DNA from: Calditrichia bacterium
Lineage (GTDB): Bacteria > Calditrichota > Calditrichia > RBG-13-44-9 > J075
Length of the DNA stretch: 64,000 nucleotides
Assembly (NCBI GenBank): GCA_028284445.1
Contig: JANQRS010000011.1
Coordinates: 128,321 to 192,320, forward strand
Direction of reading: 5' to 3'
Shown: positions 1-64,000 of the stretch, one piece after another
How positions within the stretch are numbered: position 1 is the first letter of the stretch
How the letters are laid out: the number at the start of each line of letters is the position of its first letter
The notes under the pieces: generated by a model
Database searches by the model: none
The model's input: the letters and a program-made list of their open reading frames with translations, nothing else
What the model was told of the DNA's origin: nothing
Program-made: the position numbers and the translations under genes

Positions 1-53
1 TTCATAGAAGAAAGTAAATCGAAATCATAACACATCTCTCATGCGACCGCGTC

Positions 54-647
54 ATGGCCTCTGAACTTAGCACAAGCAGCCCTACCTTCTTTGCCGAACC
101 TGCGGACTTTCGCGCTTGGTTGAAGAAAAACCACAAAAAAGAGTCCGCTCTTTGGGTGGGGTATTACAAAAAAACGACAGGCAAGCAGTCCGTGTCGTGG
201 GAAGAGACTGTCGATGAGGCGCTTTGCTACGGCTGGATCGATGGCGTTCGGCGGTCGATAAATGAAGAGTCGTACATGATCCGCTTTTCGCCCCGCAAGC
301 CCAAGAGCGTCTGGAGCCGACGAAACATCGAACGCGTGGAGGCACTCAAGGCCGACGGCCTTATGAGAAAGGCCGGACTCGACGCCTATGCCTACAAGGA
401 CGTGCACGCTGATAGCGGATACGCCGTCGGCGACCGACCGACAACGCTGCCCGAAGCAATGATCGCCGAGTTCAAGAAGCACGTTGAGGCGTGGGCATTT
501 TACGAGTCGCAGCCGTTAGGCTACCGCAAACAAACAATAGCTTGGGTAACGAGCGCCAAACGAGAAGAGACCCGGGAGCGCAGACTGGCTACCCTGATCG
601 ACGACTCGGCGAACGGACTTCGTATCAAGCAGCTCCGGCGTAAGTAA
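54..647 (+). CDS. YdeI/OmpD-associated (DUF1801-like) family protein
   Basis: 197 aa ORF. Sequence pattern typical of the YdeI/OmdA bacteriocin-protection family (WVGYYKK...YGWIDGVRRS...RFSPRKPKS.WS). Confidence 0.6.
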   Translation: MASELSTSSPTFFAEPADFRAWLKKNHKKESALWVGYYKKTTGKQSVSWEETVDEALCYGWIDGVRRSINEESYMIRFSPRKPKSVWSRRNIERVEALKADGLMRKAGLDAYAYKDVHADSGYAVGDRPTTLPEAMIAEFKKHVEAWAFYESQPLGYRKQTIAWVTSAKREETRERRLATLIDDSANGLRIKQLRRK

Positions 648-775
648 CACACGACACGAACAAACTTGATGAACTTTAAATGAAGCTTTCTTTACAAGGA
701 AAACCGGCAGAAGATATAATTGTAAAAGGCTTCGAATAGTTGCGCTCATGTATCCGGTTAAGGGAGATCGTTTTT

Positions 776-1396
776 ATGGCTGTTTCAAATTTGACGGCAA
801 CTTCTTTGTTGGTTCGTTTGCTTCTTGTTGCACTTATGTGCTTGTCGACCATGGTTTTTGGACAATCGACCAAAAAGATGAGCACCTATATCAATAGCGG
901 GCTCTCGCTACCAACAGGGCCTGAAGATCTTGCAGAAAATTGGCAAGCAGGCTTCCTCTTTGGTGGCGGCGTCGGCTACAATCTTTCGAACAATGCAGAG
1001 TTGATGGCAAGTTTCCTTATTGGCCGTCACCCATTAGACAAGGAGGCCTTTGGCTTCAGTAATCCGGATAATGTTGTCGGGGGCACTACTTCTTTGCTGA
1101 CATTGTTTGGCAATCTTAAGCTAAATCTGAGATCACAAGCGGCAGCGAGAACATATCCATATGTGTTGTTTGGGGCTGGATTGTTTTCTGTGGCAACTGA
1201 TGACATCATGTTGAACAGGGGCGGGCGCATAAGGCGCGAAGGAGATAACGCGCCTGGTCTCGGCGGTGGTCTCGGGATGACGTTTGGTGTTGGGAAAAAA
1301 CTGAATCTTTTTATTGAGGGGAATTATTCATATGGGTTCACCGAAGTGTCATCGTCCAGCATGTTAATGCTTAAACTCGGTCTTCATGCCAATTAA
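776..1396 (+). CDS. outer-membrane beta-barrel protein (OmpA/OmpW-like)
   Basis: Good RBS AGGGAG 9 nt upstream of ATG 776. Signal peptide, Gly/aromatic-rich alternating strands, C-terminal aromatic-rich beta-signal. The ORF-track start at 740 is an upstream TTG. Confidence 0.5.
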   Translation: MAVSNLTATSLLVRLLLVALMCLSTMVFGQSTKKMSTYINSGLSLPTGPEDLAENWQAGFLFGGGVGYNLSNNAELMASFLIGRHPLDKEAFGFSNPDNVVGGTTSLLTLFGNLKLNLRSQAAARTYPYVLFGAGLFSVATDDIMLNRGGRIRREGDNAPGLGGGLGMTFGVGKKLNLFIEGNYSYGFTEVSSSSMLMLKLGLHAN

Positions 1397-1509
1397 TCTC
1401 AAGTTTCGGAATCGTATTCGAATGCGCCGCAATATTGTGATAATTCCACAATTAATATAGATTAGCGTCGCGTCACGGATATGAATTAGGCCGGTCTTTT
1501 TCGAACGTT

Positions 1510-2337
1510 ATGATCAAAATTCATCCCATACAGACTGGTTCAGTGCGCGTTAAGCAATTTCAATTGACGGGCGCTCGTAATGTGGTCTCTCGATTGTGGC
1601 AGCTGTTTTTTACGCAAAAATGGGCAGAGTGGATGCCGATTTATTGCTGGCTGATCGAGCATCCAGCCGGACTGATCTTGATCGACACTGGCGAAACAGC
1701 CCGTGTGAATGAAGAGGGATACCTGCCTGACACCAGTGTTTACCGCAACTCATTGCAACTTGACATCAAACGCGAGGATGAAGTTGACAATCAGTTGGAC
1801 CGACTGGGGTATTCGCCGCGTGACATCAGCGCGATCTATTTGACCCACCTGCACACTGATCACGTTGGGGGTCTTTATCATTTCCCCGACACGCCGATAT
1901 TTGCGCCTCGAAATGAATATGAAATTGGTGTAGGCCCGAAAGGGGAGGGCAGCGGATTTCTGAAGAAAAATTGGCCCGAATGGTTTAAGCCAGAGTTGAT
2001 CGATCTTTCGGATGGCGCCGAAGTCAATTTCTCGTGCAGCCGAAAGATGACAAGCGATGGATCGATTGTTGCAATTCCAACACCGGGACATTCAGCAGGG
2101 CATCTTGCATATGTCATCAAAGATGCGCAACTGCGATATGTGATTGCCGGTGACGTAACGTTTAATCTACAGACGCTGGCAGCATCAATTCCCAACGTTA
2201 TCTTGAGCAGCAAAGATGCCGTACAATCGGTTATTACACTAAGAGAATATGCCTTGCAAGCACCTACCATTGTCTTGAGTTCGCATGACAAAAATGTGTC
2301 TGCTTTGCTGGTCAATAAGACTGTTTTCACAATTTGA
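1510..2337 (+). CDS. MBL-fold metallo-hydrolase (N-acyl homoserine lactonase-like)
   Basis: HxHxDH motif (THLHTDHVGG) and downstream His/Asp ligands. 275 aa. Confidence 0.75.
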   Translation: MIKIHPIQTGSVRVKQFQLTGARNVVSRLWQLFFTQKWAEWMPIYCWLIEHPAGLILIDTGETARVNEEGYLPDTSVYRNSLQLDIKREDEVDNQLDRLGYSPRDISAIYLTHLHTDHVGGLYHFPDTPIFAPRNEYEIGVGPKGEGSGFLKKNWPEWFKPELIDLSDGAEVNFSCSRKMTSDGSIVAIPTPGHSAGHLAYVIKDAQLRYVIAGDVTFNLQTLAASIPNVILSSKDAVQSVITLREYALQAPTIVLSSHDKNVSALLVNKTVFTI

Positions 2338-2373
2338 TGAATTGATTGTGGGAACTCGCACTGGTGGCAACGA

Positions 2374-2778
2374 ATGTTTGATTTAAGAATGTTTGAATCG
2401 AAGCTCCGATCGTGGAGCTGCCGACAGCCGTATATTATCGCTGCCGGCATTGTTGGCTCTTATGCGCGAGGTGAGGCAAAGCATGATTCCGATATGGATA
2501 TCATGCTGCTGACTGATTTACTTGAAGATTACATTAAGAACCAGAGCTGGTTGCTGGATTTTGATTGTCGCCCGGACGCAGCAATCGAATATTGGGGAAA
2601 TGTGACGACTGTTCGTGCGAAGACGTTGCAAGATAAAGAAATTGAATTTAATTTTACCAGCAAAGATTTGGCCGCGATTCCGGTCGATTCTGGCACACTG
2701 AAAGTTGTACAAGACGGGCTAACCCTGGTTTACGATCCAACGGGAATGCTCTCCAGGCTGAAGGTATTGGTTCTTTGA
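2374..2778 (+). CDS. minimal nucleotidyltransferase (MntA-like NTase-fold protein)
   Basis: GSYARGEAKHDSDMDI matches the GS-x9-13-DxD polymerase-beta NTase signature. 134 aa. No HEPN partner is adjacent. Confidence 0.65.
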   Translation: MFDLRMFESKLRSWSCRQPYIIAAGIVGSYARGEAKHDSDMDIMLLTDLLEDYIKNQSWLLDFDCRPDAAIEYWGNVTTVRAKTLQDKEIEFNFTSKDLAAIPVDSGTLKVVQDGLTLVYDPTGMLSRLKVLVL

Positions 2779-2834
2779 GCGCAAATTTAGCAAACACTTG
2801 GCTTTGATAGGTTGTATCCAAGACAAAGGATCCT

Positions 2835-3698
2835 ATGAACCTTGATTTCAGAACATCATATTGGGATGACCCGAAGGCCTTATCTGCATTCAAGGTGTTT
2901 GCTCATAAAATCCACGGACTCGATTTTGAAGAGTTTGAGGCCCGTGGATATTGGGACTCTCGCTATACCCCCTTCTCTCTGTTTGAAGGTGATACGGTTA
3001 TTGCCAATGTCTGCATCTACTCGCTCGATGCCGTGATTGATGGCCGCTCCACAAAGGTGGCGCAGATTTCAGGTGTGGGCACCTTGCCGGAATATCGTCA
3101 TAAAGGACTGGGACGAAAATTGACAGAGGTCGCATTGGAATGGGCGAGTGAAGATCACGAGGGAGTTTTTCTTTTCTCAAACCCGGAGGCGCTCGTATTC
3201 TACGAAAAACTTGGCTTTAGCGCTGTTCAGGAGTATGTGGAAAGGACAGCAGCGCCATCATTGCCGAAGCGAGACGGTGCCACGCTCCTAGACCCTGACC
3301 GGCACGAAGATCTATCGAAGATTTATCAGTATGCGAAGCATCGATCACCGGTCTCGCAGGAGTTTGGCGTTATGAATGCGAAGCTGGTTATGTTCCACGT
3401 GTTGCACGGCTTACGTAGGTGTGTGCTCGAATTGCCGGATCTGCAATGCCTTGTGATGAGTGAGAGAGAAGGCGGCGTTCTCAAAATTTACGACATCATT
3501 GGTGCGCAGATGCCAGGTTTTAATGATATCTACCCATACTTGGCCGATGACGCGCATGAAGTCGTAGAATTTCACTTCTTCGCAGACCAATTAGGCCTGG
3601 AACAGCGAAATCGCCGGCGGTTGATCGGGAATAACCTTTTTGTGCGTGGGGCGTTTCTTATCGAGAATCCGGTTTTTCCATATACTGCACGAGCGTAG
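2835..3698 (+). CDS. GNAT family N-acetyltransferase with C-terminal extension
   Basis: Acetyl-CoA binding motif RHKGLGRKL. About 130 aa C-terminal extra domain. RBS AAGGAT upstream. Confidence 0.7.
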   Translation: MNLDFRTSYWDDPKALSAFKVFAHKIHGLDFEEFEARGYWDSRYTPFSLFEGDTVIANVCIYSLDAVIDGRSTKVAQISGVGTLPEYRHKGLGRKLTEVALEWASEDHEGVFLFSNPEALVFYEKLGFSAVQEYVERTAAPSLPKRDGATLLDPDRHEDLSKIYQYAKHRSPVSQEFGVMNAKLVMFHVLHGLRRCVLELPDLQCLVMSEREGGVLKIYDIIGAQMPGFNDIYPYLADDAHEVVEFHFFADQLGLEQRNRRRLIGNNLFVRGAFLIENPVFPYTARA

Positions 3699-3725
3699 AC
3701 GCCACAAGAATATTCAGGAGCTTAT

Positions 3726-4130
3726 GTGTCAGATACCATCCGATATGAAATAGATGCAGATATTGATATAGAAGCACTGTTGAGGCTTTTTGCCCAGGCC
3801 GATTGGACTCGAAGCAGACAGGCTAGAGATACCCGAAAAATGCTTCTGGGAACGACGTTCCACATTACGGCCTGGCGTGACAACAGATTGATCGGTTTCC
3901 TGCGGGTGTTAACTGACAGGGCATATCGTGCTCTGATCGAAGATGTTATCGTGGCCGAAAATCATCGCAAGAGTGGTATTGGCAGGAAGCTGGTTGCTCT
4001 TGCTCTGGAAGAGTTGAGCGATGTAGAAGAAGTTTTGCTTGGATGCACAGAAGAAAATGTGTCTTACTATGCGCAATTTGAATTTATTCGAGTCACGCAC
4101 CCATTCATGAAGCGGGTCCGGATAAATTGA
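3726..4130 (+). CDS. GNAT family N-acetyltransferase
   Basis: GTG start after AGGAG RBS. Motif HRKSGIGRKLV. Confidence 0.7.
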   Translation: MSDTIRYEIDADIDIEALLRLFAQADWTRSRQARDTRKMLLGTTFHITAWRDNRLIGFLRVLTDRAYRALIEDVIVAENHRKSGIGRKLVALALEELSDVEEVLLGCTEENVSYYAQFEFIRVTHPFMKRVRIN

Positions 4131-4505
4131 CGAATATACTTGGATGATAACATGGAACCTGTCGAACAACTACGAAGCTCCACTGAGCTACGGAAACGGG
4201 CAATTGTTCTTTATGCTGTCGCTGCAGCGGATAAGCTGGCGCCCGTTTTATTCTTCTTTCTAGCCCAGGATGTTCATCAAGCAAAATACATTTGCGACGC
4301 TGAAGACTATTTCGGCAATAGTGCCCTGAACCAGATCCTTATTCGGCTTACCATCCAGACCCGCGCTTAGCGACCTGCCTATTGCAAATCCCAGGAAGAT
4401 TAGCACTGCAACAACTGGTCACTTGTCAATGAAAAAATGTGCGAGTTGAAAATTGTTTGAGATTAATTCATATATTAATCAAACCTAAATCAGGCAGAGA
4501 GTGAG

Positions 4506-5021
4506 ATGTCCAGGGAAAAACTGATCAAAAGATTGGAATGGTATTATCCCACCGAGAGACTACATGCATTTGTGACTTTCCCTTCGGTCGTTGCACTTGT
4601 GCTGGCATTTAATGCTTTTGTGGATGTTATCTTCCTGGTATATGGGCTTTTGGTCTGTGTGTTTATTCTCTATCAAGGACAACATTACTGGAAGTTGAAG
4701 CTGCGCCGCCTAAAAGGGGAGAGGGTAGAGCAACGGAAAAACCTGCGATTCTTTCGAAATTCGAAATTTGCCAATCAAATTCTAATTAGCTTAATGCCCG
4801 CTGTTCTGCTGTTACAATTCTTCATTTCCAATTGGGAGTTAAAAGCGGAAAACCTGATGGGTTGGGCTGTTTTCGCAAATGCCTTCGCAATTATAGAGCA
4901 TCTCAATTATTATGTGCGACAAATAAGCATAGATAACAAAGCTGATCTAAGGTATGTGCTGAAGCAGAAGAGACTGAAAAAAGCCAGTTTGGCAAAGGAT
5001 CTTGATAACGACCATATATAG
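4506..5021 (+). CDS. hypothetical membrane protein (3 predicted TM helices)
   Basis: Hydrophobic helices, no recognisable domain. Lower GC than the neighbours. Confidence 0.4.
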   Translation: MSREKLIKRLEWYYPTERLHAFVTFPSVVALVLAFNAFVDVIFLVYGLLVCVFILYQGQHYWKLKLRRLKGERVEQRKNLRFFRNSKFANQILISLMPAVLLLQFFISNWELKAENLMGWAVFANAFAIIEHLNYYVRQISIDNKADLRYVLKQKRLKKASLAKDLDNDHI

Positions 5022-5069
5022 TTTGCAAGCACATGACAGTTGAACACCGAAACACGGGTAGGGACAAGC

Positions 5070-5477
5070 ATGAGGAAAATTGACATCTTTTTTTATGGGC
5101 TCTTTATGGACGAGCGCATACTGGTCAAAAAAGGCTGCTCCGACATAAATCTTCGACGGGCGACGCTAGCGGGATTTGCCCTGCGTATCGGAAATCGGGC
5201 CACGCTTGTGCCCAGTGAATCCGCTGAAGTATATGGGATGGTCGGTGCGCTGAGCCATGGAGAGCTGGACCGACTATATGCAGACCCAAGTGTTCAGGAT
5301 TACCGGCCGGAACCCGTTTTGGTTTACGTAGACGGCCATGAGCCCCTGCCTGCGCTATGTTATAATTTGCTTGAACATCCATCCGCAGACGAGCGCAATG
5401 TTGAATATGCGCAGAAGCTACGCGCCCTGGCAAAGCACTTGAATTTCCCTGAACAGTATGTGACTTCAATTCGCTGA
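5070..5477 (+). CDS. gamma-glutamylcyclotransferase-like (AIG2/GGCT family) protein
   Basis: N-terminal IFFYGLFMD resembles the GGCT/AIG2 fold YGSLM-type motif. ATG 5070 chosen over the upstream TTG 5040. Confidence 0.5.
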   Translation: MRKIDIFFYGLFMDERILVKKGCSDINLRRATLAGFALRIGNRATLVPSESAEVYGMVGALSHGELDRLYADPSVQDYRPEPVLVYVDGHEPLPALCYNLLEHPSADERNVEYAQKLRALAKHLNFPEQYVTSIR

Positions 5478-5523
5478 GTGTTGAGCACGCCAAAACTACG
5501 CCTGGCGACGATGGCAGGCCGGT

Positions 5524-5810
5524 ATGTCTAACTATGATGGCACAAAAGATGTTCCGGTCGCCGAAGCTACAATCAAACCGGGTATGGAGATACACCCGCC
5601 TCAAGGCATGCCGAAGAGGAATACTTGATGGTTACAGAGGGCACAGGGACGTGGCATCTGAACGGCACAGAGTTCAAGGCGGTGGCAGGTGATATGCTCT
5701 ACGCTGCTCCCTGGGAAATACACGGCATCAAAAATACCGGGGACACGCCACTGGTGTTTGTGGTGTGGAAATGGAATAACAAAGGGTGGGAGCGAGGAAG
5801 ATTTGTTTAA
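5524..5810 (+). pseudogene. cupin-domain protein interrupted by a frameshift
   Basis: N-terminal cupin piece (IKPGMEIHPP) runs in one frame from ATG 5524 to a stop at 5626. C-terminal cupin piece (HAEEEYLMVTEG...WEIHGIKNTGDTPLVFVVW) runs in the -1 frame, open from 5538 to 5810. Together they form one about 95 aa cupin_2. Confidence 0.45.
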
Positions 5811-5837
5811 AACCGTAAACTTCCGTTTATTAATTGA

Positions 5838-7308
5838 AATGGGTGTTCAACAACACATATCAAGCTGTGATGTTTGTATTATCGGCGCAGGAATTAGCGG
5901 TTTAACGCTGGCCTATCGCCTGCAAAAAGCCGGCCTGCGTGTTAAGCTGCTTGAGAAATCGAGCCGGCCGGGTGGGGTCATGCAAACAGATCTCAGCGAT
6001 GGCTTTCTTTTCGACCAGGGGCCGAGCGGCACGTTTTTTAAATCCGCAGCAGTTGACCAGCTTATTGATGATCTCGGCTTGCAGAATAGGGTGCAATTCG
6101 CCGATGAGGATGTCGCAAAGCGCTATATTGTGAAGGATGGCAAACTTCATTCGGTCTCAATGAAGCCGTTGACGTTTTTACGCTCCGGACTGCTGAGTTG
6201 GCGCGGAAAATTACGCTTGAGCATGGAGCCGTTTCTGCGAAGCAAAACGGACGATTCGCGGGAAAGCGTGGCCGATTTCGTCCGAAGACGCCTGGGGCAG
6301 GAAACACTTGAGCGCCTGATTGATCCACTCATTGCCGGTATTTACGCCGGCGATCCTGAACAGCTGGATTTCCAGTATACGCTGCCTCGTCTGGCAGCAC
6401 TTGAGCGACAACATGGTAGCCTCATACGCGGAATGCTGGCGATGCGAAGTGTACGTCGCAAGAGCAGTGCAGATGGCATATCCAGGTCGAAGATGTTTTC
6501 ATTTGATGGCGGCATGAATGTGCTGGCAGCAACGCTTGCCCGCGAACTCGGGGACGATGTAGTTTTGAACGCCAAGGCGCACTCGCTTCACAAGTCTGAG
6601 CACGCCATTGAGGTCAGTTATCGCCAATCCTCGGGAAATACCAGTGTGCTGAACGCCGCCAAGGTGGTTTTGGCGACACCCGCTCATATCTGCGCCTCGT
6701 TACTGGCGCCAATATATTTGGAAATGGCCAACACCCTAAAAAGCATTGATTATTCGCCGGTCGCTGTTGTCTTTCACGGCTATGCTAGAAAACAGATACG
6801 ACAAGACCTGGACGGATTTGGCTTTCTTGTGCCGGGAATTGAAAACCGTAGGATCCTTGGCTCGATTTGGAGTTCATCGAAATTCTCGGGACGTGCGCCA
6901 GATGGCTATGCCGCCTTGACAACATTTGTTGGTGGCAGACGCCAGCCAGAATTGCTGGAAAATGATGAAGACCGGTTGCTCGACATAGCAGAAAGCGAAT
7001 TGCGGGATCTAATGGGCATTTCCGGACAAGCGGTTGTGCGCAAGATCCGTATTCTTCCGAAGGCCATTCCGCAGTTTGGCTTGCAATACAAAACCGTTCT
7101 TGAAACCGTAGCCGCGTTTAACACTGAACAGCAGCAGATTCGGATTACCGGGAATTTCCTGCAAGGTGTGGGTGTGGCGGATTGTATCAAAAATGCCACA
7201 GAGATGGCAAAAGAGATCGTTGGTGAACACCGCGCGGCTCGAAATACGCAACAAGCGCGTCGTGAAATCTCCCAGGCTTTTTCAAGCCCGACGACCGCAC
7301 GAATTTGA
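5838..7308 (+). CDS. hemY: protoporphyrinogen/coproporphyrinogen oxidase (HemY family, FAD-dependent)
   Basis: FAD dinucleotide fold (VCIIGAGISGLTLAYRL) with ATG at 5838. 489 aa. Directly upstream of ferrochelatase. The ORF-track start at 5689 would overlap the cupin. Confidence 0.8.
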
Positions 7309-7362
7309 TTTGACCAGGGGCCTCGCAGAACGGCTCGAAAGATAATTTCAAGAGGAGAGAAA

Positions 7363-8388
7363 ATGCCACGAAAAGGCGTCTTGCTGGTCAATTTGGGCTC
7401 GCCTGACTCACCTGAAGTAGCCGATGTAAAAGTTTATTTGCGCGAATTCTTGATGGACAAGTATGTCATTGACATGCCGTATTTGCTGCGCAAGCTTATC
7501 GTTGAAGGATTCATCCTCCCCAAACGCCCTCAAAAATCAGCAGAAGCATACAAAACTATTTGGTCAGAACAGGGTTCGCCACTCATTGCCATAAGCAAAA
7601 ATGTGCGGCAACAGGTCCAGGAGAGACTAGATGTACCGATTGGCCTCGCCATGCGCTATGGCAATCCATCCATCGAGAGCGGATTGCGTGAGCTCATCGA
7701 AGATCATCAAGTTGACGATGTTTTGCTGATTCCACTGTATGCCGTCTATTCGCTGGCCACAGTTCAGTCGGTTTATGAGCAAACAGAGAGGGTGCTCAAA
7801 CGCTTTTCTCAAGAAATCAACCTCACTATCATTCCACCTTTCTATAATGAGGAGGCGTATCTCGATGCTCTGGCGGCAAGCGCCACAGAAAAACTGGAAT
7901 GGAATTATGACCATTTGCTGATTAGCTTTCATGGACTTCCGGAGCGCCATTTGAAGAAAGCAGATCCAACCGGGGAGCACTGCTTAAAGGTAGAAGATTG
8001 TTGCAACAAGGCTTCGACTGCTCATACAACATGTTATCGGCACCAGGTCTTGCATATCGCCAACGAACTTGTGAAGCGGCTAAACATCCCGAAGGACAAG
8101 TATTCAGTGGCATTTCAGTCTCGCCTGGGCGTTGACAGCTGGCTGAAGCCCTCCACCGCAGGTGAAATTGTTCGCCTGGCGGAGGAAGGCACCAAAAAGC
8201 TGGCGGTGTACTGTCCGGCCTTTGTCTCGGACTGTCTGGAAACGCTGGAAGAAATCGCCATCCAGGGAAAAGAGATGTTTATTGAGGCTGGCGGAGAAGA
8301 ATTGCGGCATATTCCCTGCATGAACGACCACCCTGCCTGGATCGATACGCTGAGCAAATTTTGCCAACGCCACAGTAAAGCCAGTTGA
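7363..8388 (+). CDS. hemH: ferrochelatase
   Basis: 341 aa. Typical N-terminus (VLLVNLGSPDSP...V..YLREFLMD) and overall ferrochelatase pattern. RBS GAGGAGAG upstream. Confidence 0.85.
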   Translation: MPRKGVLLVNLGSPDSPEVADVKVYLREFLMDKYVIDMPYLLRKLIVEGFILPKRPQKSAEAYKTIWSEQGSPLIAISKNVRQQVQERLDVPIGLAMRYGNPSIESGLRELIEDHQVDDVLLIPLYAVYSLATVQSVYEQTERVLKRFSQEINLTIIPPFYNEEAYLDALAASATEKLEWNYDHLLISFHGLPERHLKKADPTGEHCLKVEDCCNKASTAHTTCYRHQVLHIANELVKRLNIPKDKYSVAFQSRLGVDSWLKPSTAGEIVRLAEEGTKKLAVYCPAFVSDCLETLEEIAIQGKEMFIEAGGEELRHIPCMNDHPAWIDTLSKFCQRHSKAS

Positions 8389-8444
8389 GAATTCAGCAAC
8401 CAGGATTTGCATCGTGGCTGCTGAAGGAAATCCACTCGTTCAGG

Positions 8445-9188
8445 TTATTTGACTGGGGACGTTGCAAAATAGGCTTCCACGCTCAGGTTTTCAGCGAAGT
8501 CCGCATATTCCTTTGTGCCGAAAATAGGTTGAGCAGCGGCCTGAAACTTTTCTGCATTTTCCCAAGTGATGATCACAGCTTGCGTGTTTTCTGCGAGGTT
8601 CGGAATGCCTTCCTCATCTAATTTGTAGACTTTGAATTCACGAGCGAATTTGTAGCCACTGTAGTTGTTCAAATGATTGAAGAAAACTTCTCGTTTTTCA
8701 CCAAAGGCGTCAGCTGTTTTGCCCTTTCGCACCGCAAATTCAATAACCTGCCCGTCTTCCTTAATTGAGTTCATATCAAAAGATTGACCATCCAACGGTT
8801 CCAGTAACGCATAAGCCAGGGGATCAAAACTGGCGAAATAATTCCTGGCCTCATCTTGTGGTAGCAGCCGCGCTGCCGCCTCTCCAAATCCCGGCATAGA
8901 ATTCCATTCTGTCATGCCTACCAGAACGCGGCTCAGGTCCATATCGGGCGCTACAGTAAAAAAAGGCTGCCATTTGCCTTCATTACGGGTTGCCATTTCT
9001 TTCCCCAAAACATCAACAAATGCTTGTCGTGTATTCAAAAACGTTTGATGCTGACCTTCTTTTGATTGGTTGATCGCAATTTCGAAAATCGAATTCATTT
9101 CATTCCCTATGGTTTGATCCAGATTCTTGTTTTTGCCGCAGCCAAAGAGTATTCCCAGGCAAAGGCACCCTATCATCATCGACTTCAT
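8445..9188 (-). CDS. hypothetical lipoprotein
   Basis: The only convincing minus-strand gene. Signal peptide with lipobox (LFGC). No known domain recognised. Confidence 0.5.
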   Translation of the reverse strand: MKSMMIGCLCLGILFGCGKNKNLDQTIGNEMNSIFEIAINQSKEGQHQTFLNTRQAFVDVLGKEMATRNEGKWQPFFTVAPDMDLSRVLVGMTEWNSMPGFGEAAARLLPQDEARNYFASFDPLAYALLEPLDGQSFDMNSIKEDGQVIEFAVRKGKTADAFGEKREVFFNHLNNYSGYKFAREFKVYKLDEEGIPNLAENTQAVIITWENAEKFQAAAQPIFGTKEYADFAENLSVEAYFATSPVK

Positions 9189-9322
9189 TTTGACCTGATC
9201 CTTTTTAATGGTTGTCAGATTTCGTTTTCGTATTTATAGTTACTAGTAGCATGATGCGCAAGTAGTTACATTTTGTTTATTTAGTAACAAAAAGTAAACC
9301 ATTGGCCTTAGTAGGGGGTTTT

Positions 9323-9718
9323 ATGCGAAGAGAACTAACAGAGGAAGAAAAACTACATCGCTTCGAAGAAATTTTCAAAAGCCTGAACGAATGCCCGGTG
9401 ACCATTACCCTGAAAATCATTGGAGGCAAATGGAAGCCGACGATCCTCTATTTGATCGACATGGGGATAAATAGATTCGGGGAAATGCATCGGCGACTGC
9501 CGGGAATCAGCAAAAGGATGTTGACAAATCACTTGCGGGAACTGGAAGCCGACGGTATTGTTGATAGAAAGGTTTTTGCGCAAGTGCCGCCAAAGGTCAT
9601 TTATAGCTTGACGGAAGTCGGCAGAACCCTAGAGCCTATTTTTGTGGCGATGGAGGAATGGGGCTTGAAATACGGAAGTACCAAAGCCGCTAATGGAAAC
9701 GGCAAAATCCCGGAATAG
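9323..9718 (+). CDS. HxlR family transcriptional regulator
   Basis: CPV..TL..IGGKWK..IL..L...RFGE..R...GIS.RML...LREL HxlR-type winged-helix signature. ATG 9323 follows a GGGGG RBS. Divergent from the lipoprotein gene. Confidence 0.75.
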   Translation: MRRELTEEEKLHRFEEIFKSLNECPVTITLKIIGGKWKPTILYLIDMGINRFGEMHRRLPGISKRMLTNHLRELEADGIVDRKVFAQVPPKVIYSLTEVGRTLEPIFVAMEEWGLKYGSTKAANGNGKIPE

Positions 9719-9735
9719 CACGCAAGAGTTGAACA

Positions 9736-10794
9736 ATGAACAACGACAAGCAAGAAGTCAAACCTGTCATCCGTTTACTCAGGATCATCATGCCTCTGGT
9801 TGCAATCACCTGCTTGGTGATATTTCCACCGTGGTCCATTGTTTGGACCTGGCTCAGGCCATTGCCGGGCACCGTCCAGCAGCAAGTGGATGCGGCGATT
9901 GAGCATGGGCTGGATGGTGTTATCATTTATGTTGATCGCGCTGGAGAGGAGCCGGCGCTGTACTCTGCCGGCTGGAAAAACAGAGAGAATAAGGTGCCGG
10001 CCGACCCTCATGCGTTTTTCAAAATTGCCAGCATCAGCAAGTTGTATGTCGCTTTGGCGACTGTCAAATTGGTGAAAGAGGAGGAGCTCTCGCTCGATGA
10101 CGCCCTCGCCAAACATTTACCAGAGCTGATTGGAAGAATTGAGAATGCTGAGGACATTACTTTACGACTTATGTTGCAACATCGAAGCGGCATCCCCAAT
10201 TACTCTGACCACCCTGACTTTCCCTGGAATAATCCCCCGAAGGAAAATAGAAAGTCACTTGAGTTGATTTTGGACAAGCCGGCAGACTTTACACCTGGCG
10301 CAGACTACAGCTACTCCAATACCAATTTTCTGCTGATCGGCGAGATCCTCGATAAAACTCTGGGATATAGTCATCATAATTATGTGAAGAGCAAAATCCT
10401 GGAACCATTGGGACTGAGTAATACCTACAGTTTACTGAGCGAAGTGGATCTTGATGATGTCGTCAGCGGATATTATGTCGGCTATGATGGCGATATCAAG
10501 TTTAACGATTTTATTGGACCAGCTGGTTCCATGGTAGCGACTGCAGAGGACGTGGGTATATTTGTGCGGGCATTAAATGACGGTTCCATATTCAATGGTG
10601 ATGAACAAGCGACCTATGCATCTGTGTATCCGTTCGAGCACACAGGCTTGTTGCCCGGCTACTCTAGCATTGCCCGCTACCATAAAGATATTGATGCGGT
10701 TGTTGTTCAGTTTGTGAACACTGCTGGCGGCCACTCCTGGGAGAAGACTGAAATTATCTACAATCGCATCGTCAAAATATTGCGGCGTAGTTGA
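9736..10794 (+). CDS. serine hydrolase (beta-lactamase/PBP-like family)
   Basis: S-x-x-K active-site motif (ASISKLY), YSN-like motif (YSYSNTNF), N-terminal TM/signal region. Confidence 0.75.
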   Translation: MNNDKQEVKPVIRLLRIIMPLVAITCLVIFPPWSIVWTWLRPLPGTVQQQVDAAIEHGLDGVIIYVDRAGEEPALYSAGWKNRENKVPADPHAFFKIASISKLYVALATVKLVKEEELSLDDALAKHLPELIGRIENAEDITLRLMLQHRSGIPNYSDHPDFPWNNPPKENRKSLELILDKPADFTPGADYSYSNTNFLLIGEILDKTLGYSHHNYVKSKILEPLGLSNTYSLLSEVDLDDVVSGYYVGYDGDIKFNDFIGPAGSMVATAEDVGIFVRALNDGSIFNGDEQATYASVYPFEHTGLLPGYSSIARYHKDIDAVVVQFVNTAGGHSWEKTEIIYNRIVKILRRS

Positions 10795-10838
10795 TGACAG
10801 GAAAGAAAAACTCAAAACCAAAGCAGGTGAGGTGAAAA

Positions 10839-11183
10839 ATGAGCAAAAATCCAATTGTTTATTTTGAAATTGGCAGTTCCGATGGCCATAAGGCGAAGAA
10901 ATTTTTCAGCGAATTGTTCGACTGGAATATCACCACGGTGGGATCGGAACAAATGATCGATGCGGGCGAAGGGATTAGCGGACATATCGCCGAATTAGCG
11001 CCTGAATGGGGCAATTATATCACCATCTACGTTCAGGTCGATGATCTCGACAAACACCTCGCGAAAGTAGTAGAGCTGGGTGGCAAAGTTCTTGTCAAGC
11101 CGGTCCAGGTGCCCGGCCAGGGTAGCTTTGCATGGTTTGCGTCACCAGAAGGTAATATTATGGGCTTATGGAAGCCGCAATGA
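10839..11183 (+). CDS. VOC (glyoxalase/bleomycin-resistance/dioxygenase) family protein
   Basis: 114 aa, about 25 aa longer at the N-terminus than the M23 peptidase-like M4... sorry, than a single VOC module by length only. Paired beta-alpha-beta-beta-beta module pattern. RBS GGTGAGGTG. Confidence 0.65.
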   Translation: MSKNPIVYFEIGSSDGHKAKKFFSELFDWNITTVGSEQMIDAGEGISGHIAELAPEWGNYITIYVQVDDLDKHLAKVVELGGKVLVKPVQVPGQGSFAWFASPEGNIMGLWKPQ

Positions 11184-11251
11184 TGACGGTGTTTCAGGGC
11201 AAAAAGTTCGTTGTCTGGTATATTCTGAAAGCATGATAGGAGGAAGTTTGC

Positions 11252-11806
11252 ATGAAAGCACTGGTGTTTTTGTTTGTCTTTAGCCTCTGCATGTATAGTG
11301 GTGAGCCAACCAGCATTAAAACAGGCTTGGGCGTTGGTAATGGCTACGGCTGGGTTGGCGGCGGACTCGAGTTGGAACGCAATCAAATTGCTGCCCATGC
11401 CGGATTCGGATGGGCCTTCCTCGCAGGTGATGATGTGGAGGCCACATTTTTAGGGTGGGATGTAGGTTTGAAATACTTCCTTCGAAATAGGCAGAAAACC
11501 TTCAGGCCTAATATTGCGATCGGACTCGGAAACCTTTATGTATATAAATATGGATTCACAAGCCGCGCAACCGGTGTCGTTATAGCAGAATACGATGGCT
11601 CAATACTGGGTTTCGATGCTTTGCTTGGATTTGATCTGGATTTTGGGCAACCGGGAGGCGTCGTCCCGAACCTGGGTATCGGAGCAGGGATCCCTTTTCA
11701 GGATCTGCCGCAGGAGTTGAAGGACCTGGCGGATGAGTCAAACGTTGAAATAGCTGAGATCAATAGTCTCTTTGTTATTTCTCTTGGTGTGAAATATCAA
11801 TTCTAA
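11252..11806 (+). CDS. outer-membrane beta-barrel protein (hypothetical)
   Basis: Signal peptide, Gly-rich amphipathic strands, terminal Phe (VKYQF) beta-signal. Strong AGGAGG RBS. Confidence 0.45.
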   Translation: MKALVFLFVFSLCMYSGEPTSIKTGLGVGNGYGWVGGGLELERNQIAAHAGFGWAFLAGDDVEATFLGWDVGLKYFLRNRQKTFRPNIAIGLGNLYVYKYGFTSRATGVVIAEYDGSILGFDALLGFDLDFGQPGGVVPNLGIGAGIPFQDLPQELKDLADESNVEIAEINSLFVISLGVKYQF

Positions 11807-11863
11807 GAATGATGTGCGCATGCCGCGACTTGAGACGGATCATACGGAGGTAATAGATCAGTT

Positions 11864-12142
11864 ATGAAATCAGTATATATATTTCAGGGCAACGGCGTGG
11901 AATCGCCCTGTGCAGTATTTTCAAAGCTCGAGACTGCTGAAAACTGGATTAAACATCAAAGTGTTTCCGGCACATTGACAGTTTATCCGCTGGATATCTC
12001 CGTGATCGAATGGGCAGTCGCTATGGGCTATTTTAATCCCAAGAATGATGACCAGAAAACACCGGAGTTTATTGCCGGCTTCACATCGGTGAGCGGCATG
12101 AATTATCACTATGAGGCTGGACAGCGAGTCGGGCACAGCTGA
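11864..12142 (+). CDS. hypothetical protein
   Basis: 92 aa ORF with a start context. No recognisable domain. Confidence 0.3.
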   Translation: MKSVYIFQGNGVESPCAVFSKLETAENWIKHQSVSGTLTVYPLDISVIEWAVAMGYFNPKNDDQKTPEFIAGFTSVSGMNYHYEAGQRVGHS

Positions 12143-12145
12143 GGA

Positions 12146-13237
12146 ATGATGGGACTTAAGTCACTTAAAATAATGACCATCTTTACGACTTTGCTGTTGA
12201 CTGTTTGTCTGCAAGGCTCAGAGTTTTTCGAAACGGATACGATAGAATTTCGATCATCCGGAAAGCGGCTCTCGGGACTGCTGGATGTGCCTAATAACGT
12301 TGAAGCTGTGGGTTTTATCATCTACGTGCATGGTTACGGCAAGACTAATGTTGTCGAAGGAAATTGGTATTACAGCTTTCGTTCGCGTTTTGCAAAATTG
12401 GGTTTCTCGGTTCTGATTTGGGATAAGCCCGGCTGTGGTGCCAGTGAAGGCGAATTCGACATCGATCAGCCTGTTAGTAGCAGTGCCACTGAAGTCGTTG
12501 ATGCTATCGAGACGCTACGCCTGCGCGAAATTCCGGGAAGTGAAAAAGTTGGTCTGTGGGGGATCAGTCGCGCAGGTTGGATAGCGCCGCTGGCTATCAA
12601 CAAAGATCCTACCATCGCTTTTTGGATTTCGGTGAGCGGAACGGACGAGAAAGAGAACTTCAAATACCTGCTTCAGCAAAATTTTCATATCGAAGGCCGT
12701 AGCGCAGAAGAAAGCGAACTATTGGTTTCGGAATGGCAAAACAGTTTCGACGCCTTAAGATCCGGCGCTACGTACGAGACTTACCTGGATGCTGACCAAA
12801 ATCTGCGCGCTGATCCGTTCTATCAATACATTACCAACAATTCACAACCGTATGATAAACCAACATTTATGCAGGAGCAAGAGAGGTATTTGAGCGGCGA
12901 GATACAGGTGGATGAAGAAACAGGATTGATGATATATGTGCCGGAATTTGAGAAGGTGTTAAATGCCGTTAATTGCCCGGTGTTGGCGATCTTCGGCGAG
13001 AAGGATACCAGTGTCGATTGGCGGAAGACGCTCAAGCTATACCAACAAACGATCGGCAGAAATCCAGGGGCAAAGCTAACAATAAAGACTTTTGCAAACT
13101 GCAATCATTCTATGCGAAAATGTGAAACCGGGGGATTTCGGGAAATGATCGAATCGATTAACTATAGTCCCTATTGCGATGGCTATTATGACACAATGAT
13201 TTCATGGCTGAAAACCGAAGTAGGGATTATCCAGTGA
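12146..13237 (+). CDS. secreted alpha/beta hydrolase
   Basis: Signal peptide. Nucleophile elbow GISRAGW (GxSxG). Confidence 0.65.
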   Translation: MMGLKSLKIMTIFTTLLLTVCLQGSEFFETDTIEFRSSGKRLSGLLDVPNNVEAVGFIIYVHGYGKTNVVEGNWYYSFRSRFAKLGFSVLIWDKPGCGASEGEFDIDQPVSSSATEVVDAIETLRLREIPGSEKVGLWGISRAGWIAPLAINKDPTIAFWISVSGTDEKENFKYLLQQNFHIEGRSAEESELLVSEWQNSFDALRSGATYETYLDADQNLRADPFYQYITNNSQPYDKPTFMQEQERYLSGEIQVDEETGLMIYVPEFEKVLNAVNCPVLAIFGEKDTSVDWRKTLKLYQQTIGRNPGAKLTIKTFANCNHSMRKCETGGFREMIESINYSPYCDGYYDTMISWLKTEVGIIQ

Positions 13238-14235
13238 TCTTACGCTTAGTGATTCTCTGTTGTATTATCATCACCTCATTGCTATGTGAAGAGAAAGTGA
13301 AGCCGGATTATAGCCGGGTGGGACTTGAAGGCGCCACCAAAGTTGAATATAACATGCCGAATATCCGCCGCGATCAGCCATTCCTGAGCGACGCGGCCTA
13401 TCGATTTACCCTAACGCCGAACTATACATTCTGGCCATTTCGTGAAAACAAAATCTGGGGCGAGAGCGGTATCTCTGTTGGCTATATTGGTATCTACGAC
13501 TTCTACTTCGGTACAAAAGATTCCGGACCGGTAATCTCACGAAAACAAAACCCGATACTTTATCTGTTTACGGAGCACTCACTTGACAATTATAAGCTAA
13601 AGTTTGTACTTGGACTTGGTCACGAATCCAACGGTCAATTTATATCCAGCCGACGGTCTTACGACTTCTTTGAAAGCGCTTTTGCAGACAGCATACATGG
13701 TTCCGACAGTTCCGGTGACAACCTCAGATATTACCAGTATAATCTCGAAGATTGGGCGAGCATGGGATGGAATTATTACTATACGGAGTGGATTTTCAAG
13801 AAGGCCTCAATTCTTGGAACCAATGCGCGCTTAACATTAAATGTCCATATGCGATGGTTTTTCAAGCACGGCATGCTTGATCCGAGGAATGGAGATCTTG
13901 AAGACAAAATCTTCTATGATCAGGCACTGGACGGGAGAACTTCGATCCGTGATTATGACGGGCTGCGCTATACGCTTGATTGGCGGGGTAATAGCAGGCA
14001 CGTCAACGTTTGGAAAGAGAATTTCCTTGTATATGATCCGTCATTTAGTCTCGGACTGCGCCATGGATATTTAACCGCCGATTTTAATCCGACCCTCTGG
14101 GCAAAAGTATATTTGAAGTTGTTGGGATCTCTGCCTATTTTCTATCAATACAACAATGGCTATGGCAGAGATCTAAGCAACTACCCCTACAAATTTTCCA
14201 GCCACGCAATCGGGGTTGAAATAGGTGCACGATAA
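13204..14235 (+). CDS. pldA: outer-membrane phospholipase A1 (OMPLA family)
   Basis: LGLGHESNGQ matches the catalytic H-x-S-N-G motif of PLA1 (His-Ser, later Asn). Beta-barrel-like composition and signal peptide. An alternative GTG start at 13234 overlaps the upstream stop by 4 nt (GTGA). Confidence 0.6.
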   Translation: MAENRSRDYPVILRLVILCCIIITSLLCEEKVKPDYSRVGLEGATKVEYNMPNIRRDQPFLSDAAYRFTLTPNYTFWPFRENKIWGESGISVGYIGIYDFYFGTKDSGPVISRKQNPILYLFTEHSLDNYKLKFVLGLGHESNGQFISSRRSYDFFESAFADSIHGSDSSGDNLRYYQYNLEDWASMGWNYYYTEWIFKKASILGTNARLTLNVHMRWFFKHGMLDPRNGDLEDKIFYDQALDGRTSIRDYDGLRYTLDWRGNSRHVNVWKENFLVYDPSFSLGLRHGYLTADFNPTLWAKVYLKLLGSLPIFYQYNNGYGRDLSNYPYKFSSHAIGVEIGAR

Positions 14236-14239
14236 TTTG

Positions 14240-15178
14240 ATGAAAACCCGCATATCCAACTATTATTGCTTCGTGCTTTTGTGCCTATGCTTGACCAACG
14301 CATTTGCACAAAATGATTTAACGCCAGTGAAATTGGGCAACAAATACGGTTTTGAAGATTCGCACTCCAATCTGGTTTTGCCCGCCCAATTCGATTATGC
14401 CGGTCCCTTTTCCGAAGGCCTGGCGATGATTGCTGTGCGTCATAAGAACTATGCCCGATACGGGTATATCAGCAAAGATGGCACGATTGTCATCAAACCG
14501 GAATATGCAGATGCCGGTCCCTTTTCCGAAGGCCTGGCCAGAGTGAAAGTTAATAAAGCCTCACACTACCCGAAATACGACCTCTGGGGATATATCAACA
14601 ATGTTGGAGAAATGCGCATTGCCCCGGCGTACAATGACGTAGGAGACTTCCACGAAGGCCTGGCCTATTTCAAAGAAACCCACGCGTTTTTTCCAGGATT
14701 CAAAAAGCAAAGATATGGCTTCATCAACCGCAAGGGAGAGGAAGTTGTTCCGCCAAAGTTTGATCATGCCGGGAATTTTTCTGAAGGTCTGGCGCCGGTT
14801 CGCTTGGGCAAGAAACGCGGCTATATTGACAGAACGGGCGAGCTGGTGATCGAGCCACAGTTTGAATTTGCCAATTGTTTTGTAGATAGCCTTGCGCTGG
14901 TCATGCAGAAGGGCAAATATGGTTTTATCGATCACGATGGACTCTTTCGAATTGATGCGCAATACAGCGGCGCCAGGGATTTCGCAGAGGGATTGGCGCT
15001 GGTTGAAGTCAACGACGAGTGGGGCTATATTAATAGAGCAGGCGAAATAGCCATTAAGCCGCAGTATGAGAAAGCTTATGCTTTTAGCGGCGGCCGAGCG
15101 CAAGTCAGCTTGAACGGCGACCTGTATTTTATCGACAAACAGGGTCGGCGGATCGACAAACCCGCTGAGAGAAAATGA
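14240..15178 (+). CDS. WG-repeat-containing secreted protein
   Basis: Seven to eight tandem units of about 38 aa: (K/W)YG(F/Y)I(D/N)..G..VI.P.(F/Y)D.A..FSEGLA.V. Signal peptide from ATG 14240. Confidence 0.7.
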   Translation: MKTRISNYYCFVLLCLCLTNAFAQNDLTPVKLGNKYGFEDSHSNLVLPAQFDYAGPFSEGLAMIAVRHKNYARYGYISKDGTIVIKPEYADAGPFSEGLARVKVNKASHYPKYDLWGYINNVGEMRIAPAYNDVGDFHEGLAYFKETHAFFPGFKKQRYGFINRKGEEVVPPKFDHAGNFSEGLAPVRLGKKRGYIDRTGELVIEPQFEFANCFVDSLALVMQKGKYGFIDHDGLFRIDAQYSGARDFAEGLALVEVNDEWGYINRAGEIAIKPQYEKAYAFSGGRAQVSLNGDLYFIDKQGRRIDKPAERK

Positions 15179-15552
15179 ATCTTCCCAATCAAGAAGCTTA
15201 CTACGAAGAAGTGTGGCGCGTGGTTCGCACAGTGCCTTCAGGCAAAGTCGTGACCTACGGTCAGGTGGCAAAGATGATTCCTTCGCCAGACAATGTTTCT
15301 GTTGAGGAATACAAGGTCTATGGGGCCCGTTGGGTCGGCAATGCCATGCGAGATTGTCCAGCTGACGTGCCTTGGCAGCGGGTCATCAATTCACAAGGCA
15401 AAATAAGCAATCGGCCGGGATCAGGGAGACAGCGACATCTCTTGGAAGCAGAGGGGATCTTGTTTTACAAGGATAAAATTGATTTGAAGCGCTATCAGTG
15501 GCAGCAGCATGGCCAGGGCGATGACGGTTCAAAACAAATGGAGTTGTTTTAG
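15175..15552 (+). CDS. alkyltransferase-like (ATL) protein, MGMT-family DNA-binding domain lacking the acceptor Cys
   Basis: Has the MGMT C-terminal domain (TYGQVA helix). The PCHRV active site is replaced by PWQRV, which is the hallmark of ATL proteins. Start overlaps the upstream stop (ATGA). Confidence 0.75.
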   Translation: MNLPNQEAYYEEVWRVVRTVPSGKVVTYGQVAKMIPSPDNVSVEEYKVYGARWVGNAMRDCPADVPWQRVINSQGKISNRPGSGRQRHLLEAEGILFYKDKIDLKRYQWQQHGQGDDGSKQMELF

Positions 15553-16728
15553 ATGATGACGGTGTTGTCAATCCACCATTGGCAAAACAGAGACCTCGCC
15601 TTCAAGGAAATCAATCAAGGAATGACTTATTTGAAACAAATATATGGTTTTCGCTACAGTCATCTCATAATCCTTCTCGTTCTTTTGGCTGTCTCAGCAT
15701 CTGGCCAGGCACCGCGGCATCTTTTCACGCATGCTGAGCCTGAAGCCAGGGGCTTTTCATCGCAAAAGCTAGATTCCCTGGCGGTATTTCTGGAAGGCGC
15801 CGGCTCTTCCGCTATGCTGTTAATGGTGGAGGGTGACATCATCTTTGAGTGGGGCTTTACTGAAACCAAATACATTGTCCATTCAATACGGAAAGCCCTG
15901 CTTAATTCCTTGATCGGCCTGGAAGTCGCAAAAGGTGCGATTGATACCAGCTGGACTATTGGACACCTCAAACTGGATGATGTCAATTCGCCGCTGTCTG
16001 AACGGGAAAAAAGTGCTCGTGTGGCGGATTTACTTAGATCCCGCTCAGGAGTGTATCACCCTGCAGCGGCTGTGTCACAGGGGATGCTCCGTGGGATGCC
16101 GGAGCGAGATAGTTATCTTCCCGGAAAGCATTATTACTACAACAATTGGGACTTTAATGTGCTTGGAGCAATCCTGGAGGAAAAGACCGGCCGGAAAATT
16201 TTCGACTTGTTTAAAGAACAAATTGCTGTTCCGCTTGGCATGCATCACTATACAGGCACCTACACGTCGATCGACGGAGGAGACGAGGATGTCATTACGC
16301 CATCTACTGATGGTGTCTATCAATATGAATTGAGCAAGTCTAAGTATCCGGCCTATCACTTCAGGATGTCCGCGCGAGATTTGGCCCTATATGGCCAGCT
16401 TTACTTGCAGAGGGGTAATTGGAACGGGGAACAGATCATTCCAAAGAAATGGATTGATGTCAGCACTCAACCTTATTCAATCTACAACGAGCGCTATGGA
16501 TTGTCTTATGGAATGCTCTGGTATGTTTTGGTCCCGGATGATAAGCATCAAACACCTTCATTTTATCATACCGGAGCGGGCATCCATATGCTTGGTGTTT
16601 ATCCATCGTCAAAGCTGGTCCTTGTTCACCGGGTGGATACAGAAGGTAAACACATGTTCAAAGAAGAGAGCCTCTACAAAATGATTCGACTGGTCTGGGG
16701 GGCACGCATTAAGGATGGGGTTGAGTAA
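15553..16728 (+). CDS. serine hydrolase (beta-lactamase family)
   Basis: SxxK motif (HSIRK), YNNW-like motif (YYYNNWDFN). A signal-peptide-like segment begins at the alternative ATG 15622. The 15553 start abuts the ATL stop with zero gap. Confidence 0.7.
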   Translation: MMTVLSIHHWQNRDLAFKEINQGMTYLKQIYGFRYSHLIILLVLLAVSASGQAPRHLFTHAEPEARGFSSQKLDSLAVFLEGAGSSAMLLMVEGDIIFEWGFTETKYIVHSIRKALLNSLIGLEVAKGAIDTSWTIGHLKLDDVNSPLSEREKSARVADLLRSRSGVYHPAAAVSQGMLRGMPERDSYLPGKHYYYNNWDFNVLGAILEEKTGRKIFDLFKEQIAVPLGMHHYTGTYTSIDGGDEDVITPSTDGVYQYELSKSKYPAYHFRMSARDLALYGQLYLQRGNWNGEQIIPKKWIDVSTQPYSIYNERYGLSYGMLWYVLVPDDKHQTPSFYHTGAGIHMLGVYPSSKLVLVHRVDTEGKHMFKEESLYKMIRLVWGARIKDGVE

Positions 16729-16731
16729 CAC

Positions 16732-17208
16732 ATGTCCAAAAATCTGTATATGCTCATTGGTCCGAAGGGATCCGGCAAAACATACATTGGTCGTTTGATT
16801 GCAAAGAATTCTTTGGCTGTGTTTGTCGAGGCTGAACGCATTTGGCTCAACTTGCAGGACGGCCAAAGCGGTTGGCAGGCGGTTGAAGAGCAAATTGATC
16901 GAGAATTCAGCGGCAACGACCGCGTTTTTGTGGAAAGTCTGGGTGCCGGTGATGAGTTTCGCGCATTCTACACCTCGCTAAAAGCGAAATATCTCACAAA
17001 GATGATTCGAATTAGCGCAGGCCTTGAAACCTGCCTAAAAAGAGTGCAAGAACGCGGCGCTCGAGATCAATTGCCAATCCCGCTCGGAAAGGTGGCTGAG
17101 TACAATGAAATTGCCGCAGCAGTGGAATTCGATTGGGTACTGGAAATTGATAATGAAGGTCCGGCTGCCGAGGCTGATATATTGGCGGCGATCAAAAAGA
17201 TTATGTAG
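16732..17208 (+). CDS. P-loop NTPase (shikimate/gluconate-kinase-like small kinase)
   Basis: Walker A IGPKGSGKTY. 158 aa. Confidence 0.55.
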   Translation: MSKNLYMLIGPKGSGKTYIGRLIAKNSLAVFVEAERIWLNLQDGQSGWQAVEEQIDREFSGNDRVFVESLGAGDEFRAFYTSLKAKYLTKMIRISAGLETCLKRVQERGARDQLPIPLGKVAEYNEIAAAVEFDWVLEIDNEGPAAEADILAAIKKIM

Positions 17209-17238
17209 TGCCACTGTAACCTGATTTGGAGTCAATGC

Positions 17239-17859
17239 GTGATGAAGCTGGCGGCATCGAGCGTTTCCACAATAGGCATGGAGAGTGCCCTTAAGCAACT
17301 CCGCAGCTCTTTTGAACAATTTGATCCCTTGCCGGATGAAGTCTGGGATGGCATCAAGCAACCCTGGCAGATTGTCCCGGTGCGTCGAGGTGAGCTGCTT
17401 AGCCGCGAAGGGGAGATCGAACGCCGAATCTCAATTATCCTCGAAGGAGTGCATCGCGTTTATTTTACAACTGCTGATGGCGATGAGCATACGGTGATTT
17501 TTGCCTATGCGCCCGGTTTCTCCGGCGTGCCGGATTCCTTCTTTTTACAGAAGCCTTCGTCTTATTCGATTGAAGCACTGTCCGACGGCAGCCTGTTAGC
17601 GACGGATTTTGCCTCTTTCTCTCCCTTGATGCAAAGGCATCGCGAACTGGACCGTTGGGGACGAAAGCTCTTCTTGCAGGCCTTGTCCGGCCGCCTCAAG
17701 CGAGAGCGGGAAATGTTGGCAATGACAGCACAGGAGCGGTATCAACGCCTGCTTAGTGAGAGCCCGCAAATAGTGCAGCTGGCGGCATTGCGGCATATCG
17801 CCTCGTACTTGGGTATGTCACCCGAAACGCTAAGCCGGGTTCGCGCAAATATTTCTTGA
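17239..17859 (+). CDS. Crp/Fnr family transcriptional regulator
   Basis: cNMP-binding beta-roll region followed by the C-terminal HTH (RHIASYLGMSPETLSRVR). Confidence 0.7.
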   Translation: MMKLAASSVSTIGMESALKQLRSSFEQFDPLPDEVWDGIKQPWQIVPVRRGELLSREGEIERRISIILEGVHRVYFTTADGDEHTVIFAYAPGFSGVPDSFFLQKPSSYSIEALSDGSLLATDFASFSPLMQRHRELDRWGRKLFLQALSGRLKREREMLAMTAQERYQRLLSESPQIVQLAALRHIASYLGMSPETLSRVRANIS

Positions 17860-17940
17860 CTTAAATCAAGGCGAAACGCCCTGAATTGATCCTAGGTTTT
17901 GGATGTAGAAACACTCAATCCAATAACACAGGAGATATTC

Positions 17941-18285
17941 ATGGACTTTTTCGTGCGTTTAAATAGCAATAAGCCGCTGTTGTTAATTGTCGCAGCATTT
18001 GGTTTCTTTGGATTAAATAGCGTATTTGTCTATTACGCGCTTACTCAGCCGGAAATGATGACTGCGGCGATGCAGAATCCAATTAGCCTGGTCTTTATTT
18101 TAGAAGCCTTCCTCATGATGGGCTTCGGCGCCTGGCTGATTACCAAACTCGAATTACGCACGCCTGGATGGCTCGTTTTTATAGGTATGACCATGATTGG
18201 CAGCCTGGCTTTTAGCTTACCAGCGTTCCTGTGGCTGCATGCCCGGCAAAAAGATGACATCAAGCAGGCTGCCAGCCGGACTTGA
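17941..18285 (+). CDS. hypothetical membrane protein
   Basis: Three to four TM helices. ATG 17941 follows an AGGAG RBS. Confidence 0.4.
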   Translation: MDFFVRLNSNKPLLLIVAAFGFFGLNSVFVYYALTQPEMMTAAMQNPISLVFILEAFLMMGFGAWLITKLELRTPGWLVFIGMTMIGSLAFSLPAFLWLHARQKDDIKQAASRT

Positions 18286-18321
18286 TCCGGCACTCTAATC
18301 CCGCTTAACATTGGGGTCTCT

Positions 18322-19038
18322 ATGCGCTTCTTCAAGACAATTCTTCTCTTTGTTGTAATCTTAATGACCGGTAATATAATGGCTGAGGAGCCAGCCTCAG
18401 ACTCGGCGCGGGTAGCGGCATTGAAGAAGTTCTATCGGCCGATTGGTTTCTCGATCGGAGTGATTTACAACCGGTTGAGCGGGGTAGGCGCACGCAGCGT
18501 CTACATTGAGGAAACTGACTCTTACGATGCCAGCCGCGCAGACGGCAAGATGATGCTGGGTTTTAGCATAGGACTTCAGGTTTGGAAACAGCGCACCCAA
18601 TTTCAGCTGGAAATGGCCTGGTCGAGGGGCCAATTCCTCGAAGAAGGTGGATTCCGCTCGACAACCAATGGCGGATTTGTGGATACTTTTATTGACATCG
18701 GCTATTTCTGGGGCGGATTCCGCATGAAACAGGCGCTGATTACCCGGCGCTTGCTGGCAACAGGTGGCATAGCTCTGGTCGAGGAAGGACGAACCCGTCA
18801 CGCCAAAACCAAATCGAAAGGCAGGCTCGTTAAATCAAGCAACTTCCCGGCGGATGTCTTCTATCTATGGTCGCTTGGTGCTGATATTCAGCTTTCACCA
18901 GGGTTCTACCTTGGCTATTCATATTCCTGGACCTATAATCAGGACGATTTCGATCCCATTTACGGCCGAATTGACGATCCGCCAATTATCGTTGACGGAT
19001 TCAAGACTCATTCGATTCAATTGACGCTGGTCTATTAG
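18322..19038 (+). CDS. outer-membrane beta-barrel protein (hypothetical)
   Basis: Signal peptide, alternating amphipathic strands, C-terminal Y (TLVY). Confidence 0.4.
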   Translation: MRFFKTILLFVVILMTGNIMAEEPASDSARVAALKKFYRPIGFSIGVIYNRLSGVGARSVYIEETDSYDASRADGKMMLGFSIGLQVWKQRTQFQLEMAWSRGQFLEEGGFRSTTNGGFVDTFIDIGYFWGGFRMKQALITRRLLATGGIALVEEGRTRHAKTKSKGRLVKSSNFPADVFYLWSLGADIQLSPGFYLGYSYSWTYNQDDFDPIYGRIDDPPIIVDGFKTHSIQLTLVY

Positions 19039-19040
19039 AA

Positions 19041-19937
19041 ATGCGCTATCAATTTTATACTTGCGATGTGTTTACCGAGCAGCGATTTGGCGGCAATCCC
19101 CTGGCCGTTGTCCCGAATGCGTCCGGAATGACGACCGCACAAATGCAGCAAATTGCTCGGGAGTTTAACTATTCAGAAAGCACCTTCGTTTTTCCGGCGG
19201 AGCAAGGACATACCTGCAAGGTGCGCATTTTTACGCCAACGCAAGAGGTGCCCTTTGCCGGCCATCCAAACATCGGCACAGCTTTTACTTTGGCCAATAT
19301 TGGGGCCTTTGGTTCCATCAAAGACGGATTAAATGTTGTTTTCGTAGAGAAAGCAGGGTTGGTGCCTATTGCGATTCGCGAAATGAAGGGTCAGATCTGG
19401 TGTGAACTCAAGGCGCCGGAGGTACTGTCTATCCGTGAAACGGCTCCGGTCGAGTTGGTTGCAGCAGCAGTTTCGCTTTCCCCGGCGGATATAGTCACAC
19501 GGACTCACCAGCCGCAGGTCGCTTCCGTTGGCCTGCCTTTTCTCATCGCTGAAATAGAAAATCGGCGAGCCCTGACAAATGCTGCACCGTATCTACCGGC
19601 AATTCAGGATATCGAAAAAGCCGGCCTTGTGCCGGATATACATCTCTATACGAATAGTGCGGATGACTTTGATATTCGCACTCGCATGTTTGCGCCCCTC
19701 GATGGTGTTCCGGAAGATCCGGCAACCGGTAGCGCGAATTGCGCGCTAACTGCCATGCTGAGCAGCTATCAGCCGGCGCGCGATGGGCAATTTAGCTGGC
19801 GAATTGCCCAGGGTGTTGAAATGGGACGCCCAAGTATTTTAAATGCGCGGACACTTAAAGAGAATGGCGAAGTAAAAGGCGTCTGGATAGCTGGGCATTG
19901 TGTTGCGGTAAGTCGGGGAGAGATAGAAGTTGAATGA
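19041..19937 (+). CDS. PhzF family phenazine-biosynthesis-like isomerase
   Basis: N-terminal Y.VDVFT...F.GNPLAVV and ESTFV motifs, 298 aa, two-domain length. Confidence 0.8.
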   Translation: MRYQFYTCDVFTEQRFGGNPLAVVPNASGMTTAQMQQIAREFNYSESTFVFPAEQGHTCKVRIFTPTQEVPFAGHPNIGTAFTLANIGAFGSIKDGLNVVFVEKAGLVPIAIREMKGQIWCELKAPEVLSIRETAPVELVAAAVSLSPADIVTRTHQPQVASVGLPFLIAEIENRRALTNAAPYLPAIQDIEKAGLVPDIHLYTNSADDFDIRTRMFAPLDGVPEDPATGSANCALTAMLSSYQPARDGQFSWRIAQGVEMGRPSILNARTLKENGEVKGVWIAGHCVAVSRGEIEVE

Positions 19938-20457
19938 AACCATTCATAACCATGGCACCGGCGACCAAATCGAGTTTCTGCAAACCGATGAAGGTACCGG
20001 TGGGCGCATGTCCAAATTTATCATGACGCTTGCACCCGGCTCTGCCTGGGCAAAGAGTCCGCGACATTTTCATCCTCATCAAACGGAAACCTTCGAGGTG
20101 GTTTCCGGCGAATTAAATATCACTTTTGGCGACCAGCAGAAAGTGCTTAAGCCGGGCGATGATAAGGTCGTGGTTGAGCCCTTCATGCTGCATTCATTCT
20201 GGAACGCTACAGATCAGGAAACGAAGTTCGTTGCGGAAATCTTTCCGCCGAAGAACATCGAAAAGGGACTTCGGCTCACATACAAACTCTCGGAGCAAGG
20301 AAGAATCAGCAAGAATAATATCCCATTCAGCCCATTTTACACCTTAATATTGATGGATTATTTCGATTCATATTTCCGGTTCATTCCCTGGAAGTTTCAG
20401 AAAGCCATATTCGGCCTTGGTGCACGCTTCGCCAGACTGTTTGTGAAGGATGATTGA
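19930..20457 (+). CDS. cupin-domain protein
   Basis: Cupin motifs (PRHFHPHQTETFEVVSGEL...G). TTG start overlaps the PhzF stop. The start is uncertain. Confidence 0.5.
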   Translation: MNETIHNHGTGDQIEFLQTDEGTGGRMSKFIMTLAPGSAWAKSPRHFHPHQTETFEVVSGELNITFGDQQKVLKPGDDKVVVEPFMLHSFWNATDQETKFVAEIFPPKNIEKGLRLTYKLSEQGRISKNNIPFSPFYTLILMDYFDSYFRFIPWKFQKAIFGLGARFARLFVKDD

Positions 20458-20520
20458 TCGTGATCCGACAGGCCGATTGGCTTTACCTGCTTTTGCATTT
20501 AAATCGTGGAAGTCTTGCCC

Positions 20521-22974
20521 ATGAACTTGTGCTCAACCCTCAGATACCTAGTAGTTTTCCTTATACTGTTCAAGACCGGTGTGGCCGCCCAGACTGACGA
20601 TTTCTTCTTGCTCAATAAGCTTCCTGCTTACAACCATGCCTTGCTGCTTGAAACCAGTTCCGAAACATCTGCGAATGTCACATTTGGCGATGTCAATGGT
20701 GACGGCAACCTGGATATTGTCCTGGCCAAGGGGCGGCACTGGCCACTTGTGAATCGTGTCCTGCTTGGAGATGGTAAGGGCGGCATTGCCAGCTCATACG
20801 ATCTTGCTGAGACAGCGGATCGTTCCTACTCCGGCTTGCTTGCTGATATGGACGGTGATGGCGATCTGGATATCGTAGTCAGCAATGACAAGCCTGACCC
20901 GAAGCGTGTTTACCTCAATGACGGCAACGGACATTTCGATGTGGTCAAAACCTTTGGAGACGAAAGCTGGCCGACCAGGAATGCCAGCATTGTTGACATC
21001 AACGGGGACGGACTGCCGGATGTCGTGATGGCCAATCGCGGCAGGGGTAATGCCTCAGCCAGCTATGCCTGTATCAATCAGGGTGATGGTAAGCTGGATG
21101 GGGAATGCCTGAAACTAGTGCAATACCCGGCCACAACCATCACGCCGGCAGACTTCAACAAGGATGGCCTTGTCGATCTCGCCATACCGCATCGCAATGG
21201 TGGCCAAAGTTATGTGTGGCTGCAAACAGAAGGTGAAGTGTTGCAGTTTACGAAACTGCCTTTTGGTGAGTCCGATGCTGCAATCCGCGTTGCACAGGCG
21301 GCAGATCTAAACAGTGATGGCTTAATGGACATCGTTGCTATCGATACCCGGCGCGGTGTATCGGTTTATTTACAGCAAGCAAGTGGCGCGTTTGCACCCG
21401 CTCGCCTGATCGATGACACAAACGCAAAACCTTACGCACTTGCTGTTGCTGACCTGAACAGTGATGGCCTGGCTGACATCATTGTTGGCAATGTGAAGGC
21501 ACCTTCAGTGATTTATTACAACGATGGAAGAGGTGGTAGTTTTTACCCGAGTATCTTTGGCGATGACCAGGGAACGGTTTATGGATTTGACGTGGCTGAT
21601 TTCGACAAGGACGGTCGGCCGGATATCGCGGCCGCAAGATCCGGGGCACCGAATATTGTATACTTTAGCAAACCTGAAGCTGCGGGGAGTGTATCGCAAA
21701 ATTGGTCATCATTCCGCGGCGAAGGTGGGAGCGGGGTGGCAGAGGGATATACTTTACCTGCTTTCTGGAATGCCGATTCATCTGCCGGCAAAATAGAAGG
21801 TGTGCTTTGGCGAAGCCGTTTGCCGGGGCTTGGACACTCCAGCCCAACGATTTATGGGAACCGTCTTTTCGTTGCTTCGGCAATAGCTGAAAAGGGTGAG
21901 GCCCCGCTTATGATCGGCAGAAGCGGGAAGTCGACCGCCGCTGATGACGATGGCGAGCAGGAATGGGTAATATTCTGCTTTGACAAATTTACTGGGGCTG
22001 AACTATGGCGAAAAACGGCTCATCGTGGACAACCGAAGGCCTCCCGCCACATGAAAGCAACACACGCAAATACCAGCGTGACAACCGATGGCAAGCATTT
22101 GGTGGCGTTCTTCGGTTCAGAAGGACTCTATTGTTACAATTTAGACGGAGAGCTGCTTTGGAAGCGGGATCTTGGTGTTATTAATATTAGCAAATACGGC
22201 ATTGGCTGGGGATTCTCCAGTTCGCCGGTGATTCATGAAGATCGCATCGCCCTGGTTTGCGACGATCCTGATGATCCTTTTGTTGCCGTCGTTCGGCTCG
22301 CAGACGGCGAAGAAATCTGGCGTGCATCGCGAAAAGAGATCTCAGAACGCAGTTGGGGGTCGCCATTCATTCATAGCGGTCCTGAGCGAACGCAGATGGT
22401 TGTCAATGGTTGGCCCTGGGTTGTCAGTTACGATCTCAAAACCGGCGAAGAAATCTGGCGTATTCACGATGGCGGCGACAATCCAACTCCGACCCCCTTT
22501 GAAGCAAATGGATGGATCTATATCACCAGCTCACATGGCGACAAGTCGCCGATATATGTGGTTCGTCCTGAAGCGACCGGCGATATCACGCCTTCAGCAG
22601 AAAAGCGCAGCAGCGACGGCATGGTCTGGAGCGTAGACAAAGGTGGCTCATATCTATCAACACCGGTTGTTTACAACGGTTTGCTCTATTTGGGTAACAC
22701 AAACGGCACCGTGCGTTGCTTTGACGCCGTTACCGGCGAAAAGATATATCAGGAACGATTGGATGCCGGCGCTGGCATTATCTCTTCACTGGTTGCAGGA
22801 GACGGGAAAATCTATTCTGCCTCAGAAAACGGCACGGTGTATGTGCTGGCAGCGGGCCGTGAGTTCAAGGTGCTCAGCCGAAGTCAAATGGGAGAGCCTA
22901 ATTTCGCTTCCCCGGCAATATCACAAGGTGTTCTATACTTTCGAACGACGAAAAGCATCGTTGCTGTCAAATAA
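20521..22974 (+). CDS. secreted dual beta-propeller protein: 7x FG-GAP/VCBS repeats + PQQ-like propeller
   Basis: Signal peptide from ATG 20521. Seven D.NGDG..D(I/V)(V/A) calcium-loop repeats in the N-terminal half. The C-terminal half has PQQ-enzyme-repeat style W-containing blades (GEEIWR, WGFSSSPV, GELLWKRDLG). Confidence 0.7.
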   Translation: MNLCSTLRYLVVFLILFKTGVAAQTDDFFLLNKLPAYNHALLLETSSETSANVTFGDVNGDGNLDIVLAKGRHWPLVNRVLLGDGKGGIASSYDLAETADRSYSGLLADMDGDGDLDIVVSNDKPDPKRVYLNDGNGHFDVVKTFGDESWPTRNASIVDINGDGLPDVVMANRGRGNASASYACINQGDGKLDGECLKLVQYPATTITPADFNKDGLVDLAIPHRNGGQSYVWLQTEGEVLQFTKLPFGESDAAIRVAQAADLNSDGLMDIVAIDTRRGVSVYLQQASGAFAPARLIDDTNAKPYALAVADLNSDGLADIIVGNVKAPSVIYYNDGRGGSFYPSIFGDDQGTVYGFDVADFDKDGRPDIAAARSGAPNIVYFSKPEAAGSVSQNWSSFRGEGGSGVAEGYTLPAFWNADSSAGKIEGVLWRSRLPGLGHSSPTIYGNRLFVASAIAEKGEAPLMIGRSGKSTAADDDGEQEWVIFCFDKFTGAELWRKTAHRGQPKASRHMKATHANTSVTTDGKHLVAFFGSEGLYCYNLDGELLWKRDLGVINISKYGIGWGFSSSPVIHEDRIALVCDDPDDPFVAVVRLADGEEIWRASRKEISERSWGSPFIHSGPERTQMVVNGWPWVVSYDLKTGEEIWRIHDGGDNPTPTPFEANGWIYITSSHGDKSPIYVVRPEATGDITPSAEKRSSDGMVWSVDKGGSYLSTPVVYNGLLYLGNTNGTVRCFDAVTGEKIYQERLDAGAGIISSLVAGDGKIYSASENGTVYVLAAGREFKVLSRSQMGEPNFASPAISQGVLYFRTTKSIVAVK

Positions 22975-23068
22975 TTGCAAAAATTCGCCGCTGAATGATA
23001 ATAATAGAATAAATCAGGGGTAGACGTCGATTGAGTGTCTATAAGTTTAAGTTGTGGAGTGGATTAAG

Positions 23069-24043
23069 ATGAAGATAGCTGGTTTGTTATTCGGATTGCT
23101 ACTTTTTCTCTCTCATGTCAATGCGGATTCAAAATTCCATTATGGGGTGTTAGTAGATGGCGTGCCTTATGTTTTCATCGAGGAAGAGGAAATGCTTGAG
23201 AGCTTCAAGGATAGATTGCTTTTAAGTCATCTGCAAAAAGGGGATCTTCAAACACATCCTGATTCTTCCATGGTGTTGTTCCGGCTTCAGGAGCCGATGG
23301 GCGGACCGAGCTGGGACTACAAACTTTGGAAAATTGCCGGAGCGGATAAGATGCCTTATGGTTTGGCGGGTTACCGCAAAGACTATGTGCTTTACATGCA
23401 GCTGCTGCATAACGAGCATACTGACTCAATTTTTAAACTGCAGGTGGATGAATACTTCTATGATATCAAAGGCGCCATCGTGCTTCGATGTCTACCGATT
23501 GCCATTCCTCAACGAGAAGGTTCCGCAGATAAAGCTGATATTCGCCAGATTGTGGTTTCAAGCCGCAGGGAAAAGAGACCGAAAAAGCTTGCGGCTCTCT
23601 CAAATATCTTGCCGCGCATTCCTTCCGAAGTGCTTAACAGGCAGAGGATGATCGAACGCAATAATAGCCAGAAAGAAATGAACAACGAGATTCGTGAGAC
23701 GTATGAAAAAATACTGGTTCAACGCTACGGTATCGTCGATACGCTATATGCCCTTATGGCAAGCTACGCTGGCCATGAGGGAGCGAGCAAAGGGACCTTG
23801 CTCATTGTTGATGAAGGCGGCAAACTGTTGTATAGGCGTGCAGGAAGAGGGCTCGCCAGAATACACAGCACTTTGAATGTCAATGGCGATGAGAAGCAAG
23901 AATTGATTTTGCAAAATGGCACTGATAATTCGGAATTGCTTTACGAACTCATCGAAGTCAAATACAACAAAGACGAAATGAAATACGAATTTGAGACGCA
24001 TTTCCGCAAGGTCCCGCCGAATTTTGTGCCTTATGGCTGTTAG
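23069..24043 (+). CDS. hypothetical secreted protein
   Basis: Signal peptide (MKIAGLLFGLLLFLSHVNA). No recognisable domain. Lys/Glu-rich C-terminal half. Confidence 0.35.
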   Translation: MKIAGLLFGLLLFLSHVNADSKFHYGVLVDGVPYVFIEEEEMLESFKDRLLLSHLQKGDLQTHPDSSMVLFRLQEPMGGPSWDYKLWKIAGADKMPYGLAGYRKDYVLYMQLLHNEHTDSIFKLQVDEYFYDIKGAIVLRCLPIAIPQREGSADKADIRQIVVSSRREKRPKKLAALSNILPRIPSEVLNRQRMIERNNSQKEMNNEIRETYEKILVQRYGIVDTLYALMASYAGHEGASKGTLLIVDEGGKLLYRRAGRGLARIHSTLNVNGDEKQELILQNGTDNSELLYELIEVKYNKDEMKYEFETHFRKVPPNFVPYGC

Positions 24044-24073
24044 GAAATTGGTTGCGCTTTGCAAGGAGAAAGA

Positions 24074-24715
24074 ATGGAGCATGGTTTCTGGCACGATCGG
24101 TGGAAATCCAATCGCATTGGTTTTAATCAGGTTGAAGCCAATCCTTTGCTGGTAAGACACATTGACAAGCTCTATCTGGCATCGGGACAGCGCATTTTTC
24201 TACCGCTTTGCGGCAAAACGGTTGAGATTGGCTGGCTATTGTCACAGGACTTCAATGTTGTCGGCGCCGAGTTGAGTGAAATGGCGATTCAACAGCTGTT
24301 TCAGGAGCTTGGCGTGGAAGCGACGATTTCCCCGGTTGGCCCGCTCAAGCACTATCGTGCACCCAATGTTGATATCTTTGTAGGGGACATATTTGAACTG
24401 ACTGGCAGCCTGCTCGGTAATGTAGATGCCGTTTATGATCGCGCTGCACTGGTTGCATTGCCGCCCGAAATGCGAGACCGCTATACACAGCATTTGATTG
24501 ATATTACTGGCAAAGCATCGCAACTTCTGATTAGCTTTGATTACGACCAGGCGCAAATGGACGGTCCGCCATTTTCAGTTAAGGGCCGGGAAATACGGCG
24601 TCACTATCAAGACATTTTTAATATTTCACTGCTGGAAAGCTTCGACATGCCCGGGGGGCTAAAAGGAAAGTGCCCGGCAAAAGAAGAAGCCTGGCTACTT
24701 AATACAGACCGATGA
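24074..24715 (+). CDS. tpm: thiopurine S-methyltransferase (TPMT) family SAM-dependent methyltransferase
   Basis: FWHDRWKSNRIGFNQ and LPLCGKTVEIGWL motifs characteristic of TPMT. AAGGAG RBS before ATG 24074. Confidence 0.7.
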   Translation: MEHGFWHDRWKSNRIGFNQVEANPLLVRHIDKLYLASGQRIFLPLCGKTVEIGWLLSQDFNVVGAELSEMAIQQLFQELGVEATISPVGPLKHYRAPNVDIFVGDIFELTGSLLGNVDAVYDRAALVALPPEMRDRYTQHLIDITGKASQLLISFDYDQAQMDGPPFSVKGREIRRHYQDIFNISLLESFDMPGGLKGKCPAKEEAWLLNTDR

Positions 24716-24727
24716 AGGAGAAAATAC

Positions 24728-25696
24728 ATGGCTATCGAAACCCTGCATTTGGATACAGTTATAAAAAATCACACGCAGGATATGTCCGGTAAAGTTGTTG
24801 CAGTTACCGGCACAACCAGCGGGACAGGTTATGTCTGCGCACGGGAACTTGCAAAGTTGGGCGCCACGGTCTTGCTGCTGAATCGCGCCAGTCAGCGCTC
24901 GACGGATTCGCTGGCGCAATTGCAAAGCGAGGTCCTGAATGGCAAGTTTGAGTCGATTATTTGCGATCTTCAGGATTTTGCCAGCGTTCGTCAGGCCATA
25001 AGCGAGATCCAGTCAAAATACGAGGTGCTTGATGTCCTCTGCAACAATGCCGGTGTCATGGCCATGAACGACCAGGCAACCAAAGACGGCTATGATGTAC
25101 AAATGCAGACCAATTGCATCTCACATTTCTTGCTAACGAAGGACCTTTTCTCGCTTATCCGTAAAAGCGTAGACGGGCGTATTGTTAACCATTCCTCGAT
25201 GGCCCGTTTGGGCCCACCGCTGGAATCGAAATATTTTGGCAAGAACGGCGGCAGCCTTGGTGGCGATGGCACCGATGAAGAAAACAGCAGCTTTACCGGG
25301 CCGCGCTGGCAGCGCTATCATCAAACCAAATTGGCCAATTGTGCCTTCACATATGGCTTGAAGCAGAAGCTGGAAGCAAACAATATCTACAACGTGAAAT
25401 CGCTTTTGGCACATCCTGGCCTGGCAGCGACCAATTTACAGGTGACTACGGCGAAGACAGGCGGCATGGAGGCCGACAGCCCGTTAATGGAACAGGCACA
25501 GTCGGCTGAAGATGGTGCGCTGGGTATTATCCGGGCTTGTGCGGATCCTGCGGCGGAATCCGGAAACTTCTATGGTCCTGAGCGATGGGGCGGTTTCCCG
25601 GATATTCTTCCACCAGAGGATAGCCTGCTTGATCCGCAAAACATCAAAATCAACTGGGATGGTTGCGAAGCGGCTGTCGGAGCATTTGTCATCTGA
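24728..25696 (+). CDS. SDR family oxidoreductase
   Basis: TGTTSGTG Rossmann motif, NNAG motif. 322 aa. Confidence 0.8.
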   Translation: MAIETLHLDTVIKNHTQDMSGKVVAVTGTTSGTGYVCARELAKLGATVLLLNRASQRSTDSLAQLQSEVLNGKFESIICDLQDFASVRQAISEIQSKYEVLDVLCNNAGVMAMNDQATKDGYDVQMQTNCISHFLLTKDLFSLIRKSVDGRIVNHSSMARLGPPLESKYFGKNGGSLGGDGTDEENSSFTGPRWQRYHQTKLANCAFTYGLKQKLEANNIYNVKSLLAHPGLAATNLQVTTAKTGGMEADSPLMEQAQSAEDGALGIIRACADPAAESGNFYGPERWGGFPDILPPEDSLLDPQNIKINWDGCEAAVGAFVI

Positions 25697-25719
25697 CAAA
25701 CGAGTAGGGGAGGTGCCAT

Positions 25720-26448
25720 TTGGAAATCAGAATCGGCCGCGTGGCGCAATTGATGCGCTATCCGGTCAAGTCCATGGCCGGTATCGCCATCCAAGCGAGC
25801 TACATTGGCTGGAACGGCCTGCTAGGCGATCGTCGTTTTGCTTTCAGGCGCATGAATGCCAGCGGCGGTTTTCCATGGTTAACGGCTGGCAAATTGGCAC
25901 AGCTGATCCAATACAAGCCTTGCAGCTTCGATGAAACCGGCAAAGAGCCATTACCGACCCAGGTGTTAACACCGGAGGGAAGGAGGCTCGATGTGTTTAG
26001 TGAAGAGCTGCGTGAGGAAGTTGCCAGCTTGTTTGGTGATGAATTGGAGATGATGCAATTGAAGCAGGGTATTTTCGATGATTCTGCTATCTCTGTGATC
26101 ACTATTGCAACGGTTTCACGTATTTGCGAAGATTCTGAGGTTGCACTCGACGCCCGCCGATTTCGTCCTAATATCGTTTTGGAGAGTGATAACCCGCTGC
26201 CATTCGTTGAAGATGGTTGGGTGGGTGGCAAGCTTGTTTTTGGTGACGGACCCGCTGTGCAGCTAACAAAGCGCGATGTGCGTTGCATGATGATCAATCT
26301 CGATCCTGATACCGCCGAGCAGAACCCGAAAATAATGAAGTCCGTTGTGAAACTCAATGACAACAATGCCGGTGCATATGGCACGGTCATCCAGGCTGGC
26401 CCCATACAGGTCGGTGACACGGTGAAATTGATCAAACCTGAAACATAG
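25720..26448 (+). CDS. MOSC domain-containing protein (YcbX-like)
   Basis: N-terminal beta-barrel (L.RYPVKSM.G) plus MOSC core. TTG start with a GGGGAGG RBS. Confidence 0.7.
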   Translation: MEIRIGRVAQLMRYPVKSMAGIAIQASYIGWNGLLGDRRFAFRRMNASGGFPWLTAGKLAQLIQYKPCSFDETGKEPLPTQVLTPEGRRLDVFSEELREEVASLFGDELEMMQLKQGIFDDSAISVITIATVSRICEDSEVALDARRFRPNIVLESDNPLPFVEDGWVGGKLVFGDGPAVQLTKRDVRCMMINLDPDTAEQNPKIMKSVVKLNDNNAGAYGTVIQAGPIQVGDTVKLIKPET

Positions 26449-26495
26449 TAGAGTGTTGCAGACTGACGATTCTGGCGCTAGGAGAGGCGAAGAAC

Positions 26496-27068
26496 ATGAT
26501 TGATACCTTGATGTTGCTCATTATTGATGAAAGCAAATGGCTGACTGCTTCATTGTCGTTGGCTGTTCTGTTGTCGATTGTCATATTCGCCTGGCATCGT
26601 CCTGCCGACCAGAATTGGCGCCGTCGAATTACGCCAATCATCAACTTGTTTTTTAGTGTCACAATTGGCACTATGGCTTTTGGACATTTGCTGGCGGTCA
26701 CCGTAAAGAACCATCTTGGGACCCTGGATGGATCGTTGCTGTTGCTCTACCTGCTGGGCGCCATCTTGTTCCTGCCCGCCGTGACCCTAGGCCGCTATAG
26801 CTTGAAATTGCTTCGCGAAAAAGTGCCCTCCAGGACACTTATTGCCCTAAATACAACTCTGGCTGTTGCGCTACTGGCGATGGGGCTGCACAATTTCCCG
26901 CTGGCCTTGCCCGGCTTTTTGAATATTGGCTACCAGATCCACAAGCGCCGTTCGATAGGTTGGGCACTACTTGGTATTTGTGCCGTTGTGAATATCGGTC
27001 TCTTCATTGGATCGCTCGTCTTCCTTGCCAGTGGACAAAGTTTTGAACAATTTCAGGGCATCGATTAA
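26496..27068 (+). CDS. hypothetical polytopic membrane protein
   Basis: Five to six TM helices. Good RBS. Confidence 0.4.
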   Translation: MIDTLMLLIIDESKWLTASLSLAVLLSIVIFAWHRPADQNWRRRITPIINLFFSVTIGTMAFGHLLAVTVKNHLGTLDGSLLLLYLLGAILFLPAVTLGRYSLKLLREKVPSRTLIALNTTLAVALLAMGLHNFPLALPGFLNIGYQIHKRRSIGWALLGICAVVNIGLFIGSLVFLASGQSFEQFQGID

Positions 27069-27302
27069 TTGCGCGCAAACGTTTCCTCCGGCTAGCCGCC
27101 CCCCGCCATCAATTGGGTGCTAATCCCCACAGATCTCAGATTTGCATATATCCCGTCGAACATTATATTTGCTTTTCCTTCAAACCTAACATAGCGGTTA
27201 ATTTTTTAATCTCTATGAAAGAAGACATTTACTGGATACACTTGTAGTTTGATTCAATTGGCAGCTATATTTTGCAACTATTTTTGACAAGAGACAGATG
27301 GG

Positions 27303-29162
27303 ATGCTGAAAAAAGATTTAGATAAACTGGATGTTTTCTGCCTGGCCGCTGGAGCGATGATCAGTTCAGGTTTGTTTGTATTGCCTGGCATCGCTTTTGA
27401 GAAGGCCGGTCCCGCTGTCATCCTGGCATATGCGCTGGCGAGCTTGTTTATCATTCCTGCCTTATTGTCCAAGGCTGAACTGGCCACAGCGATGCCCAAA
27501 GCCGGGGGGAGCTATTTCTTCATCGAGCGCAGCCTTGGACCTCTGGTTGGCACCTATGCCGGTTTTCTGAATTGGCTGTCTATTGCCTTGAAGGCCGGGT
27601 TCGCATTAATCGGCATTGGCACAATCGGCGCACAATTCCTGCCTTTTTCCCCTGAATTTGGCATCAAAATCATCGCAATCGGCAGCTGCCTCGTTTTTAC
27701 GTTAGTCAATCTTGTTTCCGTCAAGAGTGTTGGCAATTTGCAGGTCGTTTTGGTCTTTGGACTACTCGGTATCCTGACGCTGCATGGCCTTTCCGGTCTT
27801 GGCAGCCTGGATAGCGCCGCTTACACGCCGTTTATGACGACTGACACCGAGACGCTTTTCGCGGTTGCCGGTATGATCTTTGTATCCTTTGGCGGCTTAA
27901 CCAAGGTTGCCAGCGTTGGCGAGGAAGTCAAAAATCCGGGACGTAATCTTCCACAGGGCATGTTTCTGGCGATGATTGTTGTCAGCATCTTATATATCCT
28001 GGTTGTTGGTGTTGCGGTTGGCACCGTCGAAGCCAGTGAACTTGCTGGTTCACTTACCCCGGTTGCCCTCAGCGCTGAAAAAATATTTGGCACCTGGGGC
28101 ATCATCGCCATAGAGGCAGCGGCGCTTTTTGCCTTCATCACAACTGCCAATGCCGGTGTGCTATCTGCATCGCGATCTCCTTTGGCTATGAGCCGGGATG
28201 GCCTGCTGCCGGAAGGGCTATCGGAAACCAGCAAGCGTTTCCAAACACCACATACCGCCATCTTAATTACCTCCACTTTTATCATTCTGGTTGTCGGACT
28301 GCTATCCATAGAAGACCTCGTGAAAACCGCCTCGACAATGATGATCCTGATGTTCATTCTTGTCAACATCTCTGTGATTGTAATGCGTAGCAGCAAGCTG
28401 CAAAGCTATCGCCCTATTTTTCGTGCACCCTTCTACCCGTGGCTACAGATAGTGTCAGTTGTCTTATACGGCTTCCTGATCTTCGAAATGGGCCTCGTGC
28501 CGCTACTGCTCACTTTTGGCTTTGGACTACTGGCCGGACTCTGGTATGTCGGCTACGTCTGGCGCAAAATTGACCGCGAGTCTGCTTTTGTATATCTCGT
28601 CAAATCGATCACTTCGAGCGACATCGATAGAAGCGGTCTGGAAGATGAGCTCCGGCATATTTCCCTGGAACGAAGCGGCGTTGAGTTGGATCGCTTTGAT
28701 CATCTGGTCAAGGAATGCGAAATTTTGGATATCGAAGAAGAGATTGACGCCAAAGAGCTCTTTCACAAGATGGCCAAAGCATTGGCTGAGCGCCTGGATA
28801 TGGACGAAGAATTCCTCTTCGACTCTTTCCTTAAGCGAGAGAAGCAATCGAGCACCGTCATTAGTCCCGGCTTAGCCATTCCTCATATTATAGTTGATGG
28901 CGAAGATGTGTTTGAGGTAATGCTGGTACGCTGTAAGAAAGGGGCTAACTTTTCCGATCTCAACCAGCCGGTGAAAATGGTCATCGTTCTCTTGGGGTCT
29001 CCGGATCAGCGAAATTATCATCTCCGCGCCTTGATGAATGTTGCCCATCTTGTAAAGAATCCGAAATTCAAGGAAGGCTGGTTAAATGCCCGAAATACGG
29101 AGCAGCTGCGTGATGTTATGCTCCTGTCTCGAAAGCGGGAAAAGAAACCGGAACAGTGGTAA
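27303..29162 (+). CDS. APC-family amino-acid permease fused to C-terminal PTS EIIA type-2 (EIIA-Ntr-like) domain
   Basis: About 420 aa 12-TM APC core (FxxAGAMISSGLFVLPG). About 150 aa C-terminal domain with the EIIA-2 signature (GLAIPH, second His in YHL). Confidence 0.7.
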   Translation: MLKKDLDKLDVFCLAAGAMISSGLFVLPGIAFEKAGPAVILAYALASLFIIPALLSKAELATAMPKAGGSYFFIERSLGPLVGTYAGFLNWLSIALKAGFALIGIGTIGAQFLPFSPEFGIKIIAIGSCLVFTLVNLVSVKSVGNLQVVLVFGLLGILTLHGLSGLGSLDSAAYTPFMTTDTETLFAVAGMIFVSFGGLTKVASVGEEVKNPGRNLPQGMFLAMIVVSILYILVVGVAVGTVEASELAGSLTPVALSAEKIFGTWGIIAIEAAALFAFITTANAGVLSASRSPLAMSRDGLLPEGLSETSKRFQTPHTAILITSTFIILVVGLLSIEDLVKTASTMMILMFILVNISVIVMRSSKLQSYRPIFRAPFYPWLQIVSVVLYGFLIFEMGLVPLLLTFGFGLLAGLWYVGYVWRKIDRESAFVYLVKSITSSDIDRSGLEDELRHISLERSGVELDRFDHLVKECEILDIEEEIDAKELFHKMAKALAERLDMDEEFLFDSFLKREKQSSTVISPGLAIPHIIVDGEDVFEVMLVRCKKGANFSDLNQPVKMVIVLLGSPDQRNYHLRALMNVAHLVKNPKFKEGWLNARNTEQLRDVMLLSRKREKKPEQW

Positions 29163-30080
29163 TTGCCCATAGCAAAGCCCACTCCGCTGGAAACTCAGAT
29201 GTCAGATTGTCATCAGGAAACTTTCCATATAGACTGCGCCGGCGCAAGAATATTCGTTGCTCGCTGGCAGCCCCGCATATCACACTCCACTATTCCTGTT
29301 GTTCTACTTCATGATTCCCTAGGGTGCGTAAGAACCTGGCGAAAATTTCCGCAAGCGCTGGCGCTTTCTCTCAGTCGTCCGGTAATCACCTATGACCGCC
29401 CGGGCTTCGGCCAATCTGACCAGCGCTTTGATACGCTGCCAAATGATTTTGTGGAAGAAGAGGCACGAAGCACGTTTCCTGCTTTTTGCCAGGCGCTCGA
29501 TCTGACGCAGGTGGTTCTTTTTGGGCACAGTGTTGGTGGTGGCATGGCCGTAGCCATAGCAGCTGCAAATACCGGAAGCGATTTATGCCATGCTGTCATC
29601 ACCGAATCAGCACAGGCATTTGTTGAAGAACGAACCCTTGAGGGAATTCGCGCTGCCAAAGCGCGTTTTCGAGATCCGGAGAAATTCGCGAAGCTTGAAA
29701 AATATCATGGAAAGAAAGCGCAATGGGTATTGAATGCCTGGACAGAGACCTGGCTCTCTCCTGAGTTCGCTGACTGGCAACTCGAGCCACTCTTGGAAAA
29801 AGTGCATTGTCCGTTATTGGCAATTCATGGAGACCAGGATGAATTTGGCTCCCTGGATTTTCCAAAGCGAATTTCTGATAATGTCCCCGGCCCAAGCGAA
29901 ATGAAAGTGCTGGCTGGCGTTGGGCATATTCCACATCGCGAGGATCCGGACGAGGTTATAAGCATCGTTGATTCTTTTCTGAAGCGTCATGAAATTGCAA
30001 GGCCGCAATCAAAATCGGAAGCAAAGGATGAGAAAGGGCAAATACTTGTTGGCAGGGATGTGGCAAATAGACCTCTGTGA
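29163..30080 (+). CDS. alpha/beta hydrolase
   Basis: GHSVGGGMA nucleophile elbow and downstream Asp/His. An alternative ATG start lies at 29199. Confidence 0.7.
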   Translation: MPIAKPTPLETQMSDCHQETFHIDCAGARIFVARWQPRISHSTIPVVLLHDSLGCVRTWRKFPQALALSLSRPVITYDRPGFGQSDQRFDTLPNDFVEEEARSTFPAFCQALDLTQVVLFGHSVGGGMAVAIAAANTGSDLCHAVITESAQAFVEERTLEGIRAAKARFRDPEKFAKLEKYHGKKAQWVLNAWTETWLSPEFADWQLEPLLEKVHCPLLAIHGDQDEFGSLDFPKRISDNVPGPSEMKVLAGVGHIPHREDPDEVISIVDSFLKRHEIARPQSKSEAKDEKGQILVGRDVANRPL

Positions 30081-30206
30081 CTTAAATCTATTCCTTTCTA
30101 TTACGAAGTTTTCTACATTTGTGTAGCAGCTTGTTTTTGAGACGGGTTTTGGTTGTTGGGTCGCAAAATTAGCATGTAATTGGCACTAACACTCCTGAAT
30201 AAGATG

Positions 30207-30518
30207 ACAACAATGAGGCATTTAATGTACGGCATTATTGGTCAAATAAAGGCAACTGAAGGAAATCGAGACAAGTTGATTGAAATCCTTCTCAATGGCA
30301 CGAGGGAAATGCCCGGGTGCAAATTGTATGCGATATCTGCGGCAACAACGGATGACACAACAATCTGGGTGACTGAAATTTGGGACTCGGAAGCGTCTCA
30401 TCAAGCTTCGTTGAGCTTGCCGGTAGTTCAGGCGGCCATTGCCGAAGGAAGACCGATGATTGCAGGTTTTGGAGAGCGGCATATTGTGGCACCAGCCGGT
30501 GGTGTTGGGATTGCCTAA
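30207..30518 (+). CDS. antibiotic-biosynthesis-monooxygenase (ABM/YgiN-like) domain protein
   Basis: About 100 aa ferredoxin-like ABM pattern. Confidence 0.55.
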   Translation, partial: TTMRHLMYGIIGQIKATEGNRDKLIEILLNGTREMPGCKLYAISAATTDDTTIWVTEIWDSEASHQASLSLPVVQAAIAEGRPMIAGFGERHIVAPAGGVGIA

Positions 30519-30680
30519 ATGACGCGACTGCAGATCATCGATACCTACTGCGCGGCATGGAATGAGGTCCATGTGCAGCAGCGGAAGGATTTACTGACGC
30601 GGTGTTGGGCCGTTGATGCACGATATTGTGACCCTAACACCGACTTGATTGGTCAGGACGCTCTTCGGTTTTTTTGATTA
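30519..30680 (+). pseudogene. truncated SnoaL/NTF2-like gene fragment
   Basis: 53-codon ORF (IIDTYCAAWNE...RCWAVDARYCDPN) resembling the N-terminus of SnoaL-like NTF2-fold proteins. It ends prematurely. Confidence 0.35.
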
Positions 30681-30729
30681 GCGCCCTTTGGGCAAGAATC
30701 ACTATTTCATAAAAAGAGGATGTTGCAAG

Positions 30730-31134
30730 GTGGATAAATCCGTGCAGGAGAAGTTTGACGCGTTTCCAGCTGACGCTCGTCAAAGGCTGATGGAAATTCG
30801 TGATTTGATTTATGCACTTGCTGAGCGCGAGAATCTTGGCGACGTGCATGAAACCCTCAAATGGGGCGAACCCAGCTACCTGGTAAAGCGCGGCAGTACG
30901 GTTCGCATTGCCTGGAAAACTAAACATCCGAGTGCCGTATCGGTCTTCGTTAATTGCAATACTATTCTCGTAGAAACCTTCAGAGAGCTCTTTCCGGACT
31001 CACTGGAGTTTGTTGGCAATCGTGAAATCCGCCTTCCCATATCCAGGCCGATCCCGAGCAAGGACCTGGAAGCCTGCATTCTGCTTGCATTGCGCTATCA
31101 CGATCTCAAGCATTTACCAATGCTCGGCGTTTGA
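30730..31134 (+). CDS. DUF1801 (YdhG-like) domain protein
   Basis: Pattern EIRDLIYALA...LKWGEPSY. GTG 30730 sits 10 nt after an AAGAGGA RBS. Confidence 0.55.
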   Translation: MDKSVQEKFDAFPADARQRLMEIRDLIYALAERENLGDVHETLKWGEPSYLVKRGSTVRIAWKTKHPSAVSVFVNCNTILVETFRELFPDSLEFVGNREIRLPISRPIPSKDLEACILLALRYHDLKHLPMLGV

Positions 31135-31163
31135 TTTTCCGTTCGTGGAACGGTGGAGATATA

Positions 31164-31541
31164 ATGAACTTTCGAAAGCATATATTGTGGGTAGATAGTA
31201 TAGGTGGTTTGTTAGTAGGCGCCTTGATGCTAATTTTCCACTCATGGTTGAGTGAGTTTTACGGACTGCCGGTTTGGCTGGTTGTTTTTGTTGGGACGGT
31301 GAACATGCTCTACGGAACTTACTCGTTTACGGTGGCTCGAATGGCGGTGCGGCCGGTTTGGCGCATTGTTCTGCTTGCGGTTGCCAATTTCAGTTGGACG
31401 ATCAATTGTATGATCATGGCGCTCATCTTTATGAATTCTGCAACTATATTTGGAATGATACACATTGTTGGAGAAGGACTTTACGTCGGGGTTTTGGCCT
31501 ATTTTGAATGGACCTGGTGTGAAGAGTTGGTGGAAGCTTAA
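31164..31541 (+). CDS. hypothetical membrane protein (4 TM)
   Basis: Hydrophobic helices. GGTGGAG RBS before ATG 31164. Confidence 0.4.
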   Translation: MNFRKHILWVDSIGGLLVGALMLIFHSWLSEFYGLPVWLVVFVGTVNMLYGTYSFTVARMAVRPVWRIVLLAVANFSWTINCMIMALIFMNSATIFGMIHIVGEGLYVGVLAYFEWTWCEELVEA

Positions 31542-31558
31542 CGATACAACGTGGGGGA

Positions 31559-32203
31559 ATGATGGAAGAAACTGGCACGTTTAATAACACTTCCGGACAG
31601 GGTGAACAGACAACTTTGCCGCCGGAACTGGCTGGATGGAACTGGGGAGCCTTCTTGCTAAATTGGATATGGGGAATTGGAAATAATTCGTTTTTGACTT
31701 TCTTGATGTTTGTACCATGTGTCAATATCGTTGTCCCCTTCATCTGTGGCGCCAAAGGCAATGAGTGGGCCTGGAAAAATAAGCGTTGGGAGTCAATCGA
31801 GGAATTCCGACGTATCCAGAAAAAATGGGCCATGGCCGGCTTGATTATCATTGCAGCGGCAATTGTCTTGATATGCGTTTTTATAGTGGCAATGATGGCA
31901 ATGTTCAAACAGAGCGTTGCTTATGAAATGTCATTCGAAAGAGCGGTAAACCACCCGCTGGTTATTGAGCAGTTGGGCACCCCCATCGAGGATGGGTTCT
32001 TCATGACCGGCAATATCAGCGTTAATGGTCCAAGCGGCGAAGCGAATATCTCTTTCCCCATTTCCGGACCAAATGGCAGCGCAACAGTTTATAGCTATGC
32101 CGAGAAACATTTAGGAGAATGGGAAATTCTCGAAATGCTGGTAGAGATAGATGCGACGGGTGAAAGAATTCAAATTGTGCCGGATGAATCAAATGAAAGC
32201 TAA
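31559..32203 (+). CDS. membrane protein with C-terminal Coa1-like (cytochrome oxidase assembly factor 1 family) domain
   Basis: N-terminal W/G-rich TM region. The C-terminal segment (AVNHPLVIEQLGTPIEDGFFMTGNISVNGPSGEANISFPISGPNGSATVYSYAEKHLGEWE) resembles the bacterial Coa1/PF08695 family. Confidence 0.45.
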   Translation: MMEETGTFNNTSGQGEQTTLPPELAGWNWGAFLLNWIWGIGNNSFLTFLMFVPCVNIVVPFICGAKGNEWAWKNKRWESIEEFRRIQKKWAMAGLIIIAAAIVLICVFIVAMMAMFKQSVAYEMSFERAVNHPLVIEQLGTPIEDGFFMTGNISVNGPSGEANISFPISGPNGSATVYSYAEKHLGEWEILEMLVEIDATGERIQIVPDESNES

Positions 32204-33638
32204 TCATTCATCTTTGCCGTTGATGACGTTATTACTGGTGATAGTCTCTGCACTGTCGCAAGCATTGGCTGCAGAGGAGCGAATCAGTCTTGGTGATGAA
32301 GCGCCGGGGGCATTGCTCGGCGTATGGCAGCAGGTAGGAGACGGACGTTATTTAGAAGTCTCGACAGATAAAGCAAACTTTTATCACTACACAAAAAGCA
32401 TCTGCTATATCGACTCTGCGGCTTCCGGGAAACCGCTTGCGGCCTCATACGCGCTCTTTGAGCTGTCTGACAATGGACAGGAACTCAAGCTCTGGAAATG
32501 GAATTTTGGCGAGCGATGTGAACAACAATACTTCGAACGTTTTCTGCGTGCTCAATCTTTGCCGTCGGGCACTGTTTCAAATACTCGCGATGATCAACGA
32601 TTTGACGACTCTCGCTTCTTGTTGCATTTGATAGTTGAACAATTTGACGAACACTACCCGCATTTTGGTCGTCGTACCTTTGATTGGCAGCAACGAAAAG
32701 AAACTGCCGTGTCCGGTTTTAAAGAAGATGCATCAGCGGAAACACTATTCAATACAGTCAGAGATATGATACAGGGGCTCGGAGACAGTCACACTCGGTT
32801 TTTCTCTCGACAAACAAAGCAGTCTTTCAAATCGGGACAGGCGCAACTGCTGGATTATCTTGACAAAGAGTTTGCCCGGCAGGATTCAGTCACCAATGTA
32901 GGTTCTTTTCGCGGTGCCTGGCACGGGAAGCAACATGCCGGCATCACGCCGCTTCTAAGAGATAACACCATTCAACGAGCCATCAATGGGCGGTTTCGTT
33001 GGGGGATTCTTGAGGGGAACATCGGCTACCTGGAAAACGATCTTCTAACGGCTTTTAGTCCATCAGGCACGCCCCGTGAGCAAGAATTGCCGATGCTGGA
33101 AGAGGGGCTGGATAGTCTGATGGTAAAACTGGCAAATTGCGACGCCATTCTTCTCGATCTTTCGTTCAACCAGGGAGGATATGACCCAGCAGCGTTGATG
33201 ATTGCCGCCCGCTTTGCAGACAGGCGCAGGCTCGTCTTCACGCGACATACGCCCGGCTATCCAGCAGGTCAGGTAGACAGCTTCTTTGTCTCACCCCGCG
33301 GACCGATTCAATTCATCCGGCCTGTTTATGTTTTAGCTAGCAATGCAACCGTCAGTGCAGGAGAGTCCCTGGCTGCCATGCTCAAGGCTTTCCCGCATGT
33401 GACGCAATTGGGCGAGCCCACCCGCGGCTGCTTGTCGAGTTTCCTAAACAAGCCAATTCCACCGTATTTTCACTTAACCATGGCAAATGAAGTCTATACC
33501 GGCCCCAATGGGGACATATGGGAAGGTGGCGGCGTAGAGCCGGATATCGCTTTTGATGTATTCACAGAGGATGATATATTTGGTAGCTATCCACAGGCGT
33601 TGAAGAAAGCAGCTGATATCATTTTGAAACGACAGTAA
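32185..33638 (+). CDS. S41 family peptidase
   Basis: Signal peptide. S41 core with the catalytic Ser context (ASNATVSAGESLA) and Lys region. Overlaps the upstream gene by 19 nt. Confidence 0.7.
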
Positions 33639-33668
33639 CCATATTCATCACACAAGGAAGAGAAACCC

Positions 33669-35081
33669 ATGATTAATCGGTTGATACTACTTCTGTTAAC
33701 ACTTCTATTTGTATCGCAGCTATACGGGCGGGATACTGAATCCGCACCATCACCTATTGTTTTTATTTATGATGCCAGCGGCTCGATGTGGGGCGATTTA
33801 CAGGGTAAGACTAAGATGCAAATCGCCGCCAAAGTGATGTCCAAAACCGTCAATGCCTTGCCTGAAAATCAGCGGGTTGGTTTTGTTGCCTATGGGCATC
33901 GCCAAAAAGGAGACTGCGAGGACGTTGAATTCATGATTGATATCAACAATGCAGCGAAGGAAAATGTTACCACAGCCGTAGCCGGTATAAAACCACTGGG
34001 TAAAACACCCCTGGCATATTCTGCTATTCAAGTCATCAACAAGTTGCGAGAAACGAAACAAAAAGCGACCATTATCCTGATGACCGACGGCATCGAATCC
34101 TGCGGTGGCAATATCTGTGAGGTCATAAGGGCGGCAAAGGCAGAAGGCATCGACTTCAAGTTGCACATCATCGGCTTTGGCCTGAAAGATGGGGAAACCG
34201 ATCAGCTGGAGTGTGCAGCCAAAGAGGGTGACGGCAATTATTACGATGCTGATGATACTGCTGGGTTGTCCGGCGCACTGGAAGAGGCGACGGCTTCGAC
34301 CGTCGATGATCCGGATGGAAACTTCTCGGTGTATACAGTGAAAAACGGTCAACCGGTTGACGCTTTTGTTCGGGCCTTTACAGCAGGAACAGACGACATG
34401 GTCGACACCAGGAGAACCTATGGGGACAGTGCCTGGCTTTACCTGCCGGCGGGAAAATATGACCTCGTGGTTCGGGCGCTGGAAAACAGCGACGTCGCCG
34501 GCATCAAAATTTCGGGTGTTGAAAGCTATGCGGACAAAAAGGGACATCAGACTGTGAGCTTTGATGCTGGCAAGATCAAGATAATGGCCTCCAACAATGA
34601 CGAAGCGTGGGATGCCGTGATTAACGTCTTCTCGAGCGCTGACGGCAAACGCGTGGCAGGTGGTCGGACCTATTCCAAAGCGGTAGAGATCGAATTAAAT
34701 CCCGGAAGCTACGAAGTTGAGCTGAAACCCTTGAAAGTTGAGGGCCTTAATGTCAATCGACGATTCAAGGATATAGAAGTCTCGGCCGGTCAGATAGCTG
34801 AGGTGACGCATAATTTCAAGAGCGGCATTGCCATGATCGGCGCAAACAGCTCTGATGGACTTGTCGACGCGACCGTCCGCATCATCGACACCAGTGCCGG
34901 GAAGGCGGTTGCCAATGGCCGGACCTATACCAGCGAAAGCAACAATCCCAGGAAATTTATTCTGCAGCCTGGCACTTATGAAGTCAGGTTGAAGGCTCTG
35001 GGAGCGCACAAAGGCAAGACAGCGACATTAACAATGGAAGTGAAGGCAGGAGAGCAAAACACACAAATTACGACGTTTTGA
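33669..35081 (+). CDS. secreted von Willebrand factor type A (vWA) domain protein with C-terminal beta-rich repeats
   Basis: Signal peptide. MIDAS motif DASGSM and T/D ligands (ILMTDG). Three repeated about 60 aa segments in the C-terminal half. Confidence 0.7.
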   Translation: MINRLILLLLTLLFVSQLYGRDTESAPSPIVFIYDASGSMWGDLQGKTKMQIAAKVMSKTVNALPENQRVGFVAYGHRQKGDCEDVEFMIDINNAAKENVTTAVAGIKPLGKTPLAYSAIQVINKLRETKQKATIILMTDGIESCGGNICEVIRAAKAEGIDFKLHIIGFGLKDGETDQLECAAKEGDGNYYDADDTAGLSGALEEATASTVDDPDGNFSVYTVKNGQPVDAFVRAFTAGTDDMVDTRRTYGDSAWLYLPAGKYDLVVRALENSDVAGIKISGVESYADKKGHQTVSFDAGKIKIMASNNDEAWDAVINVFSSADGKRVAGGRTYSKAVEIELNPGSYEVELKPLKVEGLNVNRRFKDIEVSAGQIAEVTHNFKSGIAMIGANSSDGLVDATVRIIDTSAGKAVANGRTYTSESNNPRKFILQPGTYEVRLKALGAHKGKTATLTMEVKAGEQNTQITTF

Positions 35082-35542
35082 ACAAACTGAGCGTCAAGAA
35101 AGGCCAAATAATCCAGCGCAAGGGCGTACTGGACAGCAAAATCTATTATGTACTGGACGGGCTCTTGCGAAGTTATGCGCTGGATGAAAAAGGGAAAGAA
35201 TATATTTTCCAGTTTGCGCCTGAGGGTTGGACGATCGCAGATACTCTGTCCCCGACGGAGCCCTGCCAGCTTTTTATCGATGCGTTGGAAGATTCTCTTA
35301 TCGTGCAACGCGACAAAGATCCGGCGACAGAAGCCGAGCCGGAAAAATTGCTTAAACGCCTCGGTGTTCTTCAGCAACGCGTCATTATGCTGATGAGCGC
35401 TCCGGCGATAGAACGATACGAGCACTTCATCCAAACATATCCGGATATTGCACAACGCATTCCGCAAAGGATGATTGCGTCCTACCTAGGGATAACGCCG
35501 GAAGCCTTGAGCAAGGTCAAGAGGGAGAGGTTCGAAAAGTAG
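35078..35542 (+). CDS. short Crp/Fnr-like regulator
   Basis: Partial cNMP-binding roll plus C-terminal HTH (MIASYLGITPEALSKVKRE). TTG start overlaps the vWA stop (TTGA). Only 154 aa, so it may be N-terminally truncated. Confidence 0.5.
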   Translation: MNKLSVKKGQIIQRKGVLDSKIYYVLDGLLRSYALDEKGKEYIFQFAPEGWTIADTLSPTEPCQLFIDALEDSLIVQRDKDPATEAEPEKLLKRLGVLQQRVIMLMSAPAIERYEHFIQTYPDIAQRIPQRMIASYLGITPEALSKVKRERFEK

Positions 35543-35631
35543 CGGAAGTGCGCCTATTTCTTAATCTGGATTAATGCCGAAAAATTCGTGCTTGCATATA
35601 TTCCCAGCAACATCAAAACAAAGGGGATGTC

Positions 35632-36099
35632 ATGCAAAAATATAGTGCTTTTTTGAAAATCGCAGCGGTGTTGTGGGTTGTTTGGGGATTGGTTCATGTG
35701 TTGGCAGGTGTCATGACGATGCGCGGACCGCTGGCTGGTGATATTAGCGCTGCTGTTATCGGGATAGCAGATGCCGTCGATCCGTCCACGCTCCGAATGG
35801 ATTATCCAGCTGCCGCTGGCGCAATTCTCGGACAACATGGATTTAATTTGTTCTGGATAGGTCTGGTAACATTTATTTCTGCCTTCTATATTTGGAAAGG
35901 AAATAGAAATGCCATCTATCTTGCTGCCATCACCGGTGGATTGGCTGACGTCGGCTATTTTCTCTTCATGGACCTTGGCGGATACGTGAATTTCATGCCG
36001 GGCACTTTGATGACTATCGTTTCTGCTTCCGCAATTATCCTCAGCTTTTATGCGGTATTTGCCGGGACTAAAAAGCGGTCCGGGATTGCGAGTGGTTAA
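35632..36099 (+). CDS. hypothetical membrane protein (4 TM)
   Basis: Good RBS (AAAGGGGA). Hydrophobic helices. Confidence 0.4.
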   Translation: MQKYSAFLKIAAVLWVVWGLVHVLAGVMTMRGPLAGDISAAVIGIADAVDPSTLRMDYPAAAGAILGQHGFNLFWIGLVTFISAFYIWKGNRNAIYLAAITGGLADVGYFLFMDLGGYVNFMPGTLMTIVSASAIILSFYAVFAGTKKRSGIASG

Positions 36100-36122
36100 T
36101 ATTTAAGATTACGGAGTAACCC

Positions 36123-37112
36123 TTGATCATCATCGTCCTGATAGCAGGTGCCTTTCTTGCCTATGGTTTCTACCTGGTGCATTTGATACCGCTGGGACTT
36201 TACGGTAAGCTTGCTGAATATATTGATGTCAGAACCGGATACTCTACCTGCCAGGCTTGCGGAAGGAGCAACGTGAACCTGGATATTGTCGGTCAGAAAC
36301 TGGCCCGAGTCGAGACGCGTCGCATAAAGGTACTGGTTCGGGAAGACAAAGATTGGGTGCCTTGCTCTGCATGCGGAGGAGAGGGCATTCTTGGCCGAAA
36401 CACCTCAGAACAGAGCCCCGCGCATTTAGGAGGTGAACGGGCGGTTGTTAGGACATTTGCCTGCGAAAGGTGCAACGGACGCGGCGGCAGCGAAGAGGTG
36501 GTGCACCGGGAATGGGAGGAACGTGAAAAAAAGGTCAGAATTAACCACTATACCATCCGCTGTTCCTCATGCAAACAATCATTCGTACGCACCCAGGAAA
36601 AACGTCCGGAAATAGAAACGTCGAAGCGGACTTTTCTGGCAATCGCTATTCAGGATGGCCTGATGACCGGAATGGTTTCTGGTATGCTGGTAGCTATCGT
36701 ATGGTATCTCTACTGGGGAATCGATAAACTAATCCGTAATTGGTCGACGATCGAAGGTGCTACCGATTGGATTACCGCTATCGATGCCTTCCTGATTGTC
36801 GCGATTCTATCCGTGTTGGGCGGATTGGTAATAGGCGGACTTTGGGGTAGCATGGTGACGCTGGCTGCGCCAATCCTTGCCCAATTCCTAAACACTAATT
36901 CATATTTTTATTCAGCTATTAACGGCGCGGTCTCGCTTGTGATGCTCTTTGCTTTTCTGGATTTCATGTTTGAAGATTTTGCGATGGCATCGTACAATAA
37001 GCAAACCTCGGGATATGTGCTGGCCTATTTTTTGACGGGCGTTATAGGTGCCGTAATTTTTTGCGGCGGTAAATTCCTGAGTGATTTACTGGAGAGATAC
37101 GCAATTCGCTGA
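36123..37112 (+). CDS. polytopic membrane protein with DnaJ-type zinc-finger (4x CxxC) domain
   Basis: N-terminal TM. About 150 aa soluble domain with CQACG, CSACGGEG, CERCNGRG, CSSCKQS (two CxxCxGxG units). Then four TM helices. Confidence 0.5.
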   Translation: MIIIVLIAGAFLAYGFYLVHLIPLGLYGKLAEYIDVRTGYSTCQACGRSNVNLDIVGQKLARVETRRIKVLVREDKDWVPCSACGGEGILGRNTSEQSPAHLGGERAVVRTFACERCNGRGGSEEVVHREWEEREKKVRINHYTIRCSSCKQSFVRTQEKRPEIETSKRTFLAIAIQDGLMTGMVSGMLVAIVWYLYWGIDKLIRNWSTIEGATDWITAIDAFLIVAILSVLGGLVIGGLWGSMVTLAAPILAQFLNTNSYFYSAINGAVSLVMLFAFLDFMFEDFAMASYNKQTSGYVLAYFLTGVIGAVIFCGGKFLSDLLERYAIR

Positions 37113-37189
37113 GTGATGCTTCTGACTTTTTGCTGTAATACAGCAGCTTTCAATACATTATCGAGAGCAGGAGGATAAACACGCAAGTT

Positions 37190-37819
37190 ATGACTTATAA
37201 TTCAAACAGAGCTATAACAGCCGGTTTTTATAAAAGCCTGGTCATATTAATCCTTCTGGTCGTTTCTTGTGCAGATTCTAATTCGTTTGAACTTGACCAA
37301 CCGGACTATTTGCCTCTCAAGGTCGGCAACTGGTGGGAGTATACGTTTTACGAACTGAATGAAAACCGACTCGACGTCGTTTGTCGTGTTGCTTCAGGCC
37401 AGGCTGTCATAGAAGTCTTATCTTTTGAAGATATAGGCAGTTCGCGGCATTACGACATTCAGCTTATCAAATCCGGAACAGTGATCGACGAACGCCTTGT
37501 TAATGTTGGACTCCCAGATCCTCAGGTTGTCGTGGATACAACAGCCATCGATCTGACAACAACGCTTGTGTTTGTTCAGAATAGTCAAAACATTGTTACG
37601 AGTATTGGCAATGCTGACTTTTTCGATTTTATGGCGCCCAGGTATCGCGAATCAGATGAGTCTTCCGTTCGGATATTCCAGGACGAACTCAGGCAGTGCT
37701 GTTACTACCTTGAACTGGAAAAAGACGTTGGTATCTTCAATTACGTCAACAATGAAAGCTCAAATTCTTCAGCATTTAGCTATCGATGGACTTTGCAGGC
37801 CTCAAATCTCGACAATTGA
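37190..37819 (+). CDS. hypothetical lipoprotein
   Basis: Signal peptide with lipobox (VVSCAD). No domain recognised. Confidence 0.4.
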   Translation: MTYNSNRAITAGFYKSLVILILLVVSCADSNSFELDQPDYLPLKVGNWWEYTFYELNENRLDVVCRVASGQAVIEVLSFEDIGSSRHYDIQLIKSGTVIDERLVNVGLPDPQVVVDTTAIDLTTTLVFVQNSQNIVTSIGNADFFDFMAPRYRESDESSVRIFQDELRQCCYYLELEKDVGIFNYVNNESSNSSAFSYRWTLQASNLDN

Positions 37820-37842
37820 TGTAATTCATAGAAGGAGGATTT

Positions 37843-38079
37843 ATGCTTGCAGCAATATGGAACTTTACTCGCCGATTGACGCTTTGGCTGGCTGTTTACT
37901 CACTGGTATATTTTGCTTACCGGCAAACGCATATCGAGGTGTGGCCGCGAGACCGTCAACCCTATGTCATCTTCGAATCCGAAATTCCCTATTACATTTT
38001 TCGACCGGCCAGCTATGTTGACGCCCACTTAACCGGTATGCGTTTTCACATTGGTCCGCATCGGGATGATCGCAGATAA
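37843..38079 (+). CDS. small hypothetical membrane protein
   Basis: 78 aa, one TM. GGAGGA RBS. Confidence 0.3.
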   Translation: MLAAIWNFTRRLTLWLAVYSLVYFAYRQTHIEVWPRDRQPYVIFESEIPYYIFRPASYVDAHLTGMRFHIGPHRDDRR

Positions 38080-38157
38080 AGCCTGATTGCTTGTTCGTTA
38101 CTGAGATGAGCAATAAAAAGTATTGTAACCGGCCACACTTCCTTTCTACATTCAGGC

Positions 38158-39216
38158 ATGATAAATCACTTTGAACTTGGACTATACACCTTTGCCGAAT
38201 TAACAGCAGATGCGGCAACAGGTGAAAAGATAAGTCCGGCCAAGCGCCTTGAATATTTCATTGAGCGTGTTGAGTTGGCGGAGCAGGTCGGCCTCGACAT
38301 TATCGGTTTAGGTGAGCATCATCGTCCTGATTTTGTTTCCTCTGCGCCGGAAGTAGTTCTGGCCGCTGCAGCCGCCCGTACAAATTCAATTCGCCTAAGC
38401 TCAGCAGTAACGGTGCTTAGCTCAGATGATCCTGTGCGCGTTTTCCAGCGCTTCGCCACCCTGGACTTGATTTCCAGGGGCCGCGCCGAGATCATGGCAG
38501 GCAGGGGATCCTTTATTGAATCGTTCCCGCTTTTCGGGTATGATTTGGGTGACTACAACGAGCTATTCTCTGAAAAGCTGGATTTACTGTTGCGGTTAAG
38601 AGAATCAGAGAAGATTAGCTGGACAGGCAATAAACGTCCGTCACTGGATGGACAGGGCGTTTATCCACGTCCGCTTCAGGATCCGCTGCCGATTTGGATC
38701 GCAGTCGGCGGCACCCCGCAATCGGTGGTGCGGGCTGCAAAGCTTGGTTTGCCGATGGCCCTGGCAATTATTGGCGGCATTCCTGAACAATTCGGGCCGT
38801 TGGTTGAGCTCTATCGCCAGGCTGCCGCTGATGCCGGACATGATCCGACCGCGCTGCCGATAAGCGTTAATTCACATGGTTTCATTGCTGAAGATCGCCA
38901 GCAGGCACTGGACTTTTCGTTCCCATATTTTGAACAGATGATGAACAAAATCGGTCGCGAACGGGGTTGGCCGCCGATGACCCGCACCCAATTTAATGGT
39001 GGAGCTGCATTGCGCGGCGCAAACTTCATCGGTACGCCGGACGATGTTATTGAGAAAATCCTGATGCAGCACGAGATTTTTGGACATCAGCGCTTCCTGA
39101 TGATGATGGGCGTTGGCACCATGCCGCATAAAGATGTCATGCATGCTATCGAGCTTTTCGGCACCAAAGTGGCGCCGGTCGTGCGGAAGGAAATTGCGAA
39201 GCGCAACGCGAAGTAA
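38158..39216 (+). CDS. LLM-class flavin-dependent oxidoreductase (luciferase-like monooxygenase)
   Basis: TIM-barrel LLM signature (GLGEHH, LDLIS.GR.E...G). Confidence 0.8.
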
Positions 39217-39278
39217 GTGTTTGGCAGCTTCAAACTTGCTGTCTGTCTGTTGGAATTTTTCTTCTTGGAATCTTGCTG

Positions 39279-39551
39279 ATGAACCGTCTGACAATCCTGA
39301 TGATTTTGTCAATCTGCGGCCTATTCATTGGATGCCTGATGATTGCCTATGGCGTATTGTTCGATCCGTTCAGTATTCCGTTCCAGGATTACGATCAAAT
39401 GCCGAAGGAGACCCAGCAAAAGTATGAAGCAGAATCTCGCGCAATGAGTCAATTGGTTCTTGCTGGCCTTTGCGTTACCGGGGCTGCCGGGGCAGGCATG
39501 ATCATTGGGCTCGTGGTCAAATTTGTTGAAAAAAACAAAAATGGGGGATAA
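39279..39551 (+). CDS. small hypothetical membrane protein
   Basis: Two TM helices. ATG 39279. Confidence 0.35.
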   Translation: MNRLTILMILSICGLFIGCLMIAYGVLFDPFSIPFQDYDQMPKETQQKYEAESRAMSQLVLAGLCVTGAAGAGMIIGLVVKFVEKNKNGG

Positions 39552-39578
39552 ACCGATCATTGACTCGAGGAGTATCAT

Positions 39579-41363
39579 ATGGCATCTCGAAGCATAGGGT
39601 TAATGCCCGCATTCCTTGCTTTTGCTTTCATTACCATTAGTGCGTTCGCCCAGCAGCCTCCCGACTATTTCCATTTCTGGAACGACGGTAAATGGATTTC
39701 CGAAGTCACTATCTACAATCAGGACACTATTCCGGAACAGGATTACTTTCTTGTCAAGAAACTCGAAGGCATGACGGCATTCCGGGAAGAGTGGAAGATC
39801 TTTATTGGCGATGGGGAATATGTGGATGCAACTGTCACTCGCGCGTATGACAAGGCCAGTAAGAAGTGGAGCCTCTATTACGTAGACGATGTCAGCGCCC
39901 AGCATTGGGATAGCAAGCTGCTCGATGATAAAGTCTATTTTTTCAAAACATTTACATTCAAGGGTATGACTTTTTATTCCCGGCAGTCCTGGTCTGTGCT
40001 TCCGAACGGAAAGGTGCTGAGAACGATTGACCGCTCAGAAGATCAAAAAAGCTGGCAGCCTCGATACCGACAGATGTTCAAGCGAGTGGAAGAGAAAAGC
40101 GTCGGTCAGGAGAAGAGCGGCCGCGTGATTGATCGAAGCAAGTATCGTGACCAGCTTTACGGATTCTGGCTGGGCCAGTGTATTGCCAATTGGACCGGGT
40201 TGGTCACAGAGATGGATAAAATCGGCAATATCGGTGATATCCAAACCGGCCCTTTTTATACTCGGGATGATTGGGGGAAGCCGGATCAGCCGAGCATTTG
40301 GGGAGAAGGTCAGCCGAGTGACCTTTCCCCGACGATCGATTTTGTGTTTCGCGATGAAGGAGAAGTTTGGGGCGCAGACGACGATACCGATATTGAGTAT
40401 ATGTATCAGCATCTCCTGTTTACAAATCAGACGTCTTTCCTCGCAGCCACCCAAATTCGGGATGGTTGGATGAAACACATCAAAGCGGAGGAGGAAAACT
40501 ATCTCTGGGTCTCCAATCAAGCGGCTTTCGATCTAATGAAAAGTGGTGCTTTGCCACCGGCAACCAGCGAACCGGGCAGCAATCCCCATTATGACATGAT
40601 TGATGCTCAACTGACCACTGAAATTTTTGGCCTGTATGCGCCCGGCCATCCTGAAGTGGCCTTGAAGATGGCTTATTTACCAATTCGCACAACGGCGCGC
40701 AAGGAGGCTGCTTCTATTTCGGAGTTTTATGTCATTATGTATTCTCTGGCGACGATCGCTGATCCATCGATCTCAATGAAAATGCAAATGATGTCGATGG
40801 CGGAAAACGCTCGCAAACATTTGCCAAATGAATCATACCCGGCCGCAATGTATGATTTCGTCAAGTCAAAATATGATGCTGGTTTACCCTGGGAAGCGAC
40901 CCGGGATGCGATCTACCAACGATATCAAGTGGAGCAGGCTGACGGATACGATATCACCTCCCGTAAGCTCTATTGCAATGGCTGCTTTGCTGCCGGCATC
41001 AATTTCGCCGCCAGCCTGGTCAGCCTTTTCTATGGTGAAGGCAATTTCAGGGAAACGATCAAGATCGGCGTACTTGCCGGATGGGATTCCGACAACCCAA
41101 GCGCCACCTGGGGGGGTATGCTGGGATTCATGTTGGGCAAATACGGCCTGGAAGAAACGTTTGAGCGGACATTCTCGGACAAATTCAATATCCATCGCAC
41201 GCGGCAAAACTTCCCGAATTCGATTGATGATTTCGACAATATGGCGGAGCAAGGTTTGGCGATCGTAGATCGGGTTGTCAGGGAGGAGCTTGGTGGCAGT
41301 CTCGATCTAAAAGAGAATTTATGGCTTATGCCTGACTCGGAGCTAACTAGCCAATTAGAATGA
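39579..41363 (+). CDS. secreted ADP-ribosylglycohydrolase (ARH/DraG) family protein with about 190 aa N-terminal extra domain
   Basis: Signal peptide. ARH-like Gly-rich N-motif (YGFWLGQCIANWTG) and C-terminal metal-site motif (GWDSDNPSATWGGMLG, compare GGDTDT..A..G). Confidence 0.55.
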   Translation: MASRSIGLMPAFLAFAFITISAFAQQPPDYFHFWNDGKWISEVTIYNQDTIPEQDYFLVKKLEGMTAFREEWKIFIGDGEYVDATVTRAYDKASKKWSLYYVDDVSAQHWDSKLLDDKVYFFKTFTFKGMTFYSRQSWSVLPNGKVLRTIDRSEDQKSWQPRYRQMFKRVEEKSVGQEKSGRVIDRSKYRDQLYGFWLGQCIANWTGLVTEMDKIGNIGDIQTGPFYTRDDWGKPDQPSIWGEGQPSDLSPTIDFVFRDEGEVWGADDDTDIEYMYQHLLFTNQTSFLAATQIRDGWMKHIKAEEENYLWVSNQAAFDLMKSGALPPATSEPGSNPHYDMIDAQLTTEIFGLYAPGHPEVALKMAYLPIRTTARKEAASISEFYVIMYSLATIADPSISMKMQMMSMAENARKHLPNESYPAAMYDFVKSKYDAGLPWEATRDAIYQRYQVEQADGYDITSRKLYCNGCFAAGINFAASLVSLFYGEGNFRETIKIGVLAGWDSDNPSATWGGMLGFMLGKYGLEETFERTFSDKFNIHRTRQNFPNSIDDFDNMAEQGLAIVDRVVREELGGSLDLKENLWLMPDSELTSQLE

Positions 41364-41953
41364 AATCTGAAGATATCCCTGTAAACATCGATCAGATCCA
41401 GAGAGTCAACGTCATTGGCACGTCAGGTAGCGGGAAATCGACATTTGCCCGACAACTGGCGCTTATTCTGGATCTGCCATATGTTGAAATGGACGACATT
41501 TATTGGGGACCAAACTGGACCAAGCCGGACGACGATGTCTTCTTTGCAAATTTGGAAAAGGAGATCAATAAAGATCGCTGGGTGTTGGACGGCAATTATT
41601 CGCGCACGACGCCGATAAAATGGCAAGAGGTGCAATTAATTATCTGGCTAGATATGCCCTTTTGGCTGACGCTTTCGCGGGTGACAAAGCGGGCTATTCA
41701 GAGATCTATGAGCCAGGAAGAACTATGGCCTGGCACTGGCAATCGGGAAACGCTACGTAAATCATTTTTGTCACGTGACTCAATTATTCTCTGGTCCATC
41801 ACGAGCTATCGACGGAATCGTCAACGCTATGCCGGTATGATGACTTCACCGAGATACCGCCATCTTCCTTTTTTGCGATTAACGTCGCCACAAGCCGTCG
41901 AACGGTTTCTCGATACCTGCTCTGAAAATATGTTAGTCAAAAGCAAATCATAG
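41360..41953 (+). CDS. adenylate-kinase-like P-loop ATPase (topology-modulation/AAA_33-like)
   Basis: Walker A IGTSGSGKST. Overall FlaR/adenylate-kinase-like pattern. ATGA overlap with the upstream gene. Confidence 0.65.
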   Translation: MKSEDIPVNIDQIQRVNVIGTSGSGKSTFARQLALILDLPYVEMDDIYWGPNWTKPDDDVFFANLEKEINKDRWVLDGNYSRTTPIKWQEVQLIIWLDMPFWLTLSRVTKRAIQRSMSQEELWPGTGNRETLRKSFLSRDSIILWSITSYRRNRQRYAGMMTSPRYRHLPFLRLTSPQAVERFLDTCSENMLVKSKS

Positions 41954-41956
41954 AGC

Positions 41957-42652
41957 GTGAAGGTCGAAACCGAGATGTCTAACATTGGCACCCTTAACGA
42001 GAAGTCGCTGCATATTTCCTTAAAGCAGTGGTATTGCCAGCCGGGCGACCAGCTGGAAGTTCCGGTTGGTCGACATGTGATTGACATTGTTCGCGGGGAT
42101 CAGTTGATTGAAATTCAGACCCGAAATTTCGCTGCAATCAAGCGAAAGCTTTATCAACTTGTTGAAAAACATGAAGTGAGGCTTGTCTACCCCATTGCGG
42201 AGTTGAAATGGGTTATCAAGTTGCCGACCGAAGAAGACGGCGAACCCAGTCGACGTCGGTCGCCAAAACAAGGCAATTTATTGGAGTTGTTTAACGAACT
42301 GGTTAGTTTTCCAGAATTGCTCAATCACAAGAATTTTTCATTACATGTCTTGCTGATTGCAGAAGAGGAAGTGCGTCGATTTACTGGCAAAACCAACTGG
42401 CGGCGTAAGGGATGGGTTACACAGGAGCGAAAAATGTTGTATGTTGTGAATGATGACCATCTCTTTGAAAATGGTTCGGATTTAAGAGCACTCATTCCAC
42501 ATGAGTTTCCGGGAGCTTTTACAGTAGCAGACCTTGTCGAGACCGCTGGTATCTCAAAACGATTAGCAGGAAAAATGGCATACTGCTTGAAGAAGGCTAA
42601 AGCCATAACCGCTCACGGAAAACGTGGGAATGCAATCCTCTATCACATGTAG
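41957..42652 (+). CDS. hypothetical protein (putative restriction-endonuclease-like core + C-terminal wHTH)
   Basis: D...IDIVRGDQLIEIQ strand pair resembling a PD-(D/E)xK-type core. C-terminal helix-turn-helix-like segment. A 3 nt gap separates it from the upstream gene. ATG 41975 is an alternative start. Confidence 0.35.
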   Translation: MKVETEMSNIGTLNEKSLHISLKQWYCQPGDQLEVPVGRHVIDIVRGDQLIEIQTRNFAAIKRKLYQLVEKHEVRLVYPIAELKWVIKLPTEEDGEPSRRRSPKQGNLLELFNELVSFPELLNHKNFSLHVLLIAEEEVRRFTGKTNWRRKGWVTQERKMLYVVNDDHLFENGSDLRALIPHEFPGAFTVADLVETAGISKRLAGKMAYCLKKAKAITAHGKRGNAILYHM

Positions 42653-42668
42653 CGAGGATGATAGGCAT

Positions 42669-42889
42669 CATGACGAATAGTGAATTTAGATTCTCAAAAA
42701 ATATAGCCCATGCCCGTACCATTCCCGCTGAATGGTGCACCAATCCTGCGCGTTTGCAACTTGAGCAGGAGAAAATCTTTAAGCAAAGCTGGCAGAGTGT
42801 TTAGCGAATTAAAGGGTTCAAGGGACGATATTCCGTGAAGCGTGGAAACGGCGTGCGCCACTTTCATGGTCTGTTGGATGAGTTTATGA
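42669..42889 (+). pseudogene. decayed Rieske non-haem iron oxygenase alpha-subunit remnant
   Basis: A 44-codon fragment (IPAEWCTNPARLQLEQEKIFKQSW) matches the N-terminus of Rieske oxygenases. Downstream, in another frame, NGVRHFHG resembles a degenerate C-R-H-R-G Rieske box. Confidence 0.4.
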
Positions 42890-42910
42890 ATGACCAATCT
42901 GGAGAAACGA

Positions 42911-43477
42911 ATGAATAAACAAACGCTTCTCATGCTGATAGATTTGCAATATGCGATTGACCATCCCGATTGGGGACAGCGCAATAATCCGGAAGCCGAA
43001 AAGCAGATGGTTCGCCTGCTGACTGAATGGCGTCAGCGAAGCATGCCCCTTTTGCACATCAAACATATGTCTGTCGATCCAACATCGCACTATCGCCCCG
43101 GTCAACCTGGCAATGACTTTCGGGAGGAGACCAAACCATTGCCCGGTGAAGAGGTCCTGGAAAAGTCTAGCAACAGCGCCTTTGTCGGCACTGGTCTGGA
43201 AGACACTCTGAAGGCCAGGGGAATTTCTGACATTGTCATTGTTGGCGTTATAACTAATAACTCGGTAGAAGCGACTGCCCGCATGTCTGGTAATCTAGGC
43301 TTCCATACAACGGTTGTTCTTGATGCAACCTACACCTTTGGCCGCGCTGATTTTGCCGGTGCCTGGCGAACCGCTGATGAAGTGCATAACATGTCTTTGG
43401 CCAATATGGCCGGTGAGTATGCCGAGATACGTAGCACGGATGAGGTTTTATCACTGATGATCAAAGGCAAGAGATGA
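42911..43477 (+). CDS. isochorismatase-family cysteine hydrolase
   Basis: LL.ID.Q...D...G, K and VVGV.TN.CV-type catalytic pattern (DIVIVGVITNNSVEAT). GGAGAAA RBS before ATG 42911. Confidence 0.75.
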   Translation: MNKQTLLMLIDLQYAIDHPDWGQRNNPEAEKQMVRLLTEWRQRSMPLLHIKHMSVDPTSHYRPGQPGNDFREETKPLPGEEVLEKSSNSAFVGTGLEDTLKARGISDIVIVGVITNNSVEATARMSGNLGFHTTVVLDATYTFGRADFAGAWRTADEVHNMSLANMAGEYAEIRSTDEVLSLMIKGKR

Positions 43478-43490
43478 TGGAGCAATTTCA

Positions 43491-44753
43491 TTGATCACTG
43501 TTCCTGAAGACTCGTTATCAAATGATATTTCCCGCATCTATCAGGCGGAATCCCGCCGGGTTCTCGCCACCTTGATTCGTTTGCTCGGGAATTTCGACCT
43601 TGCCGAAGAAGCGATGCAGGAGGCATTTATCGCCGCCCTTCAAAAATGGCCCGGCGAAGGTATCCCGAAAAACCCACGTGCCTGGCTGGTCTCCGCTGGG
43701 CGCTTCAAAATAATTGATCGGCTGCGGCGTGAAAAACGCGGCCGGGAGCTGGCCGAAGAACAGGCTGAGCAGCCTGCCGAGAGATATGCCTTCCAGCCAG
43801 AGACCAACAATGTGGCAATAGAGGATGATCAGCTTCGCCTTATTTTCTATTGTTGTCATCCCACGCTGCCACTCGACAGTCGCATTGCCCTGGCCTTACG
43901 TGAGGTTTGTGGCATGTCTACCGCAGAAATTGCCAGAGCCTACCTTGTGCAGCCCGATGCCATGAAGAAACGAATCTCCCGATCCAAAGCACAACTGCGT
44001 GAGGACAAAGTCGTCTATGAAATCCCAGGTAAAGACACACTTGACAGTTACTTAAATACAGTTCTGCACGTCATCTATTTGATTTACAATGAAGGATATG
44101 CTGCCACAGGAGGGGAACATCATCAACGACCGGAATTGACGCAGGAGGCTATTTTCCTGGCCCGGGAGATTGTACGTCTCTTGCCGGAGCCCGAAGCACT
44201 TGGCTTACTGTCGCTTCTCTTGCTTCATGAATCGCGCAGCAATGCCCGAGTTGATGGTGATGGTATTCCAATTTCTTTGGAGTCGCAGGATCGCAGCCTG
44301 TGGGATCAGGATTTGATTGACGAAGGCATACGAGTTTTGCATAAATCAGTTTTGTCCGGACGAATGGGATACTATAGTTTGCAGGCCGCAATCGTCTATG
44401 TGCATGTTAGTGCGCCATCCGCTGAGGCCACCAACTGGGCCTTGATTGTTGACTATTATCAGATGTTGGAAAAGATTCAACCATCACCGTTTATCGCCCT
44501 TCAAAAAGCCATCGCGACAGGAATGCTGGAAGGCCCTGAGACGGGCCTTGTGTTGCTGGATGCACTGGCCGATAATAAAAAAATGCAAAATTACCATCTG
44601 CTATATGCCGCTAAGGCTGATTTGGCGCGCAGGGCAGGTAAGAACGAGCTTGCAATTTCGAACTACAAAAAAGCCTTGAAATTTGTGTCCCAGCACGCGG
44701 AAAAACGTTATATTCAGCGGCAACTGGAAAAATTGAAGAAAAATGACAAGTGA
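43491..44753 (+). CDS. ECF sigma factor with C-terminal TPR-like extension (ECF42-type)
   Basis: Sigma2/sigma4 regions (YQAESRRVLATLIRLLGNFDLAEEAMQEAF...) plus an about 230 aa C-terminal extension. Followed by two DGPF/YciI-like genes. Confidence 0.75.
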   Translation: MITVPEDSLSNDISRIYQAESRRVLATLIRLLGNFDLAEEAMQEAFIAALQKWPGEGIPKNPRAWLVSAGRFKIIDRLRREKRGRELAEEQAEQPAERYAFQPETNNVAIEDDQLRLIFYCCHPTLPLDSRIALALREVCGMSTAEIARAYLVQPDAMKKRISRSKAQLREDKVVYEIPGKDTLDSYLNTVLHVIYLIYNEGYAATGGEHHQRPELTQEAIFLAREIVRLLPEPEALGLLSLLLLHESRSNARVDGDGIPISLESQDRSLWDQDLIDEGIRVLHKSVLSGRMGYYSLQAAIVYVHVSAPSAEATNWALIVDYYQMLEKIQPSPFIALQKAIATGMLEGPETGLVLLDALADNKKMQNYHLLYAAKADLARRAGKNELAISNYKKALKFVSQHAEKRYIQRQLEKLKKNDK

Positions 44754-44829
44754 TGTCCCCGCGGGCTATTCTTGTTCGACCAGTTAGTAAAGAGGGTCTC
44801 TACTCACTAACCAAAAGGAGCTGAACAAG

Positions 44830-45174
44830 ATGCAGTTTTTTGTCTATTTCACCGTAAATGAGAACACGCCAATGAAGCCTCCGACACCGGAAGGCATGGC
44901 CAAAATGGGACGGTTTATGAAAGAAGCGATGGAATCCGGCATGGTTGTCGCAACCGGACAAATGCCGCGGGCTGTCACCGAGGTGACACTAAAAGAAGAT
45001 GAAATCTCTGTCAGCGATGGCCCTTTCATTGAAGGCAAGGAGTTTATACCAGGGTTTACGGTCATTCGCGTAAATAGCAAGCAAGAAGCGATCGACTGGA
45101 CTAGCAAGCTTCGCGAATGCATGGGGGAGGGGACCCTGAAAATGGCGCAGCTCTCCGGAACAAGTTTTGACTAA
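44830..45174 (+). CDS. YciI-like (DGPF domain) protein
   Basis: DGPF motif (SDGPFIEGKEFIPGFTVI). Strong RBS. Confidence 0.7.
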   Translation: MQFFVYFTVNENTPMKPPTPEGMAKMGRFMKEAMESGMVVATGQMPRAVTEVTLKEDEISVSDGPFIEGKEFIPGFTVIRVNSKQEAIDWTSKLRECMGEGTLKMAQLSGTSFD

Positions 45175-45208
45175 GGCTTTGATTGCAAAAATACAAAGGA
45201 ACAACATT

Positions 45209-45502
45209 ATGAATGACTACATCATTTTACACTATGGATTTATCCCGCCGACACCAGAGCAGATGGGCGAATGGAATAGCTGGTTTCAATCGATTGCAGA
45301 CCGAAAAGTGGACCAGGGACATTTTCCTGCCGGAAAGGAATTTAGCGAAGCCGGCGCAGAAGATCTGCCGTTTGCTCGGGAGTCCATCACCGGATTTACA
45401 ATGATCAAGGCTGAGAATCTGGAGGAGGCTGCAGAAATAGCTTCGAAATGCCCATTTGTTGACAGCACACGTGTCTACGAAGTGAAACGCAATATGGGAT
45501 AA
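45209..45502 (+). CDS. YciI-like (DGPF domain) protein, second copy
   Basis: Same fold pattern (ITGFTMIKAENLEEAAEIA). ATG 45209 with AAAGGAAC RBS. Confidence 0.6.
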   Translation: MNDYIILHYGFIPPTPEQMGEWNSWFQSIADRKVDQGHFPAGKEFSEAGAEDLPFARESITGFTMIKAENLEEAAEIASKCPFVDSTRVYEVKRNMG

Positions 45503-45589
45503 TCAGGAAAATGTTCTCATCTTTACATCCTCGGTCATTTTCTTCTTAGAGAATGACCGGGGTGTTTAGGAATAACGTCACCTCAAGCC

Positions 45590-46108
45590 ATGACTCAATT
45601 GCTTCAAACGAAAAGAATCCTGCTTCGACCGCCAACTCAGGATGATGCTGAGGTGTTTCTCCAAGCGGTCCGCGAAAGCCAGAAACTCCACAGGCCATGG
45701 GTGTATCCGCCTGATAATCATGAGGCATTTACCCGGTATTTAAGACTCTGCAATGCAGATAACTTTTGGGGTTTCCTGGTTCTGGAAAATCAAAACAACG
45801 TGTTGGCCGGTGTTGTGAACATAGGTCAAATTGCTCAAAGTGGTTTAAATATATCGTTGTTGGGCTTTTATGGTTTTTCGGGGATGACGGGGAAAGGATA
45901 CCTCACGGATGCTTTGAATGTGATCTGTCGGTACGCGCTCAATGAATTGCGACTGCCGCGATTGGAGGTGAATGTCCAATCGAAAAACAGGCGCTCGATA
46001 GCACTTGTGAAACGCTGCGGTTTCAAAAAGTTGCCGGGACCAGCAATTTCGTTGAAAGTCGGTGAAAACCTGCAGGCGCATGAGCGTTGGGCACTCGTTC
46101 CAAAATAG
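45590..46108 (+). CDS. GNAT family N-acetyltransferase (RimJ/RimL-like)
   Basis: LRP.T..D motif at the N-terminus. Acetyl-CoA motif region. Confidence 0.75.
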   Translation: MTQLLQTKRILLRPPTQDDAEVFLQAVRESQKLHRPWVYPPDNHEAFTRYLRLCNADNFWGFLVLENQNNVLAGVVNIGQIAQSGLNISLLGFYGFSGMTGKGYLTDALNVICRYALNELRLPRLEVNVQSKNRRSIALVKRCGFKKLPGPAISLKVGENLQAHERWALVPK

Positions 46109-46251
46109 GGAGTTGGAATATTTTCAAAAGGCATCGAGCTTCCGGTAATATTTGTATAGGAAGCTGACACAAAAATCAAAATTCCAGGGCAAAAGTTCTA
46201 ATTGATTAGAAAGAAACATCGGATAAAGATCTGAACATAGGACAATGATCC

Positions 46252-48267
46252 ATGCCTCGAATATTCCTTGTGCTGGTGTACCTCATCAGCTGTACAGCCG
46301 TTGCGATTGCCTCGATTACTACCGCGGATTTTTTCAAGCGCTCGAACCTCAGTGGCGTCACGCTCTCGCCTGATGGGAAGCGTATTGCCTACCTGGCGAA
46401 TGATAATGACGGGAAAATTAGTATCATAGTAGCTGAGCTTGAATCTGGGAAAAAGACCAAATTAGAGCTAAGCGAAGCTGAATCATCAGAGCGATATCGC
46501 ATCTACATTCACTGGAGCACCAGCAAACGTTTGGTGCTCCAGGTAAATAATGGCCATGTTTACGCTGTTGATGCCAATGGCAAGAACAAAAGGCAGCTCT
46601 TCAAGAGCGCATTGAAGCAATCGATAGAATCAGTAGAGTATAAACAGCCGTTTGTGCGTGACCCACTTCTTGACGATCCCGATCATGTTTTGATACAGGT
46701 TCGTGAGGCCCGCACCTTCAATACCTCTAATTTCTCTTCGCGGAATTATGATGGCAACGCCCAGCGCCAGCGCCTTTACTTGACCTGGTGTTTTTACAAA
46801 ACGAATATCCATACCGGCAAGAAAGAATCCGTTTTTTGCGACACAGAAGATTTTTATTCAGTTGGGGTGAGTCGTCGCGGCGATATTAATGTCGGCGTGA
46901 AATACAGAAATGCCCGCTATACATTCTTCTACAGGGAGCCCGGAAAGAAGGGCTGGGAAGCGCTCGATGAGATCTTTCAGGATGATTCGCAGTCCGGATT
47001 TGACCTGGATGCCGAGAGCGCGACGAGCCGCCGCTGTATCATGCTGGGCAGCGGGTATTTGGACCACGGCTTTTATTATGCCTCCAATGTTCATTCGGAT
47101 AAGATGAATATTTACAAATACAATCTCCGCTCACAAAAAAACCAAATAGTTGCCGAAGCCGGAAAAACATATGATCTGGTGAGCCAGGAAGCATCTTACG
47201 GACGAAATAACTTGCTGTTTTCTGCAGCAAAAAAGAAGCTGGTAGGAATTCGCTATGAAGTTGACAAGAGAACGACAATGTGGCTGGAACCCTATTTCCT
47301 GCAAATTCAGCAGTTTCTTGATCAGCAGCTGCCCGGCAAGCTCAACCAGATTCTTGAGTGGAGCGATGACGATCAGGTATTTCTTGTTAAATCAGCGAAC
47401 AGTGTTGATCCGGGCCAATACTATGTGCTAAATGTCCGCGAAAAGAGTCTGCAGCAGGTTGGTCTATACAGTGAAAGCCTGGCGCAAGCGGAGCTCTCGC
47501 AGATGTATCCAATCAGCTTCAATGCGCGGGACGGACGCGAAATCCATGGCTATTTGACAATTCCCAATGCTGCTGACGGCGAACTTTTGCCGCTGGTTGT
47601 TTATCCGCACGGTGGGCCGTGGGTTCGCGATGTCTACGGATATGACGGAACAGTACAATTTCTGGCGCACCATGGCTATGCGGTATTGCAAGTGAATTTC
47701 CGCGGCTCGACCGGCTACGGATTTAGCCACTTTGATGCTGCACGGCTGAATTTTGGAGACGGCATCATCAATGACATTGTCGATGGCGTTCAGGAAATGA
47801 TTCAACAAAAGGTGGCCGATCCGAATCGAATTGCACTAATGGGCGCGAGCTACGGCGGATATGCGACAATGATGGCGCTAACAAGGCATCCTGAATTGTT
47901 CAAATGCGGCGTTCCCATTGCAGGGGTTTATGAGGTGGAAGATCAACTAAAAAGTTACCGGGCAGATATGGGGCGATCATTTGCCTACGAATATTGGCAA
48001 TTAATGGTCGGCGACGGAAATAGTTTGCGTAAGATTTCCCCGCTTTATAAACTTGATCGCCTGCAAGCACCGGTTCTGGTCATTCACGGCAAGGAGGATG
48101 AAGTTGTCTCCATCAATCAAGCCAGAAATCTCCGTGATGCCCTAGAGGAACAGAAGAAGACTTTTGAATACCAGGAGCTCGACAAAGCCGGTCACGGCGG
48201 CTGGAGTGTCGCTACCAACACCAACGTTCATAACAGCATTTTGACGTTTTTACGAAAGCAACTATAA
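46252..48267 (+). CDS. S9 family peptidase (prolyl oligopeptidase/DPP-like) with N-terminal beta-propeller
   Basis: Signal peptide. Catalytic GASYGGY elbow, downstream D and H (GHGG). Confidence 0.8.
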   Translation: MPRIFLVLVYLISCTAVAIASITTADFFKRSNLSGVTLSPDGKRIAYLANDNDGKISIIVAELESGKKTKLELSEAESSERYRIYIHWSTSKRLVLQVNNGHVYAVDANGKNKRQLFKSALKQSIESVEYKQPFVRDPLLDDPDHVLIQVREARTFNTSNFSSRNYDGNAQRQRLYLTWCFYKTNIHTGKKESVFCDTEDFYSVGVSRRGDINVGVKYRNARYTFFYREPGKKGWEALDEIFQDDSQSGFDLDAESATSRRCIMLGSGYLDHGFYYASNVHSDKMNIYKYNLRSQKNQIVAEAGKTYDLVSQEASYGRNNLLFSAAKKKLVGIRYEVDKRTTMWLEPYFLQIQQFLDQQLPGKLNQILEWSDDDQVFLVKSANSVDPGQYYVLNVREKSLQQVGLYSESLAQAELSQMYPISFNARDGREIHGYLTIPNAADGELLPLVVYPHGGPWVRDVYGYDGTVQFLAHHGYAVLQVNFRGSTGYGFSHFDAARLNFGDGIINDIVDGVQEMIQQKVADPNRIALMGASYGGYATMMALTRHPELFKCGVPIAGVYEVEDQLKSYRADMGRSFAYEYWQLMVGDGNSLRKISPLYKLDRLQAPVLVIHGKEDEVVSINQARNLRDALEEQKKTFEYQELDKAGHGGWSVATNTNVHNSILTFLRKQL

Positions 48268-48293
48268 ATTGGACTTGTTAACCGGAGAACAAA

Positions 48294-48494
48294 ATGGCCA
48301 AATGGAAATATAAGATAATTGATTCACGGGATGTTGAACGCGAAGGTTTGTTTAAAGGCCGGGCTCGCGAAAAGCTGGAAGCTTATCTAAATGAACTCGG
48401 TGCCAGTGGCTGGGAAATCGTCAACGTCGATTTCAACGACTTGACCGAGGGACACGGCACTTTTGTAGGGATAGCCAAGAAGCTCGTGCAGTAA
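48294..48494 (+). CDS. DUF4177 domain protein
   Basis: 66 aa. WKYK..D...E..G..GWEIVNV pattern. Confidence 0.55.
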   Translation: MAKWKYKIIDSRDVEREGLFKGRAREKLEAYLNELGASGWEIVNVDFNDLTEGHGTFVGIAKKLVQ

Positions 48495-48507
48495 GTTCGA
48501 TCAAGGA

Positions 48508-49170
48508 ATGATAAGCCTGATGAAGCATCTTTTGACTGTCTGTGTGTTGGCTTCTTGCCTGGTTCTGCTCGCTGCTTCGCTAGAAGAATCGAGCAACGGA
48601 GATTTCTATCTTCCAATTGACGTAGAAGATCGGCAATCCTGGGACAATGTGGCGTTGACAGCGATCGGTGAATTCGGCGTGGTTCGCAAAGCACGACCAA
48701 CTGTACCGGCACACCTGCATACGGCAGTTGACTTTAAGCGCCCGCTGGACAATTACTCTGATGAACCGGTCTTTGCAATGGCAAGCGGATTTGTGCTCAG
48801 CGTTCGGGATGACGGGCCGTATGCGCAAATCATCATCGGGCACTTTATGGATGAGCAAATGCGTATTTGGTCGGTATATGAACACATTGCCGGCATTGCT
48901 GTGCAGGTTGGCGACGCTGTTGATCCATTTGAGCCGATTGCACGATTCATGAACAGGCAGGAACTGCAGCGCTATGGCTGGCAGTTTGATCATCTTCATT
49001 TTGAGATCCTCAAACGAGAACCGCGGCAATTGATGCCGGATCCCAAGACGCCAAGCCGCTATTTTGGGACTTACTCGCTGGAATGTTATGATGAAGCAGA
49101 ACTCTATCGCAACTATTTTAGCCCTGAGGAATTCTTCGAAGAAAGATGGAAGATGAAGAATGACAATTGA
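48508..49170 (+). CDS. M23 family metallopeptidase (secreted)
   Basis: HxxxD (HLHTAVDF) and HxH (HLHFE) zinc motifs. Signal peptide. Confidence 0.65.
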   Translation: MISLMKHLLTVCVLASCLVLLAASLEESSNGDFYLPIDVEDRQSWDNVALTAIGEFGVVRKARPTVPAHLHTAVDFKRPLDNYSDEPVFAMASGFVLSVRDDGPYAQIIIGHFMDEQMRIWSVYEHIAGIAVQVGDAVDPFEPIARFMNRQELQRYGWQFDHLHFEILKREPRQLMPDPKTPSRYFGTYSLECYDEAELYRNYFSPEEFFEERWKMKNDN

Positions 49171-49282
49171 AGATCGAAAGAGAAACAGCCTCATTTGGAA
49201 TCTTTTGTTTTGGAATTTGAAAATTAATTTTCTGTAACGGGTGCCTGAAAATCCACTAACCCGAATAGTGAGGAGGTCATAT

Positions 49283-49567
49283 ATGACCACTGTGAACAGG
49301 CTCGGTGTTTTGTCTTTTGCGCGTTTTCAGGGGCTGCTTTGTGCGTTCCTGGGATTGCTGGCAGGCATTCTATATTCGTTTGGCGGTTTGATATACGATA
49401 TTGTGACGACCGGCGGAGTCAATGCCGGGACCGCCCTGGCCTTTCTGGCCTTAGTGGGAATGCCGGCCATCTTCGCTGTTGTTGGATTCATGGGAGGCAT
49501 TGCTGAAGCCATCTGTTTTAACTTGTTTGTGCAGCGCTTCGGCGGCGTGGAACTTGAGCTAGGATAA
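49283..49567 (+). CDS. small hypothetical membrane protein
   Basis: Two to three TM helices. GAGGAGG RBS. Confidence 0.35.
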   Translation: MTTVNRLGVLSFARFQGLLCAFLGLLAGILYSFGGLIYDIVTTGGVNAGTALAFLALVGMPAIFAVVGFMGGIAEAICFNLFVQRFGGVELELG

Positions 49568-49607
49568 ACTTCGATCTGTGTCGAAAGCTCTCCAGAAAGA
49601 GAAATAA

Positions 49608-50150
49608 ATGATGACAGATTTTCGCATAGAAACTGAGCGCTTGATTTTGCGCCGCTGGCGTGATTCAGATAGAAAACCCTTTTCCAAAATGAACGCAGAC
49701 CCTAAAGTTATGCGTTATTTTCCGAAGCGGCTTACAGAGGAAGTAAGCAATCACATGGTTGATATTATCGAAGCAGAATTTGAAGAATGCGGCTTCGGTT
49801 TGTTTGCAGTTGAATTGCAAAAAGGTAGTGATTTTATCGGCTATGTCGGCCTTCACCGTCCGTCATTCGAAGCGCATTTCACCCCGGCTGTTGAAATTGC
49901 CTGGCGACTCAACTGGCCCTTCTGGCGACGGGGATATGCCAGTGAAGCTGCGCGGTCGGTCCTGGATTTTGCACGTGATGTTGTTCGATTGGAAGAGGTT
50001 GTATCTTTTACATCGACCCTCAATTTACCATCCATTGGCGTGATGAAGAAAATCGGCATGGTCTGTGATCCGGCTGAGAACTTCATGCATCCGAAGTTGC
50101 CCGTTGCTCACGAACTTCGCGAACATGTCTTGTATCGCACGAGATTCTGA
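49608..50150 (+). CDS. GNAT family N-acetyltransferase (RimJ/RimL-like)
   Basis: LRRWRDSD N-motif and GNAT core. Confidence 0.75.
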   Translation: MMTDFRIETERLILRRWRDSDRKPFSKMNADPKVMRYFPKRLTEEVSNHMVDIIEAEFEECGFGLFAVELQKGSDFIGYVGLHRPSFEAHFTPAVEIAWRLNWPFWRRGYASEAARSVLDFARDVVRLEEVVSFTSTLNLPSIGVMKKIGMVCDPAENFMHPKLPVAHELREHVLYRTRF

Positions 50151-50209
50151 AATGTCACGATTACGGTTCTACAGAGTCAGATCATTCCTGGAATAAACGG
50201 AGGTCTCTT

Positions 50210-50848
50210 TTGCTGACGCTTCCTGATTTACTCGTATTTGTAACCGCAACATTGATTTTACTCCTCACCCCGGGACCGGCCGTCTTCTATATCGTCGGTC
50301 GGACAATGGACGAGGGACGCCTGGCCGGAGCGGTATCTATTCTTGGTATTAGCGTCGGGACACTGGTGCACATTGCCGCCGCAGCATTTGGCGTGTCCAT
50401 CATATTTGCTTCATCGGAGATGGCCTTTAATTTGATGAAATTGGCTGGCGCAGCTTATCTAATCTATCTTGGCTTTCGAACGTGGCAAAGCAAAACAACT
50501 GCCGCGTCCATTGACATAGACCGGAAAGCAAATTTGCGCTCGGTTTTCTATCAAGGCATTTGGGTGAATTTGCTGAACCCGAAGGCTGCGTTGTTCTTCC
50601 TGGCCTTTCTGCCACAATTTGTTGATCCGGCGGCGGGCAATGTGCCATTGCAGATAATATTGCTCGGAGCCTTGTTCCTCGCTTTGGCCATTACCAGCGA
50701 TGGGGTCTTCGTCGTCCTCGCTGATGCCCTTGGCAATTGGTTGAGAAAAGAGACTCGCTTCCTTCTCTATCAAACGAAGTTCAGTGCCGTCATCTATATT
50801 TTGCTTGGCATCGCGACGCTATTTGCCGGCACCGGGAGGAAGCACTAA
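50210..50848 (+). CDS. LysE/RhtB family amino-acid exporter
   Basis: LLTPGPAVFYIV signature. Six TM helices. TTG start with an ACGGAGG RBS. Confidence 0.75.
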   Translation: MLTLPDLLVFVTATLILLLTPGPAVFYIVGRTMDEGRLAGAVSILGISVGTLVHIAAAAFGVSIIFASSEMAFNLMKLAGAAYLIYLGFRTWQSKTTAASIDIDRKANLRSVFYQGIWVNLLNPKAALFFLAFLPQFVDPAAGNVPLQIILLGALFLALAITSDGVFVVLADALGNWLRKETRFLLYQTKFSAVIYILLGIATLFAGTGRKH

Positions 50849-50863
50849 GTGAATTGGGAGAAA

Positions 50864-52132
50864 ATGAAGCACATCCACATGAAATCAATTCTGTTCCTCC
50901 TTTTTGTCTACACATATCCGGCAGTGACTCAACCGAAGCCAGACGAGAATGAAAGCCTGAGAGCTAGAAAGTTTGAACTTGCTTCTGACTTGTACTTCGA
51001 TGCGATTGAAAATGCCAATCGTGGTCGTTTTGAAGATGCACAAGACCAAATTGGAATGGCCTTAACCTTAAATCCGAAAAGTGAACCGTTGCAACTCTAT
51101 AAACGACTCCTGGATGATGTTTTGGCTAAAAGAGTCTCCAAAGATGTTGCCCGCAAGATATTCCGAACAGTCAGAAGCAATGACACCGCTAGAATACTGG
51201 AACTGCTGGAGAAAGCGTTGGATTCAGACCCCGGTTATGCCCTCACTTATTTGCGGCGTGGATACGTATTTCAATTTAATGGCGCTCCTGAAAAAGCATT
51301 CGCTGATTACAAAAAAGCTGTGGAACTTGCCCCGGACTTCTGTCTGGCCCATGCTTTCCTTGGACGGGTTTATCGAAGCAGAAAAGATTATCAAAACACG
51401 ATTCAGAGCATTGAAAAAGCAATTGAGATCGACTCGCTATGCGCCATCACCTTTGACGATTTAGTCGCTGCCTATAACATGACCGGGGATTGCCGGAAGG
51501 CTTTAACGACATTTCAACGGTTTGCTGAGCGAAAATCCGGAAGAATCTACTTTAGTGACCATGTCTATGAATGTTACCTGACCCAAGGGCAAGCGCACCG
51601 CAAGAACAGAGAATACGAGAAAGCTCTGAGCAAGTTGAATCTTCTCGTAGACGTTTTTCCCGACTTTCATATGGTATTCAGAGAGCGGGGGGTCATTTTC
51701 ATGGAAATGCAACGCTACGCGGATGCACATTCAGACTTTACCACATCGATTCAATTGAATGCGGATGATCAAACCGGTTTCTATCACCGCGGCAAGGCCA
51801 ACATCAAATTGAAGAAATACGAAGATGCGATTTCTGACCTGGAACATTATACCCTGGCAGACTCTAAAAACGCCTCAGGATTCTACCAACTCGCCCAGGC
51901 TTTCAGCGCCGACGGAAATTATGAGAAAGCAATTGTCGCCTACGAGAGCGTTATTACCCTGGAGCCGAGTCACGCCTGGGCCTATTATCAAATGGCCTTT
52001 GCGTGTGAAAAAGCCGGCAAACATGATGCTGCTATTGATGCCTACCTTCATTTTGTTGATCATGCACCGTCTGACTACACGCAGCATATAGCCAGAGCAA
52101 AGGATCGAATTGCTGCGCTGACGAGACGCTAA
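50864..52132 (+). CDS. secreted tetratricopeptide (TPR) repeat protein
   Basis: Signal peptide. Multiple 34-aa TPR units (A..Y...G..Y...A...F...P). Confidence 0.7.
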   Translation: MKHIHMKSILFLLFVYTYPAVTQPKPDENESLRARKFELASDLYFDAIENANRGRFEDAQDQIGMALTLNPKSEPLQLYKRLLDDVLAKRVSKDVARKIFRTVRSNDTARILELLEKALDSDPGYALTYLRRGYVFQFNGAPEKAFADYKKAVELAPDFCLAHAFLGRVYRSRKDYQNTIQSIEKAIEIDSLCAITFDDLVAAYNMTGDCRKALTTFQRFAERKSGRIYFSDHVYECYLTQGQAHRKNREYEKALSKLNLLVDVFPDFHMVFRERGVIFMEMQRYADAHSDFTTSIQLNADDQTGFYHRGKANIKLKKYEDAISDLEHYTLADSKNASGFYQLAQAFSADGNYEKAIVAYESVITLEPSHAWAYYQMAFACEKAGKHDAAIDAYLHFVDHAPSDYTQHIARAKDRIAALTRR

Positions 52133-52213
52133 TACGCAAAGTATTGCATTGTTGTTTTCAGGAGCCCTATATTGACATTCACCCTTAACAATAAATTAAG
52201 AAGGGGCGCTCAC

Positions 52214-52738
52214 ATGGCATTTGACCTGCAAAACACTATCGACATCTTGAAGCGAACACCTTTTGTAATGGATGCCTTGTTGCGTCGTCTCGATCAAAGC
52301 TGGACAACCGCCGATGAAGGTCCCGATACCTGGAGTCCCATCGTGATCATTGGCCATTTGATTCACGGTGAAGAAACCGACTGGATTCCTCGTGCGCAAA
52401 TCATTCTTGAACACGGCACGGGCCGCCCCTTTGACCCTTATGACCGCTTCGCACAATTTAAACGCTTTGGCGACTGGCCGATGGAAAGGCTACTTGATCG
52501 TTTTGCTGATTTACGAGAAAGCAATTTGCAGATCCTCGCAGGCTGGGAATTATCTGAGACACAGCTGAGCTTACCGGGCCAGCATCCGGCGCTGGGCGCC
52601 GTCACATTGCGTCAGCTCCTGGCAACCTGGGCGGCACATGACCTCGGACATATTGCTCAGGTTGTTCGGGCGATGGCCAAATACTATAAGCAGGACGTAG
52701 GTCCCTGGGTGGAATATCTATCGATAATGAATCGCTGA
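52214..52738 (+). CDS. DinB/YfiT-like (DinB_2) metal-dependent hydrolase-fold protein
   Basis: Four-helix bundle His ligands (IIGHLIHGEE...HDLGHIAQ). Confidence 0.6.
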   Translation: MAFDLQNTIDILKRTPFVMDALLRRLDQSWTTADEGPDTWSPIVIIGHLIHGEETDWIPRAQIILEHGTGRPFDPYDRFAQFKRFGDWPMERLLDRFADLRESNLQILAGWELSETQLSLPGQHPALGAVTLRQLLATWAAHDLGHIAQVVRAMAKYYKQDVGPWVEYLSIMNR

Positions 52739-52850
52739 GTGCATAGTTTGGATGTATCCCGCACAGCCAAAAACCGCATTCTGATTGGAGCCAACTTGCT
52801 CCTATTCTTCATAGTTTGCTGGAAGATCAGTATACCAGGTTGCAAATGAG

Positions 52851-53753
52851 ATGCCGCGTGAAATTCAAATCAAGTCTATTCTCAACAAAAGCAAGAAGCG
52901 CGATAGCTGGTTTCTGAGTGACTACACGGCTAACCTCTATAGTAGCTGCTCCTTCAATTGTCTCTATTGTTACATTCGCGGTAGTAAGTATGGCACCAAT
53001 CTTGAAACGAGTCTGTCTGTTAAGACCAATGCCATTGAGGTGTTGGATCGCCAGCTGGCAAATCGCGCCCGCAAAGGACAATATGGATTTATTGTTCTTT
53101 CCTCCGCAACAGATCCTTACCTACAAATCGAAAAGAAGTATCAACTTACACGAGAGGCGCTGAAACTTATCCTCAAACATCGTTTTCCGCTGCATATTCT
53201 CACCAAGTCGAATTTGATTGAGCGCGATTTCGACCTGTTGCATCAAATCCAGCAAGCCGCTGTTTTGCCAAAGGGGCTGGAGCGAATAGGGAAGGGGCTG
53301 ATTGTCTCCTTCTCGTTTTCCACCTGCCTGGACGAGGTCGCTGAAATATTTGAGCCAGGGGCAACGCCGCCCTCTGAACGACTCCTTGCAGTTGATAAGA
53401 GTGTCGCTGAAGGATTCCGCACAGGCATCAGCATGATGCCCTTTATCCCCTATGTATCTGACACTGGCGATCAGCTGCACTTCATGTTTAAAACTATGAA
53501 GGAACACCGGGTCAATTATATACTACCGGCGACGATAACGCTCTTTGGAAGCGGAAAAGCGGACAGCAAAACTCTCATGCTCAACGCAATTCGCAAACAC
53601 TACCCGGAATTGGGAGAAAGATACGAGCGACTCTTCGCGAATAGCACGGAATTGCCGCGCTATTATCGCAACGCGTTCTATGTGAAGACACAGGAGCTGT
53701 GTCGAGAGTATGGGTTAGTTAATGGAATAATAGAGAGCGTTGGACACAAATAG
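52851..53753 (+). CDS. radical SAM protein, SplB-like (DNA photolyase family)
   Basis: CxxxCxxC cluster (CSFNCLYCY). Size and pattern of the COG1533/SplB-like family. Confidence 0.7.
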   Translation: MPREIQIKSILNKSKKRDSWFLSDYTANLYSSCSFNCLYCYIRGSKYGTNLETSLSVKTNAIEVLDRQLANRARKGQYGFIVLSSATDPYLQIEKKYQLTREALKLILKHRFPLHILTKSNLIERDFDLLHQIQQAAVLPKGLERIGKGLIVSFSFSTCLDEVAEIFEPGATPPSERLLAVDKSVAEGFRTGISMMPFIPYVSDTGDQLHFMFKTMKEHRVNYILPATITLFGSGKADSKTLMLNAIRKHYPELGERYERLFANSTELPRYYRNAFYVKTQELCREYGLVNGIIESVGHK

Positions 53754-53857
53754 TAGCACACCCCGTCAAAATTTATCATTTTCCAAAATTGATACCCTTG
53801 TTGCTAATTATCATTAGATAGATGCGTATCTTTGCTTTATCGCCGTGAGGCTTAAAC

Positions 53858-54403
53858 ATGAATAAGTTGCTTCCAGTCGCTGCAATATTTGTATGTCTGC
53901 TTTCCACCGTTATAGCAGGACAAATGGAATCTATGCAGGAAAGTTCGAAACTTAGACTGGGCATAAGTTTTCACGTGCCGCGTTTGCTGGTCTTTTCACT
54001 GGACTACTATGCGACGGAGAGAACGTTTTGGCAGATTAGCATCGGTGGGGCGCCGCACTTCGTCAATTTCGGGGCTTCATTTAATTACCTTTTTGACGCG
54101 GAAAAACCGAGGTCATTTGCTCGTGTTGCCTTAACGCACTACACCTTTGGAGCGGCCTGGCCGCGATCGCAAGTTAGTACTGATAAGCCGATGGTGCGAG
54201 ATGGTTCATTTTCAGTAATTGATCTCGGATTTGGACATCAATTCCGCGCTCGGAAAAATTCCTGGTTCGTTGCGGGCGGCCCCGGCTATGTCTTTCGGCA
54301 ACAAAAGACATTTGTGAATAGGAGCGGTCAAACGGTGACAAGAAAGACAGATGATTATAAGTGGTTCGGCTTCTTCGAGCTGGGCGGCTATTACAGAAAC
54401 TAG
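53858..54403 (+). CDS. outer-membrane beta-barrel protein (hypothetical)
   Basis: Signal peptide. Amphipathic strands. C-terminal YYRN. Confidence 0.4.
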   Translation: MNKLLPVAAIFVCLLSTVIAGQMESMQESSKLRLGISFHVPRLLVFSLDYYATERTFWQISIGGAPHFVNFGASFNYLFDAEKPRSFARVALTHYTFGAAWPRSQVSTDKPMVRDGSFSVIDLGFGHQFRARKNSWFVAGGPGYVFRQQKTFVNRSGQTVTRKTDDYKWFGFFELGGYYRN

Positions 54404-54438
54404 ATATTGGCAGATTATTAAAAAGGAAGATAATACCT

Positions 54439-54840
54439 ATGGGCACGGTTCTTGGTTTGTTACTCATAGTGGTCTTTCTAATATGCTTCGCAATCTCAAA
54501 GACAAAGGCCCGCCAGCGTCGGCCGCAAATAGTCGATATGATCTGCATTCAATGCGGAGAGGTGTTGGGAATCAGCTCGTTGGAATTGGGACAAGCAAGA
54601 GATAGTGCCAAGAAACGTAAATATCAAAATGAGTTGGGAGCCACTCATGTCAATCGCCTCTGGCATTTTGTTGCTGTTTGTGAGAACTGCGGTATCGAGT
54701 ATGTTCAAATTAGGAATCAAGACACGATCCGTGATCTACCGGGGTTGATAGCTGAAATGGCGCATCAGAAAAACGAATATGCTCTTTTGATGAAACAGCG
54801 TCGTGAATATTGGAGAAATATCTTGAAAGCAAACGAGTGA
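54439..54840 (+). CDS. membrane-anchored zinc-ribbon protein (hypothetical)
   Basis: N-terminal TM. CxxC...CxxC pair (CIQCGE / CENCGIEY). Good RBS. Confidence 0.35.
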   Translation: MGTVLGLLLIVVFLICFAISKTKARQRRPQIVDMICIQCGEVLGISSLELGQARDSAKKRKYQNELGATHVNRLWHFVAVCENCGIEYVQIRNQDTIRDLPGLIAEMAHQKNEYALLMKQRREYWRNILKANE

Positions 54841-54853
54841 GAGGAGAAGCTAA

Positions 54854-55909
54854 ATGAAATATTTGTGGATATTGACAGTCTTACTGGTGAGCTGTAGTGG
54901 CTCATTTCAAATCCCGAAGCCGTCCAGGCAGGCCGTGCCGTCGACCGCGGAACAGAAAGAGAAAATTGAGCGCGGCATTGACCTGCACGATCAGGGCAAA
55001 TTCAGCCAGGCGGTTGCTGTCTACGAAGAAGTCCTGGCCGCCAATCCGGCCAATGTCTTCGCAATGTATGAAATCGCCTACTCGCTAACGCGCCTGGGCA
55101 ACACCCAGGCCAGTCTTGATCATGCCATTCATGGACTCGGGTATGAATCGCCTCATGCTTCGAAGCTGGCGATCCTTGCTGGTAACAATTCAGACATGCT
55201 AGGTAAGACTGAGCAAGCTATCAAGCTCTACCAATATGCCCTAACTATAACCCCAAATGACCACATGGTGCACTATAACATGGGTGTCACCTATTTCGGA
55301 CAAAAGAATCTCGAGGCTGCCGAAGCGAGCTTTCTTAGATCTCTTGAGCTCAACCCTGCTCATGCTTCTACACATATTGGCCTCGCTGAAGTGTATATCG
55401 ACATGGGGAAGCAGCTTGAAGCGATTTTCCTTTTGACAAAGTTCCTGATACTTGAACCCAATACGCGCCGTGCCTCGACAGCCCTTGGATACTTAGAGAA
55501 GCTGATGGCCGCTGGGGTAAGCCAAGAGGGGAAAGGTGAGGTGACTGTGAACCTCTTCGGCGCCTTGGGAGGGGAAAGCAACTATTTTACCACGGCTGAG
55601 TTGGCCTTTAAGCTGACGCGATCGATGCGATTCACTGAGGATGATGGAAAAATATCAGAGCTGGATCGTCGCCTAAAGGAATTTGAAATGCTTTTTGGCG
55701 CCGTCAATGGCGACAAAGTAAAGACCGATGGCTCATTCCTGGAAAAGTATCTGTTAGCATATTTTAGCGACCTAAAGGACGCAGGACATACAGAGGCCTG
55801 CGTTTATTATATCCATCAAATTGCGGATCACAAGGACATTCAAAAATGGCTGTCCGAGAATTCTGTGGCCATAGGGCATTTTAAGAAATGGCATCGCGAT
55901 TATCCGTAA
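54854..55909 (+). CDS. TPR-repeat lipoprotein
   Basis: Lipobox (LLVSCSG). TPR units. Confidence 0.7.
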   Translation: MKYLWILTVLLVSCSGSFQIPKPSRQAVPSTAEQKEKIERGIDLHDQGKFSQAVAVYEEVLAANPANVFAMYEIAYSLTRLGNTQASLDHAIHGLGYESPHASKLAILAGNNSDMLGKTEQAIKLYQYALTITPNDHMVHYNMGVTYFGQKNLEAAEASFLRSLELNPAHASTHIGLAEVYIDMGKQLEAIFLLTKFLILEPNTRRASTALGYLEKLMAAGVSQEGKGEVTVNLFGALGGESNYFTTAELAFKLTRSMRFTEDDGKISELDRRLKEFEMLFGAVNGDKVKTDGSFLEKYLLAYFSDLKDAGHTEACVYYIHQIADHKDIQKWLSENSVAIGHFKKWHRDYP

Positions 55910-55928
55910 ACTCTGCTAAATTAGCGTT

Positions 55929-56015
55929 ATCAAGCATCAAGCATCAAGCATCAAGCATCAAGCATCAAGCATCAAGCATCAAGCATCAAGCATCAAGCAT
56001 CAAACATCAAGCATC
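55929..56015. repeat. heptanucleotide microsatellite (ATCAAGC) x about 12.4
   Basis: Directly visible: 11 perfect copies, 1 single-mismatch copy and a partial copy. Lies in the intergenic region 24 nt upstream of the GNAT 56039 start. Confidence 0.95.
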
Positions 56016-56038
56016 CAAATCTGCAAGTCGGTAAGGAG

Positions 56039-56467
56039 GTGATGATGAAAGATATTCAAATCAAGATTTCAACCATCGATGACCTTCCCGCGCTCATCGA
56101 AGCCGGGGATGACCTTTTTGATTACGAAGTGAAGCCGGAGAGGGCCAAAGAATTCTTTGCGGACCAGCGGCATCATTTGGTTGTCGCCTGGCATAATGAT
56201 AAGATTGTCGGCATGGTGTCTGCGCTTGACTATGTTCATCCCGACAAAGACTTGTCTTTGTTCATCAACGAAGCATCGGTAGTCGAAGCATATCAAAACC
56301 GCGGCATCGGTCGTGAAATGATGAAGTTTATGGTCGCCTACGGACGGGAGCTGGGGTGTGGTGAGATCTGGGTAGCAACAGAAGCTTCAAACACTCAGGC
56401 GCGCAAGGCATATGCCGCAGCCGGTGGTCGTGAAGACGATGAGCCTGTGGTGTTGATTGAGTTCTAG
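56039..56467 (+). CDS. GNAT family N-acetyltransferase
   Basis: YQNRGIGREMM acetyl-CoA motif. Strong AAGGAGG RBS. Confidence 0.75.
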   Translation: MMMKDIQIKISTIDDLPALIEAGDDLFDYEVKPERAKEFFADQRHHLVVAWHNDKIVGMVSALDYVHPDKDLSLFINEASVVEAYQNRGIGREMMKFMVAYGRELGCGEIWVATEASNTQARKAYAAAGGREDDEPVVLIEF

Positions 56468-56502
56468 AATCAAAACAATTTTGCCAAAGAAGAAGGTGTG
56501 AA

Positions 56503-56988
56503 ATGAATTTAGTACCTATAACGACCTGTATTGCGCTACTTGTATTGTGCATATTATCCTGCGATCACCATGAAGGACATCATGATCATTCTGATCATGG
56601 TGATTCGCACAGTCATTCGAGTCAACAGCACGCATCCAGTCACGACACTCATGCATCGTCAACAGAAAACCTACGCCTCAATGGCGACGATAAATGGCAA
56701 ATGGATGGTCATACTAGAAAGATGTTTGCCGAGATGACTGCTCGATTTCAGGATATTAATCACTCCAGCTTGAGTCAGTCTCAACTCAAGATACTCGGCG
56801 CAGACCTGGAAAAGGACCTTGAGAAATTGATTGCCGGCTGCACAATGGAAGGTGAAGCGCATGAAGAATTGCACAAATACTTAACGGCATATATGCCAAC
56901 AGTACAGCAACTGGCAATGGAAGGTGCGCCGGAACAGGCCGATGACATTGTTTCATTACTGGCACTATTTTCGAATTACTTTGAATAA
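56503..56988 (+). CDS. histidine-rich lipoprotein (putative metal-binding)
   Basis: Lipobox (ILSC). Immediately followed by DHHEGHHDHSDHGDSHSHSSQQHASSHDTHASS. Confidence 0.5.
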   Translation: MNLVPITTCIALLVLCILSCDHHEGHHDHSDHGDSHSHSSQQHASSHDTHASSTENLRLNGDDKWQMDGHTRKMFAEMTARFQDINHSSLSQSQLKILGADLEKDLEKLIAGCTMEGEAHEELHKYLTAYMPTVQQLAMEGAPEQADDIVSLLALFSNYFE

Positions 56989-57161
56989 GAAGAAGCGAAG
57001 CCATTATGGGTGGCTAGCGATAATGACAGCTATATTTTCATTGGAATACAATCGAAGCAGTTTATATATTGATGCTTTAATTTGATGATGCGTCGCTCGC
57101 CACTTCAGACCACGCCGCTCATGCGAAATGATCAAAACTGCTCATTCAAATCATAGATTCC

Positions 57162-57977
57162 ATGCAAAAAACGATCGTAAGAACGCTCTCAACCCTTTTC
57201 CCGGGAGCAATGGTTAACCTCGCCTATCGCAAACTGACATCTCCGCAAATTCGTAAACTCCGCGACAACGAGCTGATTGTCCTTGATCAGGCAGAAAAGA
57301 CAATTTTCCCATTTAAGGGATTTGAGATTCAGACCTATAAGTGGGCAGGCGGTGGAAACAGCGTCTTGCTGGTTCATGGCTGGGAAGGCCAGGCCGGTAA
57401 CTTCTCTGATTTAGTGGTAAAATTACGGGAAGCCAACTATACCATTTATGCCTTCGATGGGCCATCACATGGGTTTAGCAGCAGGGGAGAGACCAGCTTG
57501 TTTGAATTTCGTGAATTGACCGGACTGCTAATTCACAAGCTGGGCGTGCGAAAACTGGTGAGTCACAGCTTTGGTGGTGTAGCTACAATCTGGGCAATGA
57601 TCGACAATCCGGAATTGGAGATAGATAAGTATGCGCTATTAACAACACCGGATCGCTTTCGTGATCGCATTCAGGATGTTGCCGATCAAGCGGGCATTAC
57701 GGACAAAGTAAGAGACCGCCTGATCGCCCGTCTTGAAACGGAAATTGATATACCCATCGAAGATACCAACGTCAGCGATTTTGCCGCGCAGACGAATATT
57801 GCCAGTGCCCGGATATGGCACGATGAGAATGACCGCGTGATTCCAATTGCGCAATCGCAAAACGTGTGCGATAAATGGCCGGTCTGTGACATGCGTGTGG
57901 TTTCAGGAACGGGACATTTTCGTATTTTGCGTGATGAGGATGTACTTAAGCAGGTTGTCGAGTTTCTGGATGCTTAA
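57162..57977 (+). CDS. alpha/beta hydrolase
   Basis: SHSFGG nucleophile elbow. HGW oxyanion region. Confidence 0.7.
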   Translation: MQKTIVRTLSTLFPGAMVNLAYRKLTSPQIRKLRDNELIVLDQAEKTIFPFKGFEIQTYKWAGGGNSVLLVHGWEGQAGNFSDLVVKLREANYTIYAFDGPSHGFSSRGETSLFEFRELTGLLIHKLGVRKLVSHSFGGVATIWAMIDNPELEIDKYALLTTPDRFRDRIQDVADQAGITDKVRDRLIARLETEIDIPIEDTNVSDFAAQTNIASARIWHDENDRVIPIAQSQNVCDKWPVCDMRVVSGTGHFRILRDEDVLKQVVEFLDA

Positions 57978-57994
57978 ACTGAATTAAGGTCTTT

Positions 57995-58594
57995 ATGTTG
58001 ACAATATTTATAATTGTTGCTGTTGTTGCGGTCGTTGCCTTTATTGCCTGGCGATTTACATCCGTCAGCCGCGGGGCGCAGAAGCGCGACGACAAGATTC
58101 TTAACTTGCTTGATCCACTAAGGCAAAAACTGGATAAGGGCGAATCAGTCTCGCGAGAAGAGGTGTCAGCCCTTGCCATCCGCCCGGAGGTCCGTCCGAC
58201 TCTTTCCAGCGTGCTTGCTAGTTTTGACAAGAGGGATTTGCTGGACGCCAAATACAATTCGCCAATTAGCCAGGCAGAAGCGGGACTCGCTTTCTGGCTC
58301 ATGCACCCCAATGAATTTGGTGAAGCGCCGGCAGCAATTGAGCACATTCAGCAAGTAGATTATCCGGTACGCAGCAATCACGGCGTCTTCCACGTCTTTC
58401 GATATAAAATGCCTGATGGACATTTGGCCGCAAAAGACGGCTGGCTGCTCGGCGTGGTCGGACCGATGAACGAAGAAGCAGAGCCTTACTCGCATAATCA
58501 TGGTGCATATTCGCGTAGCAGTGACACTGAAGGTAGCATAAGCCCGCAAGAACTGGTTGAACGGTGGGTCGGTATTGTCGAAAAAAACCGATGA
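57995..58594 (+). CDS. hypothetical membrane-anchored protein
   Basis: N-terminal TM. No recognised domain. Confidence 0.35.
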   Translation: MLTIFIIVAVVAVVAFIAWRFTSVSRGAQKRDDKILNLLDPLRQKLDKGESVSREEVSALAIRPEVRPTLSSVLASFDKRDLLDAKYNSPISQAEAGLAFWLMHPNEFGEAPAAIEHIQQVDYPVRSNHGVFHVFRYKMPDGHLAAKDGWLLGVVGPMNEEAEPYSHNHGAYSRSSDTEGSISPQELVERWVGIVEKNR

Positions 58595-59120
58595 AGAAAT
58601 TCGCTTTATTCTTGAACTGTTTTCAAAGGCGGAAGCACAAAACATTCCACTTTGGCTTGAAAGCGGCTGGGCGATAGATGCCCGCCTTGGAAAGATTGCC
58701 GGAGAGCACGAAGATATAGATCTTGCCTATCCGGCCGAACGGCTTGCTGATTTTATGGCCTTTCTCGATGTATTTCAAACTGCCAATTATGAGAAAACGG
58801 ATTATGGCTTTCTACTCACTGTCCGAGGCCATCTACTTGACTGCGAACCCTGCCAAGCAGAAGACGGGAAATATGAGCTGGAAGGTATGCCACATGGTTC
58901 CTGTCCAGAAACAAAAGAAGGTGTCCTCAATGGCATACCTGTTCGCTGCACAAGCTGGGAGACTATCCTCTGGGAATACTTCTACTATCTTGAAGAAGTG
59001 CCGCTATCGAATTGGCGCGAAAAAGATTTTGTCAGTTATCGATCGGTTTGTGAACAGCTCGGGAGTGAGGTTGTTACCCGGCAACATGCTGCGTTCAAGT
59101 CAAGAAATAGTGGTGTTTAG
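58557..59120 (+). CDS. aminoglycoside 2''-nucleotidyltransferase ANT(2'')-Ia (AadB)-like protein
   Basis: Strong similarity, recalled from memory, to AadB over its whole length (LPLW..GGWAIDARLG...H.DIDL..P...EDYGFL....LLDCEP......E....P.GSCPE...GV..G.PVRC.SWE.I.W.YFYY..EVP). Size 187 aa versus 177 aa for AadB. TTG start overlaps the upstream gene. Confidence 0.8.
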   Translation: MNGGSVLSKKTDEEIRFILELFSKAEAQNIPLWLESGWAIDARLGKIAGEHEDIDLAYPAERLADFMAFLDVFQTANYEKTDYGFLLTVRGHLLDCEPCQAEDGKYELEGMPHGSCPETKEGVLNGIPVRCTSWETILWEYFYYLEEVPLSNWREKDFVSYRSVCEQLGSEVVTRQHAAFKSRNSGV

Positions 59121-59184
59121 ATAGAGATTGTCAGGGGGCCTCTTTCGAAGGGGAGATGACGGAACATCTGCGCAAAATTAAGGG

Positions 59185-59562
59185 TTGTCAGTATGGGCAT
59201 CGCTGGTCAAGACGAACAACTGGACTCGCAAAGATCGCTTTCTCGAAGCTAAAGCTCAAATTCTGTCCTTGCCGGCGCCAACGCTTTATGCTGCACCGCT
59301 CTGGTGGTTCTGGGAAGAGCAGCCTCGAGCTACATACCAGCAACTGAACCAAACCCGTAATGAGCAGAAAGCGTATTGTGTTGTACTCGAGGAGGTTGCT
59401 CGGAAATACAATCGTTCGGTCCCCGGAAATTGGAAGATGCGGCCAATTACGGAATATCATGACAATATCGCACATGATGTAGAAAGTAAATGGTTAGTAG
59501 AATTCCTGCAATGGATCGACAAATGCTGTGATGCCGATGTGGGATTGTACTTAGATTACTAA
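59185..59562 (+). CDS. hypothetical protein
   Basis: 125 aa ORF with no recognisable domain. It could be non-coding. Confidence 0.3.
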   Translation: MSVWASLVKTNNWTRKDRFLEAKAQILSLPAPTLYAAPLWWFWEEQPRATYQQLNQTRNEQKAYCVVLEEVARKYNRSVPGNWKMRPITEYHDNIAHDVESKWLVEFLQWIDKCCDADVGLYLDY

Positions 59563-59630
59563 ATCGACAGCATCGTCTGAATTATCCTTCGAAAGGGTAA
59601 AAAGGATGTGACTGAACAAGCGAGGGATTT

Positions 59631-60560
59631 ATGAAAATTGCAATCGTAGGTGCCGGTGGTGTTGGCGGATATTTTGGTGGACGCCTTGCGCAGGCTGGAT
59701 ATGATGTTGTGTTTCTGGTGCGTGGCAAAACCCTCGCAGCTATACAAAAAAACGGCTTGAAAATTGAGAGCATCAATGGCGATGCGCATATTGACCCGGT
59801 GAAAGTCAGTGATGATCCGGCAGCAATTGGCACCGTCGACTACATCATCATGGGCGTCAAAGCCTGGCAAATTCCCGAAGCCGCAAAGCAGATCCAGCCG
59901 CTGGTTGGCCCTGACGCTACTGTCCTGCCCCTGCAGAATGGCGTTGAAGCACCAGGTCAACTGGCAAGTGTGCTTGGAAAGAAACATGTCCTTGGCGGAC
60001 TCTGCAAGATTATCAGCTTTGTTGTGGAGCCGGGCTACATTCGTCATATTGGCGCTGAGCCCAATATTGCCCTCGGTGAGCTGGACAATGAGCAAAGCTC
60101 CCGAGCTGAAAAACTGCGGGATGCATTTATCGCGGCAGGCGTGATGGCCAAAATCCCGTCTGATATTCAGGTTGCTATGTGGGACAAATTTCTTTTCATT
60201 ACCGCCGTAAGTGGAATTGGTGCTGTAACGGGGCAATCCATTGGAGAATTTCGCGCGGATCCAGCCCGGCGCAATCAGCTGGAGAAAGCACTGCAGGAAA
60301 TTCTGGCATTGGCACATGCTCGCAATGTGCCGCTCGCTGAAACCTCAGTGTCACGCAACCTGCGCTTTATTGATAGCTTGCCGCTTGAATCAACCGCCTC
60401 GATGCAGCGGGACATTATGGCCGGTCGTCCCTCCGAGCTGGAAAACCTTACTGGTGCTGTTGTGCGATTGGGTATTGATGCCGGTGTCCCAACCCCGGTA
60501 AATAGCGAGATCTATGCCCGCTTGAAGCCCAGGGAAGATGAAGCGCGGGCAGCACAATGA
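59631..60560 (+). CDS. panE: 2-dehydropantoate 2-reductase (ketopantoate reductase, ApbA/PanE family)
   Basis: N-terminal Rossmann IAIVGAGGVGGYFGGRLA. Family length of 309 aa. Confidence 0.8.
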   Translation: MKIAIVGAGGVGGYFGGRLAQAGYDVVFLVRGKTLAAIQKNGLKIESINGDAHIDPVKVSDDPAAIGTVDYIIMGVKAWQIPEAAKQIQPLVGPDATVLPLQNGVEAPGQLASVLGKKHVLGGLCKIISFVVEPGYIRHIGAEPNIALGELDNEQSSRAEKLRDAFIAAGVMAKIPSDIQVAMWDKFLFITAVSGIGAVTGQSIGEFRADPARRNQLEKALQEILALAHARNVPLAETSVSRNLRFIDSLPLESTASMQRDIMAGRPSELENLTGAVVRLGIDAGVPTPVNSEIYARLKPREDEARAAQ

Positions 60561-60819
60561 GAAATGACAAAAGTCAAATGAACAGCCACTTTTTAGTCCC
60601 CAATCTCTATTTTCTAAACCTTGAAACAAAAGCAAACGCACCACAGTCTATTCTCAATGCTGGGAGTGTACTGCCCGGAGTGGGGAATCAAGCCTGAAAG
60701 TATTGAAATTTTGCGCACGCTTGCCTAATTTTACCAATAGCTGATATCCCATCAGGGCAACTTTAAACGTCTCCGCTATCCAGTATTAACATTACAAGAA
60801 ATTGATATGGGGAATTTCT

Positions 60820-62562
60820 ATGTCAAGTATCAATGAACAAGTTGTAACCTCAGAGGCTGACAGTAAGGCCGAAGCCAAAAAGAAATTACGTCTATTGCCA
60901 GGCGTCATCCTGGTATCGATTCAATGGTTGTTGAGATTCGTGGTGCCTTCGTTCGCTGAAGAGCCGAGCATTGTCATGGGCTCTATCATGGGCAGCCTGA
61001 TTTTTGGTTTGGGTGTGCTACTTTGGTGGGCATTTTTCAGTCGTGCAGCAATTATTGAACGGCTGATCGGCGTTGGTCTAATTATCGCCGCGCTCTTTGT
61101 CGCGCCAACCATCTTGCACGAATCAATTACCGGTGGGATGATGGGGTTTATGTTCGGTATGTATGCCATACCTGCCATGTGTCTGGCCCTGGTTGCCTGG
61201 GCGGTAGCCACACGTGACTGGACAGGAAATGTGCGACTGACGTCAATGGTTGGCGCAATTGCCTTAGCTGCGTTGGTATTCGGCGTGCTTCGAACCGATG
61301 GCATTGAAGGTGACGGCACCTCGCAGTTTGCATGGCGTTGGAGCGAAACCTCAGAAGCCAAATTGCTGGATCAAGTGTCTGGCGATGTCGATACCGCACC
61401 AATGGCCACGGCTATCACAATGGACGTAGCCTGGCCGGGATATCGCGGACCAAATCGCGACGGTATTGTCCGCAGTGCCAATATCGCTACGGACTGGCAA
61501 GCATCTCCACCGAAAGAGCTTTGGCGACGGTCTGTTGGGCCTGCCTGGTCTTCCTTTGCTGTTCAAGGCGACGTTTTTTATACCCAGGAACAGCGTGGTG
61601 ATGATGAAATCGTGGCCTGTTATCGCCTAAGCGACGGTGAGCCTATTTGGATGCATCGCAATAACGTGCGCTTCTATGAGTCTAATGCCGGTGCCGGACC
61701 CCGCGGGACGCCTACTCTCTATGGTGGTAATGTCTATGCTTTTGGGGCCACCGGGCTTTTAGATGCACTTGATGCAAGCGACGGGACACGGATCTGGTCG
61801 CGCGATGTCAGCAAGGATGCCGATAAGAATGTCCCGATGTGGGGATTCTCCAGTTCGCCATTGGTTGTGGACAGCGTCGTTATCATCGCGGCTGTCGGTA
61901 AGCTAATGGGATATGATCTTGCTGGCGGGGAGCTGTTGTGGAGCGGACCGCGAGGTGGTCATGGATATAGCTCTCCGCATTTGTTTAAGCTCGATGGCGT
62001 TCAACAAGTGCTTCAGTTGAGTAGCACTGGTGCAGTTAGTTTGTCTGCCAAAGATGGCGCCGTTTTGTGGCAATATGATTGGCCGGGTGGTGGCAGGATA
62101 TGTCAACCAGCAGTTGCACCGAATGGCGATTTGCTCATCGCAGAAGGTGAAACTCGCAGCCTGCGTCGCGTTTCAGTGCAAAACAACGGCGGCAATTGGC
62201 AGATCGAGGAAAAGTGGACAACCAACCGCCTCAAACCTTATTTCAATGACTTTGTCGTGCACGAAGGAAATATTTACGGCTTCGACGGCCGCATCCTGAC
62301 CTGCGTCGATCTGGAAACCGGCGATCGCAAATGGAAAGGCGGACGCTATGGTCATGGCCAAATGGTGCTACTTGCCAACCAGGATCTCTTGGTTGTGCTT
62401 GCTGAAAAAGGAGATATCGCGCTTGTCTCGGCAACTGATGACAAATTCAGCGAGCTTGGGCGTGTGCCAGCTATAAAGAGCAAGACCTGGAATCATCCGG
62501 TGCTGGTTGATGATGTGTTGCTGGTGCGCAATGGCGAAGAAATGGCGGCTTTCAAGCTTTAA
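60820..62562 (+). CDS. membrane-anchored PQQ-like beta-propeller repeat protein
   Basis: Five TM helices, then a propeller paralogous to the C-terminal half of 20521..22974 (shared WGFSSSP, GE(L/P)(L/I)W, YGGNVY/YNGLLY blades). Confidence 0.7.
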   Translation: MSSINEQVVTSEADSKAEAKKKLRLLPGVILVSIQWLLRFVVPSFAEEPSIVMGSIMGSLIFGLGVLLWWAFFSRAAIIERLIGVGLIIAALFVAPTILHESITGGMMGFMFGMYAIPAMCLALVAWAVATRDWTGNVRLTSMVGAIALAALVFGVLRTDGIEGDGTSQFAWRWSETSEAKLLDQVSGDVDTAPMATAITMDVAWPGYRGPNRDGIVRSANIATDWQASPPKELWRRSVGPAWSSFAVQGDVFYTQEQRGDDEIVACYRLSDGEPIWMHRNNVRFYESNAGAGPRGTPTLYGGNVYAFGATGLLDALDASDGTRIWSRDVSKDADKNVPMWGFSSSPLVVDSVVIIAAVGKLMGYDLAGGELLWSGPRGGHGYSSPHLFKLDGVQQVLQLSSTGAVSLSAKDGAVLWQYDWPGGGRICQPAVAPNGDLLIAEGETRSLRRVSVQNNGGNWQIEEKWTTNRLKPYFNDFVVHEGNIYGFDGRILTCVDLETGDRKWKGGRYGHGQMVLLANQDLLVVLAEKGDIALVSATDDKFSELGRVPAIKSKTWNHPVLVDDVLLVRNGEEMAAFKL

Positions 62563-62573
62563 AGAACTCACAT

Positions 62574-62670
62574 ACATACCACGAATGTATGCGAATAAGC
62601 ACGAATGATTATATCGGGTAAAGTTTATCTGTAGAAAATTCGCGGAAATTTGTGTTTATTCGTGGTATGT
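62574..62670. repeat. 13-bp perfect inverted repeat (ACATACCACGAAT / ATTCGTGGTATGT) separated by 71 nt in an AT-rich intergenic region
   Basis: Directly visible. Arms at 62574-62586 and 62658-62670. The spacer contains internal ACGAATG direct repeats. Confidence 0.8.
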
Positions 62671-62860
62671 TTTATTGATTCGAACTTCCTTGCATTGGAT
62701 CACACACCAATTTACTTTCAGACTGAACTTTAGATCGTGTTCAGGTGAAGAAGATTTGCCAGGTCTTACAATCAAGCTCGAACACAGATATGTCGATGAT
62801 GACGGTATTCTCTCTAGCTATCGACTCCGCTTTGCAGGCCAGGTTTGAAAAGGGTATAGA

Positions 62861-63688
62861 ATGATCAGAAAGATGACCAAGCCGATTCGACGGACTTATC
62901 GCCAGGTGAGTTCCAAAAGGCGGGTCTTGCCGAACTTTATCATAATAGGTGCTCAGAAATGCGGTAGCACCAGTCTCTACAACTATATCATCCAGCATCC
63001 CGGCATCGTCCGCAGCCATGTTCAGGAAATACATTATTTCGACAACGGCTTAACGCGCGACGTTGATGCTTATGCAAAAGGTGAACGTTGGTACCGCAGC
63101 AATTTTCCCCTTGCAAGCGAGATGGCAGGCGGCAAACAGACATTCGAATGTTCGCCGCTCTACATTTACCACCCGCTGGTACCGAAGCGGATTGCAAATT
63201 TGTTACCGCAGATCAAGCTTGTTGCCCTGCTGCGCAATCCGGTGGAACGGGCAATCTCACACTATTTCCACGAGCAGCGCAAAGGAAGAGAAACATTGCC
63301 AGTGATGGATGCTTTCCTGGCGGAACCAGATCGTCTTGCTGTTCTCGAAGAGAGCTCCGATTACAAGAGCAAGGCATTCTTGAACCATTCCTATCTGCGA
63401 CGCGGACGTTATGCTGAACAACTGCAGCGTTACCTGGAATATTTTGAGCGGAAACAGATCCTCGTCATCAATAGCGAACTGCTGTTTGACGAGCCATCGG
63501 AGGCATTAAGGCGAGTTTTTGAATTTGTGGATCTCGATAGTTCGTTCGAGGTGCCGAATTTGAAGCCAAGCAACGTCGGAAAGAATCGGACTAAGGTCGC
63601 CCCTGAGATCTACCAATACCTGGATGATTATTTCAAACCATACAACACCGCCCTCTTTGATCTGATAGGCCAGGAATTTCCCTGGTAG
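62861..63688 (+). CDS. sulfotransferase family protein
   Basis: 5'-PSB motif (IIIGAQKCGSTSL) and 3'-PB region (LRNPVERAIS). Confidence 0.7.
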   Translation: MIRKMTKPIRRTYRQVSSKRRVLPNFIIIGAQKCGSTSLYNYIIQHPGIVRSHVQEIHYFDNGLTRDVDAYAKGERWYRSNFPLASEMAGGKQTFECSPLYIYHPLVPKRIANLLPQIKLVALLRNPVERAISHYFHEQRKGRETLPVMDAFLAEPDRLAVLEESSDYKSKAFLNHSYLRRGRYAEQLQRYLEYFERKQILVINSELLFDEPSEALRRVFEFVDLDSSFEVPNLKPSNVGKNRTKVAPEIYQYLDDYFKPYNTALFDLIGQEFPW

Positions 63689-63740
63689 TTTTTTTAGTAG
63701 CAGTAGCAGTGTGTCATGATTCGCCCCTAAAGGAGTCCCG

Positions 63741-64000
63741 ATGTCATATCTGCCCAAATGTTTTCTTGCTTTTTTTGCTTTCGCCGGACTGTTCTCGATA
63801 AACGGTATATGCGATTCAAAAGCGGATTCACTAAAAGATGAATTCAACGGCTTATTGGATACAATAGTCTCAAGCACGAATATTCCCGGGGCGCTTCTTG
63901 CAGTGCATACGCCTGCGCTGAACCTGGATTGGGAGGGCGCGGCCGGCGTTTCTGAGATCAAAGATAGCACCGCCCTCAACCCGGATGCTCCACTGCGCAT
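63741..64000 (+). CDS. serine hydrolase (beta-lactamase/PBP-like), N-terminal part only; runs off the window
   Basis: AGGAG RBS. Signal peptide. Then IPGALLAVHTP...WEGAAG, typical of a beta-lactamase-family N-terminus. No stop before the window edge. Not in the ORF track, which only lists a shadow ORF on the minus strand here. Confidence 0.5.
   Translation, partial: MSYLPKCFLAFFAFAGLFSINGICDSKADSLKDEFNGLLDTIVSSTNIPGALLAVHTPALNLDWEGAAGVSEIKDSTALNPDAPLR

Follow-up and report, generated by a model that had tools for sequence, protein, structure and literature searches.

A widespread APC-type permease with a PtsN-like EIIA domain on its cytoplasmic tail, encoded at a Calditrichia locus

Results

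A permease gene with an EIIA tail

The window (the whole 64-kb stretch of Calditrichia DNA analysed here) carries on its forward strand, at 27303..29162, a complete ORF of 619 amino acids, identified from the ORF list and the sequence, that encodes an APC-type permease with a C-terminal PTS EIIA_2 domain. The ORF starts with ATG, ends with TAA at 29160-29162 and is uninterrupted in frame. Its start codon is supported by the conservation of the N-terminus, MLKK(D/E)L, among relatives of the permease-EIIA protein. A protein 100% identical to it (P0001) is present in NCBI/Logan, where its contig measures 514,793 bp. The first-pass annotation had described an APC core and an EIIA-type domain of about 150 residues in a single ORF, and both pass their Pfam cutoffs. 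By established APC topology, the 12 TM helices of the AlphaFold2 model put the C-terminus, and with it the fused domain, on the cytoplasmic side, where HPr acts. We conclude that the gene is real, that it encodes a 12-helix APC-type transporter with a PtsN-like EIIA domain on its cytoplasmic tail, and that this two-domain architecture is far beyond chance.

Upstream of the gene lies an AT-rich intergenic region of 234 bp (27069..27302, forward strand; GC ~0.37 versus ~0.50 in the flanks). A promoter scan identified a weak sigma-70-like site on the same strand at 27141-27169 (score 9/12), and the counts of promoter- and terminator-like sites across the region were not clearly above shuffled expectation. 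The AT-rich gap had been noted before as a leader that could hold additional regulation; the gap is real, but the additional regulation was not borne out. An Rfam search of 27069-27302 gave no match at gathering or permissive thresholds, predicted RNA structure was not in excess (MFE z-score 0.08), and no conservation was seen against the homologous loci L001, L004 and L008. A riboswitch or leader RNA was rejected on these three grounds. The region is an ordinary promoter/5′UTR region, with no recognisable regulatory RNA.

The permease core

Residues 1-420 (27303..28562, forward strand) form the APC-superfamily (LeuT-fold) 12-TM transporter core, as assigned by Pfam, phmmer, Foldseek and AlphaFold2. 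AA_permease_2 (PF13520) matches residues 9-394 with E=3e-44 and 152.1 bits (cutoff 27), AA_permease (PF00324) matches with E=1.7e-34 and 119.8 bits (cutoff 24.6), and by HMM score the core belongs to the APC superfamily (TC 2.A.3). The core matches GkApcT (6f34) by sequence (phmmer E=5.9e-34, 27% identity) as well as by modelled structure (Foldseek TMt 0.84, rmsd 2.4); further Foldseek matches include 3gi8 (TMt 0.80) and 9h76 (TMt 0.86). The AlphaFold2 model comprises 12 TM helices, with breaks at residues 23-27 and 196-198, followed by an alpha/beta C-terminal domain, so that the modelled core has a 12-TM LeuT fold in which TM1 and TM6 are broken. The motifs M19-I-S-S-G-L-F25 in TM1 and G197-G-L-T-K-V202 in TM6 are invariant or nearly so among relatives.

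The core shares its 12-TM LeuT fold with the SLC7-related transporters of the GkApcT, MjApcT and BasC type (TC 2.A.3), which, unlike the permease-EIIA family, have no C-terminal regulatory domain. The unwound TM1 segment, whose backbone binds the alpha-carboxylate in GkApcT, is retained, with T43-G44 replaced by S22-G23. In contrast, D237 of GkApcT, which is essential and conserved in SLC7, corresponds to T200-K201 in the permease-EIIA family, K191 to L154, and E115 probably to N90. Against curated NCBIfam models the core reached 226.5 bits for TIGR00909 (ABT-type; cutoff 556.8) and 183.4 bits for BcaP NF053761 (cutoff 690), all other models being lower. Because every score lies below its cutoff, the core would be filed in no named curated APC subfamily of NCBIfam. 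Given the missing coupling residues D237/K191/E115 and the missed curated cutoffs, coupling mode and substrate may differ from those of GkApcT. The core appears to be a secondary carrier, its substrate being most likely an amino acid or a related amine/organocation; an amino acid in the strict sense is plausible.

The EIIA domain and its predicted phosphorylation site

Residues ~462-608 (28686..29126, forward strand) were assigned by Pfam, profile search and AlphaFold2 to a PtsN-like domain of PTS EIIA type 2 (Fru/Mtl/Ntr superfamily). A Pfam search of the C-terminal residues, suggested by the first-pass annotation, returned PTS_EIIA_2 (PF00359) at residues 482-605 (E=2.1e-21; 76.8 bits, cutoff 27; model positions 16-140 of 144). 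With this match in hand and the conserved histidine in place, the EIIA assignment is kept. When a profile of the EIIA module was compared with solved structures, four PtsN entries matched with E-values from 8e-12 to 4e-8, and sugar IIAs followed at 1e-4 or worse. The best-matching PtsN proteins (E. coli 1a6j, N. meningitidis 2a0j, Burkholderia 3urr/4gqx) carry the same R57/H73/H120 triad. Residues 421-619 were modelled by AlphaFold2 with a pLDDT of 86 and a pTM of 0.84, and the modelled tail, which adopts the EIIA alpha/beta fold, superposed on PtsN with TMt 0.82 (1a6j) and 0.85 (2a0j) at 2.2-2.6 Å rmsd and on IIA-Mtl with TMt 0.75 (Foldseek). Among solved structures the tail is thus closest to EIIA-Ntr/PtsN, by profile and by fold. 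The next-best Foldseek matches after the bacterial EIIAs include the cytoplasmic domains of SLC4 transporters (NDCBE 5jho, band 3 4ky9/1hyn, AE2, BTR1), which are 11-14% identical to the tail.

The tail scored 44.5 bits against the PtsN equivalog model TIGR01419 (cutoff 138.7), about the same as against the fructose-IIA model, and 44.4 bits against the PtsN model NF008145 (cutoff 221). It also fell below the curated cutoff for FruA-IIA. By these scores it is PtsN-like, not a PtsN equivalog.

The signature of the fused domain reads STVIxPGLAIPH ... DERNYHLRAL. The first-pass annotation had pointed to a phosphorylatable histidine in GLAIPH (residues 523-528) and a second conserved one in YHLRALMN (residues 572-579); both are correct, and Arg512 proved to be conserved as well. 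When residues are counted along a phmmer alignment with E. coli PtsN (PDB 1a6j), R512, H528 and H573 fall on R57, H73 and H120, respectively. Arg512 (codon CGA, 28836..28838, forward strand) is kept in 120/120 close relatives and 78/79 species-level copies. His528 (CAT, 28884..28886, forward strand), the predicted phosphorylation site, is kept in 118/120 close relatives, in all 79 species-level copies and in 145/151 sequences across all architectures that carry the EIIA module. His573 (CAT, 29019..29021, forward strand) is kept in 119/120 close relatives and 77/79 species-level copies, the other two having Tyr, which also replaces this second histidine in 22/151 sequences of the wider EIIA-module family. 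The near-invariance of the triad holds over relatives with 48-78% identity, a pattern that would be expected if phosphotransfer chemistry were under selection. As far as its residues indicate, the fused domain is catalytically intact and PtsN-like.

A conserved linker

The two domains are joined by a conserved cytoplasmic linker, defined by column conservation and the AlphaFold2 model as residues 421-461 (28563..28685, forward strand). TM12 extends as a helix to about residue 436, and a short helix spans residues 446-455; the model has lower pLDDT in these linker helices. Mean column conservation was 0.74 in the linker, 0.72 in the TM core and 0.70 in the EIIA domain, and R425, S427, E449, L450 and R457 are invariant. 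Since its conservation equals that of the catalytic domains, the linker looks like a coupling element, not a loose tether. The first ~30 linker residues occur only in the APC fusion; in relatives attached to other carriers the match starts at about residue 450. In the full-length model the linker has a pLDDT of 51-69, and the inter-domain geometry is correspondingly uncertain.

Distribution and sibling fusions

The first-pass annotation had proposed to look at the phylogenetic distribution of the architecture, implying that it was rare. The survey found the APC-EIIA fusion in at least 584 species-representative genomes from more than 15 phyla: it is very common, and already machine-annotated (the JGI label for the family is "amino acid transporter/...IIA (Ntr-type)"). 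Carriers include Planctomycetota, Verrucomicrobiota, Calditrichia, Holophagae, Cloacimonadota and Hydrogenedentota, and both Pfam domains were present in 120/120 of the best database relatives. The best homolog is from a Calditrichia MAG, and a Ca. Uabimicrobium match reaches 74%. A planctomycete origin of the window, to which the latter match had pointed, was rejected: the ferrochelatase encoded in the window indicates an uncultured lineage related to Calditrichota, and the Calditrichia homolog agrees with this. Some genomes carry tandem pairs of APC-EIIA paralogs (L046, L074). We conclude that this locus is an ordinary copy of a very widespread, database-annotated family.

The same EIIA subtype, with its phospho-site kept, also occurs at the C-terminus of other proteins: CPA2 antiporters of the Kef type (Na_H_Exchanger followed by TrkA_N/TrkA_C), a P-type Mg/cation ATPase and an alpha subunit of F1 ATP synthase. 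The EIIA domains of these sibling fusions are 35-42% identical to the APC tail (E 1e-28 to 1e-35); they differ in cargo and lack the APC-specific first ~30 linker residues. Because one subtype sits on antiporters, a Mg-ATPase and the ATP-synthase alpha subunit, we conclude that it is a portable regulatory module for proteins of membrane transport and energy metabolism. We found no paper on APC-EIIA or CPA2-EIIA fusions in the literature searched, and no published PTS inventory for many of the carrier phyla (Cloacimonadota, Omnitrophota, WOR-3 and others). A comparative-genomics review of the PTS reportedly lists fusions of IIA-Ntr to transporters.

Genomic context

The gene is surrounded by genes for a propeller protein, TPMT, SDR, MOSC, an alpha/beta hydrolase, DUF1801, Coa1 and an S41 peptidase, a neighbourhood that shows no rpoN/ptsO context. 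The 64-kb window contained no other EIIA motif, and a six-frame motif scan of it found no HPr, NPr or EI. We extended the search to 1.2 Mb of sequence (±10 kb around ~80 homologous loci) by tblastn with approximate query sequences, and no HPr, NPr or EI was accepted, a negative result of only moderate strength. The only EI-like matches were an ORF of 902 residues, the size of PPDK (L069), and a 99-residue fragment at a contig end (L067), both rejected as Enzyme I on size and position only.

The genes next to the fusion are not the same in the window, in a Uabimicrobium-like MAG and in Acanthopleuribacter. When ~990 flanking ORFs from ~82 loci were clustered, no neighbour family was shared by more than 6 loci, and an operon partner or conserved synteny was rejected on both counts. 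The absence of a conserved neighbour in these flanks would be expected of a partner that is a global relay with its genes elsewhere.

Discussion

A proposed phosphorelay acting in cis on a carrier

Phosphorylation-dependent regulation in cis is the best reading of the APC-EIIA fusion. We propose, with a probability of about 0.6 and by analogy with characterised systems, that a PEP-driven phosphorelay on the fused EIIA domain switches nutrient uptake directly. Phosphate would pass reversibly from PEP to Enzyme I, on to a carrier of the HPr/NPr type and from there to His528, in a regulatory PTS relay devoid of permeases. The phospho-state of His528 would alter the contact of the EIIA domain and linker with the cytoplasmic face of the carrier and turn transport up or down, and uptake would thereby be coupled to the PEP/pyruvate (carbon/energy) status of the cell. 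Phosphorylation by HPr, the direction in which it acts (activation or inhibition) and the substrate are what we infer here. Several observations count against the proposal: neither the window nor the 1.2 Mb around the homologs yielded an HPr or EI gene, the tail scores below the curated PtsN and FruA-IIA cutoffs, the inter-domain geometry of the full-length model is uncertain, and D237, K191 and E115 of GkApcT are missing from the core.

LacS offers the closest functional analogue and serves as model for the mechanism proposed here; APC-EIIA resembles the LacS-type fusions without being one of them. In S. thermophilus, HPr(His~P) phosphorylates the IIA domain fused to LacS, and transport is thereby modulated (PMC8154325). 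LacS and related GPH carriers are likewise secondary carriers with a covalent cytoplasmic C-terminal EIIA domain, His phosphorylation having been shown for LacS. However, the LacS domain is of the EIIA-Glc type (PTS_EIIA_1, an unrelated fold) and sits on a GPH/MFS sugar carrier of Firmicutes that possess a complete sugar PTS, whereas APC-EIIA combines PTS_EIIA_2 with an APC/LeuT-fold carrier in phyla mostly lacking a sugar PTS.

PtsN offers the second comparison. It is free and soluble and acts in trans, typically encoded in an rpoN-hpf-ptsN-(rapZ)-ptsO cluster and fed by a GAF-containing EI-Ntr and NPr, whereas the EIIA domain of APC-EIIA is fused in cis. The phosphorylation state of PtsN regulates transporters (Trk, Kdp and ABC systems). 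The first-pass annotation had placed the permease under nitrogen-PTS control; regulation in cis by phosphorylation remains the best reading, but the assignment to the nitrogen branch fares less well: the tail scores far below the PtsN equivalog cutoff, and no HPr, NPr or EI turned up in the window or near the homologs. Control specifically by NPr and the nitrogen PTS might be surmised. GAF-containing EI-Ntr is confined to Proteobacteria, and the fusion-carrying phyla, where studied, have a different, EI(R)-HPr regulatory chain (PMC2405797). EI(R)/HPr chains of this regulatory kind, unaccompanied by PTS permeases, are described in Planctomycetes, Chlamydiales, Chlorobia and Leptospira (PMC2405797, PMC13104625). 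Caldithrix abyssi, which belongs to the phylum closest to the source organism, is reported to have PTS components (PMC5317091).

Other readings of the fusion

The EIIA-fold tail could instead be a scaffold, an oligomerisation module or an allosteric ligand-binding module that works independently of phosphorylation. The SLC4 cytoplasmic domains (band 3/AE1, AE2, NDCBE, BTR1) provide the template, being EIIA folds attached to a membrane carrier that they regulate or anchor; we know of no His phosphotransfer in them. Their place among the next-best Foldseek matches is consistent with such a role, as are the tail scores below the PtsN and FruA cutoffs, the Tyr in place of the second histidine in part of the wider family, and the lack of relay genes near the copies, both in the window and in the 1.2 Mb around the homologs. 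Nevertheless, the R/H/H triad is near-invariant over deep divergence and on four carrier types, and the closest relatives by sequence and fold are bona fide PtsN proteins rather than SLC4 domains, which are N-terminal, eukaryotic and larger as well as distant in sequence. We therefore regard a phosphorylation-independent tail as unlikely.

Information might also flow the other way, with the protein acting as a transceptor: the conformation or occupancy of the carrier would set the acceptance of phosphate by the EIIA domain from HPr~P, and the protein, by draining or sparing HPr~P, would inform the regulatory PTS of external amino-acid availability, in a way comparable to that of sugar EIIs. 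In the classical PTS, transport activity does set the phosphorylation state of EIIA. The intact triad is compatible with this role, the conserved linker could pass on the conformation of the carrier, and tandem paralogs would suit sensors of different ligands. Yet neither an EIIB-like acceptor nor a phosphorylatable substrate is evident, which leaves no obvious phosphate sink; the presence of the module on Kef-type antiporters, Mg-ATPase and ATP-synthase alpha is simpler to understand if it is an input (regulatory) domain; and the precedent of LacS is regulation of the carrier. A transceptor thus seems quite improbable.

Finally, an artefact (assembly error, frameshift or read-through of two genes) or a decaying pseudogene fusion can be dismissed, as the frame is uninterrupted, an identical protein exists in public data, the same architecture is present in each of the 120 best relatives, at least 584 species genomes contain full-length copies (residues ~2-615), core, linker and EIIA segments are under comparable purifying selection, and nothing was found in its favour.

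Possible significance of the family

The value of these observations lies in the APC-EIIA family, not in this locus. We tentatively suggest, as a possibility that we would not yet favour, that APC-EIIA belongs, as one arm, to a hard-wired output layer through which a permease-less regulatory PTS acts in the PVC group, Calditrichota, Acidobacteriota and many candidate phyla, the sibling fusions being the other arms of this layer. If so, EIIA domains acting in cis would let a single PEP relay gate amino-acid uptake, cation homeostasis and ATP synthesis directly; in a variant of this proposal, the carrier would be a transceptor feeding amino-acid availability into the relay. Outside Proteobacteria, little is understood of the role of PTS-Ntr-like relays, and few of their direct targets have been identified. 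The fusions name targets outright and, if the suggestion holds, would provide "Rosetta-stone" evidence of what non-proteobacterial PTS-Ntr-like systems act on physiologically.

The APC-EIIA fusion itself leads to the prediction that transport changes when HPr phosphorylates His528. In E. coli, free PtsN acts on K+ transporters, a parallel that suggests an ancient connection of the PTS with the flux of ions or nutrients.

Domain architecture and structure of the fusion

The fusion gene is a single uninterrupted ORF on the + strand, running from the ATG at 27303 to the TAA at 29160–29162 and encoding 619 aa. Pfam assigns AA_permease_2 to residues 9–394 (E = 3e-44; AA_permease also matches, E = 1.7e-34) and PTS_EIIA_2 to residues 482–605 (E = 2.1e-21, 76.8 bits against a cutoff of 27; model positions 16–140 of 144), confirming the first-pass annotation of a permease and an EIIA domain within one ORF. 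The two histidine motifs it had quoted were also located: GLAIPH at residues 523–528, with the His528 codon at 28884–28886 (+), and YHLRALMN at residues 572–579, with the His573 codon at 29019–29021 (+). When the protein was aligned by phmmer to E. coli PtsN (EIIA-Ntr; PDB 1a6j), KREKQSSTVISPGLAIPH stood opposite TREKMGSTGIGNGIAIPH and, in a second block, DQRNYHLRAL opposite DQTKTHLHTL. Counted along the printed alignment, R512, H528 and H573 equate to PtsN R57, H73 and H120; H73 is the residue that is phosphorylated in EIIA-Ntr.

A full-length AlphaFold2 model (53-sequence alignment, mean pLDDT 81.5, pTM 0.68) contains twelve TM helices, with TM1 broken at 23–27 and TM6 at 196–198. TM12 extends into the cytoplasm up to about residue 436, residues 446–455 and 462–471 form two short helices of lower confidence, and residues 473–608 form a well-predicted alpha/beta domain. 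In the APC topology, 12 TMs put the C-terminus in the cytoplasm, so the tail is predicted to be cytoplasmic, as needed for an HPr-accepting domain. Modelled separately (residues 421–619; pLDDT 86, pTM 0.84), the tail found its best structural matches in PtsN: 1a6j (TMt 0.82) and 2a0j (0.85), then 3urr and 4gqx. Its sequence profile matched four PtsN chains at E values of 8e-12 to 4e-8, compared with 1e-4 or worse for sugar-specific IIAs, which marks the domain as PtsN-like. It falls short of a PtsN equivalog: TIGR01419 gives 44.5 bits (cutoff 138.7), and the fructose-IIA model 51.2 (cutoff 103.5). The earlier label of EIIA(Ntr)-type thus holds for profile and fold, where PtsN is closest, but not at the level of the equivalog.

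A distinct APC core

Foldseek matched the whole model to GkApcT (CAT homologue; 6f34; TMt 0.84, rmsd 2.4), and also to MjApcT, BasC and LAT1. The core (residues 1–420) is 27% identical to GkApcT, whose functional residues were transferred by pairwise alignment (PMC5803215). T43-G44, the TM1 backbone binding the alpha-carboxylate, falls on S22-G23, both invariant across the fusion family; the essential, SLC7-conserved D237 on an invariant T200, followed by K201; K191, the TM5 surrogate of the Na2 site, on an invariant L154; and E115, of proton coupling, on about N90, a low-confidence placement in a gappy alignment. Every curated NCBIfam APC subfamily scores under its cutoff, the best being TIGR00909 (226.5 vs 556.8 bits). 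Because GkApcT residues are replaced and all subfamily cutoffs missed, the core appears to belong to a distinct subfamily of APC carriers, for which an amino-acid-like substrate would be plausible. Family-invariant motifs depart from the APC/SLC7 canon in TM1 (ISSGLF at S21-S22-G23, vs IG(S/T)GIF) and TM6 (GGLTK at T200-K201, vs (I/V)GF(D/E)), as does the Lys-to-Leu change in TM5. These deviations point to ion-coupling or gating chemistry unlike that of GkApcT/ApcT.

The fusion is widespread and conserved

PF13520 and PF00359 co-occur in all 120 best matches (56–78% identity) from a 5.8-billion-protein collection, and several relatives carry the JGI label 'amino acid transporter/mannitol/fructose-specific PTS IIA component (Ntr-type)'. 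The distribution of the architecture, a point raised by the first-pass annotation, proved wide, with full-length relatives in at least 584 species-level genomes (one genome scanned per species). The best 80 of these (48–78% identity over residues ~2–615) include Planctomycetota (Phycisphaerae, Pirellulales), Verrucomicrobiota, Kiritimatiellia, Lentisphaerales, Calditrichia, Holophagae, Hydrogenedentota, Cloacimonadota, Neomarinimicrobiota, Latescibacterota, Omnitrophota, WOR-3, Myxococcota, Desulfuromonadaceae and others. This very large family is known to automatic annotation, and the gene is typical of it; the literature searched yielded neither an experimental study nor a description.

R512, H528 and H573 are retained in 120, 118 and 119 of the 120 closest relatives, and in 78, 79 and 77 (two Tyr) of 79 species-level copies. 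Mean column conservation is similar in the core (0.72), linker (residues 421–461; 0.74) and EIIA domain (0.70). Judged from these alignments, the fusion is old and real, with all parts under selection, the catalytic triad included.

The closest homolog among the matches listed is from a Calditrichia MAG (78%); identity is 74% to the planctomycete Ca. Uabimicrobium amorphum copy and 65% to that of Acanthopleuribacter (Acidobacteriota). The window ferrochelatase (7363–8385) has its nearest named matches in Calditrichia/Caldithrix (58–62%), with metagenomic relatives at 80–90%. The ferrochelatase and the closest homolog together make an uncultured bacterium related to Calditrichota the probable source. 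Beside the Calditrichota-like ferrochelatase, the closeness of the fusion to the planctomycete copy suggests that the fusion gene has evolved unusually slowly or has spread horizontally. Tandem fusion paralogs occur in two homologous loci, L046 (8099–9958 and 9989–11848, 66% identity) and L074 (9995–11851 and 11925–13760, 53%), which suggests duplication followed by divergence of substrate or regulation.

The EIIA module occurs on other transport and energy proteins

An exhaustive phmmer search with residues 421–619 against 1.84 billion 50%-identity cluster representatives returned 2508 matches at E<=1e-3, 344 at E<=1e-10 and 94 at E<=1e-30, among them APC fusions (~610–630 aa), fragments and longer proteins. 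Ten longer matches were scanned with Pfam: seven combine Na_H_Exchanger, TrkA_N and PTS_EIIA_2, one has Na_H_Exchanger, TrkA_C and EIIA, another is a P-type cation ATPase with EIIA (P0307; JGI name 'magnesium-transporting ATPase/...IIA'), and the tenth joins PTS_EIIA_2 to the C-terminus of an F0F1 ATP-synthase alpha subunit. The last, an unusual architecture, is found in three independent assemblies (P0301, P0391, P0392), one an NCBI Victivallales MAG (MCK5843070.1). The Arg and phospho-His are kept in all ten and the second His in nine, within a common signature, RE..STV..PGLA(I/V)PH ... ERNFHLRAL. The presence of this EIIA on antiporters, an ATPase and ATP-synthase alpha argues that the tail is an input module through which membrane transport and energy proteins are regulated. 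The exchanger set (P0300, P0342, P0357, P0360, P0361, P0367, P0384, P0290) is CPA2/Kef-type and also carries TrkA_N or TrkA_C (RCK); its C-terminal EIIA is 35–42% identical to the fusion tail. Free PtsN controls the K+ transporters Trk and Kdp in E. coli, a control that the Kef-type/TrkA–EIIA fusions parallel.

Proposed phosphorelay control and its alternatives

The best explanation, to which we give a probability of about 0.6, is that a phosphorelay to His528 tunes uptake. Phosphate would pass from PEP through EI and an HPr-type carrier to His528, whose phospho-state would change the contacts of the EIIA domain and conserved linker with the cytoplasmic face of the carrier, and uptake would be tuned by the altered contacts. 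The closest characterised analogue is LacS: HPr(His~P) phosphorylates its fused IIA domain, which affects transport (PMC8154325). LacS, however, pairs a GPH carrier with a IIA of the unrelated glucose class.

After PtsN, the tail model also matched Yersinia EIIA, the EIIA-fold cytoplasmic domains of SLC4 transporters, and IIA-Mtl. An EIIA-fold domain acting without phosphorylation, SLC4-like, is unlikely alongside a triad so consistently retained. Next comes a transceptor, in which the carrier would report substrate availability to the PTS; with the same module recurring as a candidate input domain, we consider this improbable. An artefact is refuted, an identical protein (P0001, NCBI/Logan) being encoded on a 514,793-bp contig.

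Scanned in all frames, the window showed neither an HPr nor an Enzyme I active-site motif, and no second EIIA. In 84 homologous-locus sequences (1.2 Mb), tblastn with HPr, NPr and EI found no HPr and two EI-like matches only, one a PPDK-sized ORF of 902 aa and the other a 99-aa fragment; given the queries used, this negative carries limited weight. Across about 82 loci, each neighbour family turned up in 6 at most, and the annotated neighbours in the window are unrelated (FG-GAP/PQQ propeller, TPMT, SDR, MOSC, membrane protein, alpha/beta hydrolase, DUF1801, Coa1-like, S41 peptidase). This absence of nearby relay genes fits a putative global relay encoded elsewhere. An EI(R)–HPr regulatory chain without PTS permeases is described in Planctomycetes, Chlamydiales, Chlorobia and Leptospira (PMC2405797; see also PMC13104625), GAF-containing EI-Ntr is restricted to Proteobacteria (PMC2405797), and PTS components are reported in Caldithrix abyssi (PMC5317091). 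As a locus this is ordinary. What offers an under-studied, testable lead to targets of the regulatory PTS beyond Proteobacteria is the family, together with the larger group of EIIA-tailed carriers.

Flanking sequence

The 234-bp gap upstream of the fusion (27069–27302) is AT-rich (GC about 0.37), with a weak sigma-70-like site at 27141–27169. The proposal that it is a leader with additional regulation found no support: it matched no Rfam family, its RNA structure was no better than that of shuffled sequence (z=0.08), and three homologous loci showed no conservation outside the start codon region. We read it as an ordinary promoter region. Downstream, the longest ORF of an alpha/beta hydrolase (29163–30080; PF00561; GHSVGG nucleophile motif) begins at a TTG abutting the permease stop. 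The true start more probably lies further downstream; otherwise the two genes would be translationally coupled. The hydrolase was not seen downstream of the two homologs inspected (Uabimicrobium-like MAG, Acanthopleuribacter) and did not recur in flank-ORF clustering.

No tRNA or rRNA was matched by Rfam in the window (1–64000), whose coding-strand bias is extreme (72/77 greedy ORF calls on +). Its content is a mosaic of small accessory genes with unrelated functions, whose products include an amine oxidase, the ferrochelatase, two beta-lactamase-family hydrolases, a WG-repeat protein, PhzF, VWA, an ADP-ribosylglycohydrolase, an ECF sigma factor with DUF6596, an S9 peptidase, TPR proteins and PanE.

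Follow-up and report, generated by a model that had tools for sequence, protein, structure and literature searches.

Three closely spaced genes for ARH-like, FlaR-like and DUF8091 proteins in a Calditrichia bacterium are probably neighbours by chance

Do genes that overlap or nearly touch one another on the same strand form a functional system, or are they simply packed together? This question is raised by a locus within a 64,000-nucleotide stretch of DNA from a Calditrichia bacterium (hereafter, the window). There, three + strand ORFs (39579-41363, 41360-41953 and 41957-42652) were originally predicted to be a tightly coupled module encoding a secreted protein similar to ADP-ribosylglycohydrolases (ARH), an adenylate-kinase-like P-loop protein and a nuclease-like protein with a C-terminal helix-turn-helix (HTH). 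The three ORFs are indeed present (Table 1). Nevertheless, they are very probably three independently distributed genes that became adjacent by chance and do not constitute a functional system.

Table 1. Features of the three-gene locus and of the ORF that follows it, in window coordinates
Feature	Position	Strand	Description	Basis
Gene 1	39579..41363	+	594 aa; exported: signal peptide, beta-barrel and ARH-family core	ORF, SD, PF03747
Signal peptide, gene 1 residues 1-25	39579..39653	+	Predicted Sec-type; putative cleavage between AFA and QQ	
N-domain, gene 1 residues ~26-172	39654..40094	+	Nitrobindin/calycin-like 10-11-stranded beta-barrel (predicted)	
ARH-superfamily core, gene 1 residues ~187-594	40137..41363	+	Orthologous to lipoproteins of ~450 aa from Bacteroidota and allied phyla	
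Gene 2	41360..41953	+	197 aa; cytoplasmic FlaR/adenylate-kinase-like P-loop NTPase	NF005994, Walker A
Gene 3	41975..42652	+	225 aa, DUF8091 (PF26351); 231 aa if read from GTG 41957	
44-codon ORF	42670..42804	+	Earlier called a Rieske oxygenase remnant; translation MTNSEFRFSKNIAHARTIPAEWCTNPARLQLEQEKIFKQSWQSV, then stop	

The start of gene 1 is well placed, with a GAGGAG Shine-Dalgarno (SD) site 6 nt upstream, and an identical copy of its protein exists in a public collection. The 4-nt ATGA overlap between genes 1 and 2 can be read directly in the sequence. The 3-nt gap described between genes 2 and 3 has to be revised, as it relies on a GTG start at 41957 that lacks an SD site. Gene 3 most likely starts at the ATG at 41975, which is preceded by AAGG, yields an N-terminus (MSNIGTLNEK) in agreement with those of its homologs and gives the length of the public gene call; from this start, the gap is 21 nt. 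Together, the overlap and this gap point to co-transcription and possibly to translational coupling. Thus, the three genes are probably co-transcribed in the source organism.

Close spacing is common in this region. Nearly all ORFs of the window lie on the + strand, and 20 of their 56 consecutive junctions are of 25 nt or less (12 are of 5 nt or less, and eight are overlaps). Consequently, the spacing that had been offered as evidence of a module is no tighter than would be expected by chance in the window. For instance, genes of unrelated families are joined by a 4-nt overlap (VWA and cNMP-binding), by 0 nt (amino-acid permease and alpha/beta-hydrolase; LysE and TPR), by 3 nt (beta-lactamase and AAA_33 kinase) and by 13 nt (isochorismatase and ECF sigma factor). 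The trio would therefore be one segment of a long series of miscellaneous accessory genes that are co-directional and densely packed. Promoter and terminator scans gave results at or below shuffle expectation, and rRNA, tRNA and Rfam searches returned no matches. Horizontal transfer was also considered and rejected, with the GC and GC3 values of genes 1-3 falling inside the range of the window.

A more direct answer comes from the neighbourhoods of related genes. These were centred on ARH-core, DUF8091 and free-standing barrel genes, and the sample of approximately 170 related loci (80 for the ARH core and 88, that is 84 + 4, for DUF8091) was drawn entirely from outside the window's own genus and family. 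The trio is adjacent in none of the 80 ARH or 88 DUF8091 loci, contrary to what a conserved three-gene module would imply; such absence of co-occurrence had been named at the outset as an outcome that would refute the module. In tblastn searches of the 80 ARH-core loci, gene 2, gene 3 and the N-domain of gene 1 were found 0 times, and an ARH gene was near DUF8091 in 0 of 88 loci. Moreover, neither the ARH subfamily nor DUF8091 has a conserved neighbour in the loci surveyed: the commonest one beside the ARH gene, a GH3-like gene directly upstream, occurs in only 10 of 80 loci, and most neighbours of DUF8091 are variable. This lack of co-occurrence across the sample argues for ordinary dense packing over a three-gene system.

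ARH, P-loop and PD-(D/E)xK domains recur in conflict systems, and the 4-nt overlap, the short gap and the shared strand would suit a lineage-specific conflict or signalling operon that combines an exported ARH with a cytoplasmic kinase and a nuclease/winged HTH (wHTH) effector. Such an operon is very improbable, however, in view of the absence of co-occurrence, of the location of the products in different compartments and of the tight packing of unrelated genes as the local norm. Nor was an ADP-ribosyltransferase or other toxin domain present in the adjacent ORFs scanned. The identity of the trio as a defence or conflict system is likewise rejected by PADLOC (PADLOC-DB 2.0), which reported no defence system, left genes 1 and 3 unmatched and gave only P-loop noise for gene 2 (E 0.006). 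Since the genus and family of the window lie outside the synteny sample, the trio may still be a young lineage-specific operon.

Gene 2 would be an ordinary cytoplasmic nucleotide kinase of the FlaR/adenylate-kinase-like type. Its predicted family is borne out by a match to NCBIfam NF005994 (PRK08118; E 1.4e-25, residues 14-187), and its score of 90.3 bits, far below the equivalog cutoff of 215, indicates a family relative and not FlaR itself. A Walker A motif (GTSGSGKST, residues 20-28) fits the GxxxxGK(S/T) pattern, and Pfam matches to SKI and AAA_18, both weak, and to AAA_33 are centred on it. A hydropathy scan finds no hydrophobic segment, in agreement with the cytoplasmic location first proposed.

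Gene 3 belongs to a large family, with more than 5000 loci: DUF8091 is precomputed on all 120 homologs listed, which are 54-62% identical to gene 3 with E values down to 1e-81. Gene 3 is a stand-alone member of this family, which is common in Chloroflexota; our literature search on the family returned nothing. The two-strand nuclease-like core noted at the outset is present (D43...E52-I-Q54), and the predicted structure has the alpha-beta-beta-beta-alpha-beta core of restriction endonucleases. The catalytic D...(D/E)-x-K signature is incomplete, as Gln replaces Lys in E52-I-Q54 in all 28 aligned DUF8091 members; an invariant K64 lies in the helix that follows. This substitution of the canonical Lys makes nuclease activity uncertain. 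The HTH at the C-terminus is likewise recovered, as a winged helix in the predicted structure (H173-179, H190-197, H201-213, E218-223 and E226-230) with matches to ArsR, MarR and SmtB; HTH_Crp_2 and SelB-wing are matched weakly by 5/28 and 4/28 members, respectively. Gene 3 has no hydrophobic segment in the hydropathy scan, its sequence matches no nuclease Pfam family significantly, and a Foldseek search of its model against the PDB gives no significant match. Gene 3 may be a DNA-binding nuclease of the PD-(D/E)xK type. A phage origin of DUF8091 was discarded, as none of the viral contigs among the pattern matches encodes a relative.

Could genes 2 and 3 be a real pair, with gene 1 as a bystander? 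A FlaR-like gene is directly beside DUF8091 in two of the 88 loci (L105 and L147, at 48 and 71 bp, respectively), and the window is a further case. Considering only the approximately 60 DUF8091 loci with enough upstream flank, this frequency is slightly above the chance expectation. Nevertheless, L105 and L147 represent a single related lineage (their DUF8091 proteins are 75% and their kinases 53% identical), so they count as one event. In both, the two genes are divergently oriented, whereas in the window they are co-directional; their kinases are just 33-37% identical to gene 2, and most DUF8091 genes have other, variable neighbours. In addition, this genome frequently encodes small P-loop kinases, a second one lying in the window at 16732-17208. 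A FlaR-like kinase working with a DUF8091 nuclease is therefore improbable, and we consider this two-gene nuclease system less likely than the reading of gene 1 as a member of a new class of glycohydrolases (see below).

The adjacency being most simply a product of chance, gene 1 is best considered on its own. Its ARH-like core, as predicted, is supported by a Pfam match to PF03747 (residues 195-524, E 6e-24) that scores 85.6 bits (cutoff 26.2) and covers positions 1-284 of the 287 in the model. Homologs of this core in 80 genomes are 66-74% identical to it and have a lipobox Cys, and identity within the subfamily is approximately 70% across several phyla. This subfamily, assigned by sequence to the ARH family, is strongly conserved and uncharacterised; its usual form, in Bacteroidota and allied phyla, is that of a stand-alone lipoprotein.

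The motifs of the core are equally well preserved. The putative metal-binding D-x-D motif at the C-terminus (GWDSDNPSATWGG) is present in gene 1, as had been stated. The motif GQCIANWTGL is present too; nevertheless, the N/T at its usual acidic position is no sign of decay, as the motif is invariant across the whole subfamily. In an alignment of 23 subfamily members, E211, D268-D269-T270-D271 and D503-x-D505-N506 are invariant. Judged by their motifs, E211, D268/D269/T270 and D503/D505/N506 may be the equivalents of the metal ligands of DraG and ARH3. Searches with phmmer or with a profile of the 23 sequences reached no solved ARH structure, even at E<=10.

The leader and N-terminal domain of gene 1 are where it departs from its relatives. 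The signal peptide was correctly anticipated: a single N-terminal hydrophobic segment (residues 6-24, KD 2.09) is followed by AFA and QQ, and the hydropathy scan finds just one hydrophobic 19-mer above 1.6 KD, starting at residues 5-7. In the structural model, residues 11-21 of this leader form a low-pLDDT helix. The extra N-domain does exist, yet it is no longer of unknown type, as structure prediction gives a nitrobindin-like beta-barrel, with the 10 antiparallel strands of nitrobindin-like/calycin barrels; a Pfam search of this domain returned no match. Free-standing homologs of the barrel, which bear leaders of their own, all share the QQ at 25-26. The closest relative of the barrel forms a fusion with a beta-lactamase-family domain, and fusions to SnoaL/DUF4440 domains occur among other relatives. 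Thus, the barrel is a promiscuous module that elsewhere stands free or is joined to other domains. A Rosetta-stone link between barrel and ARH core was rejected, as free-standing barrel genes are not beside ARH genes and the 80 ARH loci are devoid of barrel genes.

Gene 1 would thus encode an ARH-superfamily glycohydrolase that is exported and depends on metal, in which the lipoprotein leader typical of the subfamily appears to have been swapped, in the source genome, for a complete secreted nitrobindin-like barrel. From these family assignments and predicted folds we infer that the enzyme strips a ribosyl or glycosyl group off an extracytoplasmic small molecule or an envelope-linked substrate, with the barrel as a binder of a hydrophobic moiety or as a tether for the enzyme. 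Tentatively, these exported lipoproteins could even be a new class of extracytoplasmic glycohydrolases that act on non-protein substrates, although this is rather unlikely. If true, the fusion to a barrel, observed in gene 1 alone, would suggest that the aglycone is hydrophobic.

A more familiar role would be that of a DraG/Tri1-like reversal or immunity enzyme, which would free toxin-modified proteins of their ADP-ribose. Membership in PF03747 and the invariant acidic DDDTD and DSDN motifs would fit this role. Nevertheless, it is highly doubtful, as gene 1 encodes an exported protein with lipoproteins as its relatives, an ADP-ribosyltransferase gene does not adjoin it, its neighbours in the 80 genomes are sugar/hydrolase genes or nothing conserved, and the subfamily is too divergent for a sequence match to any solved ARH. 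Furthermore, in Bacteroidetes, ARH-family enzymes that are exported have been tied to ribose scavenging (rus) loci (10.1101/574913), and this preprint is all that our literature search on exported ARH enzymes found.

The ORF downstream of the trio had been interpreted as a decayed Rieske oxygenase. This is not supported, as Pfam gives 0 matches at E<=10 and the only PDB matches, to sulfurtransferases, are non-significant. No Rieske protein is among the PDB matches of either the 44-aa ORF or its read-through, a weak test in that the fragment lies N-terminal of the start of the Pfam Rieske domain. The suggestion that this spot has been remodelled rested on the Rieske remnant, and likewise finds no support.

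The main value of this locus is, in effect, a negative result: in dense genomes with genes on the same strand, short overlaps and gaps alone are no evidence of a module, and the trio can be dropped as a candidate for a new conflict system. What is mildly new is the architecture of gene 1, with a nitrobindin-like barrel on a conserved, exported and uncharacterised subfamily of the ARH family. Both this subfamily and DUF8091 are minor leads; the proteins of the latter, a large and well-conserved Chloroflexota family, combine a predicted nuclease fold with a wHTH.

Several known systems help to place the three proteins. Gene 2 resembles FlaR, or 'DNA topology modulation protein' (PRK08118), which is its best NCBIfam match over its whole length and comes with the Walker A motif. 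Gene 3 is similar in its predicted fold to PD-(D/E)xK nucleases such as SfsA, YaeQ, NucS, CdiA-CT and BglII, from which it differs by the change of the canonical Lys to Gln in E52-I-Q54. The modelled N-domain of gene 1 shares a 10-stranded beta-barrel with nitrobindin, the C-terminal domain of THAP4, Rv2717c and OlmO; its identity to them is only 7-13% and, unlike them, it is secreted, with homologs that are free or fused to various hydrolases. For relatives of gene 1, the closest published context is that of the ARH genes in the rus loci of Bacteroidetes (10.1101/574913), although the 80 ARH loci of the subfamily are not rus- or PUL-like. With the ARH superfamily (PF03747; DraG, ARH1/ARH3 and Tri1), gene 1 shares a match that spans nearly the full model. 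Its subfamily also keeps what are presumably the ARH acidic motifs: a (S/T/D)DDT-like motif, D-x-D-(T/N) and a Glu seven residues past N204. By contrast, G-D-A in the first motif is replaced by A-N-W throughout the gene 1 subfamily. Gene 1 further differs from these enzymes in being exported, in having lipoproteins as relatives and no partner ADP-ribosyltransferase, and in its fusion to an N-terminal barrel.

On the available evidence, genes 1, 2 and 3, adjacent ORFs that the original prediction had read as a co-functional module, do not form one. The ORFs themselves were all found on the + strand, as was the ATGA overlap claimed for genes 1 and 2. By contrast, the proposed 3-nt gap between genes 2 and 3 is most likely one of 21 nt, because the GTG at 41957 lacks a Shine-Dalgarno (SD) site, whereas the ATG at 41975 has AAGG upstream, yields an N-terminus (MSNIGTLNEK) typical of gene 3 homologs and agrees with the public gene call of 225 aa. 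Gene 1 has a strong SD site, GAGGAG, at its start, and a single N-terminal hydrophobic stretch (residues 6–24, ending AFA/QQ); no such stretch was found in genes 2 and 3. Gene 1 is preceded, 27 nt away, by a possible gene (39273–39551): an ORF of 92 aa that contains two hydrophobic segments and has no significant Pfam match.

Features of the three-gene region and tight junctions elsewhere in the window
Feature	Position	Strand	Description
Gene 1	39579–41363	+	ORF, 594 aa
Gene 2	41360–41953	+	ORF, 197 aa
Gene 3	41957–42652	+	ORF, 231 aa counted from GTG
44-codon ORF	42670–42804		Claimed decayed Rieske oxygenase remnant; ends in stop
VWA/cNMP-binding junction			Overlap, 4 nt
Amino-acid permease/alpha/beta-hydrolase junction			Gap, 0 nt
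Beta-lactamase/AAA_33 kinase junction			Gap, 3 nt
LysE/TPR junction			Gap, 0 nt
PhzF/cupin junction			Overlap, 8 nt
Isochorismatase/ECF sigma factor junction			Gap, 13 nt

Tight packing is common locally. The window (1–64000) is a nearly uniform + strand array of ~57 genes, with almost every gene-like ORF of at least 150 aa on that strand, and contains miscellaneous accessory enzymes, transporters and repeat proteins; neither tRNA genes nor Rfam matches were found in the whole 64 kb. Its 56 consecutive junctions measure 25 nt or less in 20 cases and 5 nt or less in 12, with an overlap in eight, and the tight ones connect obviously unrelated families. The GC and GC3 of genes 1–3 are inside the window's spread. 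Elsewhere in the array, a second small P-loop kinase-like gene (16732–17208; weak AAA_33 match), with no similarity to gene 2, follows a beta-lactamase-family gene (15553–16728) after 3 nt, and an AA_permease_2 permease (27303–29162), abutted by the alpha/beta-hydrolase gene, bears a C-terminal PTS EIIA-2 domain.

The three genes also do not travel together in other genomes. In 80 species-representative genomes with an ARH ortholog, tblastn within 6 kb detected gene 2, gene 3 or the predicted barrel of gene 1's N-domain near that ortholog in none. Conversely, 88 loci of DUF8091, the family of gene 3 (84 from metagenomes and genomes, plus four more), contained neither an ARH gene nor any conserved neighbour, and PADLOC returned no defence-system match for genes 1–3. 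A FlaR-like gene does immediately adjoin DUF8091 in two loci (L105 and L147), divergently transcribed; given their relatedness (75% identity in DUF8091, 53% in the kinase), the two loci count as one event. DUF8091 genes in other genomes overlap unrelated neighbours by 1–4 nt. The main caveat is that all these loci come from organisms other than close relatives of the source, which leaves a small chance of a young operon specific to its lineage.

DUF8091 was absent from viral contigs. In a Dehalococcoidales MAG (CP070842.1; L003, 1–6702), genes for a phage portal and a major capsid protein are ~3–6 kb away from it. In another locus (L170, 3468–4690; GCA_041918175.1, JAYRWE010000091.1), HTH_3, DUF433 and DUF8091 follow in that order between paaA/C-like genes and paaB, with DUF8091 overlapping DUF433 by 4 nt, an arrangement that resembles insertion of a small cassette into the phenylacetate operon. 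Proteins of the DUF433 family often serve as antitoxin-like partners.

The original domain calls were essentially right. Pfam ADP_ribosyl_GH matches residues 195–524 of gene 1 well above its cutoff (85.6 against 26.2 bits), and gene 2, a FlaR/adenylate-kinase-like P-loop protein, matches NF005994 (FlaR; E 1.4e-25) at a score well under the equivalog cutoff. Residues ~170–594 of gene 1 share 66–74% identity with a very large group of proteins of ~450 aa from Bacteroidota, and also Gemmatimonadota, Neomarinimicrobiota, Balneolaceae, KSB1 and Lentisphaeria. In these proteins, the place of the gene 1 N-domain is taken by a lipoprotein-type leader that has a conserved Cys. Throughout this subfamily, GQCIANWTGLVTE, DDDTD and GWDSDN are invariant. 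The N/T pointed out in the first motif is indeed present; since that motif is invariant in the whole subfamily, it is a trait of the subfamily rather than a sign of decay. Solved ARH structures were reached neither by sequence nor by a profile from this subfamily, which is too divergent.

The barrel has relatives in only 73 clusters, according to a full HMMER scan across 1.84 billion representatives. In the closest (P0251; 63% identity, its domain likewise ending in ...RVEE), a beta-lactamase-family serine hydrolase takes the place of the ARH domain; others are fused to SnoaL, DUF4440 or lumazine-binding-like domains. Where Pfam identified an extra domain it was never ARH; three longer relatives (P0275, P0268 and P0300) had no Pfam match. 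The barrel thus looks like an N-terminal module, rare and portable, of secreted hydrolases, and its combination with an ARH domain appears confined to the source genome.

Downstream, the supposed Rieske remnant could not be confirmed: the sequence of the 44-codon ORF resembles that of Rieske oxygenase alpha subunits at their N-terminus, but neither Pfam nor the PDB supports the assignment, and its read-through (42670–42889) has no database support. Gene 3 and the next gene, of the isochorismatase family, are separated by a 237-nt spacer that holds this ORF and is otherwise unassigned. The ORF does not bear on the verdict about genes 1–3.

Gene 1 would most likely act as an extracytoplasmic metal-dependent glycohydrolase. 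Its substrate would be a small molecule or an envelope component that bears a ribosyl or glycosyl group, rather than ADP-ribosylated cytoplasmic proteins, because the subfamily is exported or lipid-anchored throughout, lacks a partner transferase and occasionally neighbours sugar-active enzymes, and because ARH-family genes are reported in ribose-scavenging loci of Bacteroidetes (10.1101/574913). The commonest neighbour in the 80 ARH loci is a GH3-like gene (beta-glucosidase), directly upstream on the same strand in 10, followed by Gfo/Idh/MocA-like (9) and beta-lactamase-like genes (7), all named from our reading of representative sequences rather than a Pfam scan; the GH3-like and beta-lactamase-like neighbours hint weakly at catabolism of glycosides or small molecules. 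A plausible role for the barrel is to bind a hydrophobic ligand or to replace the lipid anchor that gene 1 has lost.

Gene 2 is a putative nucleotide kinase-like housekeeping or accessory enzyme, and gene 3 a putative stand-alone DNA-binding protein, possibly nucleolytic. A literature search found no paper mentioning DUF8091, in which E15, D43, E52, Q54 and K64 are invariant; it differs from PD-(D/E)xK nucleases in that Gln replaces the canonical Lys. Genes 1–3 are further members of catalogued families, and what is uncommon is the domain fusion of gene 1.

Follow-up and report, generated by a model that had tools for sequence, protein, structure and literature searches.

Between the genes for a TPR-repeat lipoprotein and a GNAT family N-acetyltransferase, the Calditrichia bacterium contig analysed here carries a genuine non-triplet microsatellite, (ATCAAGC)x12.4, directly upstream of the GNAT gene (positions 55929-56015, forward strand, of the whole 64-kb stretch of DNA under study, hereafter the window). 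We read it, with a probability of about 0.6, as a slippage-made, hypermutable and probably near-neutral microsatellite in the leader of that gene. From 5' to 3' the tract consists of ten perfect ATCAAGC units, one ATCAAAC (copy 11, 55999-56005), one further perfect unit and a partial ATC, such that 11 of its 12 full copies are perfect. Tandem Repeats Finder describes it as period 7, 12.4 copies, 97% matches and a score of 167 with ATCAAGC as the unit, by far the highest score among the 13 rows returned for the window. A two-copy ATCAAGC probe allowing at most one mismatch gave 11 overlapping matches against 0.12 expected, a number that none of 100 dinucleotide shuffles reached; direct reading, repeat finder and shuffles are thus at one with the 11 perfect copies and one single-mismatch copy counted in the initial annotation. 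No further two-copy match lies beyond the tract in the 64 kb, and a regular-expression scan of the same window found no second repeat with a unit of 1-9 nt and no homopolymer of 8 nt or more. As the tract is the only SSR in 64 kb, the segment is not generally repeat-prone. At 87 nt and 97% identity, the tract falls within the definition of an LSSR (long SSR), namely a unit of 1-11 nt and a length above that of a random model; its base composition is A 44%, C 29%, T 15% and G 13%. Such length and purity make replication slippage likely, and with 11 of 12 copies perfect the slippage must be recent or still under way, as a selected contingency locus would equally lead one to expect.

The genes upstream of the tract encode a radical SAM protein (52851-53753), two small proteins that match no Pfam or NCBIfam family, and the TPR-repeat lipoprotein (351 aa; 54854-55909, forward strand, with the stop codon at 55907-55909), which matches Pfam TPR families and bears the lipobox LLVSC in its N-terminus, MKYLWILTVLLVSC. 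This lipoprotein is an orphan, with no homologue above 34% identity in 5.8 billion clusters. Downstream, the GNAT family N-acetyltransferase (140 aa; 56045-56467, forward strand) matches Pfam PF00583 at E = 2e-17, and the identities first given to both proteins therefore stand. The acetyltransferase is a generic one: its resemblance to RimI and AAC(6') is sub-threshold, and every NCBIfam match falls below its cut-off. A His-rich protein of 161 aa follows 35 nt past GNAT (56503-56988, forward strand) and adjoins GNAT in a metagenomic relative as well (contig L002, positions 4480-4968); the two genes probably share one transcription unit. This protein belongs to no Pfam or NCBIfam family and may be metal-binding; its N-terminus looks like a signal or lipoprotein sequence, and it contains a stretch rich in His and Asp (CDHH[ED]GHHDHSDHGD). 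Beyond it the order continues with an alpha/beta hydrolase, a 199-aa protein and an ANT(2'')-like nucleotidyltransferase. The last of these (58557-59120) resembles ANT(2'')-Ia at 183 bits, below the 350-bit cut-off, and lies 2 kb from GNAT on the same strand, the pair forming a loose cluster that resembles antibiotic-modifying enzymes. Of the non-overlapping ORFs of at least 100 aa, 69 of 73 are on the forward strand, an unusually strong strand bias for 64 kb, and the cumulative GC skew climbs over 50-60 kb.

Gaps around the locus are short, with 13 nt 5' of the TPR gene and 35 nt 3' of GNAT. The spacer between TPR and GNAT measures 135 nt; subtraction of the 87-nt tract leaves 48 nt, against a window median of 42 nt. 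To the left of the tract, the spacer comprises 19 nt (55910-55928), one fewer than initially counted from the TPR stop codon, with no terminator hairpin and no promoter match. To its right are 29 nt (56016-56044) that include the Shine-Dalgarno sequence AAGGAGGTGA (56033-56042) and lead to the GNAT start as placed by gene callers, an ATG at 56045, from which the 140-aa product is identical to P0001. The initial annotation had set this start at an ATG at 56039, 24 nt past the tract; the codon at 56039 is a GTG that overlaps the Shine-Dalgarno sequence. It had also placed a ribosome-binding site, AAGGAGG, right after the tract: the motif is present (56033-56039) but begins 17 nt further on. Paired with the canonical 16S 3' tail, AAGGAGGTGA forms 10 bp at -16.5 kcal/mol and ranks first among the 73 ORFs of the window, remaining the strongest when all other ORFs are given their best in-frame start; around a third of the ORFs have a recognisable Shine-Dalgarno-like motif. 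In L002, the stretch that matches window positions 56033-56047 is without a strong Shine-Dalgarno site and is 19 nt shorter. A mechanically called 48-aa ORF (55888-56034) spans the tract and would encode the heptapeptide repeat SSIKHQA, a coding repeat that we reject, its start lying inside the TPR gene without a Shine-Dalgarno sequence. Copy numbers of 2 modulo 3 (e.g. 11 or 14) would bring the ATG of this ORF into the GNAT frame, a possible fusion that is probably incidental; at 12 copies, no upstream start codon was found in the GNAT frame.

Concerning transcription, a consensus scan found no sigma-70-like hexamer pair within or across the spacer (55910-56044), and no Bacteroidota-type TAnnTTTG motif was seen there on reading. 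One weak match to a promoter, AGGACA-16-TATTAT (9 of 12 positions), is found upstream of the tract at 55783-55810, and the count of promoter-like sites in the region does not rise above that in shuffled sequence (7 vs 4.2 +/- 2.0). Between 54700 and 57200 no intrinsic terminator was found. RNA from 55900-56080 folds no better than its shuffles (MFE z = +0.63, with a nearly empty centroid), and a known RNA element was dismissed, Rfam giving one chance-level match (snoR79, E = 0.88). From the spacing of the genes, the comparison with L002 and the lack of a terminator, transcription of the tract is likely, whether between two cistrons or in a 5' leader; most likely it would belong to the spacer of a TPR-GNAT operon or to the leader of GNAT, and not to the inside of a promoter. 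In position it differs from repeats of phase-variable loci, being outside both ORFs and not between -35 and -10 elements. Because it lies outside the ORFs and no promoter hexamers flank its 87 nt, the two standard mechanisms by which SSRs switch genes ON and OFF do not apply.

The history of the tract can be approached through the closest GNAT found (P0002, 71% identity), which is encoded on the ENA metagenome contig L002. There, the neighbours are those of the window, with the genes for a radical SAM protein and two small proteins ahead of GNAT and that for a His-rich protein (57% identity) behind it, and the TPR lipoprotein gene is missing from this otherwise syntenic arrangement; it was either inserted in the lineage of the window or lost in that of L002. 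A mobile cassette made up of TPR gene and tract was considered and rejected, no meaningful direct or inverted repeats flanking it. The 197-nt region upstream of GNAT in L002 contains CAAGCATCAAGCAT, exactly two ATCAAGC units, 12 nt before the ATG and downstream of promoter-like sites at 3883-3944. This 14-mer is unique in the 6.2-kb L002 locus, and one shuffle in 200 gives any match when one mismatch is allowed. Copy number at the GNAT leader thus differs between species, 12 in the window vs 2 in L002, which answers the comparison of related genomes that the initial annotation had proposed. Since two copies occupy the matching place in L002, the array appears to have expanded by slippage from a two-copy proto-repeat. 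This comparison of orthologous loci rests on L002 as the only syntenic relative found: the GNAT homologues P0003, P0006 and P0007 (61-64% identity) have unrelated neighbourhoods, and relatives of the His-rich protein in JGI metagenomes (L116-L125, about 40% identity) have no adjacent GNAT and no heptamer array. In the collections searched, the species appears a single time. Three proteins of the window, GNAT, TPR and HemY (protoporphyrinogen oxidase), occur once each in a collection of 15 billion proteins, on an NCBI contig of 514,793 bp; the exact GNAT and TPR proteins, each the sole member of its cluster, are confined to one NCBI contig and one Logan sample, and the 28-nt right flank has no match in JGI metagenome contigs. 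The best named matches of the window HemY, 42-44% identical, come from Bacteroidota, KSB1, Ignavibacteria and Calditrichaceae.

ATCAAGC arrays are widespread. A scan of GTDB representatives (one genome per species) for three exact copies of ATCAAGC identified at least 108 loci in at least about 75 genomes (a count of accession prefixes) from many phyla, mostly environmental MAGs; with heptamers in general abundant (PMC4679880), the initial suggestion that such a repeat would be unusual in an environmental genome does not hold. Among the matches listed, many hosts are Bacteroidota (Saprospiraceae, Lewinellaceae, Chitinophagaceae, Roseivirga, Kaistella, Chryseobacterium and Aequorivita), accompanied by Planctomycetota, Acidobacteriota, Proteobacteria, Spirochaetota and others; the longest arrays reach 45 copies, and one to three of 73 non-edge arrays lie in a frame that is open for at least 300 nt on both sides. 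A conserved orientation of the arrays relative to genes was considered and rejected, as two crude ORF-based methods gave opposite and non-significant trends among the matches listed: 15 forward vs 9 reverse arrays upstream of starts by the first, and 8 forward vs 18 reverse (p = 0.08) between co-directional gene pairs by the second. ORF ends are themselves biased here, because TGA occurs in every frame on the reverse strand of ATCAAGC arrays. In loci L005-L112 (735 kb, chosen only for an ATCAAGC array) there are 163 period-7 arrays, compared with at most 14 for any other period, and 85 of the 163 are built on units other than ATCAAGC, many of them different from one another. An excess of period 7 of more than tenfold over other periods means that array-bearing genomes are prone to heptamer repeats in general, and its combination with so many units is in keeping with mutation of a general kind, not with an element tied to one sequence.

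Some of these genomes deserve mention in their own right. Three Desulfobacterales genomes carry 6-14 loci each among the matches listed (14 in Desulfobacterales bacterium HSG2, nine in MAG GMC6 and six in MAG GMC2), with arrays of up to about 45 copies in HSG2 and the GMC genomes (L101, at about 1550-1850 and 6701-6847; L012, L029, L062, L066, L095 and L106). Some HSG2 arrays stop 9-13 nt short of a start codon, and AGGAGG accompanies one of these (L101). The Desulfobacterales arrays may amount to a heptamer system spread over the whole genome, comparable to that of the TAACTGA repeats in Beggiatoaceae. In Orbaceae bacterium ESL0721 (L073, about 321-418), 14 copies stand directly after AGGAG-N11-ATGAAAAGC; a short leader-like ORF seems to enclose that array, and the title of the record mentions a 'his leader region'.

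The favoured account would run as follows. In the ancestor of the lineage, a two-copy seed, CAAGCATCAAGCAT, would already have stood a short way 5' of the GNAT start codon, and slippage would have expanded it to 12 copies in the lineage of the window, producing a heptanucleotide LSSR that is most probably near-neutral and of recent expansion. Loops of 7 nt escape mismatch repair, and copy number is therefore expected to drift in 7-bp steps. The RNA of the tract is predicted to be unstructured, A/C-rich and G-poor, and would affect neither the start codon nor the very strong Shine-Dalgarno sequence. With both of these intact, a change in copy number cannot switch GNAT fully on or off; at most it would alter the length of leader or spacer and thereby tune GNAT expression in small steps. 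The analysis shows the repeat and its position, the two-copy counterpart in L002, the lack of promoter, terminator and RNA structure, and how widely such arrays occur; co-transcription, hypermutability, neutrality and the size of the expression effect are the parts of the leader-microsatellite reading that we infer. Against this reading count the lack of any further SSR in the segment and a purity that a selected contingency locus would equally have. As a counterpoint, one must consider that sense orientation, a position directly before a gene and an exceptional ribosome-binding site alongside are, by analogy, also the layout of the hmw and TAACTGA tuning repeats.

That layout bears on a graded 'volume-control' locus, a possible, if doubtful, interpretation in which the copy number of the transcribed repeat would set expression of GNAT and of the genes downstream in a stepwise manner. 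Translation of the TPR cistron would end at its stop codon with release of the ribosomes, after which the tract, about 87 nt long and richer in C than in G, would act as a Rho-loading or ribosome-standby segment, stronger with greater length. The RNA of a rut-like segment is free of translation and of structure, rich in C and poor in G, runs to at least 70-80 nt and has YC dimers at regular intervals; the tract, untranslated and just past a stop codon in an apparent operon, offers 87 nt with C at 29%, G at 13% and 13 YC dimers spaced 7 nt apart (one UC per unit). On these features it resembles a Rho-loading segment or ribosome standby site, and a graded effect of length on GNAT is conceivable. 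Its sense orientation, 29 nt before the start codon, would suit such a role, as would the precedent of the 7-bp hmw repeats, in which copy number is inverse to mRNA level (PMC2424069). On the other side stands the survey: across at least about 75 genomes the orientation of ATCAAGC arrays with respect to genes follows no consistent pattern, a result that speaks against any general role at the RNA level. That the tract is a heritable and reversible 'dial', with 7-nt length steps setting the loading of Rho or of standby ribosomes between the TPR and GNAT cistrons, strikes us as unlikely. The same lack of orientation preference weakens the idea of a heptamer array that binds a single-strand nucleic-acid-binding regulator (a cold-shock protein, S1 or a CsrA-like protein). 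Regulator binding has been proposed for TAACTGA repeats upstream of start codons (PMC4679880), whose layout the tract shares, and the short distance to start codons (9-13 nt, one with AGGAGG in L101) of some HSG2 ATCAAGC arrays is in keeping with it. The window, however, has one array in 64 kb where TAACTGA sets number tens to hundreds per genome, the unit is a different one, and the same repeat-rich genomes hold many unrelated heptamer units, all of which makes a dedicated binding array highly improbable.

The initial annotation had suggested that GNAT expression may be switched stochastically; in the ON/OFF phase-variation model that corresponds to this, 7-bp slippage alters the spacing of promoter elements, or of activator and promoter, at GNAT. 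A non-triplet unit of slippage-prone length and purity immediately upstream of a gene is what such a switch would call for, and the weak promoter-like site at 55783-55810 does lie upstream. Yet no hexamer pair lies inside or spans the spacer, 87 nt is far beyond any -35/-10 spacing, the 29 nt between tract and ATG are taken up by the Shine-Dalgarno sequence, promoter-like sites are no more numerous than in shuffles, and the two-copy seed of L002 is downstream of the candidate promoters; we regard promoter spacing as the mechanism, and with it the switch, as very unlikely. Hardly credible, finally, is an assembly artefact in which the assembler itself produced the number of copies or the link between the two sides of the repeat. 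A Logan assembly at k=31, made from the same sample (SRR20820731), provides an independent check; its contigs do break at this place: the left one (L113) ends at window position 55851, and the right one starts inside the repeat at 55976 and reads through three perfect units, ATCAAAC, the last unit and the right flank. Since the break falls inside the perfect run, Logan supports the right end of the array and not the count of 12. A break is nonetheless expected where a perfect repeat of 70 nt meets k=31, the Logan contig itself contains at least three perfect copies with the ATCAAAC variant and the right flank, and the join is sound because both flanks are syntenic with L002, a single contiguous relative. 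The left Logan contig stops 78 nt short of the repeat and not at it, which suggests that the graph branches near the TPR 3' end, through a strain variant or a coverage gap.

If the copy number of the leader microsatellite does tune GNAT, a free-living uncultured lineage would join the host-adapted pathogens in which microsatellites create population heterogeneity, and the phenomenon would reach a possible antibiotic-modifying enzyme. Were the 'dial' to operate, subpopulations would differ in their levels of an aminoglycoside-acetyltransferase-like GNAT and of the genes downstream, a case of microsatellite bet-hedging in an uncultured free-living bacterium of the FCB group (Fibrobacterota-Chlorobiota-Bacteroidota). 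The locus is of interest only if heterogeneity of copy number at the level of reads is coupled to GNAT expression. Its practical value lies in marking a place at which short-read de Bruijn assemblies break, and at which an assembled copy number is not to be trusted.

Graded repeats in leaders have precedents, among them the AGAT repeats in the 5' UTR of Moraxella uspA2, where expression is likewise graded. The wider class of SSR contingency loci in Neisseria, Haemophilus and Campylobacter (reviewed in PMC11868660) shares with the tract a simple repeat, hypermutable there and probably so here, that is associated with a single gene, but there the repeat is part of the coding frame or separates promoter elements, and the ATCAAGC tract lies in neither position. 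Nearer in form are the 7-bp repeats of hmw1A and hmw2A in H. influenzae, in which more copies yield less mRNA in a graded fashion (Giufre et al. 2008, PMC2424069), and in which about 9-28 copies and slippage by +/-1 unit have been observed (PMC2424069; Dawid et al. 1999). Unit length, copy range and position directly upstream of a gene are alike in the two cases. The unit itself differs, and the hmw repeats belong to a surface adhesin of host-adapted nontypeable Haemophilus influenzae under immune selection, with a measured effect of copy number, whereas the present tract is known from sequence and precedes the gene for a cytoplasmic GNAT in an environmental bacterium.

With respect to habitat, the TAACTGA direct repeats come closer. 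These are intergenic and forward, with a start codon 1-43 nt downstream, and occur in marine Beggiatoaceae, Cyanobacteria and some Bacteroidetes (PMC4679880); a set usually has 2-6 copies, and sets number tens to hundreds in a genome (MacGregor 2015, PMC4679880). The tract has the same layout, being in sense orientation with 29 nt between its end and the ATG at 56045; as with TAACTGA, the hosts are environmental, including Bacteroidetes relatives of the present lineage, and close relatives are without an array at the locus. It differs in its unit (ATCAAGC, not TAACTGA), in its multiplicity (one array in 64 kb) and in adjoining a strong Shine-Dalgarno sequence, TAACTGA repeats being marked by a lack of such sequences. 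The best fit is the LSSR class of Mrazek, Guo and Shah (2007), as summarised in PMC4679880 and PMC11868660. Heptanucleotides are there the most abundant long-SSR class in repeat-rich prokaryotes, free-living ones included (Mrazek 2007, as cited in MacGregor 2015, PMC4679880), and polymerase slippage was proposed as the cause of their abundance (Mrazek et al. 2007, through PMC4679880). The tract shares with that class a unit of 5-11 nt and a length beyond chance; the mostly intergenic placement, the phylogenetic scatter that takes in free-living bacteria and the predominance of heptamers reported for it are reproduced by the present survey. Nothing essential separates the two, except that the window has a single array where LSSR genomes have many, and on one array and 64 kb of evidence the genome cannot be called LSSR-rich. 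The tract is thus one more example of an already documented abundance of heptanucleotide repeats in environmental bacteria.
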